The notes: generated by a model from the letters alone, not told the origin. Counted from the first letter of the stretch, positions 1 to 64,000 are shown. The stretch is DNA of 64,000 bases from an uncultured Gemmatimonadales bacterium (GCA_963844035.1 CAWJMT010000004.1:64001-128000); one strand, 5' to 3'. A program made the numbers and translations.

Positions 1-1685
<1,685 letters not shown>

Positions 1686-1689
<4 letters not shown>

Positions 1690-2729
1690 GGCGCTGCCTG
1701 GGCCTCGAGCGCCAACAGGTCGATCACCGGATTCCCCAGGTAGTGGCTGCGCCCGGCACGCACGCGCGCAATCACCTGGATGATGGTGAGGGGTGTGAGC
1801 GACGCAACGAGCGCCCGTTTGGCGTCAGGAATCACCACGTACACAAAGCCACGCTCAGGAAGTGGACCGCGCGCGAGCAGGTACTTCGCGCCGATGGGGA
1901 TTTCGGGGCGCAGCTCGTCGGCTTGTTGGATCGCGATGTACTGCAGGGTCCACCGCACCGACTGCCCGACGAAGCGCTGGGGATCGGTCCGCACCTCGGC
2001 GGCCGTGACGCCCGCCAGCACGCCGGGGCCATCGGTGGCGAGGTCGACGGATTTCACCCATCCCTCGAGCTGCACGCGGCTCCAGTCCCCGGAGCGCGAC
2101 ATCACGCGCAGCGGCGTGGACTGTCCGAGCGTGCCCGCCTCCGGACCTTCCGGCGCGCGGTACAGCGTGGTGCGGCGCCGTGGCTGCGCGCGCGTGGCGT
2201 CCCCCGCACCTGAGTCGGACGCGGCCGGACCGGCCGCTCCAGCACCGGCGGCCGTGTCCGCAACCGGGCTCGCGGCGGCGGCGACCGTCCCCACCGGCTC
2301 GAGCGCGCTGCGTTTCATCCACCCGACGCGCTGCACGTGCACCCAGCGCTTGTCCTCGCCCACCTTGTTGAGCAGGAACCCCTCCGGAAGCTTCGCGACC
2401 AGTGCCCCACTGGGAGCGTCCCGGAGGTTCTCTTCAGGTGCACGGATCACGGCGAGATCCGCACCGGCGCGAGCCGTCACTCCAACCGACGTTGCAAAAA
2501 TCCATCCTTCGAGCGTCACTGCCTGCCAGTCGCCCCGCTCCTCCCCGCTCACCACCTCGGTGCCGACGGCCAGCTGCGCCAGGCGCTTTCCCTCGGGTTG
2601 CTGGTACAACCATTCGCTGTCGCCCGTGACGCGCAGACGCGCCTGCGCGCCGAGCCCATCGCCCGGGACGAACAACCCTGCGACACCGATGACAACTGGA
2701 AGAGCGCGAACGACTTGGCTACATTGCAC
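1686..2729 (-). CDS. Secreted SH3b-repeat protein
   Basis: Signal-like N-terminus and three SH3b-like repeats (GDWQAVTLEGWI, KRWVHVQRVGWM, GDWSRVQLEGWV); start approximate. Confidence 0.7.
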
Positions 2730-2738
2730 CCCTCCAAT

Positions 2739-4281
2739 ATGGCGAAGCGGCGTGGGCAACGCACCCCGGTCGGTCTCATCGTCCTCGACGGCTGGGGGTT
2801 CCGCCCTGGCCGTGTAGGCAATGCGATTGAGCTGGGCGACACTCCCACCTGGCATCGCCTGTGGGAGCGTGCGCCTCGTACCCTGCTCCACGCGTCGGGA
2901 CTCCCCGTCGGCTTACCCGAAGGGCAGATCGGGAACAGCGAAGTCGGGCATCTCAATCTCGGCGCCGGCCGGGTCGTCCCCCAGGACATGGTGCGGATCA
3001 CCCAGGCGATCACGTCGGGTGAATTCCAGCAGCTCCCTCCACTCGTAGATCTCTGCCGCACGCTGCAAAAAAGCGGTGGCACCCTGCACCTGCTCGCGCT
3101 GCTGGGCCGCGGCGGCGTGCACGCGCTCGACACGCATCTGCTGGCGGGAGTTCGCCTCGGCAACGCGTTCGGCGTGCCGGTCGCGATCCACGCCTGGCTT
3201 GATGGGCGCGATACGCCACCGCAAGTCGGGGCTCGGCTTTATGGAGGAGTTGCTTCAGGCGGTCGGGCGGTCAGGCGGTCAGGCGGTCGTGTCGACCCTG
3301 ATCGGGCGCTACTTCGCAATGGACCGCGACAAGCGCTGGGACCGGATCAAGCTTGCCTATGACGCCATGGTGCACGGAGTCGGCGAGCCCGCGGCGGACG
3401 CAGTGAGCGCGATTCGGAGCGCCTACGAAGCCGGTCAAACCGACGAGTTCGTCAAGCCGCGGGTGATCACCGGGGCCCCGCGCATCCGCACCGGGGATGG
3501 CGTGTTCTGCGTCAACTTCCGGGCGGACCGCATGCGGCAGATCGTGCAGGCCCTCGCGGGCGAGGGCTTTGAAGGATTCGACGTGGGGACCCGGCCCACG
3601 GTCCGCCTGGTCACGATGACGCAATACGACCAAACGTTCCCCTTCCCGGCCGCATTCGGCCCCATGGTGCTATCCCGGATCGTCGCCGAGGTGCTCTCGG
3701 AGCGCGGCAAGACTATGTTCCGGACGGCCGAGACCGAGAAATACGCCCATGTGACGTATTTCTTCAACGGCGGCATCGAGCCGCCCTACCCCGGCGAGGA
3801 GCGGCAGCTGGTGCCCTCGCAGAAGGTGGCGACGTACGATCTGCTGCCCGAGATGAGCGCCCCAGGCGTGACGGACGTGTTGTGCGGTGCCATCGAGCGC
3901 GGCGAGCACGACTTCATCCTGTGCAACTACGCCAACGGGGACATGGTCGGGCATTCCGGGGTACTAAGCGCGGCCGTGAAAGCGGTGGAGGCGGTGGATC
4001 GCTGCCTCGCGCGGGTCGTGGCGAGCGCCGAGCGTGCGGGAACCACGTTGCTCATCACGGCCGATCATGGCAATTGCGAGCTGATGATCGATCCGGTAAC
4101 CGATGGTCCGCACACGGCGCACACGACGAATCCGGTGCCGCTGGTAATGGTCGGTGACCAGGCCGCGGGCCCGTTGCGCCACGGCGGCTCGCTGCGCGAC
4201 GTCGGGCCCACCGTGCTCGCGATGCTCGGGCTGGAGCCACCGGCGGAGATGACGGGGCGGGACCTACGAAAGGTGGATTAA
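2739..4281 (+). CDS. gpmI: 2,3-bisphosphoglycerate-independent phosphoglycerate mutase, frameshift ~3220
   Basis: LIVLDGWG, GQIGNSEVGHLNLGAGR, GRYFAMDRDKRW, AETEKYAHVTYFFNGG, NGDMVGHSG, TADHGN. Confidence 0.97.
3258..3289 (+). repeat. 4x GGCGGTC(A/G) octamer tandem repeat inside gpmI
   Basis: GGCGGTCG GGCGGTCA GGCGGTCA GGCGGTCG, encoding AVGRSGGQAV. Confidence 0.9.
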
Positions 4282-5040
4282 TGGGCGGATGGAAAGTGAG
4301 GCGGGCAGGCGGGAAGGCGGGAAGGCGGGTGGCACCGCGGTTCGCGCTGCGGGCTGCACTCGTGGGCGCGGCGGCGCTACTGACCGCCTTCCCGCCTGCC
4401 CGCCTTTCCGCCCAAATCGGTTATCCCCCAGAGCACTCCCCGTACCGCGACGTCAAACGCGGCCGCTCGCTGATCCTCGGCGGAGGCTACCTGACCGGCG
4501 AGCGCGGGGTCGTCGAACGTGGGACCCTCGGACGGCCCTACCGCGACCGCGCGCTTCGAGGTGTCGTTCGGCAAGCCGCTCGCGTTCTATCTGGAGACGA
4601 CGTATGCGCGGTTGTCCCGCTACATCGCCGATCCGAGCCAGAACGAGGAGGATCACTTCTCCGGGCCGGTCCAGTCCAACGTCGGGATCGTCATGGGCGG
4701 CGTGCATCTCAATATCACGGGGCCGAAGACGTGGCACCATTTTGGCCCGTACATCGGCGGCGCCGCCGGAGTCGTGTTCGCGGACGACCCGCCGGCCGAC
4801 TCGAGCGGGTACAAGTTCTCGGCCAAGGCCATCGTTGGACCGGAAGTGGGCCTCCGCTTGTATCTGAGCCGGCGGTTCGCGGTGCGCACCGAGATGCGCT
4901 GGATGTTCTGGCAGCTGAAATACCCGTCCACCTTTAAGTCGCCGTCGCCGGACGGGAGCCGGATCCTCCCCATCGACGCGGACGATGATGAGTGGACCAG
5001 CCACCCATGGCTCACCGTCATGCTGGCCTGGACGTTGTAG
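4281..5040 (+). CDS. Putative outer-membrane beta-barrel protein, frameshift ~4518
   Basis: Signal peptide (..LSAQIG), alternating amphipathic strands, aromatic C-terminal strand (WLTVMLAWTL). Confidence 0.6.
4299..4405. repeat. Perfect 22-bp inverted repeat built from AGGCGGG(C/A) octamers within a signal-peptide coding region
   Basis: AGGCGGGCAGGCGGGAAGGCGG (4299-4320) is the reverse complement of CCGCCTTCCCGCCTGCCCGCCT (4384-4405). Confidence 0.9.
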
Positions 5041-5079
5041 CGGCCGCCCCGCCCCACACCTGACGCGCGTGTCCTCGCG

Positions 5080-5499
5080 ATGCCCATCAGCTACCTTACA
5101 CGCGTCGTAGAGTTCACCGCCACGCACCGGATCCGGCGCGCTGACTGGTCTGACGAGCGCAACAGCCGGGAATTTGGGAACGCCGCCCACGATCACGGGC
5201 ACCGCTATCAGTGCCATGTGACCGTGAAGGGACCACTGGCACCCGAGACGGGCGGCGTGACGAGTCTCATGGCACTCGATGCCCTGCTGGCCGAGGAGAT
5301 CACCGCGCGCTTTGGCGGCAAAGACATCGGCACTGCGGCGCCTCAGTTCGCCGCCGGGGGCTGGCTGGCCACCGGCGAAGCGCTGGCCGTGTACGTGTGG
5401 GGCAGACTCGCCGGCCGACTGCCGGCCGGAGTCACGATGCACGCGGTGCGGATCCAGGAGGACGCCCATCTCTACTCCGAGTACCTCGGCGAGCCCTGA
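5080..5499 (+). CDS. 6-pyruvoyl/6-carboxy-tetrahydropterin synthase family (QueD/PTPS-like)
   Basis: EFTATHR, HGHRYQCHVTVKG, TGEALA, VRIQE motifs; the usual active-site Cys appears replaced by Ala. Confidence 0.85.
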   Translation: MPISYLTRVVEFTATHRIRRADWSDERNSREFGNAAHDHGHRYQCHVTVKGPLAPETGGVTSLMALDALLAEEITARFGGKDIGTAAPQFAAGGWLATGEALAVYVWGRLAGRLPAGVTMHAVRIQEDAHLYSEYLGEP

Positions 5500-5920
5500 T
5501 CCGCCCGCTGACCTGGAACCGGATGCCCTGCGCGCTCTGCTGCGAGCGGCGAAGACCATCGCCGTCGTCGGGTTGTCACCGGACGCGGAGCGGCCGAGTC
5601 ATCGGGTGGCGTCCTACTTACGCTCGGCAGGATACCGAATCGTCCCGGTGAACCCGATCCACGAGCGCATCCTGGGCGAAGTCAGTTACCCCACTCTCAC
5701 GGCGGCTGCGCAATCCGGCCGCATCGACATCGTCGACGTGTTTCGCCGCAGTGAGTTCGTCGGACCGATCGTGGACGAAGGCGTAGCGCTCAAGCCCGCG
5801 CTCATTTGGCTGCAGCTCGGGGTGCGCGACGCTGCGGCGCGCGCCCGCGCCGCGGCAGCGGGAATCCCGTGCATCATGGATCGCTGTCTCATGGTGGCGC
5901 ACCGCGAGCTACGCGTGTGA
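5500..5920 (+). CDS. CoA-binding protein (YccU-like)
   Basis: TIAVVGLSPDAERPSHRVASYL..GYRIVPVNP, IDIVDVFRRSE, IWLQLG, MDRC; start uncertain. Confidence 0.9.
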
Positions 5921-6783
5921 CGCGCCGCGCCCGGATGTCCACGCTGGCAGCCGTGACGCTCAGCTGCACCTGGGCGCCATTCATCGCGGCGCAAACCACG
6001 GACGAGCCCAGACTTTTCCTTACCGTGTTTGGGGGGTATCGGATCGGCCAGCCCCTGTGGAGTCTCACGCGGCAGTCCTTCGCTGTACTCGTGCCCGGCA
6101 TGCCGATCTATGACTCCGCCGTCGTGGCCAGCCCCGGCCTGTATGACACCCTCGACCTGCAGCGGGAATTCACGCCCAGCTTTGCGCTCGGGGTTTCGGG
6201 CACGTATTTCTCCGGGCCGCACCTGGGATTCCAGGGCGAGTTCGCGTTCCTCAGCATGGGCCTCGAGAGCCACTGCGCGATCCGCCAGACCCAGCCTCCC
6301 TACCCGGGCGACATCGACCCGCAGCTGTGCGCCTCCCTGGAGCGGCAAACGACCCCGTCGAGCGCCGTGACGATATCGTTCGGGGTGGTCGGGCGTGCGA
6401 CTCCGGGAGGAGGCGTCTACCCATATGCGCGCGCCAACGCGGGCGTGCTAGCGCGCACGCGGAGCGCGATCGAGATGGTCGGGCAGTATTCCACTCCGAG
6501 GGGACCGGCCAGCGCGCTCGTCGTCGCCGACCCGGACCCCGCCAACACGACGTTTCAGCTCACGCTCGGGGCCGGCATCGCGCTGTCCGCGGGGACCGGG
6601 TACCAGGTGTGGATGGAAGGCCGCGACGTTCTGGCCCAGGTCGGCGTGGTGACCGGCTCCGCCGATCCGAGCAGCCCGAGCGGCGTGCTGGTGCCCCCGT
6701 CGGGTACGCGGTTCGTGCACAACTACATGTTCGTGATCGGACTGGACGTCGTGTTCGAGAAGCAGCGCCGCCGCCGTTATTGA
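5917..6783 (+). CDS. Hypothetical secreted/outer-membrane beta-strand protein
   Basis: Signal-like N-terminus (..IAAQ), amphipathic strands (VYPYARANAGV, FVIGLDVVF). Confidence 0.55.
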   Translation: MTRRARMSTLAAVTLSCTWAPFIAAQTTDEPRLFLTVFGGYRIGQPLWSLTRQSFAVLVPGMPIYDSAVVASPGLYDTLDLQREFTPSFALGVSGTYFSGPHLGFQGEFAFLSMGLESHCAIRQTQPPYPGDIDPQLCASLERQTTPSSAVTISFGVVGRATPGGGVYPYARANAGVLARTRSAIEMVGQYSTPRGPASALVVADPDPANTTFQLTLGAGIALSAGTGYQVWMEGRDVLAQVGVVTGSADPSSPSGVLVPPSGTRFVHNYMFVIGLDVVFEKQRRRRY

Positions 6784-6786
6784 CCG

Positions 6787-7627
6787 ATGATACGCGTTCA
6801 CGCCGACCCAAAGCTCGCCCGTGCGCTGCGGATCTCAAGCGCGATCGTCCTCGTGGCCCTCGTGTACTGGTCGAGCGGCCACACACCCCCCAGCGTGCGC
6901 CTTGGGATCCTGTACATCGTGCCCGTGCTGCTCGTCACCTGGCACGACGGCCTCAGCTGGGGTGTCGCGTTCGCCGTCGGTACCGGCGTGCTGCGCTTCA
7001 TGACCGGCCTCGAAAAACTGCCCCCCGACACATCAATGCACCGTTCGCCTCGTGAATGAGGCGGCGTTCCAGACCGTCCTGATCGTAGCGATGGCCGGGA
7101 TCGCGAAGCTGCAGCACACCCAGGCGAAGCTGGAGCAGCTCGCGACCCAGGATCCGCTCACCGGCGCGCTGAACGCACGCTCCTTTGTGGAACGGTTGGC
7201 GCAGGAGCTCGAGCGGATCCGACGCTACAGCCGTCCGCTCGCGTTGCTCTACCTCGATCTCGACGACTTCAAGGTCGTGAACGACCGGCACGGCCATCAG
7301 ACCGGCGACGCCGTGCTGCGGCTGGTCGCGAACGCGACGCGGCGTGCGATTCGGCAGTCGGACGTCGTCGGCCGGCTTGGGGGCGATGAATTCGGCGTGC
7401 TGATGCCCGAGACCGACAGCGTCGTCGCCGAGGCGGCGGCGACCCGGCTCGCAGCCGGAATCCGCTCCGTGTTCCAGGGCACACCCTCGGTGACGGCCAG
7501 TATCGGTCTCGTCTCTACCATCAACGCCGCCTCCCTCGGAGCGGAAGAGCTGCTGCGCCGGGCCGACAAGGCGATGTACGAAGCGAAGCGCACCGGCAAG
7601 GACCGCGTCGTGCAGGTCGCGATCTGA
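6787..7627 (+). CDS. Membrane-anchored diguanylate cyclase (GGDEF), frameshift ~7040
   Basis: Several TM helices, then DPLTGALN, DLDDFKVVNDRHGHQTGD, RxxD I-site (RQSD), RLGGDEF, ADKAMYEAK. Confidence 0.93.
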
Positions 7628-8286
7628 TGGGCGCGGCGACCGCGCTCATGCTGCCCCCGCTCAAGGAAGTGCTGCTCATCTTCACGTCGGTCCTGTTCAT
7701 CGTGGACCCGTTCGCCGCGGTCCCGAGCTTTCTCGCCATGACCGAGCACGATACCCCATCGGCGCGCCGCTCCATGGCGCGGCGCGGCGCCTGGACCTGT
7801 GCCGTCACTCTGACGCTGTTCGCGCTCGGCGGGAGCCTCATCTTCACACTGTTCGGGATTACGCTCGGTGCATTCAAGATCGCCGGCGGCGTGCTGATCG
7901 GACTGAACGCCATCGACATGGTGCAAGCGCGCCGCAGCCAGCAACAGGAAACTCCATTGGAGCGCGCCGAGGGCACCCTCAAGGAGGACATCGGGATCAT
8001 TCCGCTCGGCCTCCCGATGCTCGCCGGCCCCGGGGCCATCTCGACCGTGATGGTGCTCGCGGGCCAGTCCACCAGGACGGTCACCACCTTCGCCGTCTAC
8101 GGCGCGATCGCCCTGACTGCCTTCGTTTCGTTTCTGACCCTCGCCACCGCCACCCTCGTGGAACAGCGGTTGGGCCAGACGGGAATGCGCATCCTCACGC
8201 GCTGTATGGGTCTGGTGCTGTGCGCGATTGCCGTGCAGTTCATCGTGGACGGGATCAAGATGTCGGGGCTCGCCGGCACGCCGTGA
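7627..8286 (+). CDS. MarC family membrane protein
   Basis: IVDPFAAVP, IIPLGLPMLAGPGAISTV, TRCMGLVLCAIAVQFI. Confidence 0.93.
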   Translation: MGAATALMLPPLKEVLLIFTSVLFIVDPFAAVPSFLAMTEHDTPSARRSMARRGAWTCAVTLTLFALGGSLIFTLFGITLGAFKIAGGVLIGLNAIDMVQARRSQQQETPLERAEGTLKEDIGIIPLGLPMLAGPGAISTVMVLAGQSTRTVTTFAVYGAIALTAFVSFLTLATATLVEQRLGQTGMRILTRCMGLVLCAIAVQFIVDGIKMSGLAGTP

Positions 8287-9531
8287 TTCGCGTCGCCGCC
8301 CTCGCCCTCAGCGTGGCGTGGGCACCCCTGACGTGGCTCGCCGCACAGCACGCGCCCACGGCCCAGCTGTCCGGCCAGGGGATCCTCATCTACACGCACG
8401 TCGATCCGATTCCGGGAGGGGGCACCCTCGGCGAGGCGCGGTTGGTGCAGCCGATCGTCATGCTCGACGTGGCCGCACTCCAGCGCCGACTGCTGCTTCA
8501 TGTCTCAGCCGACTTCGAGGGGTGGACGCTCGCGAACGGCGAGCTCGCGCCGGGCGTCTGGGGAGAGGGCTACGTCGATCGGCGCCACCCGCACACGTAC
8601 CTCCACGAGCTGATGTTGACCTGGCCCGACGCCTTGGGCCGGCTCGACGGCAGCGCACGCACCACGCTCAGCGCCGGCAAGGGATTCGTGCCCTTCGGGA
8701 GCGACGACCCGATGAGCCGCCCCATCGAGCGGTTTCCCGTGAACCACCACTTGAGCCAGATCCTCGAGCGCGCGGTGGCGATCGTTGCCGTCGATGCAGG
8801 TCCCGCGACGTTCGAGGCCTCGTTGTTCAACGGCGATGAGCCGACGAGCCCGAGCGATTGGCCCGATCTCAGCCGGTTCGGGGATTCCTGGGCCGTGCGC
8901 CTCACCCTCCGCCCGGCGTCGGGGCTCGAGGGACAGGTCTCCACCGCCCTGGTCCACTCCCCGGAACACGAGGGCGGGGCGGGACCGGACGCCCGGAAAT
9001 GGAGCACCTCGTTCCGGGCCGACCGCCCGATCGGCAGCGCCAGGTTCTATGGGTTGGCGGAGTGGGCCCGCACTTCGGAGGCAGACGGGGCGTTCGTGTT
9101 TCACAGCGTGCTCCTCGAAGCCGCCCTCACGCACGGGGCGCCACCATCCCTACTACCGCTTCGAGCGCACCGAGCGCCCCGAGGAGACCCGCACGGCCGA
9201 CGACCCGTTCCGCACCGTCCGCCCCCCGCTCGACAATTCCCTGCTCGGCATCACGCGCTGGTCCATTCACACCGCGGGATACGGCGTGCGGCTGGGCACC
9301 GCCGTACGGCGCCTCACGCTCGAGCCGTTCGTGGAGGTCTCGTTCGGCCGGATCGCCACGGTTGGCGAGGGGTTCTTCGACCCGGTGGCCGTGTACGGGA
9401 GCGATACGTTTCGATCGGTGAGCATCGGACTGTGGCTCGACTGGGGCATGCGGGGACACCGTATGGGCCGCTACGGGGTTCCAATGGATATGCCGGACAT
9501 GCCCATGCACATGAGCCACCGTGCGCGCTGA
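8283..9531 (+). CDS. Secreted/outer-membrane protein with His motifs and a Met/His-rich tail, frameshift ~9135
   Basis: Signal peptide, DRRHPHTYLHELM, VNHHLSQILE, beta-strand pattern, C-terminal MDMPDMPMHMSH. Confidence 0.6.
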
Positions 9532-10698
9532 GCGCCGTCTCCGCCTCGGCGCGGCCGCCTTGGTCGCGGCATGCGTCGCCTGCGACAACGCGGACACCGG
9601 GCCGACCCAAGGCACCCCGTCATCCGGGGTCGTGCTCGTCGCCAGCGTGCCCATTCCCGCCAACTACGGCATCCACGACACCTTCATACGCGACGGACTG
9701 GCGTTCGTGTGTGCCTGGAATACGGGGGTCATGATCTTCGACGTGGGGAACGGCATCGCGGGGGGAAGCCCAGCCAATCCGAAGTTGATCAGCACATACG
9801 CGACCGTCGGGGGCCAGGCCCACAACGCGTGGTGGTTCTGGAATCCGCACACGAGTGAGAAGAAGTACCTCTTTGTCGGGCAGGAAGGACCGGCCAGCGG
9901 CTTGAGCTCCTCCTCGGGAGACATTCATGTCGTCGATGTGTCGGACCTCGCGCATCCCAGCGAGGTCGCCTCGTTCCATCTGGACGGCGCCGGCACGCAC
10001 AACTTCTGGATGGACGAGGACGCGCAGATCCTGTACGCCGCCTACTACAACCAGGGCGTCATCGCGCTCGACGTCTCAGGCACGCTGCTCGGCGACCTGT
10101 CGACCCGGTTGATCGACAGCATCAGGCCGGGCGGCGTCGGGAGCACCTATACGTGGGGCGTGCAGCTCCAGGGATCGCTGTACGCCGTCGACATGCTGAG
10201 CGGCTTCTGGCAGCTCCATCTGGCTGGCGGGAAGTTCAGCGTGCTCGGCGGCGGGAACAACGTGCCCGAGCGGTACGGCTCGGATCTCGCGGTCGGGACG
10301 AACGGGTTCGCCTACACCGGCACCTGGGGGACCAGAGCCGGGAATCCGCCGGCAACGCCGTCAAGATTTGGAGGCTCGATTCGTCAGGAGCGCCGATCCT
10401 GGCGGACTCCATCATCATTCCGGCTATCAGCACGGTGAGCGACATCAAGGTGAGCCCGGACGGCAAGCTCTTGATGTTCACCGCGGAGCGTGGCGCGAAC
10501 GCCGGGTTCTGGTTCTACAGCCTCGCCAATCCCGCGAAGCCGTCGTACGCCGGGCAGTATCTGGTGCCGACCAGCTCGGGTGGCATTCATACCGGGAAAT
10601 TTGCCACCATCGGCGGAAGGCTGTATGCGTTCGGTGCCCAGGACCCGACCCCCGGGTCCGCACTGGTGATCCTCGACGTCACCGCGATCGACCAGTAG
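9521..10698 (+). CDS. LVIVD-repeat lipoprotein (beta-propeller), frameshift ~10345
   Basis: Lipobox-like LVAAC; repeats GVMIFDVGN, IHVVDVSDLAHP, GVIALDVS, LVILDVT; HN motifs. Confidence 0.75.
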
Positions 10699-10707
10699 GC
10701 CGCCGGC

Positions 10708-12358
10708 TCACATCCGCCGGTACTTCGGCCCGCTCCCGCCCTCCCTCGGCATCCAGCGCGGCCCTAACACGTCCGTCGCCTTGCAGTCGATACAGTTCGG
10801 TGCGTTGATCCGCAGTGTTCCCGTCCGCTACCTCGTACACACCGGCCGGACACAGGTGGGCGTAGAACTGCGCCACGTCCGCGGGGATGTCCTTTCCCAC
10901 GATGAGATGCGTGGGGATCGTGTCCCGGGTGGCGTTCCCCGATTTGAATACCGCGTCGAGCTTCGAGAAGGTGAGACGCCCGTCGGGCGCGAATGGCCCC
11001 GGGCTCACGCCCGGGGCTACTCGGCGCGGGACGTCGGCATCCGCGCTCCATCGCGATCTTCCCACCCGGAAACCGGCCGCCGGTCAGTGACATCAGCCCC
11101 GCCTTCACGCCTCCCACGTAGAAACCGTCCTTGAACGCGAGCCGCATGTTGCGGGTCCGGTACAGGTCCTTCATGATGAACGATTCGTTCACCATCCGGT
11201 CGTACTGCTGCGAGCCGCGCCGCGGAGAGATCGTCCGCGCCGAGCGCCGCATGGATCGCGCGCGCGGCGAACATTCCCGACTGCATGGCGTAGTGAATTC
11301 CCTTGAGTGACGGGACATCCACAAAGCCCGCGGAATCCCCCAGGACCACGACCCCGTCCCCGAGCGGCGCGCGGGCACCGAGTAGAAGCCGCCCTCGGGA
11401 ATCGTCTTCGCACCCCACTCGACCATCGTTCCGCCCTCGAGGTACTGCCGGAACAGCGGGTGCAGCTTCATCCGCTGCAGCAGCACGTGCACGTCGAGGT
11501 CGCGGTCCCTGTAGTCCAGCCCCACCACCAGGCCCGAGCGCCACCAGATTCGGCTCGAGCGGATACATGAAGCTGCCGCCGAACGCATCGGTCGGGAGCG
11601 GCCAGCCGAGTGTGTGCACGACGGTGTCGAGCGGCTTCTGTGGTCTCCCAAATTTCCTTGACGCCAAGGGCAAATATCTGCGGATTCTGGGACGGCACCT
11701 GCTGCCACTCGCCCCACGCCTGCGCGAGCATCCCCCGCGTCCCCTCGGCGAGCGCCGTGACGCGTGCCACGAGATCGGTCGGTGGCTGGGAATTGGCCAA
11801 CGGCTTCCCATCGCGGTCGAGCCCGCTCGCGGCGGTGCGTACGCCCGCCACCCGCTTCCCGCTCACGAGCAGGCTCGAGGCCGGGAATCCGGGGAACACG
11901 TTCACACCCAGCGCCTCTGCCTTGGCCCCGAGCCAGGCCACGATCTCGCACAGCGAGGCGACGTAGTGACCGTGGTTGTGCATCGTCGGGGGCACTGGCA
12001 GACGCAGTCGGCCGTCAGCAGTCAGGAGATACACGGCTTCTTTGCCGACGGGGCCGCGGAACGGGAAATCCGCGTCGTTCAGGTCGGGGAACAGCTCGCG
12101 AAACGCGCGCGGATTGACGACCGCTCCGGACAGCGAGTGCTCGCCCAGCGCTGCCGCCTTCTCGAGCACGCCGATGTTGAGCTCGTTGCCGTCGCGCCGC
12201 GCGAGTTGAGCCAGCTCGATGGCGCATGCCAGCCCTGCCGGCCCGGCGCCGACGATCAGGACGTCGAGGTCCATCCGCTCGCCCGCACCTGGTGCGCCGA
12301 CCGGCACCAGGAGCCGATCGAGCGGCAGGGGCGGCTGGTAGGTTGCGGGGAGGATCAT
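10708..12358 (-). CDS. Electron-transfer flavoprotein:quinone oxidoreductase (FixC-like with C-terminal ferredoxin), several frameshifts
   Basis: [64 protein letters not shown]-terminal GPKYRRM. Confidence 0.92.
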
Positions 12359-13352
12359 GACGAAATGGCCAGAGTCTTCTTTATCTCCTCGGTGAGCCGT
12401 CGGCACGATTTCGAACAGGTCCCCCACGATCCCGTAGTCCGCCACCTTGAAGATCGGGGCGTCTTTGTCGCGATTGACGGCCACGATCACCTTGGCGGTG
12501 CGCATGCCGGCGAGGTGCTGGATCGCGCCGGAGATACCGACCGCGACATAGAGCGTGGGACTGACGGTCTTCCCCGTCTGTCCCACCTGGTCGGCGTGCG
12601 GGCGCCAGCCGGCGTCGACCACGGCGCGCGACGCGCCCACCGCGGCCTTGCCCCCGAACGCGCGGGCCAGCTCTTCCAGCAGCGCGAAGTTCGCCGGCTC
12701 CTTGAGACCCCGCCCGCCCGACACGACGATCGGCGCCTCCCCCACATCGAGCGCACCCTGCGCCGCGGCCTTCACCTCCCGCACGACGACTCGCCCGACC
12801 GTCCGCGCTCGCCGAGCGTCGGGGACTCGACGGTGCCCGCTCGCGGCCGCTCCACCGGCGTAAACACACTGGGTCGCAGCGACACCACGGCGGGGCTGGC
12901 GGTGATCTTGATCTTGAGCAGCGCCTTCCCCGCATACACCGGACGCGTGGCGACGACGGCCCCTCCCTCCCACCCGAGGTCGGTGACTTCGCCCGCCAGC
13001 GGGACGCCGAGCTGCGCCGCGACCCGTGGAGCGAGATCACGTCCCGGTCGCACTCGCGGGAAAGAGCACCGCCGCATGCTTGCCGGCTCTTCGCGAACGC
13101 AGTGACCGTGCGGGCGTAGCCTTCCGGTGCGTAGCGTTGGAACGCGGCGTGTTTGAGCACGATCACCGCGGTCGGCGCCGAAACGACCCACATCTTCCAG
13201 CCCCTTCATTGGCCCCTCGGCGCGCGAGCACGAGCGCGTCCACGGTGCCGCCGAGTGGCGTCCGCGAGGCGTCGCGCTGCCGTCACGACTTCGAGCGACA
13301 CGTTGCGCAGCGTGCCGTCTCGCTGCTCGAGCACCGCGAGGACCGCGCTCAC
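12355..13352 (-). CDS. etfA: Electron transfer flavoprotein alpha subunit, frameshifted
   Basis: [55 protein letters not shown]. Confidence 0.95.
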
Positions 13353-14103
13353 AGGACCTTCGCTTCCTCTCGCAGCAGACGCACCAGCTCAGGCACCGCT
13401 GCCGCGCCCTCGCCCACGATCCGTCCCGCTTTCCGTTCGGGCGGGAGGGTGAGGGCGAGAACTTCGATGCCGCCCACGGCTAACGCCGTGGGCTTTATCG
13501 TCCAATCGGCTTCTTCTTGGCCGCCATGATTCCCTTGAGCGCGGGATAGCGCGGCTCGTTGAGACCCTTGTCCACCGTGAGCACCGCCGGGAGTGGGAAC
13601 TCGCACACCTCGACGCCGCCTTCAATCTCCCGCTCGGCGACGCCCTTGCCGTCGGCGATCTCGAGGTGCGATACCGCCGTCACGCACGGCAGGCCGAGCA
13701 GCTCGGCCACCATGGGACCGACCTGGTGGTTGTAGTCGTCGATCGCGAGCTTGCCGAACAGGACGAGATCGAACCCGCCGTCCTTGAGCGCCGCCGCCAG
13801 CGCGCGCGCCACCACCAGACCGTCGCCGGGAATCCCGTCGACCTGGAGCAGGACGCCGCGGTCCGCGCCCATGGCGAGCGCCATGCGGATCGTCTCCTGA
13901 GCAGCCGCGGGACCCAGCGAGAAGACGGCAACCTCACCTGCGCCGGCCTGCTCCCGCCGCCGCAGCGCCTCTTCGACGGCAAACTCGTCGTAGGGGTTGA
14001 GGACAAACTTCACCCCCGCTTCGTCGAGGGATTTCCCGTCGGGAGCGATCTTGACCCGGGTTTCGGAGTCGGGGACCCGCTTGATGCAGACAGCGATCTT
14101 CAT
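13349..14103 (-). CDS. etfB: Electron transfer flavoprotein beta subunit, frameshift ~13500
   Basis: MKIAVCIKRVPD, NPYDEFAVEEAL, ALAMGADRG, REIEGG, NEPRYPALKGIMAAKKK. Confidence 0.96.
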
Positions 14104-14108
14104 GACGG

Positions 14109-16209
14109 CTAGAAACCTACACTTACGCTCGCCAGCAGATGCCGCGGTTGGCCCGGGGTGAGAAACCGCTGCACCGGCGATCCAGGCACCGTGGGGTTCT
14201 CGGCAAAGGTGCCGAACGACGTGTACGAGGCGTCCAACAGATTCGAGAGCATCAGGCGCACCTCGAACCGGCCCGGACTCAGTTCGAGGGAGATATCGGC
14301 GACCACGTAGGCGGGGAGCCGTTCCTCGACGTTCTCTTCGTCCCCCCGCAGGAACTGCGGTCCCACGTAGCGTCCGTCGGCACGCACCCGCACCCGGTCT
14401 TTGAGTGCCGAGACCAGGACGCCGCCGTTCACGCGGTGGGTAGGGATCATCGGCATGCGGTCGCCCGGCACCACCGTCTGGTTCCCGGGCTCGCGGCCGG
14501 TGGCGAGCTCGGCGGTCGTCTCGAACGTCGCGCTCGTGTATCCATAGTTCCCGTAGATCCGCACACCTGACGGAGATACCCAGCGGAGCGACGCTTCGAA
14601 CCCCGCGCGGCGCGTCGCGTCGATGTTCTGGAAGTAGCCCGTCGTCGGGTCGGGTGCCACAAAGAAGATGTCGTCGCGGACATCGGTCCAGTACACGTTG
14701 GCACCCGCGGTCCACCCGGCCACCGGCCGGCGCGTATGCCAGCCCAGCTCGTAGGTCGTCGCCACGACGGGGTTGAGCGGCGGGTCCGCGCCCAGCGCGA
14801 ACGGCAGGGGGCACGCAGCGGTAGGATCGCTGCACGCGATCTCGACCAGCGCGGGCGTTCGGAAGCCGCGGCTCACCGAAGCGAAGATCTCGTGCTGCGC
14901 GAGCCCGGTCCACGACAGCCCGATGCGCGGGCTGATGCGGCGGAACGTGTTGACCCCGCTTTGGTCCGGATCGAGCAGGTCCTCGTACGGAAGCCGGATG
15001 TAGTCGTAGCGCGCTACCACGGTGGCCGCGAACGCGGGGGCGACCTCCCAGCTTGCTCCCGCGAATGCTCCCAGATTCGCCTGGTTCGCTCGCACCGAGT
15101 CGGTGAGCGAGTCGACCCCACTCTCCGGCACCGCATACAGGCCCACCACCGTGTGCGAGTAGTCGCCGTCCACACCGGCGAACCACCGCAGTGGGCGGCG
15201 GGCGAGGTGCGCGCTGCCGGTCACCTGCATCGCACCGCCGCCAATTCCTTCATGCGTGCGCTGGCGCGAATCCGGGGGATCGGCATTCCCGTTGAACCCG
15301 TCGGCGACCAGGCTGCGCCCGAAGACATTGAACGCGAGCTGTGCGGAGCCCAGCCTTCCGCTGCGCGTTCAGGGTCACGAGATGGCTCAGCGGCGCAAAG
15401 TAGTCGGCGCTGAAGTTGCTGTCGGGGTGAGTCGCCACGACGTCCTCGGGAAGGCTGCCGGCCTGATGGATGAAGTTGTCCGCCCCGCTGTAGCTGAGCG
15501 TGGCGTCCCAGGTCGCGGTGAGGAGGCCAAGCTTCGCGAATGCGGTCGCGATACGGCTCTCCGTCATTTGCCGCCAGCCGTCCTCGTGCTCGTAGCGCAA
15601 GCCGACGTAGTAGTCCCACATCCCGTGCCGGTCGCCCGTTTGCAGCTTCGCTTCGTAGCGGCCGAAGCTCCCTCCCGAAAGCTCCACCCCGTGCTGTCCC
15701 GGAGCCTCGCCGCGGCGCGTCACGAGATTGACCGCGGCCCCGAGCGAGTTGCGGCCGAACAACACCGAGGGGCCGTACACCACATCCACCCGCTCTACGT
15801 CCTCGAGCGGGAGGATGTCGAAGTTCACCTCGTTGGCGTCCGGCTCATTCACGCGCACGCCGTCCACGTACACCGTGATCCCCTGCGGCAGGCCGACCGT
15901 GGGAGAAACCTGAAAGCCACGCAGGGTCACGTCGAGCTGTGCCGGAGCACCGAGCTCATCGGCGGTCGTGACGCCCGGCAGCTCCTCCAACGCGTCCGCG
16001 AGGGTGCGCACGCCGCGCGAGTCCAGGTCCGTCCCGTCGAGCGTGGCGGTGCGACCCGTGAGTCCGCGGACGACCTCGCTCACCGCGGGCAGCCGCGTGG
16101 CGTTCACGACGACGGGCGTGAGCGTCACGGTGTCTTTGGGGAGCGTGTCGGGTTGCTGGGCAGTGGCGGCGAGAGGGAGGGCGACGAAGAGAATCACAAA
16201 GCGAGGCAC
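14109..16209 (-). CDS. TonB-dependent receptor, frameshifts ~15230-15380
   Basis: TonB box (VVVNAT), plug LEELPGV..LRGF..VYVDGV..VERVDVVYGPSVLFG, C-terminal GQPRHLLASVSVGF. Confidence 0.92.
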
Positions 16210-16285
16210 GACGGAACGACGGCACGTTACCCGAGCAAGGCGGCGGTCTTGCGGGCAACGTGCCGTCCTGCCGTCGTGCGCCGTT

Positions 16286-17473
16286 TCAACTAAAAGCATT
16301 CAACCCAGTAATCTCCTGCCCCAGGATCAGCGTGTGGACGTCGTGCGTGCCCTCGTACGTGTACACCGACTCGAGATTGGCGAGATGCCGCATCGCCTGA
16401 TACTCGGCGAGGATCCCGTTGGCGCCGAGCAGGCGCCGCGCTTCGCGCGCCACGTCGGTCGCCATCGAGACGTTGTTGCGCTTGGCGAGCGAGACCTGTT
16501 GCGGGGTCATCTTGCCCTGATCCTTGAGCCGGCCGAGCTGCAGGCAGAGGAGCTGCCCCTTGGTGATCTCGGTGAGCATCTCGACCAGCCGGGCCTGCTG
16601 TAGCTGAAATCCGCCGATCGCCTTGCCGAACATCACGCGCGCCTGGGCATAGCTCACCGCCTCGGCGTAGCACGCCATCGCGGCTCCGACGGCGCCCCAG
16701 GCGATGCCGTAGCGCGCCGCGGTCAGACACGACAGTGGGGCTTTGAGACCGGCGGACTTGGGGAGCAGCGCGTCGCGGGGGACGCGGACGTCCTGCAGCA
16801 CGATCTCGCTCGTGTCGCTCGCGCGCAGACTCAGCTTCCCGGTCTGGTCTTTGGCGGAGAAGCCCGGGGTGTCGGTCGGCACGAGGAACCCGCGGATCGA
16901 TCCCGGATCGTCGAGCGCCCCGGTCTTGGCCCACACAACGGCCACGTGCGCGGTGGATCCATTCGTGATCCACATTTTCGCGCCGTTCAACACCCAGCCG
17001 TCCTTGGTTTCCTTCGCCACGGTAATCAGGCCGGCGGGGTTGGACCCGTAGTCAGGCTCCGTCAGGGCAAAGCAGCCTATCACGCTGGCCTTAGCCATCT
17101 GCGGCAGCCAGTGCCGCTTCTGTTCTTCCGACCCGAACTCGTAGATCGGATACATCACTAGCGCGCCCTGCACCGAGGCGAACGAACGAACTCCGGAATC
17201 GCCGCGCTCGAGCTCCTGCATGATCAGGCCGTAGGCCACGTTGTTCAGCCCGGCGCATCCGTACTCTTCGGGCAGATTGGCGCCGAACAGCCCCAGCTCG
17301 GCCATGGCGGGAACGAGCTGCTTGGGAAACGTGCCCTTGATGTAGTGCTCACCGATGATCGGCAGGACCTGGCTGTCTACCCAGGCGCGCACCGTGTCGC
17401 GCACGGCGCGCTCTTCCTCGGACAGAAGACCGTCGGTGTCGTAGAAATCCACGCCATGAAACGTGGGAGCCAT
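16286..17473 (-). CDS. Acyl-CoA dehydrogenase (glutaryl-CoA dehydrogenase-like)
   Basis: ELERGDSGVRSFASVQGAL, GCFALTEPDYGSNP, NGAKMWITNG, NLESVYTYEGTHDVH. Confidence 0.93.
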   Translation of the reverse strand: MAPTFHGVDFYDTDGLLSEEERAVRDTVRAWVDSQVLPIIGEHYIKGTFPKQLVPAMAELGLFGANLPEEYGCAGLNNVAYGLIMQELERGDSGVRSFASVQGALVMYPIYEFGSEEQKRHWLPQMAKASVIGCFALTEPDYGSNPAGLITVAKETKDGWVLNGAKMWITNGSTAHVAVVWAKTGALDDPGSIRGFLVPTDTPGFSAKDQTGKLSLRASDTSEIVLQDVRVPRDALLPKSAGLKAPLSCLTAARYGIAWGAVGAAMACYAEAVSYAQARVMFGKAIGGFQLQQARLVEMLTEITKGQLLCLQLGRLKDQGKMTPQQVSLAKRNNVSMATDVAREARRLLGANGILAEYQAMRHLANLESVYTYEGTHDVHTLILGQEITGLNAFS

Positions 17474-17483
17474 GGGCCCTCGG

Positions 17484-18352
17484 TTACCCCTGGGCGACGG
17501 CCTTTTCGAGCGGCGCCGCCTTGGCCGCACTGCCGCGCGCGAAGGCGAACGTATCCGATGCCTGGAATCGTTTGCGCTGGCCGTCCCAGCGGAAAAAGGT
17601 GACGTGGACGGCGGTCGACTCGATCGTCACAAAGTTGAAGCTCGACGGCCGCCCGCCCCGCGCCGGCGTGCAGAGGGTCCCGGCCGTCGAGACGACGACC
17701 CGATCTCCCAGCATGTCGGCTGCCTCCTGATGATCGTGCCCGCACAGCACGACCTCGGCCCCCGATGCCAGGATGTGACGGTGCGCCCGCTGCCAGAGCG
17801 GCGAGACCCATGCGGCGCGAGATGTCGCCCCGCAGCACGTTGTGGTGCAGGACGAGCACGCGCGCCAGCCCGGGCGCCGCCTCGCTGAACACCTCGCGGA
17901 CGCGCAGCGCTTCGCGCTTCGGGAAGATTCCCCATCACCGCCAGGTCCCGCATCGCGCCCCGTCAGCGACGACCAGCCCGATGCCGTTGGCCGTCAGCGC
18001 GCCCGCGATCACCGCGCCCGGGACGGTGAGCGTCGGCGTGAGGTCCTCCCCGAAATACTGGCGGTACTTGCGGTACAGCATCTCGCGCCCGAACGGCAGG
18101 AATGGACGCCACCACCACGCCACGTCGTGGTTGCCGGGCAGCGACGTACACGGGAGCGGTCTTGGCGGCCAGATTCACGAACGCGCGCGCGCGCTGAAAC
18201 TCCCCGTGGCGCGCACGCTGCGCGAGGTCGCCCGACAACACCACGACGTCGGGATGCAGGTCCGGGATCATGCCCTCGAGCGCTTCGACCTGTCGCACGT
18301 CGGCGTGGCCGCCGAAGTGCAGATCGGAGACGTGGAGCAGCTGCACCGTCAC
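17484..18352 (-). CDS. Metallophosphoesterase (calcineurin-like), multiple frameshifts
   Basis: LLHVSDLHFG, SGDLAQR, GNHD, VLHHN, CGHDH distributed across frames. Confidence 0.85.
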
Positions 18353-19743
18353 GAGTCCACCTGCACGGTGTACGTGAGCATCGCTTCGCCCTTGGCCGGC
18401 ACGCGCGACACGGAAGCGGACTTCCGCGGCGGACAGCTTCTCAGCGGGGAGGCTGCTCGCGGTCACGACCCACTGCCCGGAGCGCGTCTCGCGCACGTCC
18501 ACCGTCACGGGAACAGCCTTCGCATTCCGCAGGGTGACGCGATAGGCGGCGGTGAAGCGCTGGCGCACCGGAAGACCGCGTCTGACTCGGCGCGATCTGC
18601 TCCTGGCCGATAGTCGGTCTGGACCCGCTCCGCGGTCACGTCGAACGCATCACCCGACTGGACGCGGAGGTCGCGACCCGGCGCCGTGTGGTCGGTCGCC
18701 GCCTCCCCAATGAGCTGCAGGCGGCCCGCCGAGTCGGCCTGGTAGAGCTGCATCGTGCCGCCCGGCAGCGGCCGCTCGCCGAACGCGCTGCCACGCGGAC
18801 GCGCCAGCGTGTACCACACCTGCACCGGCACCCGGTCCGGCTCCGCGGGATTCGGCCTGCAGGTAGCCCAGGAACGGCAGCGCGCCGGGCACGATCAGCT
18901 CCTGCGTGACGGCCGCGACCGCCCGCGGGAACAGGGCGGTCGTCACCGGCACGCCCGGCTCCAGGTTGATGCGCGCGGGCAACGTGTACACGTGCGTCTC
19001 CCCCACTGCCTCCTCACCCGCCGACTCCTGTTCCCGGACGAGCATGGCCGGTCTGGCGCGAATACCCGACATCTTCGGGGCAGGGGCAGGCGCGCACGGC
19101 CGATCGTGCCGGCCACGAGCTGTACCGACGCGCTCTCGGCGCGGATGCGCTGTGACGTGACCGTCGCAGCCCCGGAGACCGACGCGCGTCCCGCCCCGAG
19201 CACCGCCTGATACACGGCGAACCAGCGGGCGCCTTCCGTGACGTACGCCAGCTCGGTGCTGGGGCGCGCCCGCGCTGCCTCGAGGACGAGCGATGCCTGC
19301 GGCGTCGTGCGCACCAGCTCCGGCGGAAAGAGCGGCTCGCCGGGTTCGACCAGCAGGAGCCGTCCGTCCGGCGAGGCGGTACTGCGGCGGAGTCGCTCGC
19401 ACCACCGTGGCACGCACCGTGTCGCCCTTCCCTCGAACGAACGCCAGCGTTTGGCCCAACGGCGAGCTCCAGCGCCGCACTCCGCTCGGTGGCGGGCCGC
19501 AGCACCGCCGACACGACCGTCACGGACGTGTCCGGGGAAAACAGCGTCGCGAGGTCGGTCTCATCGAGCGCCAGCGTCAGCGCATTTCTCCCCTTCTCGA
19601 GCGGCCTGGGGGAGCGAGCGTCGCACCACCACGCGACCGTCGCTATAGATGGAGAGCGACGTCTGACCTGCGAGCGGTCCCACGAGCAGGAACAGCAGCA
19701 CTGAAAGCTGACGGCTGATCGCTGAGAGCTTCATCTCTGCCAT
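18349..19743 (-). CDS. DUF4139/DUF4140-like secreted protein, multiple frameshifts
   Basis: Signal peptide, SLSIYSDGRVVVR, ELAYVTEGARWFAVY, GETHVYTLP, GDAFDVTAER, VTLRNAK. Confidence 0.75.
19701..19728 (+). repeat. 4x CTGAnnG heptamer repeat within a signal-peptide coding region
   Basis: CTGAAAG CTGACGG CTGATCG CTGAGAG (minus-strand LSAISRQLS). Confidence 0.75.
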
Positions 19744-19944
19744 TCGAGTGCGACCTTCTTCACGATTCGATAGGTGAGATAGTACCAGATGAGCGATGGT
19801 CAGGGCAGCGACGATGCGGCCGGTCGCCCGCCACGCAGGTGCCAGCGGTCGCATCATCACGACCAGGTACACGCCGACCAGCAGCGTGCTGCCGATCGCC
19901 CACCAGCGCGCCACGCGCGAGGCCCGGCGCTCCGCCGGTGTCAC
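19744..19944 (-). CDS. Small 2-TM hypothetical protein
   Basis: VTPAERR..WWAIGSTLLVGVYLVVMM..IVAALTIAHLVL; reads in-frame into the next gene, so the stop is probably lost to an indel. Confidence 0.4.
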
Positions 19945-20600
19945 GGCAGCCCTGGCGTGAGTTTCTTCACCGCGCGGGTCAGGGCCGTCCATGGATCGTC
20001 GCCCTCCCCCGTCGCCAGCGTGCGCCACTGGATGGCCCCGGTGCGGATGTCGGCCAGGACCAGCGAAAGCTCGGCCATGCCCGTGTGCACTCCCGCAGGG
20101 CGTGGCACCCCCGGGGCGGCGGGCGGGAGCCGGAAAATGAGCGCCGCGGGAACGAACACGTAGCGGCCACCACCGCCACCCGAGAGCGCCGCGAGCGTGC
20201 GCACCTGGCCGCGTAGCGGATCGGGGATGCTCGTCAGGTTCTCCACCCGGAGCACCGCGGTCCCAAGCTGATCGGGGTCAGGCGCGATCCCGGGCGCCCG
20301 ACGCGCCGCCCGGCGCACGTCGCGCGGCCCGCACCCACGCGACCTCGGGCGCGCGGGCCGTCAGCAACTCTCCGATTACGCTGTCGGCGCGCATCAGGGT
20401 GACGTGCCGGTCCGGCAACGTCCAGTGCAAGGAATCGTCGATGGCGACGAGCGTGAGCGGGAGCATCACCACCGACTGACCGGAGAGGCCGGTCGTCGGC
20501 AGGGGCGCCGTCGGCGGGATGGGTGGCACTCGGTCTCCGCCGCGGGCTTGTGACCGCACCCCGCCGTGATGCACGCGGAGATCCACGCCAGGCGTACTAA
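19941..20600 (-). CDS. Hypothetical lipoprotein, frameshifted
   Basis: Lipobox-like TAGC; pieces 20278..20586 and 19941..20318 are continuous in style; start uncertain. Confidence 0.5.
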
Positions 20601-20659
20601 GTGTTTGTTGCGCAATGGATTAGTCTCTTGGAGGAATATCGTGCCCGGCCGCGGCTTTT

Positions 20660-21455
20660 TCAAGCGAGGGTGAGCCCACCGTCCACCACGATCACCTGAC
20701 CGGTGATGTGCCGCGCCGCGTCGCTGCAGAGGAACGTGATCACCCGCGCGACATCTTCCGGTTCCGCCACGCGTCCCAGCACCGACTCGTGCTCCGCCCG
20801 CTCCAGGATCTCGCGGGGCAGCTTGGCGAGCGAGCTCGGTCTTCACGAATCCGGGCGCCACCGCGTTCACGTTGATATTGGACGAACCGAGGTCGACCGC
20901 GGCCGACTTGGTGAGACCGATGAGCGCCGCCTTGCTCGCGGCGTAGTTTGAAACGCCAAAGCCCGGCTGGAAGGCCTGGTGACTCGCCACATTGACGATC
21001 TTGCCGTAGCGCTGAGCGCGCATGTGCTGGGCGACCACCTGAATGCAATTGAACGACCCGGTGACGTTGGTGTCGATCACGTCCTTCCAGGCTTCCACCG
21101 ACAGCCGCCATAGCGCGCCGTCGTGGGTGACGCCGGCGTTGTTGACCAGGCAGTGCACTCCGCCCAGGCGCTTGCGCGCCTCGGCGACGAACTGCTCCAC
21201 CTCGTCGTGGTTTCTGACGTCGCACCGCGCACAATACACCGGCACGCCGTGCGCGCGGATGGCGGTCTCGGTGAGAAGCGCCTGGGCAGCGACGTCCCGG
21301 TCGGGGAGATCGAGATAGTTGAAGGCGACGGCCGTGCCCTGCTGGGCGAATTCGAGGCACGTAGCGCGGCCCAGGCCGGTGGCGCCGCCGGTGACAATCG
21401 CGACGCGGCCCTGAACCGTTTCAGCGAGCCTTTGGGCGCGGGGCTGCTCCTGCAC
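20660..21455 (-). CDS. SDR family oxidoreductase (FabG-like), frameshift ~20825
   Basis: [38 protein letters not shown]. Confidence 0.93.
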
Positions 21456-21572
21456 GGATGCCCCGCCCGGCGCGGTCTCGCGCGCGGCCAACGTCCAGGC
21501 AATCGGTTGCAAGTGTTTCGAACCTATGCCCGAATTTGAACATCGGCAAGGCGCGCCGTAGGTTACGACCTC

Positions 21573-23615
21573 ATGAAACGATTGGCCTCCGCGCTGGTCT
21601 GGGGTGCGATCGCCGTGCTCGGCGCGGCCGCGTTCGGCGTGCTCGCCCTCTCCCGCGGCGAGTCCATCAACGCCGCGTGGCTCCTGATCGCCGCCCTGTG
21701 CAGCTACAGCATCGGCTACCGGTTCTACTCGAAGTTCCTCGCCACCCGGGTCTTCGGCCTCGACGACCGCCGCGCGACGCCGGCCGAGCGGCTCAACAAC
21801 GGGCGGGACTTCGTCCCCACCAACCGCTGGGTGCTGTACGGCCACCACTTCGCCGCCATCGCGGGCGCCGGACCGCTCGTCGGTCCGGTGCTGGCCGCGC
21901 AGTTCGGCTTCCTGCCGGGCACGCTGTGGCTGGTGATCGGGGTCGTGTTTGCCGGGGCGGTGCAGGACTTCACGATTCTGTTCTGCTCGCTGCGGCGCGA
22001 CGGCAAGTCGCTCGGTCACATGGCGAAGGACGAGATCAACGCGCTGACCGGGATGGCCGGCATGGTCGCCGTGCTGCTGATCATGATCATCCTGCTCGCC
22101 GTGCTGGCGCTGATCGTGGTGAACGCGCTCAAGGCGTCGCCGTGGGGGCTGTTCACCATCGCCTGCACTATTCCCATTGCCCTGTTGATGGGCTGGTGGA
22201 TGAAGCAATGGCGCCCCGGAAGGGTGGGCGAAGCGTCGATCGCAGGCGCCCTGCTGCTCCTGGCCGCCCTGGTGGGTGGCGGGTACGTGGGCCACCATCC
22301 GATCCTTGGCCCCCTGTTCACGCACTCCGGCACGTCGCTCGTCTGGATGATGCTGGCCTACGGCTTCGTGGCATCGGTGTTGCCGGTGTGGATGCTGCTC
22401 GCGCCGCGCGACTACCTGTCCACCTTCTTGAAGATCACGACGATCTTTGTGCTGGCCCTCGCCTTGTTCATCCTGCTGCCCCAGCTCAAGATGCCGGCGC
22501 TGACGCCGTTCGCCCTGCTCGGCGAAGGACCGGTGTTCGCCGGCAAGGTGTTTCCGTTCGCCTTTATCACGATCGCGTGCGGGGCCATTTCGGGGTTTCA
22601 CGCCCTGATAGCGTCGGGCACGACGCCCAAGATGATCTCGCGCGAAAGCGACGCCCGGTTCATCGGCTACGGCGGCATGCTGATGGAATCGTTCGTGGGG
22701 GTCATGGCGATGATCGCGGCATGCATCCTCGATCCGGGCGTCTACTTCGCGATGAACACCACCCCTGCCGCGCTGGCTCAGGCGTCGCAGGTGTTGCAGC
22801 AGGCCGGATTCGTCGTGACTCCGGAGACGATGCAGCAGCTCGCCGCCCGCATGGGTGAGCTGACGCTGGTCGCGCGCACGGGTGGCGCCCCCACGCTCGC
22901 CGTCGGCATGGCGCAAATCTTCTCGAGCGTGACGCAGGTGTTCGGCGGGCGGGCGCTCGAGGCGCTGTGGTATCACTTCGCCATCATGTTCGAGGCGCTG
23001 TTCATTCTGACCACGATCGACGCCGGCACGCGCGTGGGCCGGTTCATGCTGCAGGAGATCCTGGGCCACGTGTGGCCCAGGTTCGGCCAGACGTCGTGGT
23101 ATCCGAGCGTGCTGCTCGCGAGCGCCGTGGTGGTCGCGGGGTGGGGCTACTTCCTGTATCAGGGCGTTGTCGACCCGCTCGGCGGCATCAATTCGCTCTG
23201 GCCCCTGTTCGGCATCTCGAATCAGCTGCTCGCGGCGGTCGCGCTGTGTGTGGGCACGACCGTGATCATCAAGATGGGCCGGGCCCGCTACGCTTGGGTG
23301 ACGCTCGTGCCGCTCGCCTGGCTCGTGACGATTACGATGACGGCGGGGTGGCAGAAGGTGTTCGCAGCGGACCCCAAGCTGGGGTTCCTCGCGCACGCCG
23401 CGTCGCTCGCGGGTTCGGCGCAGCCCAATGTGGGGCGGATGGTCTTCAATGACGCTGACCGTCTGGATGCCGGCGTGGCGCTGCTGTTCATGTCCATCGT
23501 GTCCCTGCTCGTGCTGTCGTCGGTGCGGGAATGGTGGCTCATTCTGTCCAAGCGGAAGACGCCGGTATTACACGAGGCGGCCTATGTGGAGAGTGCGTAT
23601 GCGGCGGGAGACTGA
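21573..23615 (+). CDS. cstA: Carbon starvation protein A (peptide/pyruvate transporter family)
   Basis: GHHFAAIAGAGPLVGPVLAAQFG, LLAPRDYLSTF, CGAISGFH, ARTGGAPTLAVGMA, LWPLFGISNQLL. Confidence 0.97.
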   Translation: MKRLASALVWGAIAVLGAAAFGVLALSRGESINAAWLLIAALCSYSIGYRFYSKFLATRVFGLDDRRATPAERLNNGRDFVPTNRWVLYGHHFAAIAGAGPLVGPVLAAQFGFLPGTLWLVIGVVFAGAVQDFTILFCSLRRDGKSLGHMAKDEINALTGMAGMVAVLLIMIILLAVLALIVVNALKASPWGLFTIACTIPIALLMGWWMKQWRPGRVGEASIAGALLLLAALVGGGYVGHHPILGPLFTHSGTSLVWMMLAYGFVASVLPVWMLLAPRDYLSTFLKITTIFVLALALFILLPQLKMPALTPFALLGEGPVFAGKVFPFAFITIACGAISGFHALIASGTTPKMISRESDARFIGYGGMLMESFVGVMAMIAACILDPGVYFAMNTTPAALAQASQVLQQAGFVVTPETMQQLAARMGELTLVARTGGAPTLAVGMAQIFSSVTQVFGGRALEALWYHFAIMFEALFILTTIDAGTRVGRFMLQEILGHVWPRFGQTSWYPSVLLASAVVVAGWGYFLYQGVVDPLGGINSLWPLFGISNQLLAAVALCVGTTVIIKMGRARYAWVTLVPLAWLVTITMTAGWQKVFAADPKLGFLAHAASLAGSAQPNVGRMVFNDADRLDAGVALLFMSIVSLLVLSSVREWWLILSKRKTPVLHEAAYVESAYAAGD

Positions 23616-23651
23616 GGGCGGGCCGGCGGGCAGGCGGGCTGGCGGGCGGTT

Positions 23652-23811
23652 GTGCGGATCGCCTCGGTGCTCCGGCGCATCGTCGGGGCCCCCGACTACG
23701 CGGCCTATCTCGAGCATTGTCGCAGCGCCGGCCATCCCGCACTGCTCAGCGAGCGGGAATACGTGAGCGGAGTTCTTCGAGCGAAAGGGCCGCTCGGTCC
23801 GCTGCTGCTAG
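23652..23811 (+). CDS. YbdD/YjiX family small protein, frameshift ~23770
   Basis: GAPDYAAYLEH..LSEREY then EFFERKGRSVRCC*; directly downstream of cstA, as is typical. Confidence 0.8.
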
Positions 23812-23866
23812 GGTTACCCAGGCGTGACTCGCGAGATGCGATCTCGAGGATGTCGCACGCGGGAAT

Positions 23867-23896
23867 TTGCTTTTCCTCGGCGGCCGAGCGTATGCT
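23867..23896 (+). promoter_or_regulatory. Putative sigma70-type promoter of DUF1640-like copy 1
   Basis: TTGCTT-18 bp-TATGCT; shares GCCGAGCGTA and register with 32707-32736. Confidence 0.55.
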
Positions 23897-23926
23897 ACTT
23901 TGTGTCACCGGTAACCCCTGGGAGTC

Positions 23927-24324
23927 ATGATGCCGGTGACCGCAAAACTGTCCCGCAAGTTCTACGAGCGGCTCGGCGACGATGTCGCGAACGAGCTGGT
24001 GGAGTGGTTCAACCAGGTGGATGCAACGTATCGCGGCGAGCTGCGCGAGCTGAATGAGCTGAATTTCACCCGGTTCGACGCCAAACTCGAGCAGCGCACT
24101 GCCGCTCGACGCCAAGCGGATGCGGCGGATCGGCGAGGTCCGAAGCGAAATCGCGGAGACCTCGCGGAGTCGAGGGGCGGTTGCTCGGCCGCATCGGTGT
24201 GGTGGAGGGCCGGTTCGGCACGCTAGAAGGCCGGATGGTACGCTGGATGTTCCTGTTCTGGGTGGGTCAGGCCGCCACCACGGTAGGGTTGGTCTTCGGC
24301 GTGGTGCGGCTGATCGGTCGCTAA
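23927..24324 (+). CDS. DUF1640/CCDC90-like coiled-coil protein with C-terminal TM, copy 1 (frameshifted)
   Basis: MPVTAKLSRKFYERLGDDVANELVEWFNQVD..; C-terminal RWMFLFWVGQAATTVGLVFGVVRLIGR. Confidence 0.75.
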
Positions 24325-25163
24325 CTACTCCCCACCGACTCCCTGCCTGTCACGGCGAAGCTGTCCGTTTGGGTCGACGACTCTTGGCCACTGAGTCACA
24401 ATTCGAGCGAGCTCCCGCGCGCGGCGCAGCACCTCGCGCGTCGCGGGGTCAGGCTCGCGGCCGCTCAGCGCCAGGTACCGTTCCAGCACGTCCGCCTCGC
24501 TCGCAGCGAGGTGCCATTCGCCGGCCGTGAGCAGCGCCTCGAGGTATAACCGACAGGACGCTTCATCGTCCTTGTAGACGTCGCGCACCCGTTTGGCGAC
24601 CTCGAGCGCTCTCGCAATCTGTCCAGTGCCGAGCGATCGCCGCACCAGCGCCTCGGCCGTCCGGCAGAACATCCGCCGTAGCCGGTAGCGCTCCAGCTCG
24701 GCCCACTCCTCGAATCCGTGTACCCCAGGCCCCAGCACCCCCGGCAGGAACTCCCCGCCGTACACATCCACTGCCCGCTCGAGGGCGCTCTGCTCCACGG
24801 CGGCGATGAACTCGTCCCGATCCACGTTCACTGCTGCGGACAGCACGACGTCGCCATGCGAGCACTCGATTGCGCCCCGACCGATGCGCCGCCGCAGCTG
24901 CAGACCGCCTGGCGGAGGTCAGGGTGGCCTCGTCGCCGAGTCCCGTCCGACCAGAGCAGCTCCACCAGCTCGTCGCTCCTCGCCCGGCGAGCCGGCCGGC
25001 AGGTGAGATGGGCAACGAGGGAGCCGAGCTTTCCGGGGCCGAGGACGCGAACGGGGGGACCCCCTGCCACGATGCGGGACAGGGAGACGGCGCCGAGCGT
25101 GACGAGCAGATAGGCAGCACGTCGGCTGCGCGAGTGACGCTGAAGTGACTTTCCTGCGGCCAT
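24325..25163 (-). CDS. Short SARP-family activator (wHTH + BTAD), frameshifted
   Basis: LVTLGAVSL, RSDELVELLWSD, VDRDEF, AVDVYGGEFLPG..FEEWAELER, DEASCRLYLEAL, EPDPAT. Confidence 0.8.
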
Positions 25164-25275
25164 GTTCTCTGCCTCGCGTGGGCAGGCTGACCTTGACTCG
25201 CGATCAAACGTACCGGCCGTGACGACGTCCACAAGGATGGGGCAACCATTTGCCCCTCATATGAGGAGTCCAGCA

Positions 25276-27477
25276 ATGGCGCCCCGACGTAGCACGCTCT
25301 CAACCACCGCGACCTTGATCCTTGCGGTCGCTTGCGCCGACCCGACGACCGAGCCTATCGGCGTCGCGCCGAGCTTCCACCGCGACGGCGGCAGAAACCA
25401 GACGATCGTCGTGGATCCCAAGGGCCGACACGACGCGACCACGATCCAGGCGGGCATCGACCTGGCGTCCCGCCGGCGGTCGCGTCCGCGTCATGCGCGG
25501 GACCTACGCCGAAGTCCTCGTGATCAACAAGGGGCTCACGCTCGAGGGCACCGACCGCGGGGACGACGACCACCATCGCAATCGCGCGGAGCAACGCGGG
25601 CAGGTGGTCATCGCGCCTTCCGGCGCGCCGCTCACCGTCGATCGAGGTCACGACCTCGCAGCCCCGTCACCGTCCGGGACGTTACCGTGCATGTCGGCGG
25701 TACGAACGGGATCCGCGGCGTTGGGGTCGTCGATCTCACGGTGGAGCGAGCGACGGTCGTTGCGGTCAATCCGCCGCTCGGCATGAGTCTCCTCGTGGCC
25801 GTGTTGAACGACGCGCCCACCACAGGGCGCGCGCGCCTGGTCGTGAAGAACAGTTTCATCGATGGAGCGGTGCCATTTGCCAATTCGCCGACACCGGCAT
25901 TCCCCCAGAGCTTCGGGGTCCGGGCGGCGGGTGACGTTGATGCGTTGGTGGACGGCAACGTCATTCGCCGCACTGGAGGCGCCTGCATCAACATCCAGGC
26001 GCGCAACGACCTCGCCGGCCACATGCAAGCGGACATCACTGACAACGACGTGGACGAGTGCTATCCCCTCGGACGAGCCGGTTCCATCAACGTCACGCCG
26101 GCAAACACAAATGTCCCCTCCGCCACGCGACCGGTCACCGCGACCGGGGTGGTCAACATCGTCGGTAACACGATCCGGAACAGTTTCGCGTCATCCCTGC
26201 CCTCGACCGCGATCCTTCAGACGATCTACGCCGGCAGGATTGAACACAACCGCATCATCGGTGTGGTCCAGCCGGGGGCGATCGCCACCGTCCGGGGCGC
26301 ACCGGGGGCCATCCTGATCGGCGACCAGCGCGACTTCTTCCCGCCGACGGGAGTGATCGTGCGCTTCAACGACATCGTCGGGAATGCTCAAGCGGGTCTC
26401 CGCGTAGGCAAGCGCGAGACCGCTTCACTCGACGCGCGGTGCGACTACTGGGGCTCGGAGGACGGCCCGTCCGGCGTAGGACCCGGAACGGGAGACGCCG
26501 TGCTGGTAGAGACTGGAGGTGCAAGGCCGATCTTTGCGCCCTTCGCCACGGGACCCGTCGCACAGAAGCGTCACCACGACATGATGATCACCATGGTAAC
26601 GATGGCCACGATGAGCACCGCTGCCACCTCGACTTTTCATTGTGGTCCGATCCTGTGAGCCTGGGGACGGCGATCAACACCGCCGCGAACGAACAGGGCC
26701 CTTCGCTGTCCGAAGACGGGCTCAGCCTCTACTTCGGCTCCGACCGAACGGGCGGTTCAGGTGGGTTTGACATCTGGGTCGCCCAGCGCGCGTGTCGAGA
26801 CTGCCCGTGGGGGACCCCGGTAAACCTGGGATCCGCGATCAACACTGCGAGCGTCGATCAGGGCCCGAACCTGTCCGCCGACGGCCGCCTCCTGTTCTTC
26901 AACAGCACGCGAGCCGGCGGCCAGGGTGGAACGGATCTCTACGTGTCCCAGCGAACCGATGTGCACGACGATTTCAGCTGGGGGCCGCCCGTTCCAGTTG
27001 GCTTGGACGTGAACACCGCGGCGGGCGAAGGGGGGTTGGAGTACCTGCCGAGCGTGAAAGGCGACGTGCCACGCATCTTCTTCAATCGAACGCCTGCGGG
27101 GGGTACAGCGGATATCTACGTTGTGCCCGCGACCACTGACGGTCTCGCCAACGACCGGCAGTGCTCGTCGCCGAAATCAGTGACCCGACCGTCAACGACC
27201 AGGGTACGACCGTGCGCGCCGATGGCAGAGAACTCCTTTTTCAGTCCACCCGCGCAGGGGGGCTGGGGGGAACGATCTCTGGACGTCCACTCGGCGCAGT
27301 GTCAGCGATCCATGGCCGACGCCGACTAATCTGGGCGCGCCGATGAACACGTCTGCCACCGAGCAGCAGGCCAGCCTGTCGGGAGACGCGAAGACGCTCC
27401 TCTTCGCCTCAAGTCGGACGGGCAGCCTTGGCGGGACGGACATCTGGATGTCGACGCGGACACGGATCCACCACTAG
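25276..27477 (+). CDS. Lipoprotein paralog 1: pectin-lyase-like beta-helix + His/Asp linker + PD40-repeat propeller (several frameshifts)
   Basis: GAGGAG RBS, lipobox AVAC, TTIQAGID..GTYAE, parallel-beta-helix repeats, YWGSEDGP, PD40 repeats (PSLSEDGLSLYFGSDRTGG, LSADGRLLFFNSTR). Confidence 0.75.
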
Positions 27478-27563
27478 CAACGAGAGGCCCCGGCGCGTCG
27501 CGCCATGGCCTCCTGTAGACGGACATGCACAGTCACACGAATGCACCGAACCTCGGAGGTTCG

Positions 27564-29760
27564 ATGACCGTCGCGCCCTGGACACCCACCAGCTGCCGCG
27601 CCTGGCTCTGCACGCTCGCCTTCGTCGCTTGCAGCGAACGACCCGCCGATCCCACCAGCCTCGCGCCGAGCGTCCACCGCGACGGCGGCGGGCACCGGAC
27701 AGTGGTGGTAGACCCCGATGGCCGACACGACGCGACCACGATCCAGGCGGGCATCGACATGGCCCCGGCCGGGGGGCGCGTGCAGGTGCCGCCCGGGACG
27801 TACGCCGAGACACAGCATCTCCAAAGGGCTCACGCTCGAAGGCATGAAGGGGGCACGATGATGAAGTCGGTGTACTCGTCGCGCCACCCGGAACACGCTG
27901 ACGCCGCCGTCCAGGTGACGGGGGCAGCCCCAGTGACCATCCGCGGGCTAACCGTTCGGTATACCGGCCTCAACGGGATCCGCGGAGACGGACCGGCGGA
28001 TCTCACCGTCGAGCGCGCGACGGTTGTTGCGATAAACCCACCACTCGGCAGCACTGCGCTCATTTCCGTCGCCAACAATCCGCCGACCGGTGCGCCGGCC
28101 GGCTCGTCGTACGCGAGAGCCAAGTGGACGGGAGCACGCGTTCGCCAACTCTCCCAGACCAGCGTTTCCCCAGACCTTCGGTATCCGGACGAGCGGCGTC
28201 GCTGACGCGGTCATCGAGCGCAACACTGTTCGGCGCGCAGGCGGTGCCTGCATCAACGTTCAGACCGAGCTGACCGGCGAAGTAAACGCGGACATTCTCC
28301 ACAACGACCTCGACGAGTGCTATCCGTCCGGCCGCGCCGGCGCTCTCACGGTCGGTCCCAGAGGAACGCTGCCGGCCCCCCTGGTCGGCTTCACCGCAAC
28401 GGGCACCGTGAACGTCGTCGGGAACACGATCCGCAACACCCTCGGCTCGTGCCTCCCGACGGCCGGCATCAACTACGAAGCCTTCTCGGGCCGCGTCGAG
28501 CACAACCGCGTCCTCGGCGTCGTGCAGGCAGTGCGCCACGGCGACGACGCGGGTTCTGCCCGCGGGCATCTGGGTGGGCAGTTTCCGAGGCGCGACGCCG
28601 GCCAACGTGAGCGGTGCGCTTCAACGACATCGTCGGGAACGCGCAGGCAGGACTCCGCGTGGCGCCCAACATCGCGACGCCGTTCGACGCCCGCTGCAAC
28701 TACTGGGGCTCGCGGACGGCCCGGCTCGAGCGCTGGCCGTCAGGAACCGGCGACGCCATCGTGGTCGAGGCCGTGGCGCGACGCCGTGTTCACGCCGTTC
28801 GCCAAGAGACCCGTCGGCCGTGGCGAATGGTGCGAGCACGGTGACGATGACGACGATGACGGCAAGCGCGCTGGCTGACGGCTCCGAGGCACTCTGGTCG
28901 CAGCCGGTGAACTCGGCCGCGGCGATCAACACCGCGAGTGGGTGACGACCCTGGCTGTCCTGGTGGAGCTCTGATCAAGCTATGAACCGAGCGGCTGGGC
29001 GGCCATCTCTGTCCCGACGCGCTACGTCCTGCTCCTCGGAGCGCCCATGAATCTCGGAGCCGTCATCAATACCGCTGCGCAGGCGAGCTAACCCCACCCT
29101 GTCCAGCGACGGACACTTGATGTACTTCAACAGCGACCGCGCTGGCGGCTTCGGAGCGAGCGACATCTACGTTTCGTACCGCGCCGGACCCCACGGACGA
29201 CCTCGCGTGGGGGCCACCAGTCAACGTGGGTCCGCTTGTGAACACGAGCGGCGAGTTGAGCAAGGGGCAGGGTAACGCTCCGGCCGGGAGCGATGGGATC
29301 GCCAGGCTCTATTTCGACCGGCGGTCAGGCCTCGGCGCGACCGCCCCGCTCGACATCTACTCCGTAGCCCGCTGACGAGCGACGGGCGACCCAGTGCGCC
29401 TGCCGCGCATCGGTCGCTGGGGTCAACCTTCCCAGCGACCCTGTCAATGACTTCGGGGCAGAGCAGAGCAATGATGGGCGAGAGCTCTTTTTCATCGCGA
29501 CACGTCCTGACGCTGTGTGGCTTGGCGACCTCGGGTCCCTCGACCGCGGCGGGAGCGGGCGACGCCTGGTCCACGGCCGGAGAATCTGGGAAGCACGATC
29601 AACACGCGCGCTCGAACGGATACGGCACCCGAGTCTCTCGAGCGACGGCCGAACGCTGATGTTCGCCTCCGACTGGACATGGGGGGTTCGGGCGACGCGG
29701 TGTACCGGCGGGAGCGCGGGGACGAGCGCGGGCTCGGTGCGCACAACGCACCGGGGTCTG
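27564..29760 (+). CDS. Lipoprotein paralog 2: beta-helix + Asp/His linker + PD40 repeats (heavily frameshifted)
   Basis: GGAGG RBS, lipobox FVAC, same N-domain as paralogs 1/3, LSSDGHLMYFNSDR and LSSDGRTLMFASD remnants; end approximate. Confidence 0.7.
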
Positions 29761-29959
29761 GACGCAGGCAGGTGCGCCCGACCGCGATCCCGCACGGCGA
29801 CGGAGCGATCTGACCGCGACGACGACGCGGGCAGCCGAACCGCGAGGCTGGGCGCGAGCGTTGTGCTGGTGGCTGCTCGCGCGGCCGACAGCACGCTCCA
29901 GCTCTGCTCGCCTCATCCGCCGCTCATGGCATAGGGCGCTAGTCCTGGAGGTCTAGCGC

Positions 29960-30630
29960 TCCGTGATGATACCGGGACGGCGAGCCCCCGAGCGTCGACG
30001 CGCTCAAGTTTGTGTGGACGTCCACACTCTCGGCGTCAATTACAGCACACCGGGCCGAGTGCTGCGCGCGCTGGTGAACCAGAACGACTTTGTGCAGCCG
30101 GCCGGGATCCCAGCTCGCCTGCCTTCCAACGGTGGTTCGCGCTCAATCAGTCGTCGCTCCCGGCAGTTCAGCCGCTGGGTCGGGATCCTCAGCGCGTGTG
30201 ATCGACGCGGGATCGCAGAGGCTGCAGTACGCGCCGGCACCCCGAGCCTGCGGCGGTGGCCGCCAAGATCAGGAGAGTCGCAACCCTCCGGGCACGGTGA
30301 TATGCCCGGGCCAGTGGAGAAGGCGTTCCGGCTGCTCGCCAAAGGCAAGGCGATCAACTACGAAGGCGCCCTAGGCCCGGTCGACCTGGACGAGCGTGGC
30401 AGTGCCACCGGCCTCGCGTTCGGGATCTTCAAGGTGCAACCAGGTGGGCAACAAGCGCTCAAGTGAGCAACTTCGGTTTCCCGCCGCATCCTGTCTGTAC
30501 CGACGATGAGGAGGACAACGGTCACGACGATGGCGACGATGACGACGACCACCACCATCGCCACCACAACGACAACAATGAGCGCACCACGATGGACAAA
30601 AGACCGCCATGACGACCGGCGTACGGCCGA
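29960..30630 (+). other. Degraded fragment of a type-1 periplasmic binding protein (branched-chain ABC SBP-like) with an Asp/His-rich tail
   Basis: INYEGALGPVDLDERG resembles the SBP C-terminal motif; followed by CTDDEEDNGHDDGDDDDDHHHRHH; N-terminal part unreadable. Confidence 0.5.
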
Positions 30631-30863
30631 CGTCCGACCCCGGGGGCTGAGGCCCCCGCACGCAGGTCCGAGATGTGACCAGCTTGATACAGCCCTTCCC
30701 TAGCGAGATCGGGAGAGGGGGGTAGTTTCAGCCTGCATCCGGTGGAGGCATCTCCACATCCGCCGATGGCCCTTCGGCCCAGATGCCGCCCGACGCCCGC
30801 CAGGACGCCCTCCGACACCGCGACCGCTACCGCCACCGACGGATCACCAACCTCGGAGGCTCG

Positions 30864-32630
30864 ATGATCGCCGCGTCCTGGATACCCACTCGCCGCCTTG
30901 CTTGGCTCTGCACCCTCACCCTCGTCGCTTGCGGCGAACCACCCGCCGAACCGACCGCCCTGGCTCCGAGTTTCCACCGCGATGGCGGGAGAAACCGGAC
31001 GATCGTAGTGGATCCCAAGGGTCGGCACGACGCGACCACCATCCAGGCAGGTATCGACATGGCGCCCGCGGGCGGGCGCGTCCAGGTCATGCCCGGGACG
31101 TACCCTGAGTCCCTGGTGGTGGACAAAGGCATCACACTGGAGGCCGCGGACGACGGGATCACGATGCGATATCGCGCCAAGCATCACGCGGGTGTAATCA
31201 TCGCACCGCCGGGCGCTCCAACCATCGCCGTGCAGGTCGCGACCACGGAGCCGGTCACCATCCGGGGGCTGACCCTTCACTATACCGGACTCCACGGCAT
31301 TCGGGGCGACGGCCTCGTGGACCTGACGGTAGAGCGCGCAACGGTCGTCGCCGTCAACCCGCCACTCGGCGCGAGCCTGCTTGTCTCGGTCTTCAACAAC
31401 CCGCCGACCACCGGGCCGGCTCGGCTCGTCGTACGCGAGAGCAACCTGGATGGGAGCACAGCGTTCGCCAACTCTTCGACCCCGCCGTTCCCCCAGACCT
31501 TCGGTATAGGGACCCGCGGTGTCGTGGACGCGGTCATTGAGGGAAATACCATTCGGCGCGCTGGGGGTGCCTGCATCAACGTTCAGACCGAATTGACCGG
31601 CGACGTAAACGCGGACATTCTCAACAACGACCTGGACGAGTGTTATCCGTCGGGCCGCGCCGGTGCGTCTCACAGTCGGTCCCAGAGGAACACTGCCGGC
31701 CCCCTTGGTAGGCTTCACCGCAACGGGCATTGTGAACGTTGTGGGGAACACGATCCGGAACACACTTGGATCGTGCCTTACGACGGCCGGCGATCAACTA
31801 CGAGGCGTTCTCGGGCCGCATCGAGCACAACCGAGTCCTGGGTGTCGTGCAGGCATGCGCGACGGCGACGACCCGAGGCGCGTGCCCGCCGGGATCTGGG
31901 TGGGCAGCTTCCGCGGCGCGACGCCCGGCAAACGTGACGCGTCCGCTTCAACGACATCGTGGGGAACGCCCAAGCCGGGCTTCGCATAGCGCCGAACATC
32001 ACGACGCCCATCGACGCCCGCTGCAACTACTGGGGCTCGACGAACGGACCGTCGGGACCGGGGCTGGGCGGGACGGGAGACGCCCTGGTTGTCGAGACCG
32101 GCGCGGCGCGCCCCGCGTGGGCGCCCTTCCTCACGCGGTCCGACGCGGACAAGCGGCACCACGGCCACCGTGACAAGCACCATGGCCACGGTCGGCAGAA
32201 GTGCCAGCTCGAATTCACCGCGAGCTTGAGCTCCGCCGAGGAGGTGCCGACCAACACCAGCGTCGCCACGGGCAATTCGATCTTCTTCACCAGCGACGGT
32301 GACTCCGTGCGGTTCCGCCTCAAGGTCGCCAACATTCAGAACGTGCTGCAGGCCCACATCCACGTCGCCGCCACCGGCGTGAACGGGCCGGTCGTGGTGT
32401 TCCTGTATCCCGCCGCTCCACCGGCGGTGCTCATCCCGGGCCCGTTCGACGGTGTCCTCGGGGAAGGCACGTTTACCGCCGCGAACCTGCGGGGTTCGCT
32501 CGCAGGGATGACGATCCCCGACCTGCTCGCCCAGATGCTCGCGGGTAACACGTACGCGAATGTCCACACGAGCCAATTCACGGGCGGGGAGATCCGCGGA
32601 CAGATCCGTCAGAGGACACATGGTGAGGAG
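30864..32630 (+). CDS. Lipoprotein paralog 3: beta-helix + His-rich linker + CHRD domain (frameshifted)
   Basis: GGAGG RBS, lipobox LVAC; CHRD motifs LSSAEEVP, QAHIH..GVNGPVV, YANVHTSQFTGGEIRGQI; end approximate. Confidence 0.8.
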
Positions 32631-32640
32631 CGGACCGCGA

Positions 32641-32700
32641 GCCGGCCGGGGCGGTGCCCCGGGGTCTCGCCAGCGCCGGGGTTTGTGGGCACCTGCCGGC
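32641..32700 (+). terminator. GC-rich stem-loop after paralog 3
   Basis: GCCGGC..GGTGCCC ... GGGCACC.GCCGGC inverted arms. Confidence 0.4.
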
Positions 32701-32706
32701 GCGGAA

Positions 32707-32736
32707 TTGATGACAGGGGTCCGCCGAGCGTACCTT
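32707..32736 (+). promoter_or_regulatory. Putative sigma70-type promoter of DUF1640-like copy 2
   Basis: TTGATG-18 bp-TACCTT, preceded by the same GCCGAGCG as copy 1. Confidence 0.5.
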
Positions 32737-32770
32737 ACACTTTCGCCGCAACCGACCTGGAGCCCGCTCC

Positions 32771-33064
32771 ATGCCCGTCACGGCGAAACTGTCCCGGAAG
32801 TTCTACGAGCGGTTCGGCGACGAGCTCACGAATGAGCTCGTGGAGTGGTTCAATCAGGTGGATGCGACGTACAAGTCCGATCTTCGGGAGCTGAACGAGC
32901 TCAACTTCAGTCGCTTCGAGGCGAAGCTCGAGGCGGCTGTGGCTCGTCTCGAAGGCGGCTTGCTGGCACGTATCGGCATGGTTGAGGGGCGCCTGACCCG
33001 ACTGACGGTGCTGTTGTGGGCAACGCTCGCCGCCACTCTGATCGGACTCCTCAGGCTGCGCTAG
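32771..33064 (+). CDS. DUF1640/CCDC90-like coiled-coil protein, copy 2
   Basis: MPVTAKLSRKFYERFGDELTNELVEWFNQVDATY..; C-terminal TM; clear paralog of 23927..24324. Confidence 0.8.
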   Translation: MPVTAKLSRKFYERFGDELTNELVEWFNQVDATYKSDLRELNELNFSRFEAKLEAAVARLEGGLLARIGMVEGRLTRLTVLLWATLAATLIGLLRLR

Positions 33065-33507
33065 CTCCCCACCGTCGCCATACACTCAATCTCCACACGC
33101 GCGCCCAGCGCGAGCCCGCTTCCCGCCACCGTCGAGCGGGCGGGCGGGTCCTTCGGAAAATAGGTCGCGTACACCTCGTTCATTTTTCCGAAGTCCCGCA
33201 TATCCGTCAGGAACACCGTGCACTTCACCACCCGATCGAGCGAGCTGCCGGCGTACACGAGCAGCGCTTTGACGTTTTCGAGCGCCTGCCGCGTCTGGCC
33301 CGCGATCCCGGTGTCGGCGAGCTGCGGCGTCCCCGGCACCAGGCCGAGTTGGCCCGAGAGGTACAGCATGTTGCCGACGCGCACCGCAGGGGAAAACGGC
33401 AACCCGGCCACGCGACCGGGCGGCTGGACCACCTGACGGTCCTGCGCGCCTGCGATGCGAGCGACGGCGACGGCGACGAACAGGAACAACCATACCGCGA
33501 CTCGCAT
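33061..33507 (-). CDS. RidA/YjgF family protein with signal peptide
   Basis: AAGGAGG RBS; MRVAVWLFLFVAVAVARIAGAQ; LYLSGQLG, VVKCTVFL, MNEVY, PPARSTV, VEIEC. Confidence 0.92.
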   Translation of the reverse strand: MRVAVWLFLFVAVAVARIAGAQDRQVVQPPGRVAGLPFSPAVRVGNMLYLSGQLGLVPGTPQLADTGIAGQTRQALENVKALLVYAGSSLDRVVKCTVFLTDMRDFGKMNEVYATYFPKDPPARSTVAGSGLALGARVEIECMATVGS

Positions 33508-33633
33508 ACCGTCTCCTCCTTGGAATGCGCGGCTGAAGCCGCGACTCGGCTCTGCCGCTGAAGCGGCCCGTGTGGTCCGCCCGTTCACGGGCAGGTGCCG
33601 AGCCGCGAGTTCACTCGCGCCAGCGGGGCAAGA

Positions 33634-34831
33634 TCACTCTCGCCCGATGCGGGCCGCAACCATTGGCCACGCCAATGCCAGCGCGCCCGCGGCGGCAGCG
33701 CTGGTAAGGAACGCGAGGGTCGCGCCGTATCGCTGAAATACGGCGCCCAGCGCTACACCGCCGATCAGCGCCGCCATTCCCGTCACCCCGTGGTACGCGC
33801 CGAACCCGCTCCCCTGTCGGGCGCCCGCGAGCTTGGCCACCAACGCCCGCTCGGGGCTCTCGGTGAGCCCGGCCACGACCCCCAAGGAGAGGAACAGCAG
33901 CCACGCCTGCACCGCCGTCTCCGCCACCGCAAACCCGGCGGCGACGAGAGCGTACGCCCCCCAGCCAAGCCACATGGTGCGCGCCGCGCCGATGCTGTCC
34001 GTCAGTGCACCCCCCACGAAGCTCGTGGAGGAGCGCACCACGTGCAGCGCCGCCCAGAGCAGCAATACCGACGCGACTGAGACGCCCATCTCCTGCGCGC
34101 GCAGAATGACGAGCGTCTCGGGCATCCGGAGGAGATAGAAGAAGGAGATGAGAAGGACGGCGGTCGGGCGGACCGTCGGTCGGGCGGTCGGTGGAAGCGG
34201 TCCGATAGCCCGCGGGGGTTCTGGGCTCCTGACCGCCTGACCGCCCGACCGCCCGACCGCCCATCACTGCGAGCACGAGCACCGCCACCCCCGGCACGAT
34301 GCTCGCCGCGATGACGCCACGAACGTCCGCTTGATGAAACGCCAGCAGATACCACGCGACCAGCGGACCAAGCACCGCGCCGAAGTGATCGAGCCCGCGC
34401 TGCAGCCCAAACGCGCGACCGCGCAGCGCCGCTGGGGTCGCATCGGCGATCAGCGCGTCGCGCGGCGGCGTGCGGAGCCCCTTGCCGAGTCGGTCCACCA
34501 CCCGGAGCCCAATCACCTGCCAGGCGGCGCCGGTGAAGGCGATCACCGGCCGCACCACGACCGCCGCGGCATAGCCGAGCACGACCAGCCGGCCGCGGCG
34601 CATGGGACGGTCGGCGAGCCGACCCGACACGAATTTCACGATCGCCGATGCGAAGTCCGCCGCCCCGTCCAACGCACCGAGTGTGACCGCGCCCGCGCCC
34701 AAAACACCCGTGACAAACGCCGGCAAGAGCGGGTACACCATCTCGCTGGCGAAGTCGTTGAGCAGCGAGACCAGCCCGAACAGCTTGACGGTGCGAGGGA
34801 GGCGGGTGGCGGACGGCCCCGCGCTACTCAC
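33634..34831 (-). CDS. MFS transporter, frameshifts ~34130-34260
   Basis: SLLNDFASEMVYPLLP, DRLGKGLRTPPRDALI, GRAFGLQRGLDHFGA. Confidence 0.9.
34159..34262. repeat. Inverted arrays of GGCGGTC(G/A) octamers in the MFS central loop
   Basis: GGCGGTCGGGCGG..CGGTCGGGCGGTCGG (34159-34192) facing CTGACCGC CTGACCGC CCGACCGC CCGACCGC (34229-34260). Confidence 0.85.
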
Positions 34832-36444
34832 CGAGGTTCAGCCCCCAACGAATCAGCGCGACGGGGAGGCCGCCGTACTGCAGAATCGATGCATGAAAAC
34901 GCGCGAGCGTGAAATCGGCGCCCTGGGCGGTACGATAGTCGTCCCGCAACTTGAGTAGCTCCCTGCGGCCGACGGCGTAGCACAGGGGATACACCGGCTC
35001 GGCGCAGTAGCGTCGCACCTCCGCCTCGGCGTTGGCGCGGTCCAGGTGCGCCACATCCACGAGCTGATCCACCGCGTGCTCGAACGTCATCGCCCGGGTA
35101 TGCAGTCCCACGTCGAGGATGATGCGCACCGCGCGCCACAACAGGTGCACCCGCTGAAAGAAGATCTCCTCCTCCGACGAGTAGAATCCCTCGTCCCCCA
35201 TCATTTCCTCGCAGTACAACGCCCATCCCTCGACCGTGAGCGGCGTCCATACGTACTTGCGCACGGACGACGCCTGTTGCTGCGCGTGGACCAGCTGGAG
35301 ATGGTGCCCGGGGTAGCCCTCGTGCAGGGCGGTCGCCGGGAGCTCGTAGCGGCAATGGTCCCGCAACACGCGCTCCTGCTGTCCCGGGCCCAGCCGGGGA
35401 TCGGGAACGGTCACGTAGAACCAGCCGGTGCGGTCCGTCGAGTAGGGCCCGGGACTGTCGTAGGCCGCGAAGGGAATGAGCGGCCGCATGAACGCGGGGG
35501 TCGGCACCACGTCGAGCGGCGCGTCGGGAATCGCTGCCAGGCCGCGTGCCGCCACGAAATCCCGGGCGCGCGCCATCTCCCGGGCATAGCTCTGCACCAG
35601 CGTCTCGGCGGTGGGATGGTCGGCCCGCAGCCGGTCGACCACCGCATGCCAGCCTCCCCCGTCTTGTAGCCGGCGGGCGCGCGCCGCGAGATCGGCCTCG
35701 ATCTCCTGTTGGAGGTGGTGACCGTAGCGCCACAGCTCCGGCGCCGTGTCGCGCAGCGCGTGCTCGAAATGAAGCCGGAAGTCGAAGTTGTCCTCGCCCA
35801 GGGCGAACGAGTCTGACCCCGTGTCGAGCCACCGGCCCAGGTCGCTCTGGAATGAAGCCAGCGCCGCGACGCTCGCGTTCGCGGCCGCGCCGAGCCGCGC
35901 CGCCAACGCCGGCGACTCGCCGGCGACCGTCGACGCCACCTCCCGGACCAGCTCGGTGCCGGCCTCGGCGACCCGCAGCGCCGTTTCCGCAAACAGGCGC
36001 ACAGGCTCGGTGATCGCGGCGCGCGCATCGTCGAGGAACGCCGGCACGTCCTCGAGCCGGCCGAGCACCGCGGCGGCGCGTTCCGCCGCGCTGCGGTCGC
36101 GGCGCTGCATCAGGACGTGCAGTCCCCCGAGCAGGTGCGCCAGCCAGAAGCCGGGATTCTTTGCCTGCGCGCGCTCCCGCTCGAACCGCCGCAGCGTGAC
36201 GCGGATCTCATTCAGGAGCGCGGTGCGGTCGATCTCCTCGTCGAGCCCGTCGGTCTCCGCCTCTTCGAGCGCGGAGGCGATGGCCCGGAGCGCCGCGAGA
36301 TGGGGGGCGAGCGCCGCGGTGCTGTAGCGGCCGTAGCGGTCGATCGTGCGTCGTGACGCCCGCCTGCGTCGCGGCGACTGGATCGAGACTCCAGCGGACG
36401 TCCCGGTACGAGCGCTCGAGATCCGGAAACGCTCCTAGGGGCAT
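34824..36444 (-). CDS. DUF885 family protein, frameshift ~36340
   Basis: HEGYPGHHLQ, EGWALYCE, WRAVRIILDVGLH, EVRRY. Confidence 0.92.
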
Positions 36445-37665
36445 ACGCCCTTCAGCAGCTCGCGGCACTCCTCGTCGGTCAGCACGTGATCGCCGCGCTT
36501 GGCCGCGTCGAGCAGGACCTTGCACGCCGCCGCATCGTCTGCGTCGTAACCGTGCGTCTCGAGCCAGTGCTTGACGTTGGAGAGTCCGGAGAGCGGCGAA
36601 ATCTCGATTTTCTGCGACAGCCCGAGCTCCTCGGCAGGAATCGCGCTATACACGCGATTCGCCAGCCAGTCGTCACCCTTGCGCTTCGCCTTGATGATGG
36701 CGGCCGCGTGCACTCCGGTTCCGGTGCGGAACGCGTCGGCACCGAACACAGGATAGTTGGCGGGGATCGGCAGGCCGACGGCTTGGGCCGCCAGCGCGCA
36801 GTATTCGGGGAGGCGCGACAGGTCCCGCCGGTGCGCGCCCAGCAGGTTCAAGTTGACGAGCAGCAGGTCCATCTCGGCGTTCCCGACCCGCTCCCCAACG
36901 CCGAGGGCGGTAGCGTGGATCCGGTCCGCGCCCGCAGCGATCGCCGTCAGGCAGTTGACCAGGCCGAGGCCGCGGTCGCGGTGGCCGTGCCAGTCGAGCT
37001 TGACGCTCCGCCCGCGGATCACGTCCTGCCGCGCGAACTGCACCAGCGCTCGAACACCTTCCGGCGTCGCGTGACCCACCGTGTCGCACAGGCAGATCCG
37101 AGTGGCACCGCAGTCGATCGCCGCTCCGTACAGGGCCCGCAAGGTCTCGGGCCGGGCGCGGGTCGTATCCTCGGTGACGTACATGACCGGCAGGCCATGC
37201 CCGACGGCGTACGACACCGCTTCTTTCGTCGCCTGGAGCATGTGCTCGAGCGTCCAATCCTCGGCGTATTGCCGGATCGGCGATGACCCGATGAACGCCG
37301 CCACCTCGATCCGGATACCCAGCTCGTCCGCGATCCGCACGATCGGCTCGACGTCCGCAATCACGGTACGCGCCGCGCAATTGGGCGCGATGGGAAGGCG
37401 CTGGTCCCGGATCTCCTGGGCCAGGGCCCGCACGTGCTCGACCGCCCGCGGCCCGGCGCCCGGAAGCCCGATGTTCGCCGCCCCGATTCCGAGGTCCGCC
37501 ATCAGGTGCAGCAGGCGTTTCTTGACGTCGAGGGACGGATCCCGGACGGAAGGGGATTGCAGCCCGTCGCGCAGCGTCTCGTCGTCCAGCTCCACGCTGC
37601 GCCTGGGTCCAATCGAACGCGGGTAAGGCCTGGTTCCAATCGTAGATCAAGGCGCGTTCGTCCAT
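36435..37665 (-). CDS. 2-isopropylmalate synthase (LeuA)-family DRE-TIM protein lacking the regulatory domain, frameshift ~37600
   Basis: DETLRDGLQ, EDTTRA, CDTVG, HGHRDRGLG, GVGERVGN, TGVHAAA. Confidence 0.88.
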
Positions 37666-37754
37666 GAAGAAAGTGTCGCCTGGGGTGGGGGAAGAGGGAA
37701 GGGGGACGGGGGAAGGGTGGAGCAGCATTCTGGAAAACGGCTAGTTTGGCACGG

Positions 37755-38976
37755 ATGAACGACGTGATTGCAAGGCTGTCGGCGCACGAGCGGATTCGCG
37801 CCGCGCGCCATCACATCGAGCGCACCGACGAGGTAACGCTCGCACGCCAGGCGGCCCTGTCCGCGATCCCCGCGCCCACCGGCGCGGAGACGCAGCGCGC
37901 GCGCGCGGACGGCGGAGCTGTTCCGCGAAGTAGGCCTGGGCAACGTCGTGATCGATGAGGTGGGGAACGTACACGGATGGTTGCCGGGGAACGGACAACG
38001 GGCGACAGGGAACGGCTCGGCCCCCGTCGTGGTCGCCGCGCACCTCGACACGGTGTTCGGGCCCGAGGTGCGGGTGGCGGTCGAGCGCCGCGGAGAGCGA
38101 CTGGAAGGCCCCGGTATCTCGGACAACGCACGGGGCCTCACGGCGCTCGTCGCCGTCGCCGACGCCTTGGTGCGGGCCCGGGTCCACACCGCGCGTCCGG
38201 TACTGTTCGTCGCGACGGTGGGAGAGGAAGGGTCGGGCGATCTCCGGGGGGTCAAGCACCTGTTGAACGGGAAGAACGGCGACACCCCCACCCCCGCCGC
38301 CTTCATCGCGCTGGATGGCGCCGGGCTCGAACGCATCGTCCATCGCGCGCTCGGGTCGCGGCGCTACCGCGTGACGTTCCGCGGACCGGGAGGCCATTCC
38401 TGGGCCGCGTTCGGCGTGGCGAACCCCGCCAACGCGGTGGGCCGCGCCATCGCACTGCTCGCCGACCTGCCGATCAAGGCCGAGCCCCGCACCACGTGCG
38501 CCGTCGTCCGGATAGGCGGAGGCACCGGGCTCAACTCCATTCCGCAGGAAGCGTGGGTGGATCTCGACCTGCGCAGCGAGGACCCCAAGGCCCTGGCGCA
38601 GATCGACCTGACCGTCCGCGCTGCGCTCGACCGCGCCGCGGACGACGAAAACCGGCGCCGCGTCCCCGGCAGTGCGGCGCTCAGCGTCCACATCCAGCTG
38701 GTCGGCGACCGGCCCTCGGGGGTCACACCGCGCACCCATCCCCTCGTCCAGGTCGCCGTGGCGGCGAACCGCGCGCTCGGCCGTGACGCCGAGCTGGCCA
38801 GCGCGTCCACCGACGCGAACGTCGCGATCGCGCTCGGCATACCCGCGATCGCCCTCGGCGCGGGGGGCCGCGCAGGCGACGCACATCTCACGACAGAGTG
38901 GTATGAAAACTCGGACGGCGCGTTGGGAGTGCTGCGGGCGTTGCTCGTGACCGCGGCGATGGCCGAGGTGGTGTGA
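37755..38976 (+). CDS. M20/M25/M40 family metallopeptidase, frameshift ~37905
   Basis: AAHLDTVF, PGISDNARG, GEEGSGDLRG, GPGGHSW, STDAN, H..EWY. Confidence 0.92.
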
Positions 38977-39311
38977 CGCGCGCGGCCCCCCTTCTTGCCA
39001 TCGCACTCCTCGCCGGATGCCAGAGCGGCACAGGGGCAGACTCTCCGACACTGATGGTCAACAACGCGAGTACGGTTGCGTTCTCAATTACGGTCGTCTA
39101 CCCGGGCGGTCAGGCCGCGTTCGGCTCCGTCGCTAGTGGGGGGCAGCGCTGCCTTACCCTCCCGGGTTACGACAGCCTGTATGTGGACGTGTCCGGGGGG
39201 CGGGGCACCCCGTGGTTTCATCCTGCACAGTCGTCGGGGTGGGTTCTCACGATCAGCGGGTCGAGCTCCGCCTACCACGTCATTCTCGGGACGGGGAACG
39301 CGTGCAAATAG
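38973..39311 (+). CDS. Small hypothetical lipoprotein
   Basis: Lipobox LAGC after hydrophobic stretch; start overlaps upstream stop (GTGA). Confidence 0.6.
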   Translation: MTRAAPLLAIALLAGCQSGTGADSPTLMVNNASTVAFSITVVYPGGQAAFGSVASGGQRCLTLPGYDSLYVDVSGGRGTPWFHPAQSSGWVLTISGSSSAYHVILGTGNACK

Positions 39312-39328
39312 AATTAGAACGCTCGGAG

Positions 39329-40120
39329 CTACCTCTTCACCTTTTCCTGAAACAATCGCGCCACCCGGACCACGAGGCCCCGCGGCGAGAACCGGATGGC
39401 GAACGGCGTGAGACGATTGAACAGGCCTGGCAGCACCATGCGCTGTCCGCGCATCAATCCCGCGTACCCTGCCCTGGCCACCGTACCCGCATCCATCGTT
39501 ATCCCCGGCAGGTTGAACAAGCGCGTGGTCTGCATGTGGGCTAACGCCTGGAACTCCGTGGGCGTGGGCCCGGGGCACAAGACCGTCATGGTCACGCCGG
39601 AGCCGCGCAGCTCCTCCCCTACCGCCTCAGACAGGGAAATGACGTACGCCTTGGTCGCGTAGTAGACCGACATCAGCGGACCGGGTGGGAACCCCGCCGT
39701 GGAGGCGACGTTGAGTATCCGCCCGCGGCGGCGTGCGAGCATCCCCGGAAGAAAAAGCCTCGTCAGGGCGGTCAGGGCCGTGACGTTGACCTCGATCATG
39801 CGGCGTTCAGTCTCGAGATCGGTCTTGGCGAACGGGCCGAGCTCGCCGAACCCGGCGTTGTTCACGAGGACGTCCACCGCGACCGACGCGGCCGCCAGCT
39901 GGCGCTCGATCTCGGCGGGCGTCGTGGGGTCCGCCAGATCGGCGCCAATCGCCCGGTAACTGATCCCGTGCCGGTGCGCGAGATCGTCCCCGAGGGCCTC
40001 GAGCCTCTCACGCCGCCGGGCCACCAGCACGAGGTCGTAGCCGTCCCGCGCGAACAGCTTGGCGAGCTCCAGGCCGATCCCACTCGACGCGCCGGTGATG
40101 AGCGCCGTTCCGGCCGTCAT
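39329..40120 (-). CDS. SDR family oxidoreductase
   Basis: TGASSGIG, LVNNAG, YYATK. Confidence 0.93.
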   Translation of the reverse strand: MTAGTALITGASSGIGLELAKLFARDGYDLVLVARRRERLEALGDDLAHRHGISYRAIGADLADPTTPAEIERQLAAASVAVDVLVNNAGFGELGPFAKTDLETERRMIEVNVTALTALTRLFLPGMLARRRGRILNVASTAGFPPGPLMSVYYATKAYVISLSEAVGEELRGSGVTMTVLCPGPTPTEFQALAHMQTTRLFNLPGITMDAGTVARAGYAGLMRGQRMVLPGLFNRLTPFAIRFSPRGLVVRVARLFQEKVKR

Positions 40121-40584
40121 GCCGGGCTCGCCGGGCTCAACGCCCGCACCGCCTCCATCGCTTCCGTGCTGTGACGCGTGACCAGGAGCTGGGAGGAGTA
40201 GATGTGGCGCACGATACCGGCCGGATCAATCACGTAGGTCACGCGTCCCGGCAGAATTCCCAGCGTCTTCTCGACGCCGTACAGCTCGCGCACTGCGCCG
40301 GCACGGTCGCTCAGGAGCCGGAACGTGAGTCCCTCGCTCGCGGCGAAGCGGCGGTGCGACGCCACGGAATCCGAGCTGATGCCGATCACCTCGGCGCCCG
40401 CCTGTTGGAAGTCGTCGTACGCACTCTGGAACGTCCGAGCCTCGATCGTACATCCGGGCGTGGCATCCTTGGGATAGAAGTACAACACGACGGCGGTGCG
40501 GCCCAGCAGCTGCCGCAGCTGCACCGGCTTCCCGTCCTGGTCGGGCAGGGTGAAATCGGGCGCCGCGTCGCCGACCTGGACCAT
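40117..40584 (-). CDS. bcp: Peroxiredoxin (BCP/PrxQ)
   Basis: MVQVGDAAPDFTLPDQ, YFYPKDATPGCTIEA. Confidence 0.9.
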   Translation of the reverse strand: MVQVGDAAPDFTLPDQDGKPVQLRQLLGRTAVVLYFYPKDATPGCTIEARTFQSAYDDFQQAGAEVIGISSDSVASHRRFAASEGLTFRLLSDRAGAVRELYGVEKTLGILPGRVTYVIDPAGIVRHIYSSQLLVTRHSTEAMEAVRALSPASPA

Positions 40585-42162
40585 CAATGCGCCGGCCCCG
40601 CGCCCTGCATCCCCCGGTTGCGATGCATGAGCAGCAGCAGCGGGAGGGACAGCACGAAGACCGCTCCGAAGAGCAGGAACAGCTGTTCGAACGAGAGCAT
40701 CAGCGCCTGCCGTGTCACCATGCCGTCTATCACCTTCAATGCGGCCCCGTCGGCGAGTGCCGGCGGGCGTGCCATGGGCCGTCAGGTTCGCGGCGATCGC
40801 CGCCATCCGCGCCCGTGTCACGTCGCTGTACAGCGACACCTGGGCGATGAGGTCGCCCCGGTGGATCGCCTGGAACCGCTGGAGCAGCGTGGCCGACACG
40901 GCGATCCCGACGCTGCCGCCGAGCTGGCGCATCAGGTTGAAGAGGCCGGTGCCGTTGGGGATCTTGCTCATGGGCAGGTCGGCGAGCGCGAGGTTCGTCA
41001 GGGGAACGAAGATCAGGCCCAGGCCCACGCCGCGGAAGATGAGCGGCCAGAAGAAATCCGCCATGCCGCTCTGCATCGTGAAGTGGCCGTGCTTCCACAT
41101 GGAGAGCGCGAAGATGAATACGCCGGCCATGATGGACAGCCGCGCATCGAACTTGCCCGTCAAGCGACCCATCACCGCCATCGTAAATGCGCTCGCCAGC
41201 GCGCCGGGCAGGATGACGAATCCCGTCTGCTCCGCTGTGAACCCTTGGAGGCTCTGGAGGTACACGGGAAGCACGAACACGGTGGCGTAGAGACAGACGC
41301 CCAGGATCCCCCCGAACACCACCCCCACGGCCAGCTGGCGGCTCGCCAGGATCCGCAGATCGACCACCGGGTGCTCGGTCGTGAGCTCGTGCCACACGAA
41401 CACGATGAGCGATGCCGCGCTGACGAGCCCCAAGGCGGTCACCATCCCTGAGTCGAACCAGTCGAGCCGCTCTCCCCGCTCGAGCATGGTTTGCAGCGTC
41501 CCGATCCCCAGCGCGAGCAGCAGCAACCCGATGTAGTCCACGCGCTCGGCCCGCTGTTGGTAGCCCGAGTTCTGGATGAACGTGAGCGACAGCGCCAGCG
41601 CCAGCATCCCGAGGGGGAGGTTGATGTAGAAGATCCAGGGCCAGCCGAACGCGTCGGTGATGTATCCACCGAGCGTCGGGCCCAGGGTCGGCCCGACCAT
41701 CACCCCCACGCCGAAGATGGCCATCGCCGTGCCGTACTCTTCGCGGGGAAACTCCTCGTACAGAATCGCCTGGGACGTGGCGAGCAGCGCCCCGCCCCCC
41801 AGCCCCTGGATGATGCGCCACACCACGAGCGACTCGAGCGTGTGCGCGTTGCCGCAGAAGAACGACGCGATCACAAAGATCGCGATCGATCCGGCGAAAT
41901 ACCGGCGGCGCCCGAAAAATGCCGAGAGCCAGCCGGTGATCGGCAGGATGATGACGTTGGCCACGATGTAGCCCGTGGACACCCAGGCGATCTCGTCGAG
42001 CGTGGCCCCGAGGTTCCCCATCATGTGCGGGATCGCCACGTTCACGATGCTCGTGTCGAGCAGCTCGAGCACCGACGCGAGCGACACCGTTACCGCGATG
42101 AAATAGCGGTTGCGGTACCGGTCCGGGACGGTGGATGGGACGGGAAGAGCAGCGGTCGCCAC
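40584..42162 (-). CDS. DHA2-family MFS efflux permease (EmrB-like), frameshift ~40765
   Basis: ELLDTSIVNVAIP, WVSTGY, GPTLGPTLGG, WIFYINLP, NLMRQLGGS. Confidence 0.93.
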
Positions 42163-42169
42163 CGACGCC

Positions 42170-43231
42170 TTACCGCGTTTGAATCGTCACGGTGACGCTC
42201 ATCCCCGGGCGCAGCGGGTGGGCGGAGTCCACGGCCTCGGGCCGGATCCGCACCGGGACCCGCTGGACCACTTTGGTGAAGTTCCCCGTCGCGTTGTCCG
42301 GGGGCAGCAGCGAGAACCGCGCGCCCGTGGCGGGCGAAAGGCTCTCGACGTGGCCCGTGGCCCGCAGCCCGGAATACGCATCCACCGTGAACTCGACCGG
42401 GTCGCCGGGCTTCACGTGCTCGATCTGCGTTTCCTTGAGGTTGGCCGTGATCCACACGTCGTCGAGCGGGACCACGCTCATCAGCGGCTGGCCCGGCTGC
42501 ACGAGTTGCCCCACCTCTACCCCCTTCTTGCTCACGACGCCCGAGGCTGGGGCGATGACCCTGGTGTACGAAAGGTTCAACGCCGCCTGGTCCCGCGCCG
42601 CGCGCATCGCGCCGACGCGGGCGTCCGCCGCCAACAGCGCCGCCTGGGCGGCGGCGAGCGCCGCGTCAGCTCCGCGGGCCGCCGTCTCGGCTGCATCCAG
42701 CTGCTGCCTGCTCACGATCTCCTGCTCGGCGAGCGGCCGAAGGCGATCGAGGTCGGCTTGCGCCTTGGCCGCGTTGGCCAGCGCCTGCTCCACCTGCGCT
42801 TCCGCCTGCCCTACCCGCGCCCGGTTGTTGACGCCCGCCAGCGCCACCGCCAGGTCCGCATCCGCCTGGATCAGACGAACCTGGTAGTCGCGGTCGTCGA
42901 GCATGACCAGCGTATCGCCGGCGGTGACGTGCTGGTTCTCGATCACCCGCACGGCGACCACAAAGCCGCCCACCTTGGGGAGAATCGGGATGATGTGGCC
43001 GTCAACCTGCGCGTCGTCCGTCGTCACGTGGGTCCGTCCGAGCCACCAGCGGTGCGCTCCGACGGCCAGCAGGCCGGCGAGCGCCACGCCCATGATCGCG
43101 AAGGCGATGCGGCGGCGGCCCCCGGGCTGCGGGGCGGCTGGGGTCACCGAAGGGCTCATGTCGCGTCGCGCCCCGGGTGTGGGAGCTGTTTCGGGTACCG
43201 GCTTGGCTGTCGTGGCCATGGCATCACTCAT
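42170..43231 (-). CDS. HlyD/EmrA membrane-fusion protein
   Basis: TTDDAQV, ANLKETQ, PATGARFSLLPPDNATGNFTKVVQRVPV. Confidence 0.95.
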   Translation of the reverse strand: MSDAMATTAKPVPETAPTPGARRDMSPSVTPAAPQPGGRRRIAFAIMGVALAGLLAVGAHRWWLGRTHVTTDDAQVDGHIIPILPKVGGFVVAVRVIENQHVTAGDTLVMLDDRDYQVRLIQADADLAVALAGVNNRARVGQAEAQVEQALANAAKAQADLDRLRPLAEQEIVSRQQLDAAETAARGADAALAAAQAALLAADARVGAMRAARDQAALNLSYTRVIAPASGVVSKKGVEVGQLVQPGQPLMSVVPLDDVWITANLKETQIEHVKPGDPVEFTVDAYSGLRATGHVESLSPATGARFSLLPPDNATGNFTKVVQRVPVRIRPEAVDSAHPLRPGMSVTVTIQTR

Positions 43232-43249
43232 GTCGTTGGGTGTATCGGG

Positions 43250-44576
43250 TCAATGGAGCGTCTGGGCGACGCCCACGGCGCTCGCCAGCGCCACACGGGC
43301 GACGGCGGCGCGAAACCGGGCGTCGATGTCGGCATCGCGCGCCTCGAGCAGCGACGCCTGGGCGTTGATCACTTCGATGTTGCCGGCGACGCCGGCGGCG
43401 AACCGCTCGCGCGCCTGCGACAGCTCGTCCTCCGCCAGCTGCATCCGCTCGGCAGCGATCGACTGCTGCGCCGCGACCGAGCGAAGCTCCAGCAGGGCGC
43501 CTTCTACTTCCGCGGCGATTTCCTGACGCAGGTCATGCTCCCGCAGCTCCGACACGCTGGCGAGCGCGTGCTGCTCCGCGAGCCGCCCTTCGCGGCGAAA
43601 TCCGTCGAGGATCGGAATGCTCACCGCGACGGCGATCTGCCGCGTGTAAATGGCGCTGGGCACATCCGGGCCGTTGACGCCGACATCGCCCTCCAGGCTG
43701 AGCTTCGGCAGCCGCTCCGCCGCAATCGCCGAACCGGTGGTCCGCGCCGCCAAGCCGCGCGCGACCTCAGCTTTGAGATCGGGGCGCATCGCGACGCCGC
43801 GCGCAATCGCCGAGTCGCGCTCCACCGGGACGTTCGCGGCGGCGAGCCCGCTCGAGAGCGTGTCGGTAAGCTCGATCGGCGTCGTGGGGTCCAGGCCGAG
43901 CGCGCGCGCCAGTTCGAGGCGCGCACGGTCGCTCTGGTTCTGCGCCACGATCAGCGAGCCCCACCGAGACCGCGAGCTGGGTGCGCGCCCGGGTGACGTC
44001 GATGGATGCGCTGACGCCGGCGGCCTTTTGCGCCACGGCGAGCCGCACCAGCTCCGCCGCGATACTCGAATCGGCGCGCCGTGCCCCGGCCGACGCGGCA
44101 GCCCGCGCGGCGCGCAGGTAGGCGACCGCGGCAGCCCGAGCCGCGCCCTCCACGGCCACGCTGCGGTCCGCTCCGCTGCCATCAGCCTGCGCGCGGGCGG
44201 CATGGACGCGCTTGATACTGGCAAAGTCGAACAGCGTCTGCGTCGCCGTCGCCCGGGCGTCAAAGTTGTCGAACGGCCCGATGAGCTCCGGGACCGTCGG
44301 CAATTCAATCCCCAGGGACCGCGAGTTGAAGCTGCGGCTGGCCCACGCACTGCTGAGGGAGAGAGACGGTAACAGGGGGCCTCGGGCCTGGCGCACGCGC
44401 GCCTCCGCCGCGTCCACCTGCAGTCCGGCGATCGCGACGGCCGGCGCCGTCCCCGCGGCCTGACTCACCGCCTGGCCGAAGGAGAGCCGCACCGGCACCG
44501 GGGCCGGCGCCTGCGCCTCGAGCCGCGCGGCGCCCGCGAGGGCAAGCCAAAGAGCCATTCCGTATCGAGCCATCAT
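43250..44576 (-). CDS. TolC family outer-membrane efflux protein, frameshift ~43960
   Basis: Signal peptide, LLPSLSL, PILDGF, ERFAAGVAGNIEVINAQ. Confidence 0.9.
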
Positions 44577-45250
44577 GCGATCCTATCCGGCTGGGTGGCG
44601 ATGCCGCGAAGGAAGATGCGAACGTGGTGATCGATGTAGCTGGCGACGTCCAGGCCATCGGGCGTGCACAGCGCAAACGAGTGGCGCCAGTTGGCGACGT
44701 GGAGCAGCGGCGCCATGGCGAGCTTGACGGCGATCTTGACGTCGAGCCGGCGGAACTCCCCGTTCTTGATCCCCAGCTCCACGACACTCGCCATCAGGCG
44801 GTGACCGCGGGTGATGACCTCGTCGTAGTAGAAGCGTGCCAGTACCGGGAAGTTGACGGCCTCGGCCATCATCAGCTTGGGAATACCGGACAGACGCGTC
44901 TCCCCGATCAGCTCCCACCATTTCCGCACCAGCTGGCTGAACAGGTCCGCGGCGCTGCCGTGATGCGCCGCCACCATCTCTTCGCCCCGCGCGAAGACCG
45001 GCAGGATCGTCTCGCGCACGACCGCCTTGAAGAGCGCTTCTTTGTTTTCGAAGTAGAGGTAGACAGTCCCTTTGGTCACGCCGGCGCGCCGCGCCACCTC
45101 CTCGAGCTTCGTGGTGGCAAACCCGCGCTCCACGAACACCTCGAGGGCGGCCGCGACGATCTCGGCCGGCCGCGCTTCTTTGCGGCGCTGCCAGCGCGGA
45201 CCCGCGCGGCGCTTCGGTGTCGACTTGCGATGGGAGACGGCGTTGGGCAT
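44573..45250 (-). CDS. TetR/AcrR family regulator
   Basis: EIVAAALEVFVERGFATT..EVARRAGVTKGTVYLYFENKEALF. Confidence 0.95.
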   Translation of the reverse strand: MPNAVSHRKSTPKRRAGPRWQRRKEARPAEIVAAALEVFVERGFATTKLEEVARRAGVTKGTVYLYFENKEALFKAVVRETILPVFARGEEMVAAHHGSAADLFSQLVRKWWELIGETRLSGIPKLMMAEAVNFPVLARFYYDEVITRGHRLMASVVELGIKNGEFRRLDVKIAVKLAMAPLLHVANWRHSFALCTPDGLDVASYIDHHVRIFLRGIATQPDRIA

Positions 45251-45254
45251 GTCC

Positions 45255-45303
45255 GGAACCTCAAAGGTTAGTTACTGAACAGAGAGTAACTTATTGAGGT
45301 TCC
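45255..45303. promoter_or_regulatory. Nested inverted repeat, probable TetR operator for the efflux operon
   Basis: GGAACCTCAA..AGTTACT-GAACAGAG-AGTAACT..TTGAGGTTCC immediately upstream of the tetR start. Confidence 0.7.
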
Positions 45304-45322
45304 CTGAACCGTCAAGAGCGGC

Positions 45323-45825
45323 CTAGCGCGCCATGCGCTCCCGGAAGAACGCCATCATCCCGGCGCTGGGCGGCTTCACGTCGATCTGCCGCAGCATGAC
45401 GATCACCTGCCCCCGGTGGTACGACGAGTGGTCCACGGTGTGGAGAAACATCTGGCGGAAGGTGTGGGTGTAGGCTCCCCCGCCGGTGGGCTGGATCGTG
45501 ATCCCGTCCTGCAGCCTGGCCGCGGTGAACCCGGCGAGGAACGTCGCCCGCTCCGCCTCCACCGCCTCCCAGCGCGCCCGGGCCTCGGGCAGGCCGGCGA
45601 GATCCTTCCCCTGCGGGCGTGGCCGGCGGCGGCTTGGCCACCCAGCGAGTTCAGCCAGAGCTGCTCGGCCCACACGATGTGGCACACCGTGCCGTGAATA
45701 CTGCCGAAGCTGCTCTTCAGGTCCCGCGTGTACTGCTCGGCGGGGAGCGCCGTCAGCGCGTCAAAGATGCGGCGGTTGGCCCAGGCGTTGTACTCGAAGG
45801 ACTCACGCACATCCTCTACGTTCAC
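45323..45825 (-). CDS. DinB/YfiT family protein, frameshifted
   Basis: YNAWANRR, SFGSIHGTVCHI, HTVDHSSYHRGQ. Confidence 0.88.
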
Positions 45826-45852
45826 GCATCCTCCTCTGGTCTGAAGGGTCGT

Positions 45853-45891
45853 CCCCCTCGCCACACGGTGGAGAGGGGTCAGGGGGTGAGG
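45853..45891 (-). repeat. REP-like hairpin/terminator
   Basis: Minus strand CCTCACCCCCTGACCCCTCTCCAC-CGT-GTGGCGAGGGG directly after a stop codon. Confidence 0.55.
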
Positions 45892-46878
45892 TCAACGCGC
45901 CGCTGCGAGCTCGCCGGCATCGAGCACGCTGCGCTCCACGACCTTTCCCTCGATCACCTGGTTGTCGCCCACCAGCGAGCCGCGCACGGTGGCGCGGTTC
46001 ACCCGCACGTTCTTGCCGAGGATGCTGTTTTCAATCGTGCTGTCGCGCACATCGCTGCCCGTTTCGATCGTGACGTTCGGTCCGATCGTCGCGTCGCGCA
46101 GCGTGACGCCATCCTCGATGTACACGGGGGGCCGGATCGTGACCCCGGGAACGGGCTGCGGCGCCCGCGCCCGGCCGTGCTCCAGCAGATGGTGATTGGT
46201 CTCGAGCACCGTGTCCACCTTGCCGCAATCGTACCAGCCGGTCACCTCGGCCACCTGCAGCTTGCGCCCATGGTCCACCATGTACTGAAACGCGTCGGTC
46301 AGGTAGAACTCGCCGCCGACCCCGGGCGGCCGGCGCATCACCTCCGCGATCCCATCGAACAACGTGCGCCAGTCGCGCATGTAGTACAACCCGATGTTCG
46401 CGAGCCGCGAAATCGGGGTGCTCGGCTTCTCGACGATGCGCGTCATCAACCCATTGGGGTCCGTCACCAGCACGCCGAACCGTTGATAGTCCTCCACGTG
46501 CTTCGCCCAGATGATTCCATCCGCGTCGCTCGTCTGCACCAGCGACATGTCGGCATCGAACAACGTGTCCACGAACACAATGAGCACGGGACCGTCCACG
46601 TACGGCCGCGCCAGGTTAATGGCGCCCGCGGTCCCATCCAACGTTTTCTGCTCGACGAATGTCGCCCGGACGGGGTAATGCTCGACGATGTGGTACTCGA
46701 CGACCTCTTTCAGGTGACCCGTGATGACGATCAACTCCTCGACGTTGAGCCCCTTGAGCGTGTCCATCACGTAGTCCATCACGGGCCGCCCGGCGACCCG
46801 GATGAGCGGCTTGGGGACGCGCTTCGTGAGGGGCAGCAGCCGCGTGCCCTTCCCGGCCAGCGGCACGATGACTTTCAC
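45892..46878 (-). CDS. Sugar-phosphate nucleotidyltransferase
   Basis: PLAGKGTRLLPLT..PKPL, VEKP, EFYLTDA, C-terminal hexapeptide-like repeats. Confidence 0.92.
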   Translation of the reverse strand: MKVIVPLAGKGTRLLPLTKRVPKPLIRVAGRPVMDYVMDTLKGLNVEELIVITGHLKEVVEYHIVEHYPVRATFVEQKTLDGTAGAINLARPYVDGPVLIVFVDTLFDADMSLVQTSDADGIIWAKHVEDYQRFGVLVTDPNGLMTRIVEKPSTPISRLANIGLYYMRDWRTLFDGIAEVMRRPPGVGGEFYLTDAFQYMVDHGRKLQVAEVTGWYDCGKVDTVLETNHHLLEHGRARAPQPVPGVTIRPPVYIEDGVTLRDATIGPNVTIETGSDVRDSTIENSILGKNVRVNRATVRGSLVGDNQVIEGKVVERSVLDAGELAAAR

Positions 46879-47229
46879 CTACACCCTCCCATAGCGGTCC
46901 TTCAACCGCACCACGTCGTCCAGGTGCGGCGTAGATGCCTCGAGCAGATCGCTGGTCACGACCGCCTGGAACTGGTGGACCACCTTGGGCTCGATGTGGA
47001 ACGCCTCGCCCTCGCGCAGCGGGCGCTCGATCAGCGTCTCGCCCTGCTGGAAGCGCAGCACGATCTCGCCCTTCAGGACGTAGATCGATTCGTCCTTCTC
47101 CTTGTGATACTGCAGGCTGAGCACGTGTCCCGCCTCGATGTGGAGGATCTTGCCGACGTAGCGGTCGGTGCGCGCCCAGATGACCTCGTGGCCCCAGGGC
47201 TTGTCGACGCGATACGGCACCTCACTCAT
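46879..47229 (-). CDS. Cupin-domain protein (mannose-6-P isomerase-like)
   Basis: VDKPWGHE, LSLQYHKEKDE, VHQF, EASTP. Confidence 0.88.
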   Translation of the reverse strand: MSEVPYRVDKPWGHEVIWARTDRYVGKILHIEAGHVLSLQYHKEKDESIYVLKGEIVLRFQQGETLIERPLREGEAFHIEPKVVHQFQAVVTSDLLEASTPHLDDVVRLKDRYGRV

Positions 47230-47800
47230 GCCACCTCCACAGGTTGAAGAATCAGGGACGACGGTGCCGTCACGCAGGCGGTAACACACACGCCGCACCC
47301 GACACATCCCTCCGGATGAAGCACCGGGTGGCCGCCCGCGTCCAGCGCGAGCGCCCGCTCGCCCACCGGACACACCCGTGCGCACACGCCACAGGCGACG
47401 CCCTGAAACGTGATGCACCGGGCCGGATCCAGCGTCAGACTGCCCATGTGGATCGAGGACCAGCCGTCCACCGGCACCACGAGGGCGCCGGTCTCGCACG
47501 CCCGGGCACACGGCATGTCCTCGCATACCACGCACGCCTGCACAGCCGGCTCGATCCACGGCGTGCCGACCGCCAGTCCCGCCTCGGCCGGAGCCTTGAG
47601 TATGGCGTGCACCGGACAGACGGCGATGCAATCTCCGCACCGCGTGCACGTCGCGAGGAACTCGAGCTCGGACGCCGCCCCGGGCGGGCGGAAACACCGC
47701 GCGGCGCCACGCGCCGCGCCGTACGGGCGGTCGCTTCCCGCAGCAGCTTCCCAAAGGCATCCCGGAAAAAGCTGCGCCGGTCGGTCGGGCGGCCGGACAT
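47226..47800 (-). CDS. Poly-4Fe-4S ferredoxin (NapG/MauM-like), frameshift ~47690
   Basis: RRSFFR N-terminus, CxxCxxCxxxCP motifs (CTRCGDCIAVCP, CGVCARVCP, CVGCGVCVTAC). Confidence 0.85.
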
Positions 47801-50774
47801 CAGAAGCTCGGACTCAAGCTCACCACCCAGCGAAACGCGACCCGGCTGCCGGACGGGGGGTCGGCGGCGCTCAACGTCCACTCGTTCATCTCGATCGGGA
47901 ACTCGAACCGCATCGTCCACGCAAGATCGCCTACTTGGTGCCGCGTGACCACTCCGATCCCGCTGTCGTGCAAATCCGCATAGGTCGCGTCGCTCCCGTT
48001 CGGGGTGGTGGCCACCGAATCTACCAGGCCGAAGTCGACAAACGCCTCGAGCGCCACGTCCCGCACAGCCCCCCGTTCGCGCCGCACGATCGAGCGGCTG
48101 ATCTCCGCGTTCAGGGCCACCGCCCAGCGGCCGCCCAGGTCCGGTCGAAAGGCGCGCAGGCCGGCGCCACCCGGCGAGTGGTAGTAGACCCCCGGACGGA
48201 CGAACAACGCCCCCTCGCTGCGCACGAATGGGTTCGTGAACGTCTGGTACGGGTCGGCGCCGGCCACCATGATGCGGCGCTGTTTCAACGGGTCCGATCC
48301 ACTCAGGTACGCCCCGCCGAACAGCCGCAGCCCCACGCGCGTGCCGAGCCATGCCGGCGCGCGCACGCTGGCCTCCCCGGTGAGACGCGCAAACCCGGCC
48401 AGATCGTAGCTCTTGGAGGACTCCAGCCCGCGTCCGGGATTCCAGTACGCGACGCCGCCGTGGCCCCCCGCCGTCGCGTGAAACACCGTCGCGCCCCGCT
48501 CAATGGTCGTGGTGACGCTCGGCCCCGCCTCGATGGTTCCGCCGTTGTCCCACAACTGGTCGTCGAGGTACTGCTGGTTGGAGGTTGCCATCCACAGGGC
48601 GTCGAACCCGACGTGTGGGTCCGACCCGAAGCTCAGATGACGCCGCAGGGACCGGTCCAGATCCACCGCGACCCCCGCCCGGCCCTCCACGGCCCACGCT
48701 GCAAGCGTGCGGCGCAGGCGCGGGGCGGGCTGTCCCAGGGAGAGGGGGTCCGAGATGCGGAAGTACACGCCCAGGCGATCGGTCGCGTCGCCGGCCGTCG
48801 CCACCGAGCCGAGCAACACGCTGCGGTTGTAGGTCCCGAAGTAGTTGCTCCGTTGGCGGAGGCCCACCGTCACGCCGCCGAAATCGTTGGACCAGATCGT
48901 CGGCATCCAGGCGCTCACCAGCCGGTCGCGCCGCACCATCTCGCGGGTGGGGTTGTCGAGCCGCCATTCCCACGCCGCGCCTCCGGTGACGAACCGTGAC
49001 TCGCGGTTGTTGAGCATGTTCCAGTCATGGGTCCGCCCGCGCGGGTCGAGCATCAGGCGGCCGGGCCGGCGCGCGGTGGTGAACTCGATCCGCTCGACCT
49101 GCGGCTGCCCAGTCGCGCGGGCATAGATCGTGTCGGGGTCGGCGATCTCGACCGGCATCCAGCCGTCGCCACGGCGCTCGATGGTCACTGTGGTGCGCCA
49201 GCGGCCATCTGGCAATTGCTTGCGCGCCACGCTGCGCAGGCGGTAGTCGATCAGCACGGTGCCATGCAGCCATTGCCCGAACAGCCACCCGAGGTCCTGC
49301 CCCGACACTTCCTCCGCCACGCTCCGAAACGCGGTTTCGTCCACGTGCTTGAGTTTCCAGCGGTCGAAGTACGTGCGCAGAATGCGGTGCATGCGCTCGT
49401 CGCCCACGACATAGCGCAGCTGCTCGTAGAACAGCTGCGCTTTCGAATAGGTCATCTCGCCGTACGTCGTGAAGTCGTTGAAGCGATCGCCCACCATCGC
49501 GACGGGCTCGCTCCAGCCGTGCAGATCGAACCAGAGCACATCCGCCTCGAGACCCGGGTACGACGACTCCCCACCCTGGTTCTCGACGAACCAGCCCGAC
49601 TGAAAGCTCGTGAACCCTTCGTCGAGCCAGCCGTCGCGCCACTCGTTGTTGGCCAGCTGCCCCATGGTGTACTGATGCCCCGCCTCGTGTACGATCAGTC
49701 CCATCGAGGCGCTCCCGTCCATGAGCACCATGGGGAATTCGGTGCCGCCTCCCTCGATCCGATGAAGGTTGGTGAGCTGCGGCCATTGATAGCGGCCGAA
49801 CAGCATGTCGAGCCAGGCCAGCGCGGTTTCCGTACGCCGGACCGCCACACCGTTGCCCCACGTCGTGCTGTCCCCGGGCAAATACAGCACGCGTACCACC
49901 GCGCCCCCGGCGCGTCCCTGCTCATAGACGTATCGCGGGTTGAGCGAAAAGGCGAAGTGATGCGTCTGCTCGGCGTAGAAGCGCACGCACTTGCGTCCGG
50001 GGCCGACCTCCCCGCACCGGCTGGAGGATGAATCACCCACCCGGCTGCCCGGCTGCCCGCCTGCCCGCCAGTACCAGTCCCGCTGATAGTCGATGACGAG
50101 CCCCGGATCCGCCTTGGCGCGCTCCCATCCGGGGTCACCCTCGACCGGCACGCCGGTGGCGCCGATGACTTGATCCTCGGCAAGGTCCAGCGTCACGTCG
50201 AACGTGGCGAACTCGCCGTAGAACTCGCCGGCCGGATAGAGCGGGTGATCCTGCCAACCGTATTTGTCGTAGACCACGACCTTGGGATACCACTGCGCAA
50301 AATCGAAGCGCCGCCCCTGGCGCCCCTGGCGACGCGGCAGCGTCGAGGGACGGGCCTGCCAGTCGATTTCCGCAACGAGCGAATCTCCGGGGAGGAGCGG
50401 CCGGGTGAGACGCCAGTGCGCGATGGTCGAATCGGGCGCATAGGGGTAGTCGGGCCGCGCCTCCTCGCCGCCGAGCCGCGCCGCCGTGATGCGCTCGAAG
50501 CCGTAGTCGGGATCCTCGCAGATGCTGAAAGCGATCCTTGCCCTTCGGCGCTGTCGGCCGCCGCCCAGCGGGAACCGGGCCGGAACGCGTTGAGGTACTG
50601 GTGCACGAAAAAGTCGTGCAGGGTATCGGGCGAGTGGTTGACGTAGAGGATGCGGGCGTGGCCGGTCAGCACCCCCGACGGCTCGTCCAGCCGCGCCGTG
50701 ATTCCATAGGTGACCTGCTGCTGCCAGTACGCGCTCGTATCGCACGCGAGCAAATGAAGCAGGAGGGGAAGCAT
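47800..50774 (-). CDS. M1-family zinc aminopeptidase with putative C-terminal beta-barrel, frameshift ~50535
   Basis: YWQQ, GGTEFP, HEAGH-x18-E (WLDEG); C-terminal barrel-like region ending in Phe. Confidence 0.9.
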
Positions 50775-50821
50775 CGGAGTCGGGAAACTACACTCACGAC
50801 AGCCGGACAGGCAGGCGTCCT

Positions 50822-51592
50822 CTAGTGCGCGCCCAATTCCTCAGGGCGAAACAATACGTCCACCCCCGCGAAGAGGTCCTTCCATATGCCCGTCCCCGCC
50901 CCCATGAGCGCGTACTTCGATATGCCGAACTGGTCGTACAGCATTGGCGCCGGGATGCGCAATTTGGCCAGTACCCGGGTTCCGCCGGCCTCCGGCCAGG
51001 CTCGGACAATGGCGCGCAGTGCGCCCTGCGATCCGTTGGCCTCGAACACGCCTATCGCTGTGGCGAAGAGCGTGTCGGCCTGCCGCGTGACGTCAACAAC
51101 GCTGTCGATCGTGAACCGCAGGGATGGGTTACTGAACGTCCGCAGCAACTTTCGGGCGTAGAGATCACGCATGTCCTCGCCCGTGACCAGCGAGTCCGCT
51201 TGTACCGTCACCTCGCCGTGGACGCCACGCCACGTCACCGTGTCCGGGAGCACCGCCCGACCTGCCACTGCCTGGCGGCAGACGAAACTCACGAGGGGCC
51301 GCGGATAGAACGGCACGTTCACGGTGTCGGGGACATTTGCTTGCCCGGTCTTCGGAGCGCGGAGCGACGGATTGATGATCCAGCCGGAGCTTCGCCCCTC
51401 ACCGGGCCGCCACGAGATCTCTTTGGGGCACGTCGTAGCCCACAGTTGGTTGAAGTGCGGGCTCACCTGCCACCAGGCAAGGCTGGCCTTCTGGTCCACG
51501 ATCCAGACGACCTGCGCCTGCGCATTGACCGCGGCCGCGAACAACCCCGACAACACGACCGCGAAACCGAACAGCGGTAACCGACGCCACAT
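50822..51592 (-). CDS. YceI-like secreted protein
   Basis: Signal peptide, W.VD.KAS, GEVTVQADSLVTGEDMRD, P.LRF, FGI. Confidence 0.55.
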   Translation of the reverse strand: MWRRLPLFGFAVVLSGLFAAAVNAQAQVVWIVDQKASLAWWQVSPHFNQLWATTCPKEISWRPGEGRSSGWIINPSLRAPKTGQANVPDTVNVPFYPRPLVSFVCRQAVAGRAVLPDTVTWRGVHGEVTVQADSLVTGEDMRDLYARKLLRTFSNPSLRFTIDSVVDVTRQADTLFATAIGVFEANGSQGALRAIVRAWPEAGGTRVLAKLRIPAPMLYDQFGISKYALMGAGTGIWKDLFAGVDVLFRPEELGAH

Positions 51593-51793
51593 GAAGCGAA
51601 TGCTAGCGACCGCGGACACGATTGGGGCGCGCGAATTCTCTGAAGGTTCCTTTCAGGAACGCGCTATCGCCTGCTCGCGCCAATCGGGCACCGCACGCGT
51701 ATTTCCGGCGACGGTCGCGCCACTGTTGTGCCGCAAGTTGGCCCGCCGGCGCGAGCCCCAACGCTCGGCCGGCCAACCCAACAAGGAGGCACA

Positions 51794-53003
51794 ATGAGCC
51801 GGAAAACACTTTGGATCCATGCAGCGGTGGCGTCCCTGGTCGCGAGTGCGTGCAGCGACCGCCCCGTGGCGCTCGCCCCCGATGCATCGATGACCACCGC
51901 ACCCATCGCCGGGGTGCCCAACGACCCCCGAGAAGCGCTGACTCGCAGCCTCGCGCTCGCGCTGCGCAGCCCCATCATGCGGGCCTACATGCGCGCCAAG
52001 CTCCAGACCTCGCCCTTCCGCGAGCAGAAGGTTCAGTTCCAACGCTTCCTCGAGGCCGACGGCCGGCACGCGCTGTTGCGAATCGCCGCCGAGACACGAA
52101 CGCCCGCCGGAGCGGTCGCCCGCACCGCGGATGCAACGATGCCGCTCGAGGTCTATCTCCCCGTGCCGGCACACCGCAGGGCCTGGCTTGGCGACGGGAA
52201 CGTCCTTGTGGCCACGGAGCTGAGGGACGGCGACACCCCGGTCGCGTACGATACCGCAGGGACCCGCTTTCTCCTCAGCCCCGACACCCCCCCGGCCATT
52301 CCCGTGCTCGCACTGGTGCCGGTCGAGACCGATTTCGCGACGCCCCCGAGCGCGATGATGTGCTTGAGCGAGTGTGGCGGGGGTGGGGACGGACCCAACC
52401 AGCCACCACCGCCCCCGTCGGGGCTCTACATGACGCAAGCTCATTTCACACAAACATTTGAGGGTTGGTTGAAGGGCAGTCCTGAATTTGAGGTGCACGT
52501 CCTCGGCCAAAAGGAGCAGACGGATTCGCTGACCGACTATCAGTGCGTGGGTGAGCACCAGGGGGCACCGTACTTCTACGATCAGAACGGCCTGGACTGG
52601 AGCCGGCAGCGTGCTGGTGTTCAGCCAATTCCAGCTGAATGACTATCACGCGAAGCACCCCGGCCAGAACGTCCGCGTCTACGTCGTGGAGGACGACGAC
52701 ACGGCGTGCCAGATCAAGACCGACGGCGTGCAATTCTCGGATGCGCTCGCGGTGCTCGACAGCATCCTGAGCGGGTTCGCGGGCGGGAAGGACACGGTCA
52801 CCGGAGGCGGCAAGCGATTCCGCGCCGCCAACGTGGCGGCCAAGCTCTTGAGTACTGTGGCTTCGCTCATCAACACCAACGACGAGCTGGTCGGCAACGC
52901 CGTCGCCGACAGCATCGCCGGCGAATTCCACCCGAATGCCAACTGGATCGTGAGGGGAGCGAACAACGTCACCAACGGATGGATCAACCTCGAGATGCGC
53001 TGA
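51794..53003 (+). CDS. Hypothetical lipoprotein, frameshift ~52605
   Basis: AAGGAGG RBS, lipobox ASAC, Gly/Pro linker, second domain with GWLKGSPEFEVH, VVEDDDTAC. Confidence 0.65.
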
Positions 53004-53028
53004 AACTCTTTTGTGCGGGAGGTCAACG

Positions 53029-53630
53029 ATGTGGCGCGCATACGGATTGGCCATATGGGTGTTCGCCGCGGCGCCGCTCGCGGCGCAGTGGAGCGCCGGC
53101 GTGGCGATCGGGTCTCTTGCGTTCGGCGGCACGTCGATCGACACCGCGACGCCGGGCGATCCCCGCAGGGCGCGCCCCTCCGCAAGCACGAGTTACGACA
53201 TTCGTTTGGAGCGCTACTTCGGGACGATCGGCCTCGGGATCGAAGTGCTCTACAGCAAGAGCGGTGCAGGCGTTGAGTCCGCCGACATCGCAGTCGAGCA
53301 GAAGGGCGTGGCGAAGGTGTATGCGGTAGCGCCCGAGGTGTCACTGCTGGTCGCCAGGCCGGGCCCGGGCGGAGCGCTGCGGCTGCGCCTCGGGCCCTCC
53401 TTTGACCGTTGGGCACTCACCGGTGGCGACACAACCTGGCGGGTGGGTGCGCGCGCCGCGGTCTCTCTGGAGTGGCCGTTGGGCGGGCCGTGGATCGGAA
53501 GATTGCAGGCAGGGGCAGCGGTGAGTGCCGGCGTCTTCGACACGGAGGACCTGCCGCCCGAGTATGCGCGACAGGCAACCTGGCGGCGTGCATTGTCGGC
53601 TGGGGTCGCGCTGCGGCGCCCCGCCCCGCG
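53029..53630 (+). CDS. Hypothetical outer-membrane beta-barrel protein (3' end uncertain)
   Basis: Signal peptide ..LAAQW, amphipathic strands; ORF runs on into antisense atpH, probably because of an indel. Confidence 0.5.
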
Positions 53631-53631
53631 C

Positions 53632-54174
53632 CTACTCCGCGGCGAGCATCCGCCGGCGCATCGCCGTGAGCCGGCGGCGCAGCGAGCCGTCGAACACCCG
53701 GTCGCCCACCCGAACGACGACCCCGCCCAGAATCGCGGCGTCCGCCTGGAAATGGGCCCGCACTTCCTTACCGAGCGCATGGGCCAGCCGGCGGACGATA
53801 TCCTTCTCGAACGACTCGTCCCCCGCGGTCGCCACCGTTATGCCGGCATGGACGCGGTTGAGCTCCGTGTCCAGCAACCGCTGATACTCCACGGCGATCT
53901 CGCCGAGCAACCCTTGCCGCCCGCGCCGTACCACCGCCTCGAGAAACCGCACGAACTCGTCGGGCACCAGCCCGTCCAGGGCCCTGCGGAGGATCGCCCC
54001 CTTCTCGGCCTTGGCGACGCGCGGTGAATCGAGCACGACCGCGATCCGCGGGTCGGATGCAACGGCACCCGCCACCGCGTCGATGAATTCGCCGTAGCGC
54101 TCGGTCTTGCCTGCGTCGTCCGCGGCCTCGAACAGGGCCTCGGCGTAGTTACGGGCGATCGTGACGCTTTTCAT
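53632..54174 (-). CDS. atpH: ATP synthase F1 delta subunit
   Basis: ARNYAEAL, ILGGVVVRVGDRVFDGS. Confidence 0.95.
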   Translation of the reverse strand: MKSVTIARNYAEALFEAADDAGKTERYGEFIDAVAGAVASDPRIAVVLDSPRVAKAEKGAILRRALDGLVPDEFVRFLEAVVRRGRQGLLGEIAVEYQRLLDTELNRVHAGITVATAGDESFEKDIVRRLAHALGKEVRAHFQADAAILGGVVVRVGDRVFDGSLRRRLTAMRRRMLAAE

Positions 54175-54733
54175 CGCGCCTTCGCGTCATCCCCGAGCTG
54201 GTCGATGTACTGCGTGACCAACCGGCGGTTGGCATCGCTGTCGAGCTTGGCCTCGATCAGCTTGGAGGCGGCGGCGAGAGAGAGATCCACCGCTTCCTGC
54301 CGCACCGTGAGGAGCGCCTTGCGGGTTTCGCTGGCGATCTCCTGGCGCGCGCGCGCCAGGAGCGCCTCCTGCTCCTCGTGGGTCTTGGCGAGCAGCGCGT
54401 CCCGTTCTTTCTGCGCCGCCGCCTTGGCGCGCGCCACGATCTCCTGCCCTTCGGCACGCGCGGCCGTCAACAGCGCCTTCTGCTCCTCGAGCAGGCGCGC
54501 CGCCTCGGCCCTGCCGCGCTCGGCGTCCTCGAGCTGCTGCTGGATGCGCCGCTCCCGCTCCTCGACCGACTTGAGGATCATCGGCCACCCCAGCTTCCAG
54601 AGCAGGCCGAGGAGGATCAGGAAGATGAGGACGGTCCAGAAGGCCATCCCCGTATTGATCGAGAACGGCGAGAACCCTTCCGCCTCCCCGCCGTGGTGCG
54701 CGGCTTCCTGGAGCAGCAGCAGCAGCGCCGGCA

Positions 54734-54734
<1 letters not shown>
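54171..54734 (-). CDS. atpF: ATP synthase F0 b subunit
   Basis: FWTVLIFLILLGLL..WP.ILK.VEER, long coiled coil. Confidence 0.95.
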
Positions 54735-56200
<1,466 letters not shown>

Positions 56201-56204
<4 letters not shown>

Positions 56205-56473
56205 CCGCCCGGTCCCTTCCCCTCCGCTGCCTTGTCCGCCTTGTCCCGAGCGATGTCGCGCTGGACCCGGTAATAGATGCTCATGAACCCGCCGAATCCG
56301 CCCAGGAACCCGCCCGCGATTGCGAACGCAGGCCGGGTGTGAAGCCACCCGTCTACCAGCCAGCCGAGCGCGCCAAACAACAGGATGGCGAGTGCGAACG
56401 AGAAGCCGGCGCCGACGTACGAGTAGCCATCGCCCAGACCCCGGGCGAACCGATTGCGATCCTCGGTTGGCAT
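56201..56473 (-). CDS. AtpZ/AtpI family protein
   Basis: GWLVDGWLHTRP..GGFLG motif; first gene of the atp operon. Confidence 0.85.
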
Positions 56474-56495
56474 GAACGGCCGATAACTTACCCGC

Positions 56496-56513
56496 TTGTG
56501 AAATATTTCGCAA
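56496..56513. promoter_or_regulatory. Rex-type operator upstream of the atp operon
   Basis: TTGTGAAATATTTCGCAA, one mismatch from TTGTGAAnnnnTTCACAA. Confidence 0.7.
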
Positions 56514-56580
56514 GCAAACGGACCCACACGCAAACTTATGTGGCGCTTGCGAGTATGATTGAGTAACCTCAAGAACTGTT

Positions 56581-57618
56581 ATGACGCCAGAGCCTTCCCC
56601 CTCCCCCCTTCCCTCGTCCCCGCCTTCGGGCGATGTCGAGCTACTGGAGCGGCTTGCGACCGCCCGGACCGACCTGCTCGCCCAGGTGGGGCGCCGGATC
56701 GTCGGCCAGCAAAGCGTGCTCGACGGGATCCTGACCGCCATTTTCTCGGGCGGGCACGCCCTGCTGCTCGGCGTGCCCGGGCTGGCCAAGACCCTGATGG
56801 TGCAGACGGTAGCGCAGGCGCTGGAGCTCAAGTTCTCCCGGATCCAGTTCACCCCCGACCTCATGCCCTCCGACATCACCGGCACGGAGATCATCGAGGA
56901 AGACACGACCACCGGGAAGCGCGCGTTCCGGTTCGTGCGCGGCCCGGTGTTCGCGAACATCGTCCTGGCCGACGAGGTCAATCGCACGCCGCCCAAGACC
57001 CAGGCCGCCCTGCTGCAAGCGATGCAGGAGCACCAGGTGAGCGCCGCGGGGCAGACGCACCTGCTGCCGGCACCGTTCTTCGTGCTGGCGACCCAAAACC
57101 CGATCGAGCAGGAGGGCACCTACCCGCTCCCCGAGGCACAGCTCGACCGTTTCATGTTCGAGCTGCGGGTGGGCTATCCCTCGAGGGAAGAGGAAGAACG
57201 CATCGTCGAGACCACGACGAGCGACCTGTCGGCGCACGTGCAGCCGGTGCTCACCGCTGAGGACGTATTGGCGCTGCAGCACCTCGTGCGCCGGGTGCCG
57301 GCGCCCAAGACGCTGGTCCGCGCGGCAGTAGCGTTGGCGCGCATGACGCGGCCCACCGACGCCGACGCGCCGGCCTTCATTAAGGAATACGTCGCGTGGG
57401 GTGCCGGCCCGCGCGCATCGCAGTATCTCGTGCTGGGCGCCAAGGCGCGCGCGGCCCTCGACGGCCGCCCGTTAGCCGACTACGACGATCTGCGGAGTGT
57501 GGCATCCGGGGTCCTGACCCATCGGTTGGTGATCAACTTTGCGGCCGAGGCTGCGGGACGCTCCGCGGCGGACATTGTTGAGGACCTGCTCAAGGAGGGC
57601 CGGTGGCTCGCCAAGTGA
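56581..57618 (+). CDS. MoxR-family AAA+ ATPase
   Basis: [50 protein letters not shown]. Confidence 0.96.
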
Positions 57619-58046
57619 GGGCGGCCGCGCTGGCCCTGGCATTGGGCGCTCTGGCGGGATGCGACAATCCGTTCCCGCCTGGGGCGACGGTCCGTGGCAC
57701 CTGGGGTGCCAACAACGCCGGTCTCCTGGCGGACGACACCAGCGCGCATGTCCATATCGGCTGCACCTACGGCGCCATTCATGAGCCGATCGTACTGGAC
57801 ATGAGCAGCCGGTTCGATGTCGCCGGCGAGCAAAACATCACCGCGCACCCCGTCGACCTGGGCATTCTCCATCCTGCTCGCTTCACCGGCTCGATCGATG
57901 GCCGCACCATGACCCTGACAGTCACGCTGACCGATACCGCCGTCACCCTGGGTCCGGTGGAATTGACGTTCGAGAAGGAACCGGTCATGGGCCCATGTCC
58001 GATCTGCTTCGGGAAGCGAGCTACTCGCGTTCGTCCGGTCCGTTGA
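57615..58046 (+). CDS. Hypothetical lipoprotein
   Basis: Lipobox LAGC, GTWG, C-terminal CPIC. Confidence 0.6.
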
Positions 58047-58146
58047 CACGGCTCTGAGCTGACCCGCCGAACGGCCGCTAACAGGCGGTCGCAGAAGGTG
58101 TTGACACCCCGTTGATACGCCTGCCTAATAGTGCCAGTCCGCAACA

Positions 58147-61100
58147 TTGCGAGATGACCCTTTGGCTGCGCACCTCCTCCTGTCCACGCTCGGCGCGCCG
58201 CTTCTGTTCGCCAGCTCCGGCGAGCCCGTCAGGTTCCGCACCCGGAAGCATTTCGCGCTCTTGATCAGGCTCGGCCTCGAGAGCGGGCGTCGTTTCAGCC
58301 GCGACTACTTGACCGACCTGCTGTGGCCCGACGCGCCGGCCCGGCAGGCTCGCCACTCGCTCGCTCAGGCCCTGTCGGTGGTGAGGGCCAAGGTTGGGGC
58401 GGAGCATCTCCTCGTGCAGAAGGCCACGGTCGCGCTCGTCGCGGGCGCGGTGGACGTAGACGCGTGCCGCCTGGGCGACGGCCCGGCGGAGGTCCGGGGG
58501 CCCTTCCTTGAAGGGTTCGAGATTCCTGGTGCACCCTCGTTCGAGCAATGGAAGGACGAGTGGCGCGCCAAGCTCACGCCGCGGATCCGCGATGCCCTGG
58601 TGAGACAGATGGACGGAGGGCGGCGCATCGGGGATTTCGCAACCGTCGAGCGCTACGCCCAGGTGTTGTACGAGCTCGACCCGCTGTCGGAGGACGCGGT
58701 GCGAGGCCTGATGGAAGCACGCGCCTGGGCGGGAGACCGGCTCAACGCCTTGAAGATCTGCGCACGGTTCGCGGCCCAGCTCGAGGAGGACTTGGGAGCA
58801 AAGCCGAGTGCCGACCTCGCCCGCATGGCCGCGCTGCTGCGCGAGGGCCGCAGCTCGCTGCCGCGGCAGCCTGACGGCAACGGCGTTCAAACTGGGCCGG
58901 CCGGGCCGGCGCGCCACGAGCGGCGCTTCGAAGCAGAGACGCTGATCGGCCGCGAGACGGAGTTCGCGGTCCTGTACGACAATTGGCTCGAAGTGCGACA
59001 GCGCCGGCCGCGCGTGGTCGTCGTGACCGGGGATCCCGGGATCGGCAAGACCACGCTCACCAACGCATTCGTGTCGACCTGTCAGATGGAGGGGGCGGTG
59101 GTCGCGCGCGCTCAGGCGTATGACGCGGAGCGCGAGCTGCCCTTCGCCGTGCTGGCGGAGCTGGTGCGCCAGCTCGCCCTCCAGCGCGCCATCGGCAGCG
59201 CCGATCCGGACGCGTTGAGCGAGCTGGCGCGCATCGCGCCCGCCGTGTTCGACGCGTTCCCTGGCGTTCCCAAGCCGGTTGACTGGGCGGCCGAAGTGAC
59301 TCCCCTGCGCCTGGCCGACGCCTTTCTCCGGACGCTCGCGGCGGCCGGCGACGAAAGTCCCGTCATCCTCGTGGTGGACGACATCCACGCCGCCGACAAC
59401 GCGAGCGCCGCGATCCTGCACCTCGTGGCTCGGAAGCTCGAGGGCACGCGGCTGCTCCTGGTGCTGGCGGGCCGTTCGAGCGAGCTGCGGACCGCCACGG
59501 CACCGGGCGAGCTGGTCTCCGATTCCTCGACGCAAACCATACAGACGCTTGAGCTTGAGCCCTTGGCACCGGACGCGCTGGAGCGTCTCGCGGCCGCGAT
59601 CGCGTCCAAGGCGGGAGGCACCATACAGGATCTCCCCACCCAACGCATCCTCCGGGCGGCGAACGGCAACCCGCTGGCGCTCGAGCTGCTCACGACGGAG
59701 TGGCTCGCGCACGGGTCGACGTCCTTGCTGGCCGATCTTGGAGGCGCTGAACACTCGCCCGGTGGCGAACATCGGAATCCCGCGCGCGATCGGCGCGGTG
59801 TTCGAGCGCCAGATCCGGCGGCTGCACGCGTCTGCGCGGGCGGCGCTCGATCTCGCGGCGGTGTTGGGCCGCCGGCTCGTCGACTTGCCGCTGTACGACA
59901 TCGTGGGCCTGTCGCCCGCGGCCGCGGGGGAGATGCTGTCGCGATTGCGCGAGGAGGGTTTTCTCCGGGAGATCCACGGTGGGCTCGAGTTCCGGAATGA
60001 GCTGATACGGGCGCAGGCGTACTACGCGGTGGCCGGACCGGCGCGGCAACATCTGCACCGGCGCGTTGGCACGCTGTTGGCCGAGCGGCCGCCTGAGGAT
60101 CGGCAGTCGCTCCAGCTGGAGATCGCGTGGCATTTCCTGAGGGGGGGTGATGGAGTCCTTGCGGTCGTCTACGGATTGGTAGCGGCCGAGGAAGCGATGA
60201 GGATTGGCGCTCCCTATGAAGCACAAGAGATTCTCCAGGCACTCATCCACGAGCCGAAAGCCGAGACACACACCCTACGAATTCAATTGTTGGCCGCGCA
60301 GGCCCTATTGGAGCAATCCAAGGCACAAGCAGCGCTCGACGCACTTAGTGGCCTGGAGAATGTGACCGGAATCACGCCGCCCGTATCAGCGGAGGTCGCC
60401 AGGATGCGCGCGACAGCGCGATATCTGATGAACGAAGGTCCCCCACAAGGGTACGTCGAGGCCGCTCAAAGGGCGCTGATCGCCGCAAGGGAGGTCGGCG
60501 ATCCGGAAATACTCTCCCGAGCACTCTTCGAGTGTGCAAGAGCTGGAGCGGAGGCGGGAGACGAAGCTCTAGTCCTTGAGGCCCAAGCAGAGATCGAACA
60601 TCTCCAGAGTCAACCCGAGGCCGCAAAACTGCCAACCCTGCACTATGCCCAAGCGTTTTGCAGTTCCTTCGTCTTTGAACCCGCGCGTGCGGCCGACTCA
60701 ATGGAAGTTGCCCTGAAACTCCTGATTCCTGATGGTAACCCTAGCGAACTGTCATTCGCGTACAACGGATACGCAAACTGCAAGCTGCAACTCTGTGAGT
60801 TTGAATTGGCCCGCGAGGCGTACGGAAGGGGCCTTGAGTTGGCAAGGAAGGTAGGTGACGACTCTCGAGCGTCGGTGGTCGCGGGAAATTTGTGCGGTGT
60901 GCTCTCGATGATGGGGGACTATTCAGCCGCTGTGAGGGTGGGAGAAGATGGCGTTCGATTTGGTGTCCGATGTCCTAGCCAGCCAGTCCTGATAACATGC
61001 TTCACTAGTTTGGCTGAGGCCCACGCCCTCGCCGGTGACAAAATTCGCGCGATTGACAGTCTTAAGGAGGCACAGGAGTGGCTTCAAAGGAGGCAGAGCT

Positions 61101-61507
61101 GGTCAGCTAATGTTGAGTTCCTCTGTCAGAAAGCGCTCATCGCCCTGTTGATGGGTGACCTGGGCTTGGCTCTGGACACTACGGCCCTGGCGGAAAAGGC
61201 TGCGTGGCGCAGAGAACGAACGGTACCAAACCCTGGAATCCTGGCCAAGCTCCGGATCATGCGAGCGGCCCACGTTTCTGGCTTTGAGTCCGCCTTCGCT
61301 ATCGCGCAGGACGCCATGGCGAGGTTCTGTGGTCACCACCCGTTACATTCTCTCGCGGTGTCGACAGCGATAGTGTGGGTGGAGAACAATGCCGGATGCT
61401 CGCATTCGACCGAAACCCAGAAAGCACTGCAACGTCTCGAAATGCCGGAGTTGCGAGGATATAGAGCCATGCTTACAGCCCAAGGGTTCTTGGCGCAGCG
61501 GGCTTGA
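58147..61507 (+). CDS. Large SARP-type regulator: wHTH-BTAD + STAND/AAA ATPase + TPR-like sensor, frameshift ~59740
   Basis: LSTLGAP, RDYLTDLLWPD, GPFLEGF, DPLSE; Walker A GDPGIGKT, Walker B VVDDIH, GNPL; helical TPR-like C-terminus. Confidence 0.9.
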
Positions 61508-61641
61508 TCCCGTTCCAGGCCCCGTCACCCTTTTTGCCCCGCCCAAGGACCCGCCAATCCACACTACGGCCAAAGTCCCTCAAAGATTATGCGCGACGAC
61601 TAGTGTTGGGCTGCTGGCGGGCAGGTCCGTCGCCTCTTCCT

Positions 61642-63015
61642 TTACGGAATAGGAACGCCTTGCTCCACTGTCGCCCGGGGTTGTCTAGAGGCAGTCGCCC
61701 GCTCGAATGCCGCGGGTCCCGATCGGAATGCGGAAGGAGACGCCTTCGCAACCACGCGACGGATTGCAATCGACCTATTCACTATGTCGGCAATTCTGGG
61801 GTCGAATTGCTTACCAGAGTACTTACGAATCTCCTCAAGCGCTCGGTCAAACGGAAGGGCTTTTCTATAAGGGCGGTCCGTTGTCATCGCATCGAGAGTG
61901 TCTGCCACCATTATGATACGTGCGCCCAGAGGAATTCCTTCGCCCGCGAGGCAGTCCGGATAACCCGTACCGTCAAAGTTCTCATGGTGGTGGCGAACCG
62001 CCTTCTCGATCGGGCCCCGCAAACTCGAAATCGTGGTGACGAGCTCAGCGGACCTCACCGGGTGGGTCTGAAGCAGCGCCTTCTCCTCAGGAGTTAGCCT
62101 ACCCTCCTTGTGAAGGAGTGGAGCGTACTCCTCGTATACTTTGCCAACGTCATGTAGCAACGCAGCAGTGGCAATCTGCTCGACCTGTCGGACCCCAGCC
62201 CCAGCTTCCTTTGCGAGAATTCGCGCGTACTGCGACACGCGCTGCGAATGACCCGACGTGTAGGGATCGCGGGCTTCGATTTGCTTGACCATCAACTCAA
62301 GGAGTTCACGACTCGCCTGTTGTAGCCGAAGGTTCTGTACGTAGACATGTCGAACAATGAAGAGAGGAGCGGCGAGAGCAACCACACCACCAAGCTCCCA
62401 CCGTACGTACATGTACGCCAACACGGCTGGCACTGGCGTGACAAAGAGGTCGTAGACCGCAGAACCGCCGAAGAGCCGGGCCCAAGCCCCAGTAAATCCT
62501 ATGCCCTCAGCCAAAGAAACGACAAAGCTCACAGCGGTGGAACTCGCCACGGCGTACGCCAGGGCGCTCAGAAACACCGCGACAGGTACGAACTCGAACT
62601 CGTATAGGGAAGGGGTGCCTCCAAAAAATCGATAGACCGATGCCGCGAAGCCCAGGGACAGGATTTCCTTGGATGAGTTGAAAACAACCTTTATCCAGGG
62701 CTTCTTCCGAATCAACAGGTCTGCGGTGAAGAACGTTGCCCCACCTATCGCCATTGCCCAGAATGGGCCGAAGAGGAATATGGCAGCGAGGAACGGGATG
62801 AATGCGACCGACATGGTGGCAGTGCCAAGTTGAACGCTGACAAAGCTCATCTCAGCAGCCAAGGCAACTGCAACTATTGCAATAAGACCGTTTGAGAACT
62901 TGCTAGACCAATCCCAGACCTCGCCGTTGCCCGCCACAACCATTGCGACAACAGCGCCGCAAGCGATTGCGGACACGCAAAACTTTAGGAGACGTGATCT
63001 AGTAAGGACGTCCAT
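61642..63015 (-). CDS. Multi-TM membrane sensor fused to HD-GYP cyclic-dinucleotide phosphodiesterase
   Basis: ~7-8 hydrophobic helices then EARDPYTSGHSQRV, LLHDVGK, HHENFDGTGYP, ADTLDAMTTDRPYR; GAGGTG RBS. Confidence 0.93.
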   Translation of the reverse strand: MDVLTRSRLLKFCVSAIACGAVVAMVVAGNGEVWDWSSKFSNGLIAIVAVALAAEMSFVSVQLGTATMSVAFIPFLAAIFLFGPFWAMAIGGATFFTADLLIRKKPWIKVVFNSSKEILSLGFAASVYRFFGGTPSLYEFEFVPVAVFLSALAYAVASSTAVSFVVSLAEGIGFTGAWARLFGGSAVYDLFVTPVPAVLAYMYVRWELGGVVALAAPLFIVRHVYVQNLRLQQASRELLELMVKQIEARDPYTSGHSQRVSQYARILAKEAGAGVRQVEQIATAALLHDVGKVYEEYAPLLHKEGRLTPEEKALLQTHPVRSAELVTTISSLRGPIEKAVRHHHENFDGTGYPDCLAGEGIPLGARIIMVADTLDAMTTDRPYRKALPFDRALEEIRKYSGKQFDPRIADIVNRSIAIRRVVAKASPSAFRSGPAAFERATASRQPRATVEQGVPIP

Positions 63016-63061
63016 CTACCAGCACCTCAAGAGTGCGAGAGAGGGTGGCCCCAAGCTGTCG

Positions 63062-63142
63062 TTACCAACCTACCGAGATGTTTGCCATCAGAACGCGGAC
63101 GACCGCGCCCAACAGCAACGCGAGCAGCTTTAGCGCAAACAT
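63062..63142 (-). CDS. Unannotated 26-aa hydrophobic peptide MFALKLLALLLGAVVRVLMANISVGW
   Basis: AGGAGGT 8 nt before ATG (63142), TAA at 63062-63064, 46 nt upstream of the HD-GYP gene on the same strand. Confidence 0.75.
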   Translation of the reverse strand: MFALKLLALLLGAVVRVLMANISVGW

Positions 63143-63365
63143 AGAGCGTCACCTCCTCACGGGGCCTACGAGACTTGCTCGATAGACTTGGAGTGGCACG
63201 CCTCGCTATGGCGTACCCGACGCTCCGCTCCTCAGCTTTTCGCTCGGCTTCGCTCGGGCAACTACAACCCGGGGCCCCTTCCCTCCTTCTCGTTCACAGT
63301 TCGCAACGTGTTTTGCCCAGCGTGCCAGCTTGCGCACGAGGGTGGGAGAAGAATCGTTGCTACGC

Positions 63366-63966
63366 CTACGCCGCCTTCCGCCTCCGCAACGCTTGGCGCA
63401 CCGCGTCAATGACCGCCGAGACGCCGTCCGCCTTGTTGACGATTGTCCTGCACACCGAGTTTGCGCAGCCGCTCTTGATCCTCGACCTCGATGCCGCCGG
63501 TGATGACCAGCAGCTCGGCGGGGAGTTTGCGCCCCGGCTCGAGCAGTCGCTCGATGATCTGCAGGGCGTTCAAGTCCGGCAACCGGTAGTCCAACGCGAT
63601 CAAGGCCGGGCGCACGCGACCGATGGCGATCAACGCGTCCACGCCGTTCGTCACCTTCACGACGTCCAGACCCAGATCCGCCTTCTCGATCAACCGCGAC
63701 AGCGCCTCGAGGTACGTCCGATCGTCGTCCACCAGGACCATCACGTCCCGCGCGACGGCCTCGTGGAGATCCGACGGCACGCCCATGTCGTGCGCTCGGA
63801 GAAAATTCACGAGCTCGCTCACCTCGACCCGCCGCCGACCCGTGGGCGTCTTGTGACCGCTCAAGAGCCCCTGATCGATCCAGTTTGCAACCGTCGCCGG
63901 CGACACCTGACAGGCGCGGGCCACCCGCTGGGTGCCCCAATAGCGCTTCGTACGTGGCGTATTCAC
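63366..63966 (-). CDS. Response regulator with N-terminal excisionase-like HTH (HTH-REC), frameshift ~63450
   Basis: VARACQVSPATVANWIDQG..KTPTGRRR; LVDDD, LDYRLPD, ITG, frame-corrected IVNKADG..RRRKAA*. Confidence 0.85.
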
Positions 63967-64000
63967 AGAACAGGAAATACCGCTAAAACAGGAAGTCCGC

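What the first reader, a model, noticed from the sequence alone, without database searches (positions are those of the whole stretch)
60140..63330. Low-GC tract begins inside the SARP gene: swapped specificity cassette (TPR + HD-GYP + peptide)
Seen: hand counts give 45/60 GC at 59101-59160 (ATPase part), but 30/60 at 60721-60780 (TPR part) and 31/60 at 62641-62700 (HD-GYP TM part). Host-like GC returns by the HTH-REC gene, and the regulator ORF stays open across the shift. Known: agrBDC and comQXP pherotype cassettes are hypervariable blocks whose borders fall inside conserved genes. Inference: the sensor domain, membrane receptor and peptide are exchanged together by recombination in conserved flanks, as expected for cognate ligand-receptor sets.
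Basis: partly seen in the sequence, partly recalled or inferred. Interest (0 to 1): 0.75.

Follow-up and report, generated by a model that had tools for sequence, protein, structure and literature searches.

The report
Swappable low-GC sensor cassette, Gemmatimonadota
A 3-kb stretch of low GC content, which starts inside a transcription-regulator gene and ends at a tiny peptide gene, holds two sensor modules that exist as many very old variants and have been exchanged between almost identical soil bacteria; it likely sets which signal each strain recognises.

Summary
GC falls from about 0.70 to 0.55-0.60 over window 60,150-63,250. The drop is at silent codon positions (GC3 0.86-0.89 down to 0.55-0.68).

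The dip is not a recent import. It sits at the same place in 66 of 68 related regulator genes and 40 of 40 HD-GYP genes of Gemmatimonadota.

The tract holds two modules: the TPR sensor of a BTAD/STAND regulator, and a 26-aa peptide gene plus a MASE9-HD-GYP phosphodiesterase.

- Strains with 97% identical flanks over 5-8 kb carry modules that are saturated at silent sites.
- Within one allele class the silent-site rate and dN/dS are normal.
- Trees of the two regulator halves conflict (AU p = 1.6e-4).
- Three relatives and one 96%-identical contig lose similarity to the window at 60,150-60,152.

So these are ancient alleles shuffled by recombination at conserved borders. TPR moves alone or together with HD-GYP. 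The peptide tail tracks the HD-GYP class (21 of 25 same-tail pairs) more often than the TPR class (16 of 25).

A ligand-receptor function is untested. The window's regulator carries a one-base frameshift at 59,738.

The scan noted the same kind of cassette before on other DNA (e1-6967197).

The parts
56581..57618 (+). MoxR-type AAA ATPase; conserved left flank with host-like GC3 of 0.88
   Evidence: Pfam AAA_3 at 210.9 bits. Relatives are 80-88% identical within the ingroup.
58147..59739 (+). Regulator N-part, in frame 1: weak wHTH, BTAD, AAA_16/STAND NTPase. Walker A is GDPGIGKT; Walker B-like motif is ILVVDD. GC3 is 0.86.
   Evidence: Pfam BTAD 41.2 bits and AAA_16 82.5 bits. Motifs. GC3.
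59738..59738 (+). One extra base that splits the regulator into two frames. This is either a pseudogene or an assembly error.
   Evidence: Relatives read through in one frame. One contig in each of runs X1, X2 and X3 (those of X1 and X3 about 96% identical to the window) lacks one base here (table 4).
59741..60150 (+). Conserved middle part of the regulator (frame 2, GC3 0.81-0.89). It ends in ...EIAWHFLRGGD. The left recombination junctions fall at about 60,056-60,152.
   Evidence: blastn matches to L040, L041 and L042 stop at 60150, 60151 and 60152. Run X1 contig has a loose end at 60152. Close pairs break at residues 106-132 of this part.
60151..61507 (+). TPR sensor module of the regulator; variable module 1, low GC3 (0.55-0.69).
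   Evidence: Pfam TPR_12 at 30.0 bits against a cutoff of 30.1. The best full-length hit among 5.8e9 proteins is 52% identical. There are 41 allele classes among 72 sequences.
61508..61641 (.). Spacer between the convergent stop codons. It lies inside the variable tract and is the right border of TPR-only swaps.
   Evidence: In G020 versus G109, similarity resumes at the 3' end of HD-GYP.
61642..62319 (-). HD-GYP catalytic domain (residues 233-457). HD is at 288, HHE at 343, GYP at 351.
   Evidence: Pfam HD_5 at 131.2 bits. Motifs. Mean pairwise identity is 68%.
62320..63015 (-). MASE9 membrane sensor domain of the HD-GYP protein (residues 1-232); the most variable part of module 2.
   Evidence: Pfam MASE9 at 26.9 bits against a cutoff of 24.3. 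Mean pairwise identity is 48%.
63062..63142 (-). 26-aa hydrophobic peptide gene (MFALKLLALLLGAVVRVLMANISVGW). Its variable tail lies in the cassette and its 5' part lies in the conserved flank.
   Evidence: Translation. A homologous small ORF is present in 21 of 21 relatives' loci examined and in 46 of 101 loci by motif search; 40 of those 46 end in W. Right junctions fall +45 to +98 nt from the HD-GYP start.
63144..63230 (-). Conserved leader, predicted to be an RNA that hides the peptide gene's ribosome-binding site (63151-63158). It acts as the right recombination anchor.
   Evidence: Alignment and consensus fold. 98.4% of cells pair, against 36-54% with slid partners, and 2 pairs show compensatory changes. 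One copy in 62 of the 64 order genomes with a hit, out of 151 searched; 2 have two. No Rfam family.
63246..63278 (-). GAGCG direct repeats and a GGGGCCCC palindrome upstream of the leader; conserved, role unknown.
63406..63966 (-). HTH (MerR/HTH_17-like) plus receiver-domain regulator; conserved right flank with GC3 of 0.82.
   Evidence: Pfam results. In close pairs, identity returns to 91-98% here.

Best explanation
The low-GC tract is an ancient hypervariable cassette of two sensor modules that homologous recombination at conserved borders has moved between near-identical genomes; it likely gives each strain its own signal specificity in a c-di-GMP circuit.

**Shown**
- Module 1 is the TPR sensor of a BTAD/STAND regulator.
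- Module 2 is the tail of a 26-aa peptide, a MASE9 membrane sensor and its HD-GYP domain.
- Each module exists as dozens of deeply diverged allele classes.
- Within a class, the silent-site rate and purifying selection are ordinary.
- Between classes, silent sites are saturated even where the flanks differ by 2-10% at silent sites.
- The left border lies at window 60,056-60,152, inside the regulator. The right border lies in the peptide gene or its leader (about 63,060-63,240), or, for TPR-only swaps, in the spacer at 61,508-61,641.

**Inferred**
- Balancing selection (rare-type advantage) keeps the alleles.
- Low GC3 is a by-product of this. Split allele classes recombine little with each other, so GC-biased gene conversion or weak codon selection is less effective there.
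- The variable surfaces (TPR, MASE9, peptide tail) set what is recognised. MASE9 and the peptide tail are the more likely cognate pair.
For: **GC3 dip**
- In the window.
- In relatives: TPR is lower than the N-part by at least 0.10 in 66 of 68 loci. HD-GYP is lower than REC in 40 of 40 loci.
- The dip is also present in five more distant loci.

**Mosaic identity**
- Eight proteins are 83-86% identical to the window in the N-part but 41-43% in TPR. Among themselves they are 74-83% identical in TPR.
- P0031 is 100% identical to P0009 up to the junction and 47% identical in TPR.

**Trees**
- The left half puts the window in an 8-row clade (support 99). The TPR half puts it elsewhere. The AU test rejects the clade (lnL difference 106, p = 1.6e-4).
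- G130's regulator N-part groups with G118, G169 and G009, but its HD-GYP is of the other deep type (AU p = 2e-52).

**Silent sites**
- L089/L092: N-part dS 0.02, TPR and HD-GYP saturated.
- L044/L047: N-part dS 0.05, REC dS 0.04, TPR dS 3.2, HD-GYP saturated.
- Same-allele pairs: dS(TPR) 0.12-0.53 against dS(N) 0.13-0.87; dN/dS 0.10-0.19 against 0.06-0.15.
- Of 24 pairs with N-part pS below 0.3, 14 have HD-GYP pS above 0.6. For TPR it is 13 of 23.

**Breakpoints:**

**Allele counts**
- 41 TPR classes among 72 sequences.
- 26 HD-GYP classes among 57 sequences.
- One regulator N-part class holds up to 6 TPR classes and 4 HD-GYP classes.

**Other**
- Contig ends fall in the locus in 17 of 27 genomes, against 8.1 expected.
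- Core chromosomal context, and no paralogous copy in the genome.
Against: - The reverse signal, the same cassette in a distant background, is rare. Only 1 of 2278 pairs has TPR at or above 75% with the N-part at or below 80%. Only 3 of 1176 pairs have HD-GYP silent-site divergence well below that of the N-part, and 1 has this for TPR. Donors are therefore mostly unsampled.
- Most of the evidence comes from metagenome contigs and MAGs, where chimeric joins at conserved anchors are possible.
- No peptide-processing or export gene lies in the block.
- The same peptide occurs with unrelated TPR classes (L100/L102, and the DATIHW tail with 3 TPR classes). So the peptide is unlikely to be the specific ligand of TPR.
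- The peptide's link to MASE9 cannot be told apart from simple adjacency.
- The regulator in this genome is frameshifted.
- The window's own HD-GYP looks vertically inherited: it is 82-83% identical to P0051. Pairing P0051 with the 85%-identical regulator P0033 rests only on equal longest-contig length.
- The explanation offered for low GC3 is untested.
Confidence: 0.8

Rival explanations
1. A recent horizontal import from a lower-GC donor replaced the 3' part of the regulator and the neighbouring gene in this genome only.
For: Within this genome, the sharp GC3 step at 60,150 looks like an import junction.
Against: - The same dip sits at the same place in 66 of 68 regulator loci and 40 of 40 HD-GYP loci.
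- It is also present in other families of the order.
- There are no mobility genes, and core genes lie on both sides.
Confidence: 0.02
2. The tract diverges in place: a local mutation hotspot, relaxed constraint or diversifying selection erodes the sensor parts quickly, and AT-biased mutation lowers the GC.
For: - TPR identity saturates at 32-45% between most lineages, and the tree is star-like.
- Donors are rarely seen.
- MASE9 is more variable than the catalytic domain.
Against: - Within allele classes, dS(TPR) is about equal to dS(N), and dN/dS is 0.10-0.19. So there is neither hypermutation nor relaxed selection.
- Pairs with N-part dS of 0.02-0.10 jump straight to saturated silent sites, at the same sharp borders.
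- P0031 and P0009 are 100% identical up to the junction and 47% after it.
- L043/L055 have HD-GYP pS of 0.02 against N-part pS of 0.40.
Confidence: 0.05
3. The mosaics are assembly artefacts. Metagenome assemblers join the flank of one strain to the cassette of another at the conserved anchors.
For: - Contigs often end in this locus: 17 of 27 genomes, and many metagenome loci stop at residues 48-138 of the conserved middle part of the regulator.
- The leader is nearly invariant over about 40 nt.
Against: - Chimeras would place near-identical cassettes on distant backbones. That is almost never seen (1 of 2278 pairs).
- The same pattern occurs in long contigs with 5-8 kb of 97%-identical flank on both sides.
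- It also occurs in genomes of 4-20 contigs that carry the dip (G042, G092, G022).
- It also occurs in protein clusters seen many times (P0031 has 43 member sequences).
Confidence: 0.05
4. Function rival: the variable TPR of the STAND regulator is a conflict sensor, as in antiviral STAND or NLR-like proteins. It would recognise phage or foreign-cell proteins, and an arms race rather than private signalling would keep the alleles.
For: - STAND NTPases with hypervariable TPR, WD or ANK sensors are known in fungal NLRs and in bacterial conflict systems (listings and abstracts of PMC4986451 and PMC7159879).
- A MoxR gene lies beside the regulator.
- Many allele classes exist.
Against: - No PADLOC system matches; only generic domain hits were found.
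- The output domain is a DNA-binding activator, not a killing effector.
- The locus is single-copy, syntenic and core, among c-di-GMP genes.
- Selection within classes is purifying.
Confidence: 0.25

Closest known systems
Pherotype specificity regions of peptide quorum-sensing operons (staphylococcal agrB-D-C; Bacillus comQXP). Recalled, plus the abstract of PMC4408185.
   Same: - A hypervariable block lies between conserved flanks, with borders inside genes.
- There are discrete old allele classes within one species-level group.
- The phylogeny of the block is incongruent with its flanks.
- The block covers a small peptide gene and the sensor part of a membrane protein.
   Different: - No processing enzyme (AgrB or ComQ type) lies in the block.
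- The membrane partner is a MASE9-HD-GYP phosphodiesterase, not a histidine kinase.
- A second, independently swappable module (the TPR of a cytoplasmic STAND regulator) is present.
- The phylum is different.
- Signal and specificity are untested.
AfsR-type large SARP regulators (BTAD + NTPase + TPR) of actinomycetes, and MalT-type STAND activators. Recalled.
   Same: The domain order is DNA-binding/BTAD, then P-loop NTPase, then a C-terminal helical-repeat sensor (Pfam).
   Different: - No sequence match to any solved structure of that kind.
- No NCBIfam model reaches its cutoff.
- The sensor is an exchangeable allele set in a low-GC3 tract.
RRNPP receptors with short hydrophobic peptides (Rgg/SHP, ComR/ComS, PlcR/PapR). 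Recalled, not tested.
   Same: - A TPR receptor is fused to a DNA-binding domain next to a gene for a 20-26-aa hydrophobic peptide with a variable C-terminal tail.
- The receptor-peptide pairs of these systems are polymorphic.
   Different: - The regulator here has a STAND NTPase.
- The peptide does not track the TPR class.
- The peptide gene sits in an operon with HD-GYP behind a structured leader.
Hypervariable sensor repeats of fungal NLRs and bacterial STAND conflict systems (PMC4986451 and PMC7159879; listing and abstracts only).
   Same: A STAND NTPase with a highly polymorphic TPR-type sensor.
   Different: - Variation here is by replacement of whole old alleles, not by shuffling of near-identical repeats or by retroelement mutagenesis.
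- The output is transcriptional.
MASE9-HD-GYP proteins (bioRxiv 10.1101/2021.11.05.467447; passages read).
   Same: The same architecture. That paper suggests ligand binding by MASE9 within the membrane.
   Different: In the passages I read, that paper does not mention an upstream peptide gene, a leader or allelic exchange. 'Gemmatimon' occurs 0 times in its main text.

Membership tests
SARP (BTAD) transcriptional activators | BTAD domain | tested here: met
   Pfam PF03704 at 41.2 bits, cutoff 22.1, residues 89-229.
SARP (BTAD) transcriptional activators | N-terminal OmpR-type winged-helix DNA-binding domain | tested here: inconclusive
   Trans_reg_C at 20.0 bits, below the cutoff of 26.2.
STAND P-loop NTPases | AAA_16/nSTAND domain with Walker A and Walker B motifs | tested here: met
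   AAA_16 at 82.5 bits (cutoff 32.6) and nSTAND1 at 27.6 bits (cutoff 27.1). GDPGIGKT and ILVVDD motifs.
STAND P-loop NTPases | Intact single reading frame | tested here: not met
   One extra base at 59,738 splits the gene in this assembly. Relatives are intact.
TPR sensor domain | TPR repeats recognised by profile | tested here: inconclusive
   TPR_12 at 30.0 bits against a cutoff of 30.1. Weak PDB matches to LGN/Pins TPRs at E = 5e-5.
HD-GYP c-di-GMP phosphodiesterases | HD_5 domain with HD, HHE and GYP motifs | tested here: met
   HD_5 at 131.2 bits. HD at 288, HHE at 343, GYP at 351.
HD-GYP c-di-GMP phosphodiesterases | Hydrolysis of c-di-GMP | not testable with these tools
   An enzyme assay is needed.
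MASE9 membrane sensor | Profile match over the N-terminal membrane part | tested here: met
   PF20972 at 26.9 bits, cutoff 24.3, residues 46-218.
Pherotype-type specificity cassette | Variable block with sharp borders inside or next to conserved genes | tested here: met
Pherotype-type specificity cassette | Discrete old alleles shared out among close strains; block phylogeny incongruent with the flanks | tested here: met
Pherotype-type specificity cassette | A dedicated peptide-processing or modifying enzyme encoded in the block | tested here: not met
   The block holds only the TPR part, HD-GYP and the peptide gene.
Pherotype-type specificity cassette | A secreted peptide signal that activates only its cognate receptor allele | not testable with these tools
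   The peptide is 26 aa, below the 30-residue minimum of the complex predictor.
Known anti-phage defence systems (PADLOC) | Match to a system-specific model | tested here: not met
   Only generic P-loop, HD and HTH hits at 13-29 bits.
Rfam cis-regulatory RNA families | Match of the leader to a curated model | tested here: not met
   One chance-level hit at E = 3.1.

The most novel reading that the evidence does not exclude
Soil Gemmatimonadota, and by earlier scan notes also Acidobacteria, run a private-channel signalling system built from parts not known for this role. A leader-controlled micro-peptide has a variable tail that is read by a co-inherited MASE9-HD-GYP, alongside an independently swappable TPR sensor on a STAND transcription activator.

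Dozens of alleles would be kept for a very long time by rare-type advantage. The 20-point GC3 deficit would then be a natural footprint of weakened GC-biased conversion in balanced, poorly recombining alleles.
Probability: 0.25. Interest if true: 0.85.

Novelty: new variant of a known kind. Interest (0 to 1): 0.72.

Why it matters
If the variable surfaces set signal specificity, this would be pherotype-like strain discrimination in an abundant, barely cultured soil phylum. It would be wired into c-di-GMP turnover and a STAND activator rather than a two-component kinase.

The locus is also a clean natural test of what sets GC3 in high-GC bacteria. Flanks and cassette share one chromosome and one mutation process, yet they sit at GC3 0.86-0.89 and 0.64-0.65 across an order.

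In practice, the locus breaks metagenome assemblies and could serve as a strain marker.

My four literature searches found no description of it.

Tried and rejected
- **Rfam scan of 61,400-63,500:** nothing real.
- **PADLOC:** no system.
- **NCBIfam:** no model reaches its cutoff, and nothing matches the peptide.
- **PDB by sequence:** only generic TPR hits.
- **Silent donor copies in the same genome:** none; the TPR part hits only itself.
- **Closer species in 400 family genomes:** the best HD-GYP match is 75%.
- **The close clade:** reached only through three short metagenome contigs and protein records, so its right border opposite the window could not be mapped.
- **Pairing of regulator and HD-GYP proteins by equal longest-contig length:** this is an inference, not a linkage.
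- **Complex prediction of peptide with MASE9 or TPR:** not run, because the peptide (26 aa) is under the tool's 30-residue minimum.
- **Runs X1-X4:** these hold only parts of the stretch as short contigs. Uncovered parts mean nothing.
- searched only proteins of 803-2290 aa, so truncated carriers of the window's TPR allele were not looked for.
- **Earlier-notes look-ups by place:** nothing returned.

Full report
**1. Observation**

The GC drop is real.
- Every other 1-kb bin of the window lies at 0.632-0.733 GC. Bins 60001-63000 lie at 0.564-0.598.
- Genome-wide, only 207 of 6882 1-kb windows are below 0.60.
- The drop is carried by third codon positions. GC3 is 0.83-0.90 in the regulator up to about 60,040. 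It is 0.55-0.69 from there to the stop codon, 0.55-0.68 in HD-GYP, and 0.82 in HTH-REC.

**2. Anatomy**

Domain calls are and motifs.
- MoxR: 56581-57618, plus strand.
- A large regulator on the plus strand, with BTAD, an AAA_16/STAND NTPase (Walker A GDPGIGKT) and a TPR C-terminus.
- Convergent with it, on the minus strand: a MASE9-HD-GYP phosphodiesterase (61642-63015; HD, HHE and GYP motifs present).
- Before HD-GYP: a 26-aa hydrophobic peptide gene (63062-63142) with a strong ribosome-binding site.
- Then a conserved leader, and an HTH-receiver regulator (63406-63966).
- Further along the minus strand: an FeS-GGDEF cyclase, a ferredoxin/Fe-hydrogenase-like gene and a sigma-54 activator.
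- Core genes lie on both sides: ATP synthase on one, GcvT, OTCase and a Clp-like ATPase on the other. No mobility gene is present.

The regulator is read in two frames, 58147-59739 and 59741-61507. Relatives have one frame. One contig in each of runs X1, X2 and X3 lacks one base at 59,738; the X1 and X3 contigs are about 96% identical to the window. The break is therefore private to this assembly. Whether it is a mutation or an assembly error cannot be told.

Source names identify the relatives as Gemmatimonadetes MAGs.

**3. The dip is old, not a recent import**

I examined 101 loci: the window, 20 loci from species-representative genomes, and 80 metagenome contigs.

| Part | Mean GC3 | n |
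|---|---|---|
| Regulator N-part | 0.86 | 93 |
| TPR | 0.64 | 72 |
| HD-GYP | 0.65 | 59 |
| HTH-REC | 0.89 | 41 |

- TPR is lower than the N-part by at least 0.10 in 66 of 68 loci. The exceptions are L081 and L112.
- HD-GYP is lower than REC in 40 of 40 loci.
- Five more distant loci, including a second family of the order, also show the dip.
- In a codon alignment of 14 full regulators, mean identity (0.70 to 0.38) and GC3 (0.86 to 0.64) change together at window 60,050-60,230.

**4. Mosaic structure**

*Around the window.*
- In a search of 5.8e9 proteins (803-2290 aa only), the best TPR match is 52% identical.
- Eight proteins are 83-86% identical in the N-part and 87-92% in the conserved middle part, but only 41-43% in TPR. 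Among themselves they are 74-83% identical in TPR.
- The TPR-nearest proteins (48-53%) are only 61-72% identical in the N-part.
- P0031 is 100% identical to P0009 up to the junction and 47% identical after it. Its left half is also identical to that of P0012.

*Trees.*
- The left half places the window in an 8-row clade (SH-aLRT 99).
- The TPR half places it in a different 11-row clade (99).
- The AU test rejects the left-half grouping (lnL difference 106, p = 1.6e-4).
- HD-GYP has two deep types. G130's regulator N-part groups with G118, G169, G009 and G096 (98). Its HD-GYP is of the other type, with G152 (100). The AU test gives p = 2e-52.

*Close pairs.* Among pairs with N-part identity of at least 88%, TPR identity runs from 30 to 100%.

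| Pair | N-part | TPR | HD-GYP | REC |
|---|---|---|---|---|
| L079/L087 | 99 | 35 | 73 | 95 |
| L044/L047 | 99 | 60 | 75 | 98 |
| L062/L068 | 99 | 48 | 52 | not given |
| L043/L049 | 98 | 38 | 62 | not given |

**5. Old alleles, not fast evolution**

- In same-allele pairs, dS(TPR) is 0.12-0.53 against dS(N) of 0.13-0.87. dN/dS is 0.10-0.19 against 0.06-0.15.
- In different-allele pairs, silent sites of TPR and HD-GYP are at or near saturation (pS 0.75-0.83, or dS 3.2 for the TPR of L044/L047), while N-part dS is 0.02-0.24 and REC dS is 0.04-0.18.
- Of 24 pairs with N-part pS below 0.3, 14 have HD-GYP pS above 0.6. For TPR it is 13 of 23.
- Single-linkage classes: 41 TPR classes (at least 70% identity) among 72 sequences, 26 HD-GYP classes (at least 80%) among 57, and 27 N-part classes (at least 88%) among 90. 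One N-part class holds up to 6 TPR and 4 HD-GYP classes.

The reverse signal is rare.
- L043/L055 have HD-GYP pS of 0.02 against N-part pS of 0.40.
- Two weaker HD-GYP cases and one TPR case exist among 1176 pairs.
- Only 1 of 2278 pairs has TPR at or above 75% with the N-part at or below 80%.

**6. Borders**

*Left border.*
- blastn similarity of the window to L040, L041 and L042 (81-83.5% identity over up to 5.7 kb) stops at 60150, 60151 and 60152.
- A contig in run X1 is 96.1% identical over 58200-60152 and then runs on unlike the window. A contig in run X3 ends at 60146.
- Close pairs with 97%-identical flanks over 5-8 kb break at residues 106-132 of the conserved middle part, which is window 60,056-60,136.

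*Right border.*
- In close pairs it lies +45 to +98 nt from the HD-GYP start, which is at the end of or inside the peptide gene.
- In G130 versus G118 it lies at +225, in the leader.
- In TPR-only swaps, similarity resumes at the 3' end of HD-GYP (G020/G109).

**7. Two modules**

- TPR alone differs in G020/G109 (N-part 79, TPR 35, HD-GYP 80, REC 79), L100/L102 (92, 36, 95, 91) and L109/L115.
- No pair has TPR at or above 75% with HD-GYP below 80% (0 of 1035 pairs).
- Within HD-GYP, the MASE9 part is more variable than the catalytic part (mean pairwise identity 48% against 68%).

**8. Peptide and leader**

*Peptide.*
- A homologous small ORF lies upstream of HD-GYP in 21 of 21 relatives' loci examined.
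- A motif search finds it in 46 of 101 loci; many of the other contigs end before it.
- There are 36 distinct peptides and 29 distinct tails. 40 of 46 end in W.
- Pairs with the same tail share the HD-GYP class in 21 of 25 cases and the TPR class in 16 of 25. These pairs are not independent.
- The DATIHW tail occurs with 3 TPR classes.

*Leader.*
- It is nearly invariant.
- Its consensus fold pairs GAGCGUC with GACGCUC, which lies between the ribosome-binding site and the start codon. It pairs CUCC with the ribosome-binding site itself. It also holds an 8-bp hairpin with compensatory changes.
- 98.4% of cells pair, against 36-54% with slid partners. None of 500 shuffles reaches the covariation score. 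Only 2 pairs change on both sides, and two helices are almost invariant.
- A model of it hits in 64 of 151 genomes of the order: once in 62 of them, twice in 2. By family the hits are f1 49 of 61, f3 13 of 27 and f2 1 of 62.

**9. Reading**

*Shown.* The tract is a standing set of old sensor alleles, shuffled by recombination at conserved anchors.

*Inferred.*
- Balancing selection keeps the alleles.
- Low GC3 follows from weak between-class recombination, or from a smaller effective population size per allele class.
- The variable surfaces set recognition, with the peptide tail and MASE9 as the likelier cognate pair and TPR as a second, separate input.

*Rivals.* A recent import, in-place divergence and assembly chimeras are each contradicted, as set out under the rival explanations. 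A conflict-sensor role for TPR stays open.

**10. Known relatives and novelty**

- The evolutionary pattern matches the pherotype regions of agr and comQXP. These are recalled; I saw only the abstract of PMC4408185.
- The parts differ from those systems, and no processing enzyme is in the block.
- The passages I read on MASE9 (bioRxiv 10.1101/2021.11.05.467447) do not mention any of this.
- Searches found no description. One search returned 0 papers.
- Earlier scan notes describe the same kind of cassette in another Gemmatimonadota genome, and similar blocks in Acidobacteria. I found these notes after my own analysis.

**11. Caveats**

- Most of the evidence comes from MAGs and metagenome contigs.
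- Contig ends are enriched in the locus: 17 of 27 genomes against 8.1 expected, simulated P about 1e-4. The contig counts are rounded, and I chose the span after seeing the data.
- Trees used the 'quick' search.
- The groups for the AU tests came from the other segment's tree, but I had already seen the identity tables.

Noticed in passing
G000:C4:412001-455500 (same contig, outside the window): 43.5 kb at 28.5% GC with no N, at the end of a 455-kb contig of a 67% GC genome. It could be a chimeric join, a contaminant or an AT-rich element.
   Followed up: no
window 59738: One extra base splits the regulator into two frames. One contig in each of three runs lacks this base, and all relatives read in one frame.
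   Followed up: partly
window 63144-63230 (-): A conserved leader, predicted to be an RNA that pairs with the ribosome-binding site of the peptide gene. It matches no Rfam family. Model R1 hits 64 of 151 genomes of the order.
   Followed up: partly
window 63246-63278 (-): GAGCG direct repeats and a GGGGCCCC palindrome are conserved between HTH-REC and the leader. They may be a regulator-binding site or a terminator.
   Followed up: no
L120:2817-4512 (-) = G000:C4:128816-130511, just beyond the window: An FeS-domain GGDEF cyclase and a ferredoxin/Fe-hydrogenase-like gene, followed by a sigma-54 activator. Together they look like a redox-sensing c-di-GMP source next to the HD-GYP.
   Followed up: no
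relatives' loci L003, L013-L035 and metagenome loci L045-L119: Assemblies often break inside this locus: 17 of 27 genomes against 8.1 expected. Several metagenome contigs end at residues 103-138 of the regulator's conserved middle part, which is what co-occurring alleles would cause.
   Followed up: partly
G000 contigs C1:1-3000, C2:1-8500, C3:248501-252500, C10:19501-29000, C14:64501-73000, C20:11501-15000, C22:1-16500: Other low-GC tracts of 3 kb or more in the same genome. Several lie at contig ends.
   Followed up: no
L124 (G182:C2:210000-222000) and L112: In these loci the low GC3 covers the whole regulator (N-part GC3 0.60-0.63), not only its TPR part. The left edge of the dip is therefore not fixed.
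   Followed up: no
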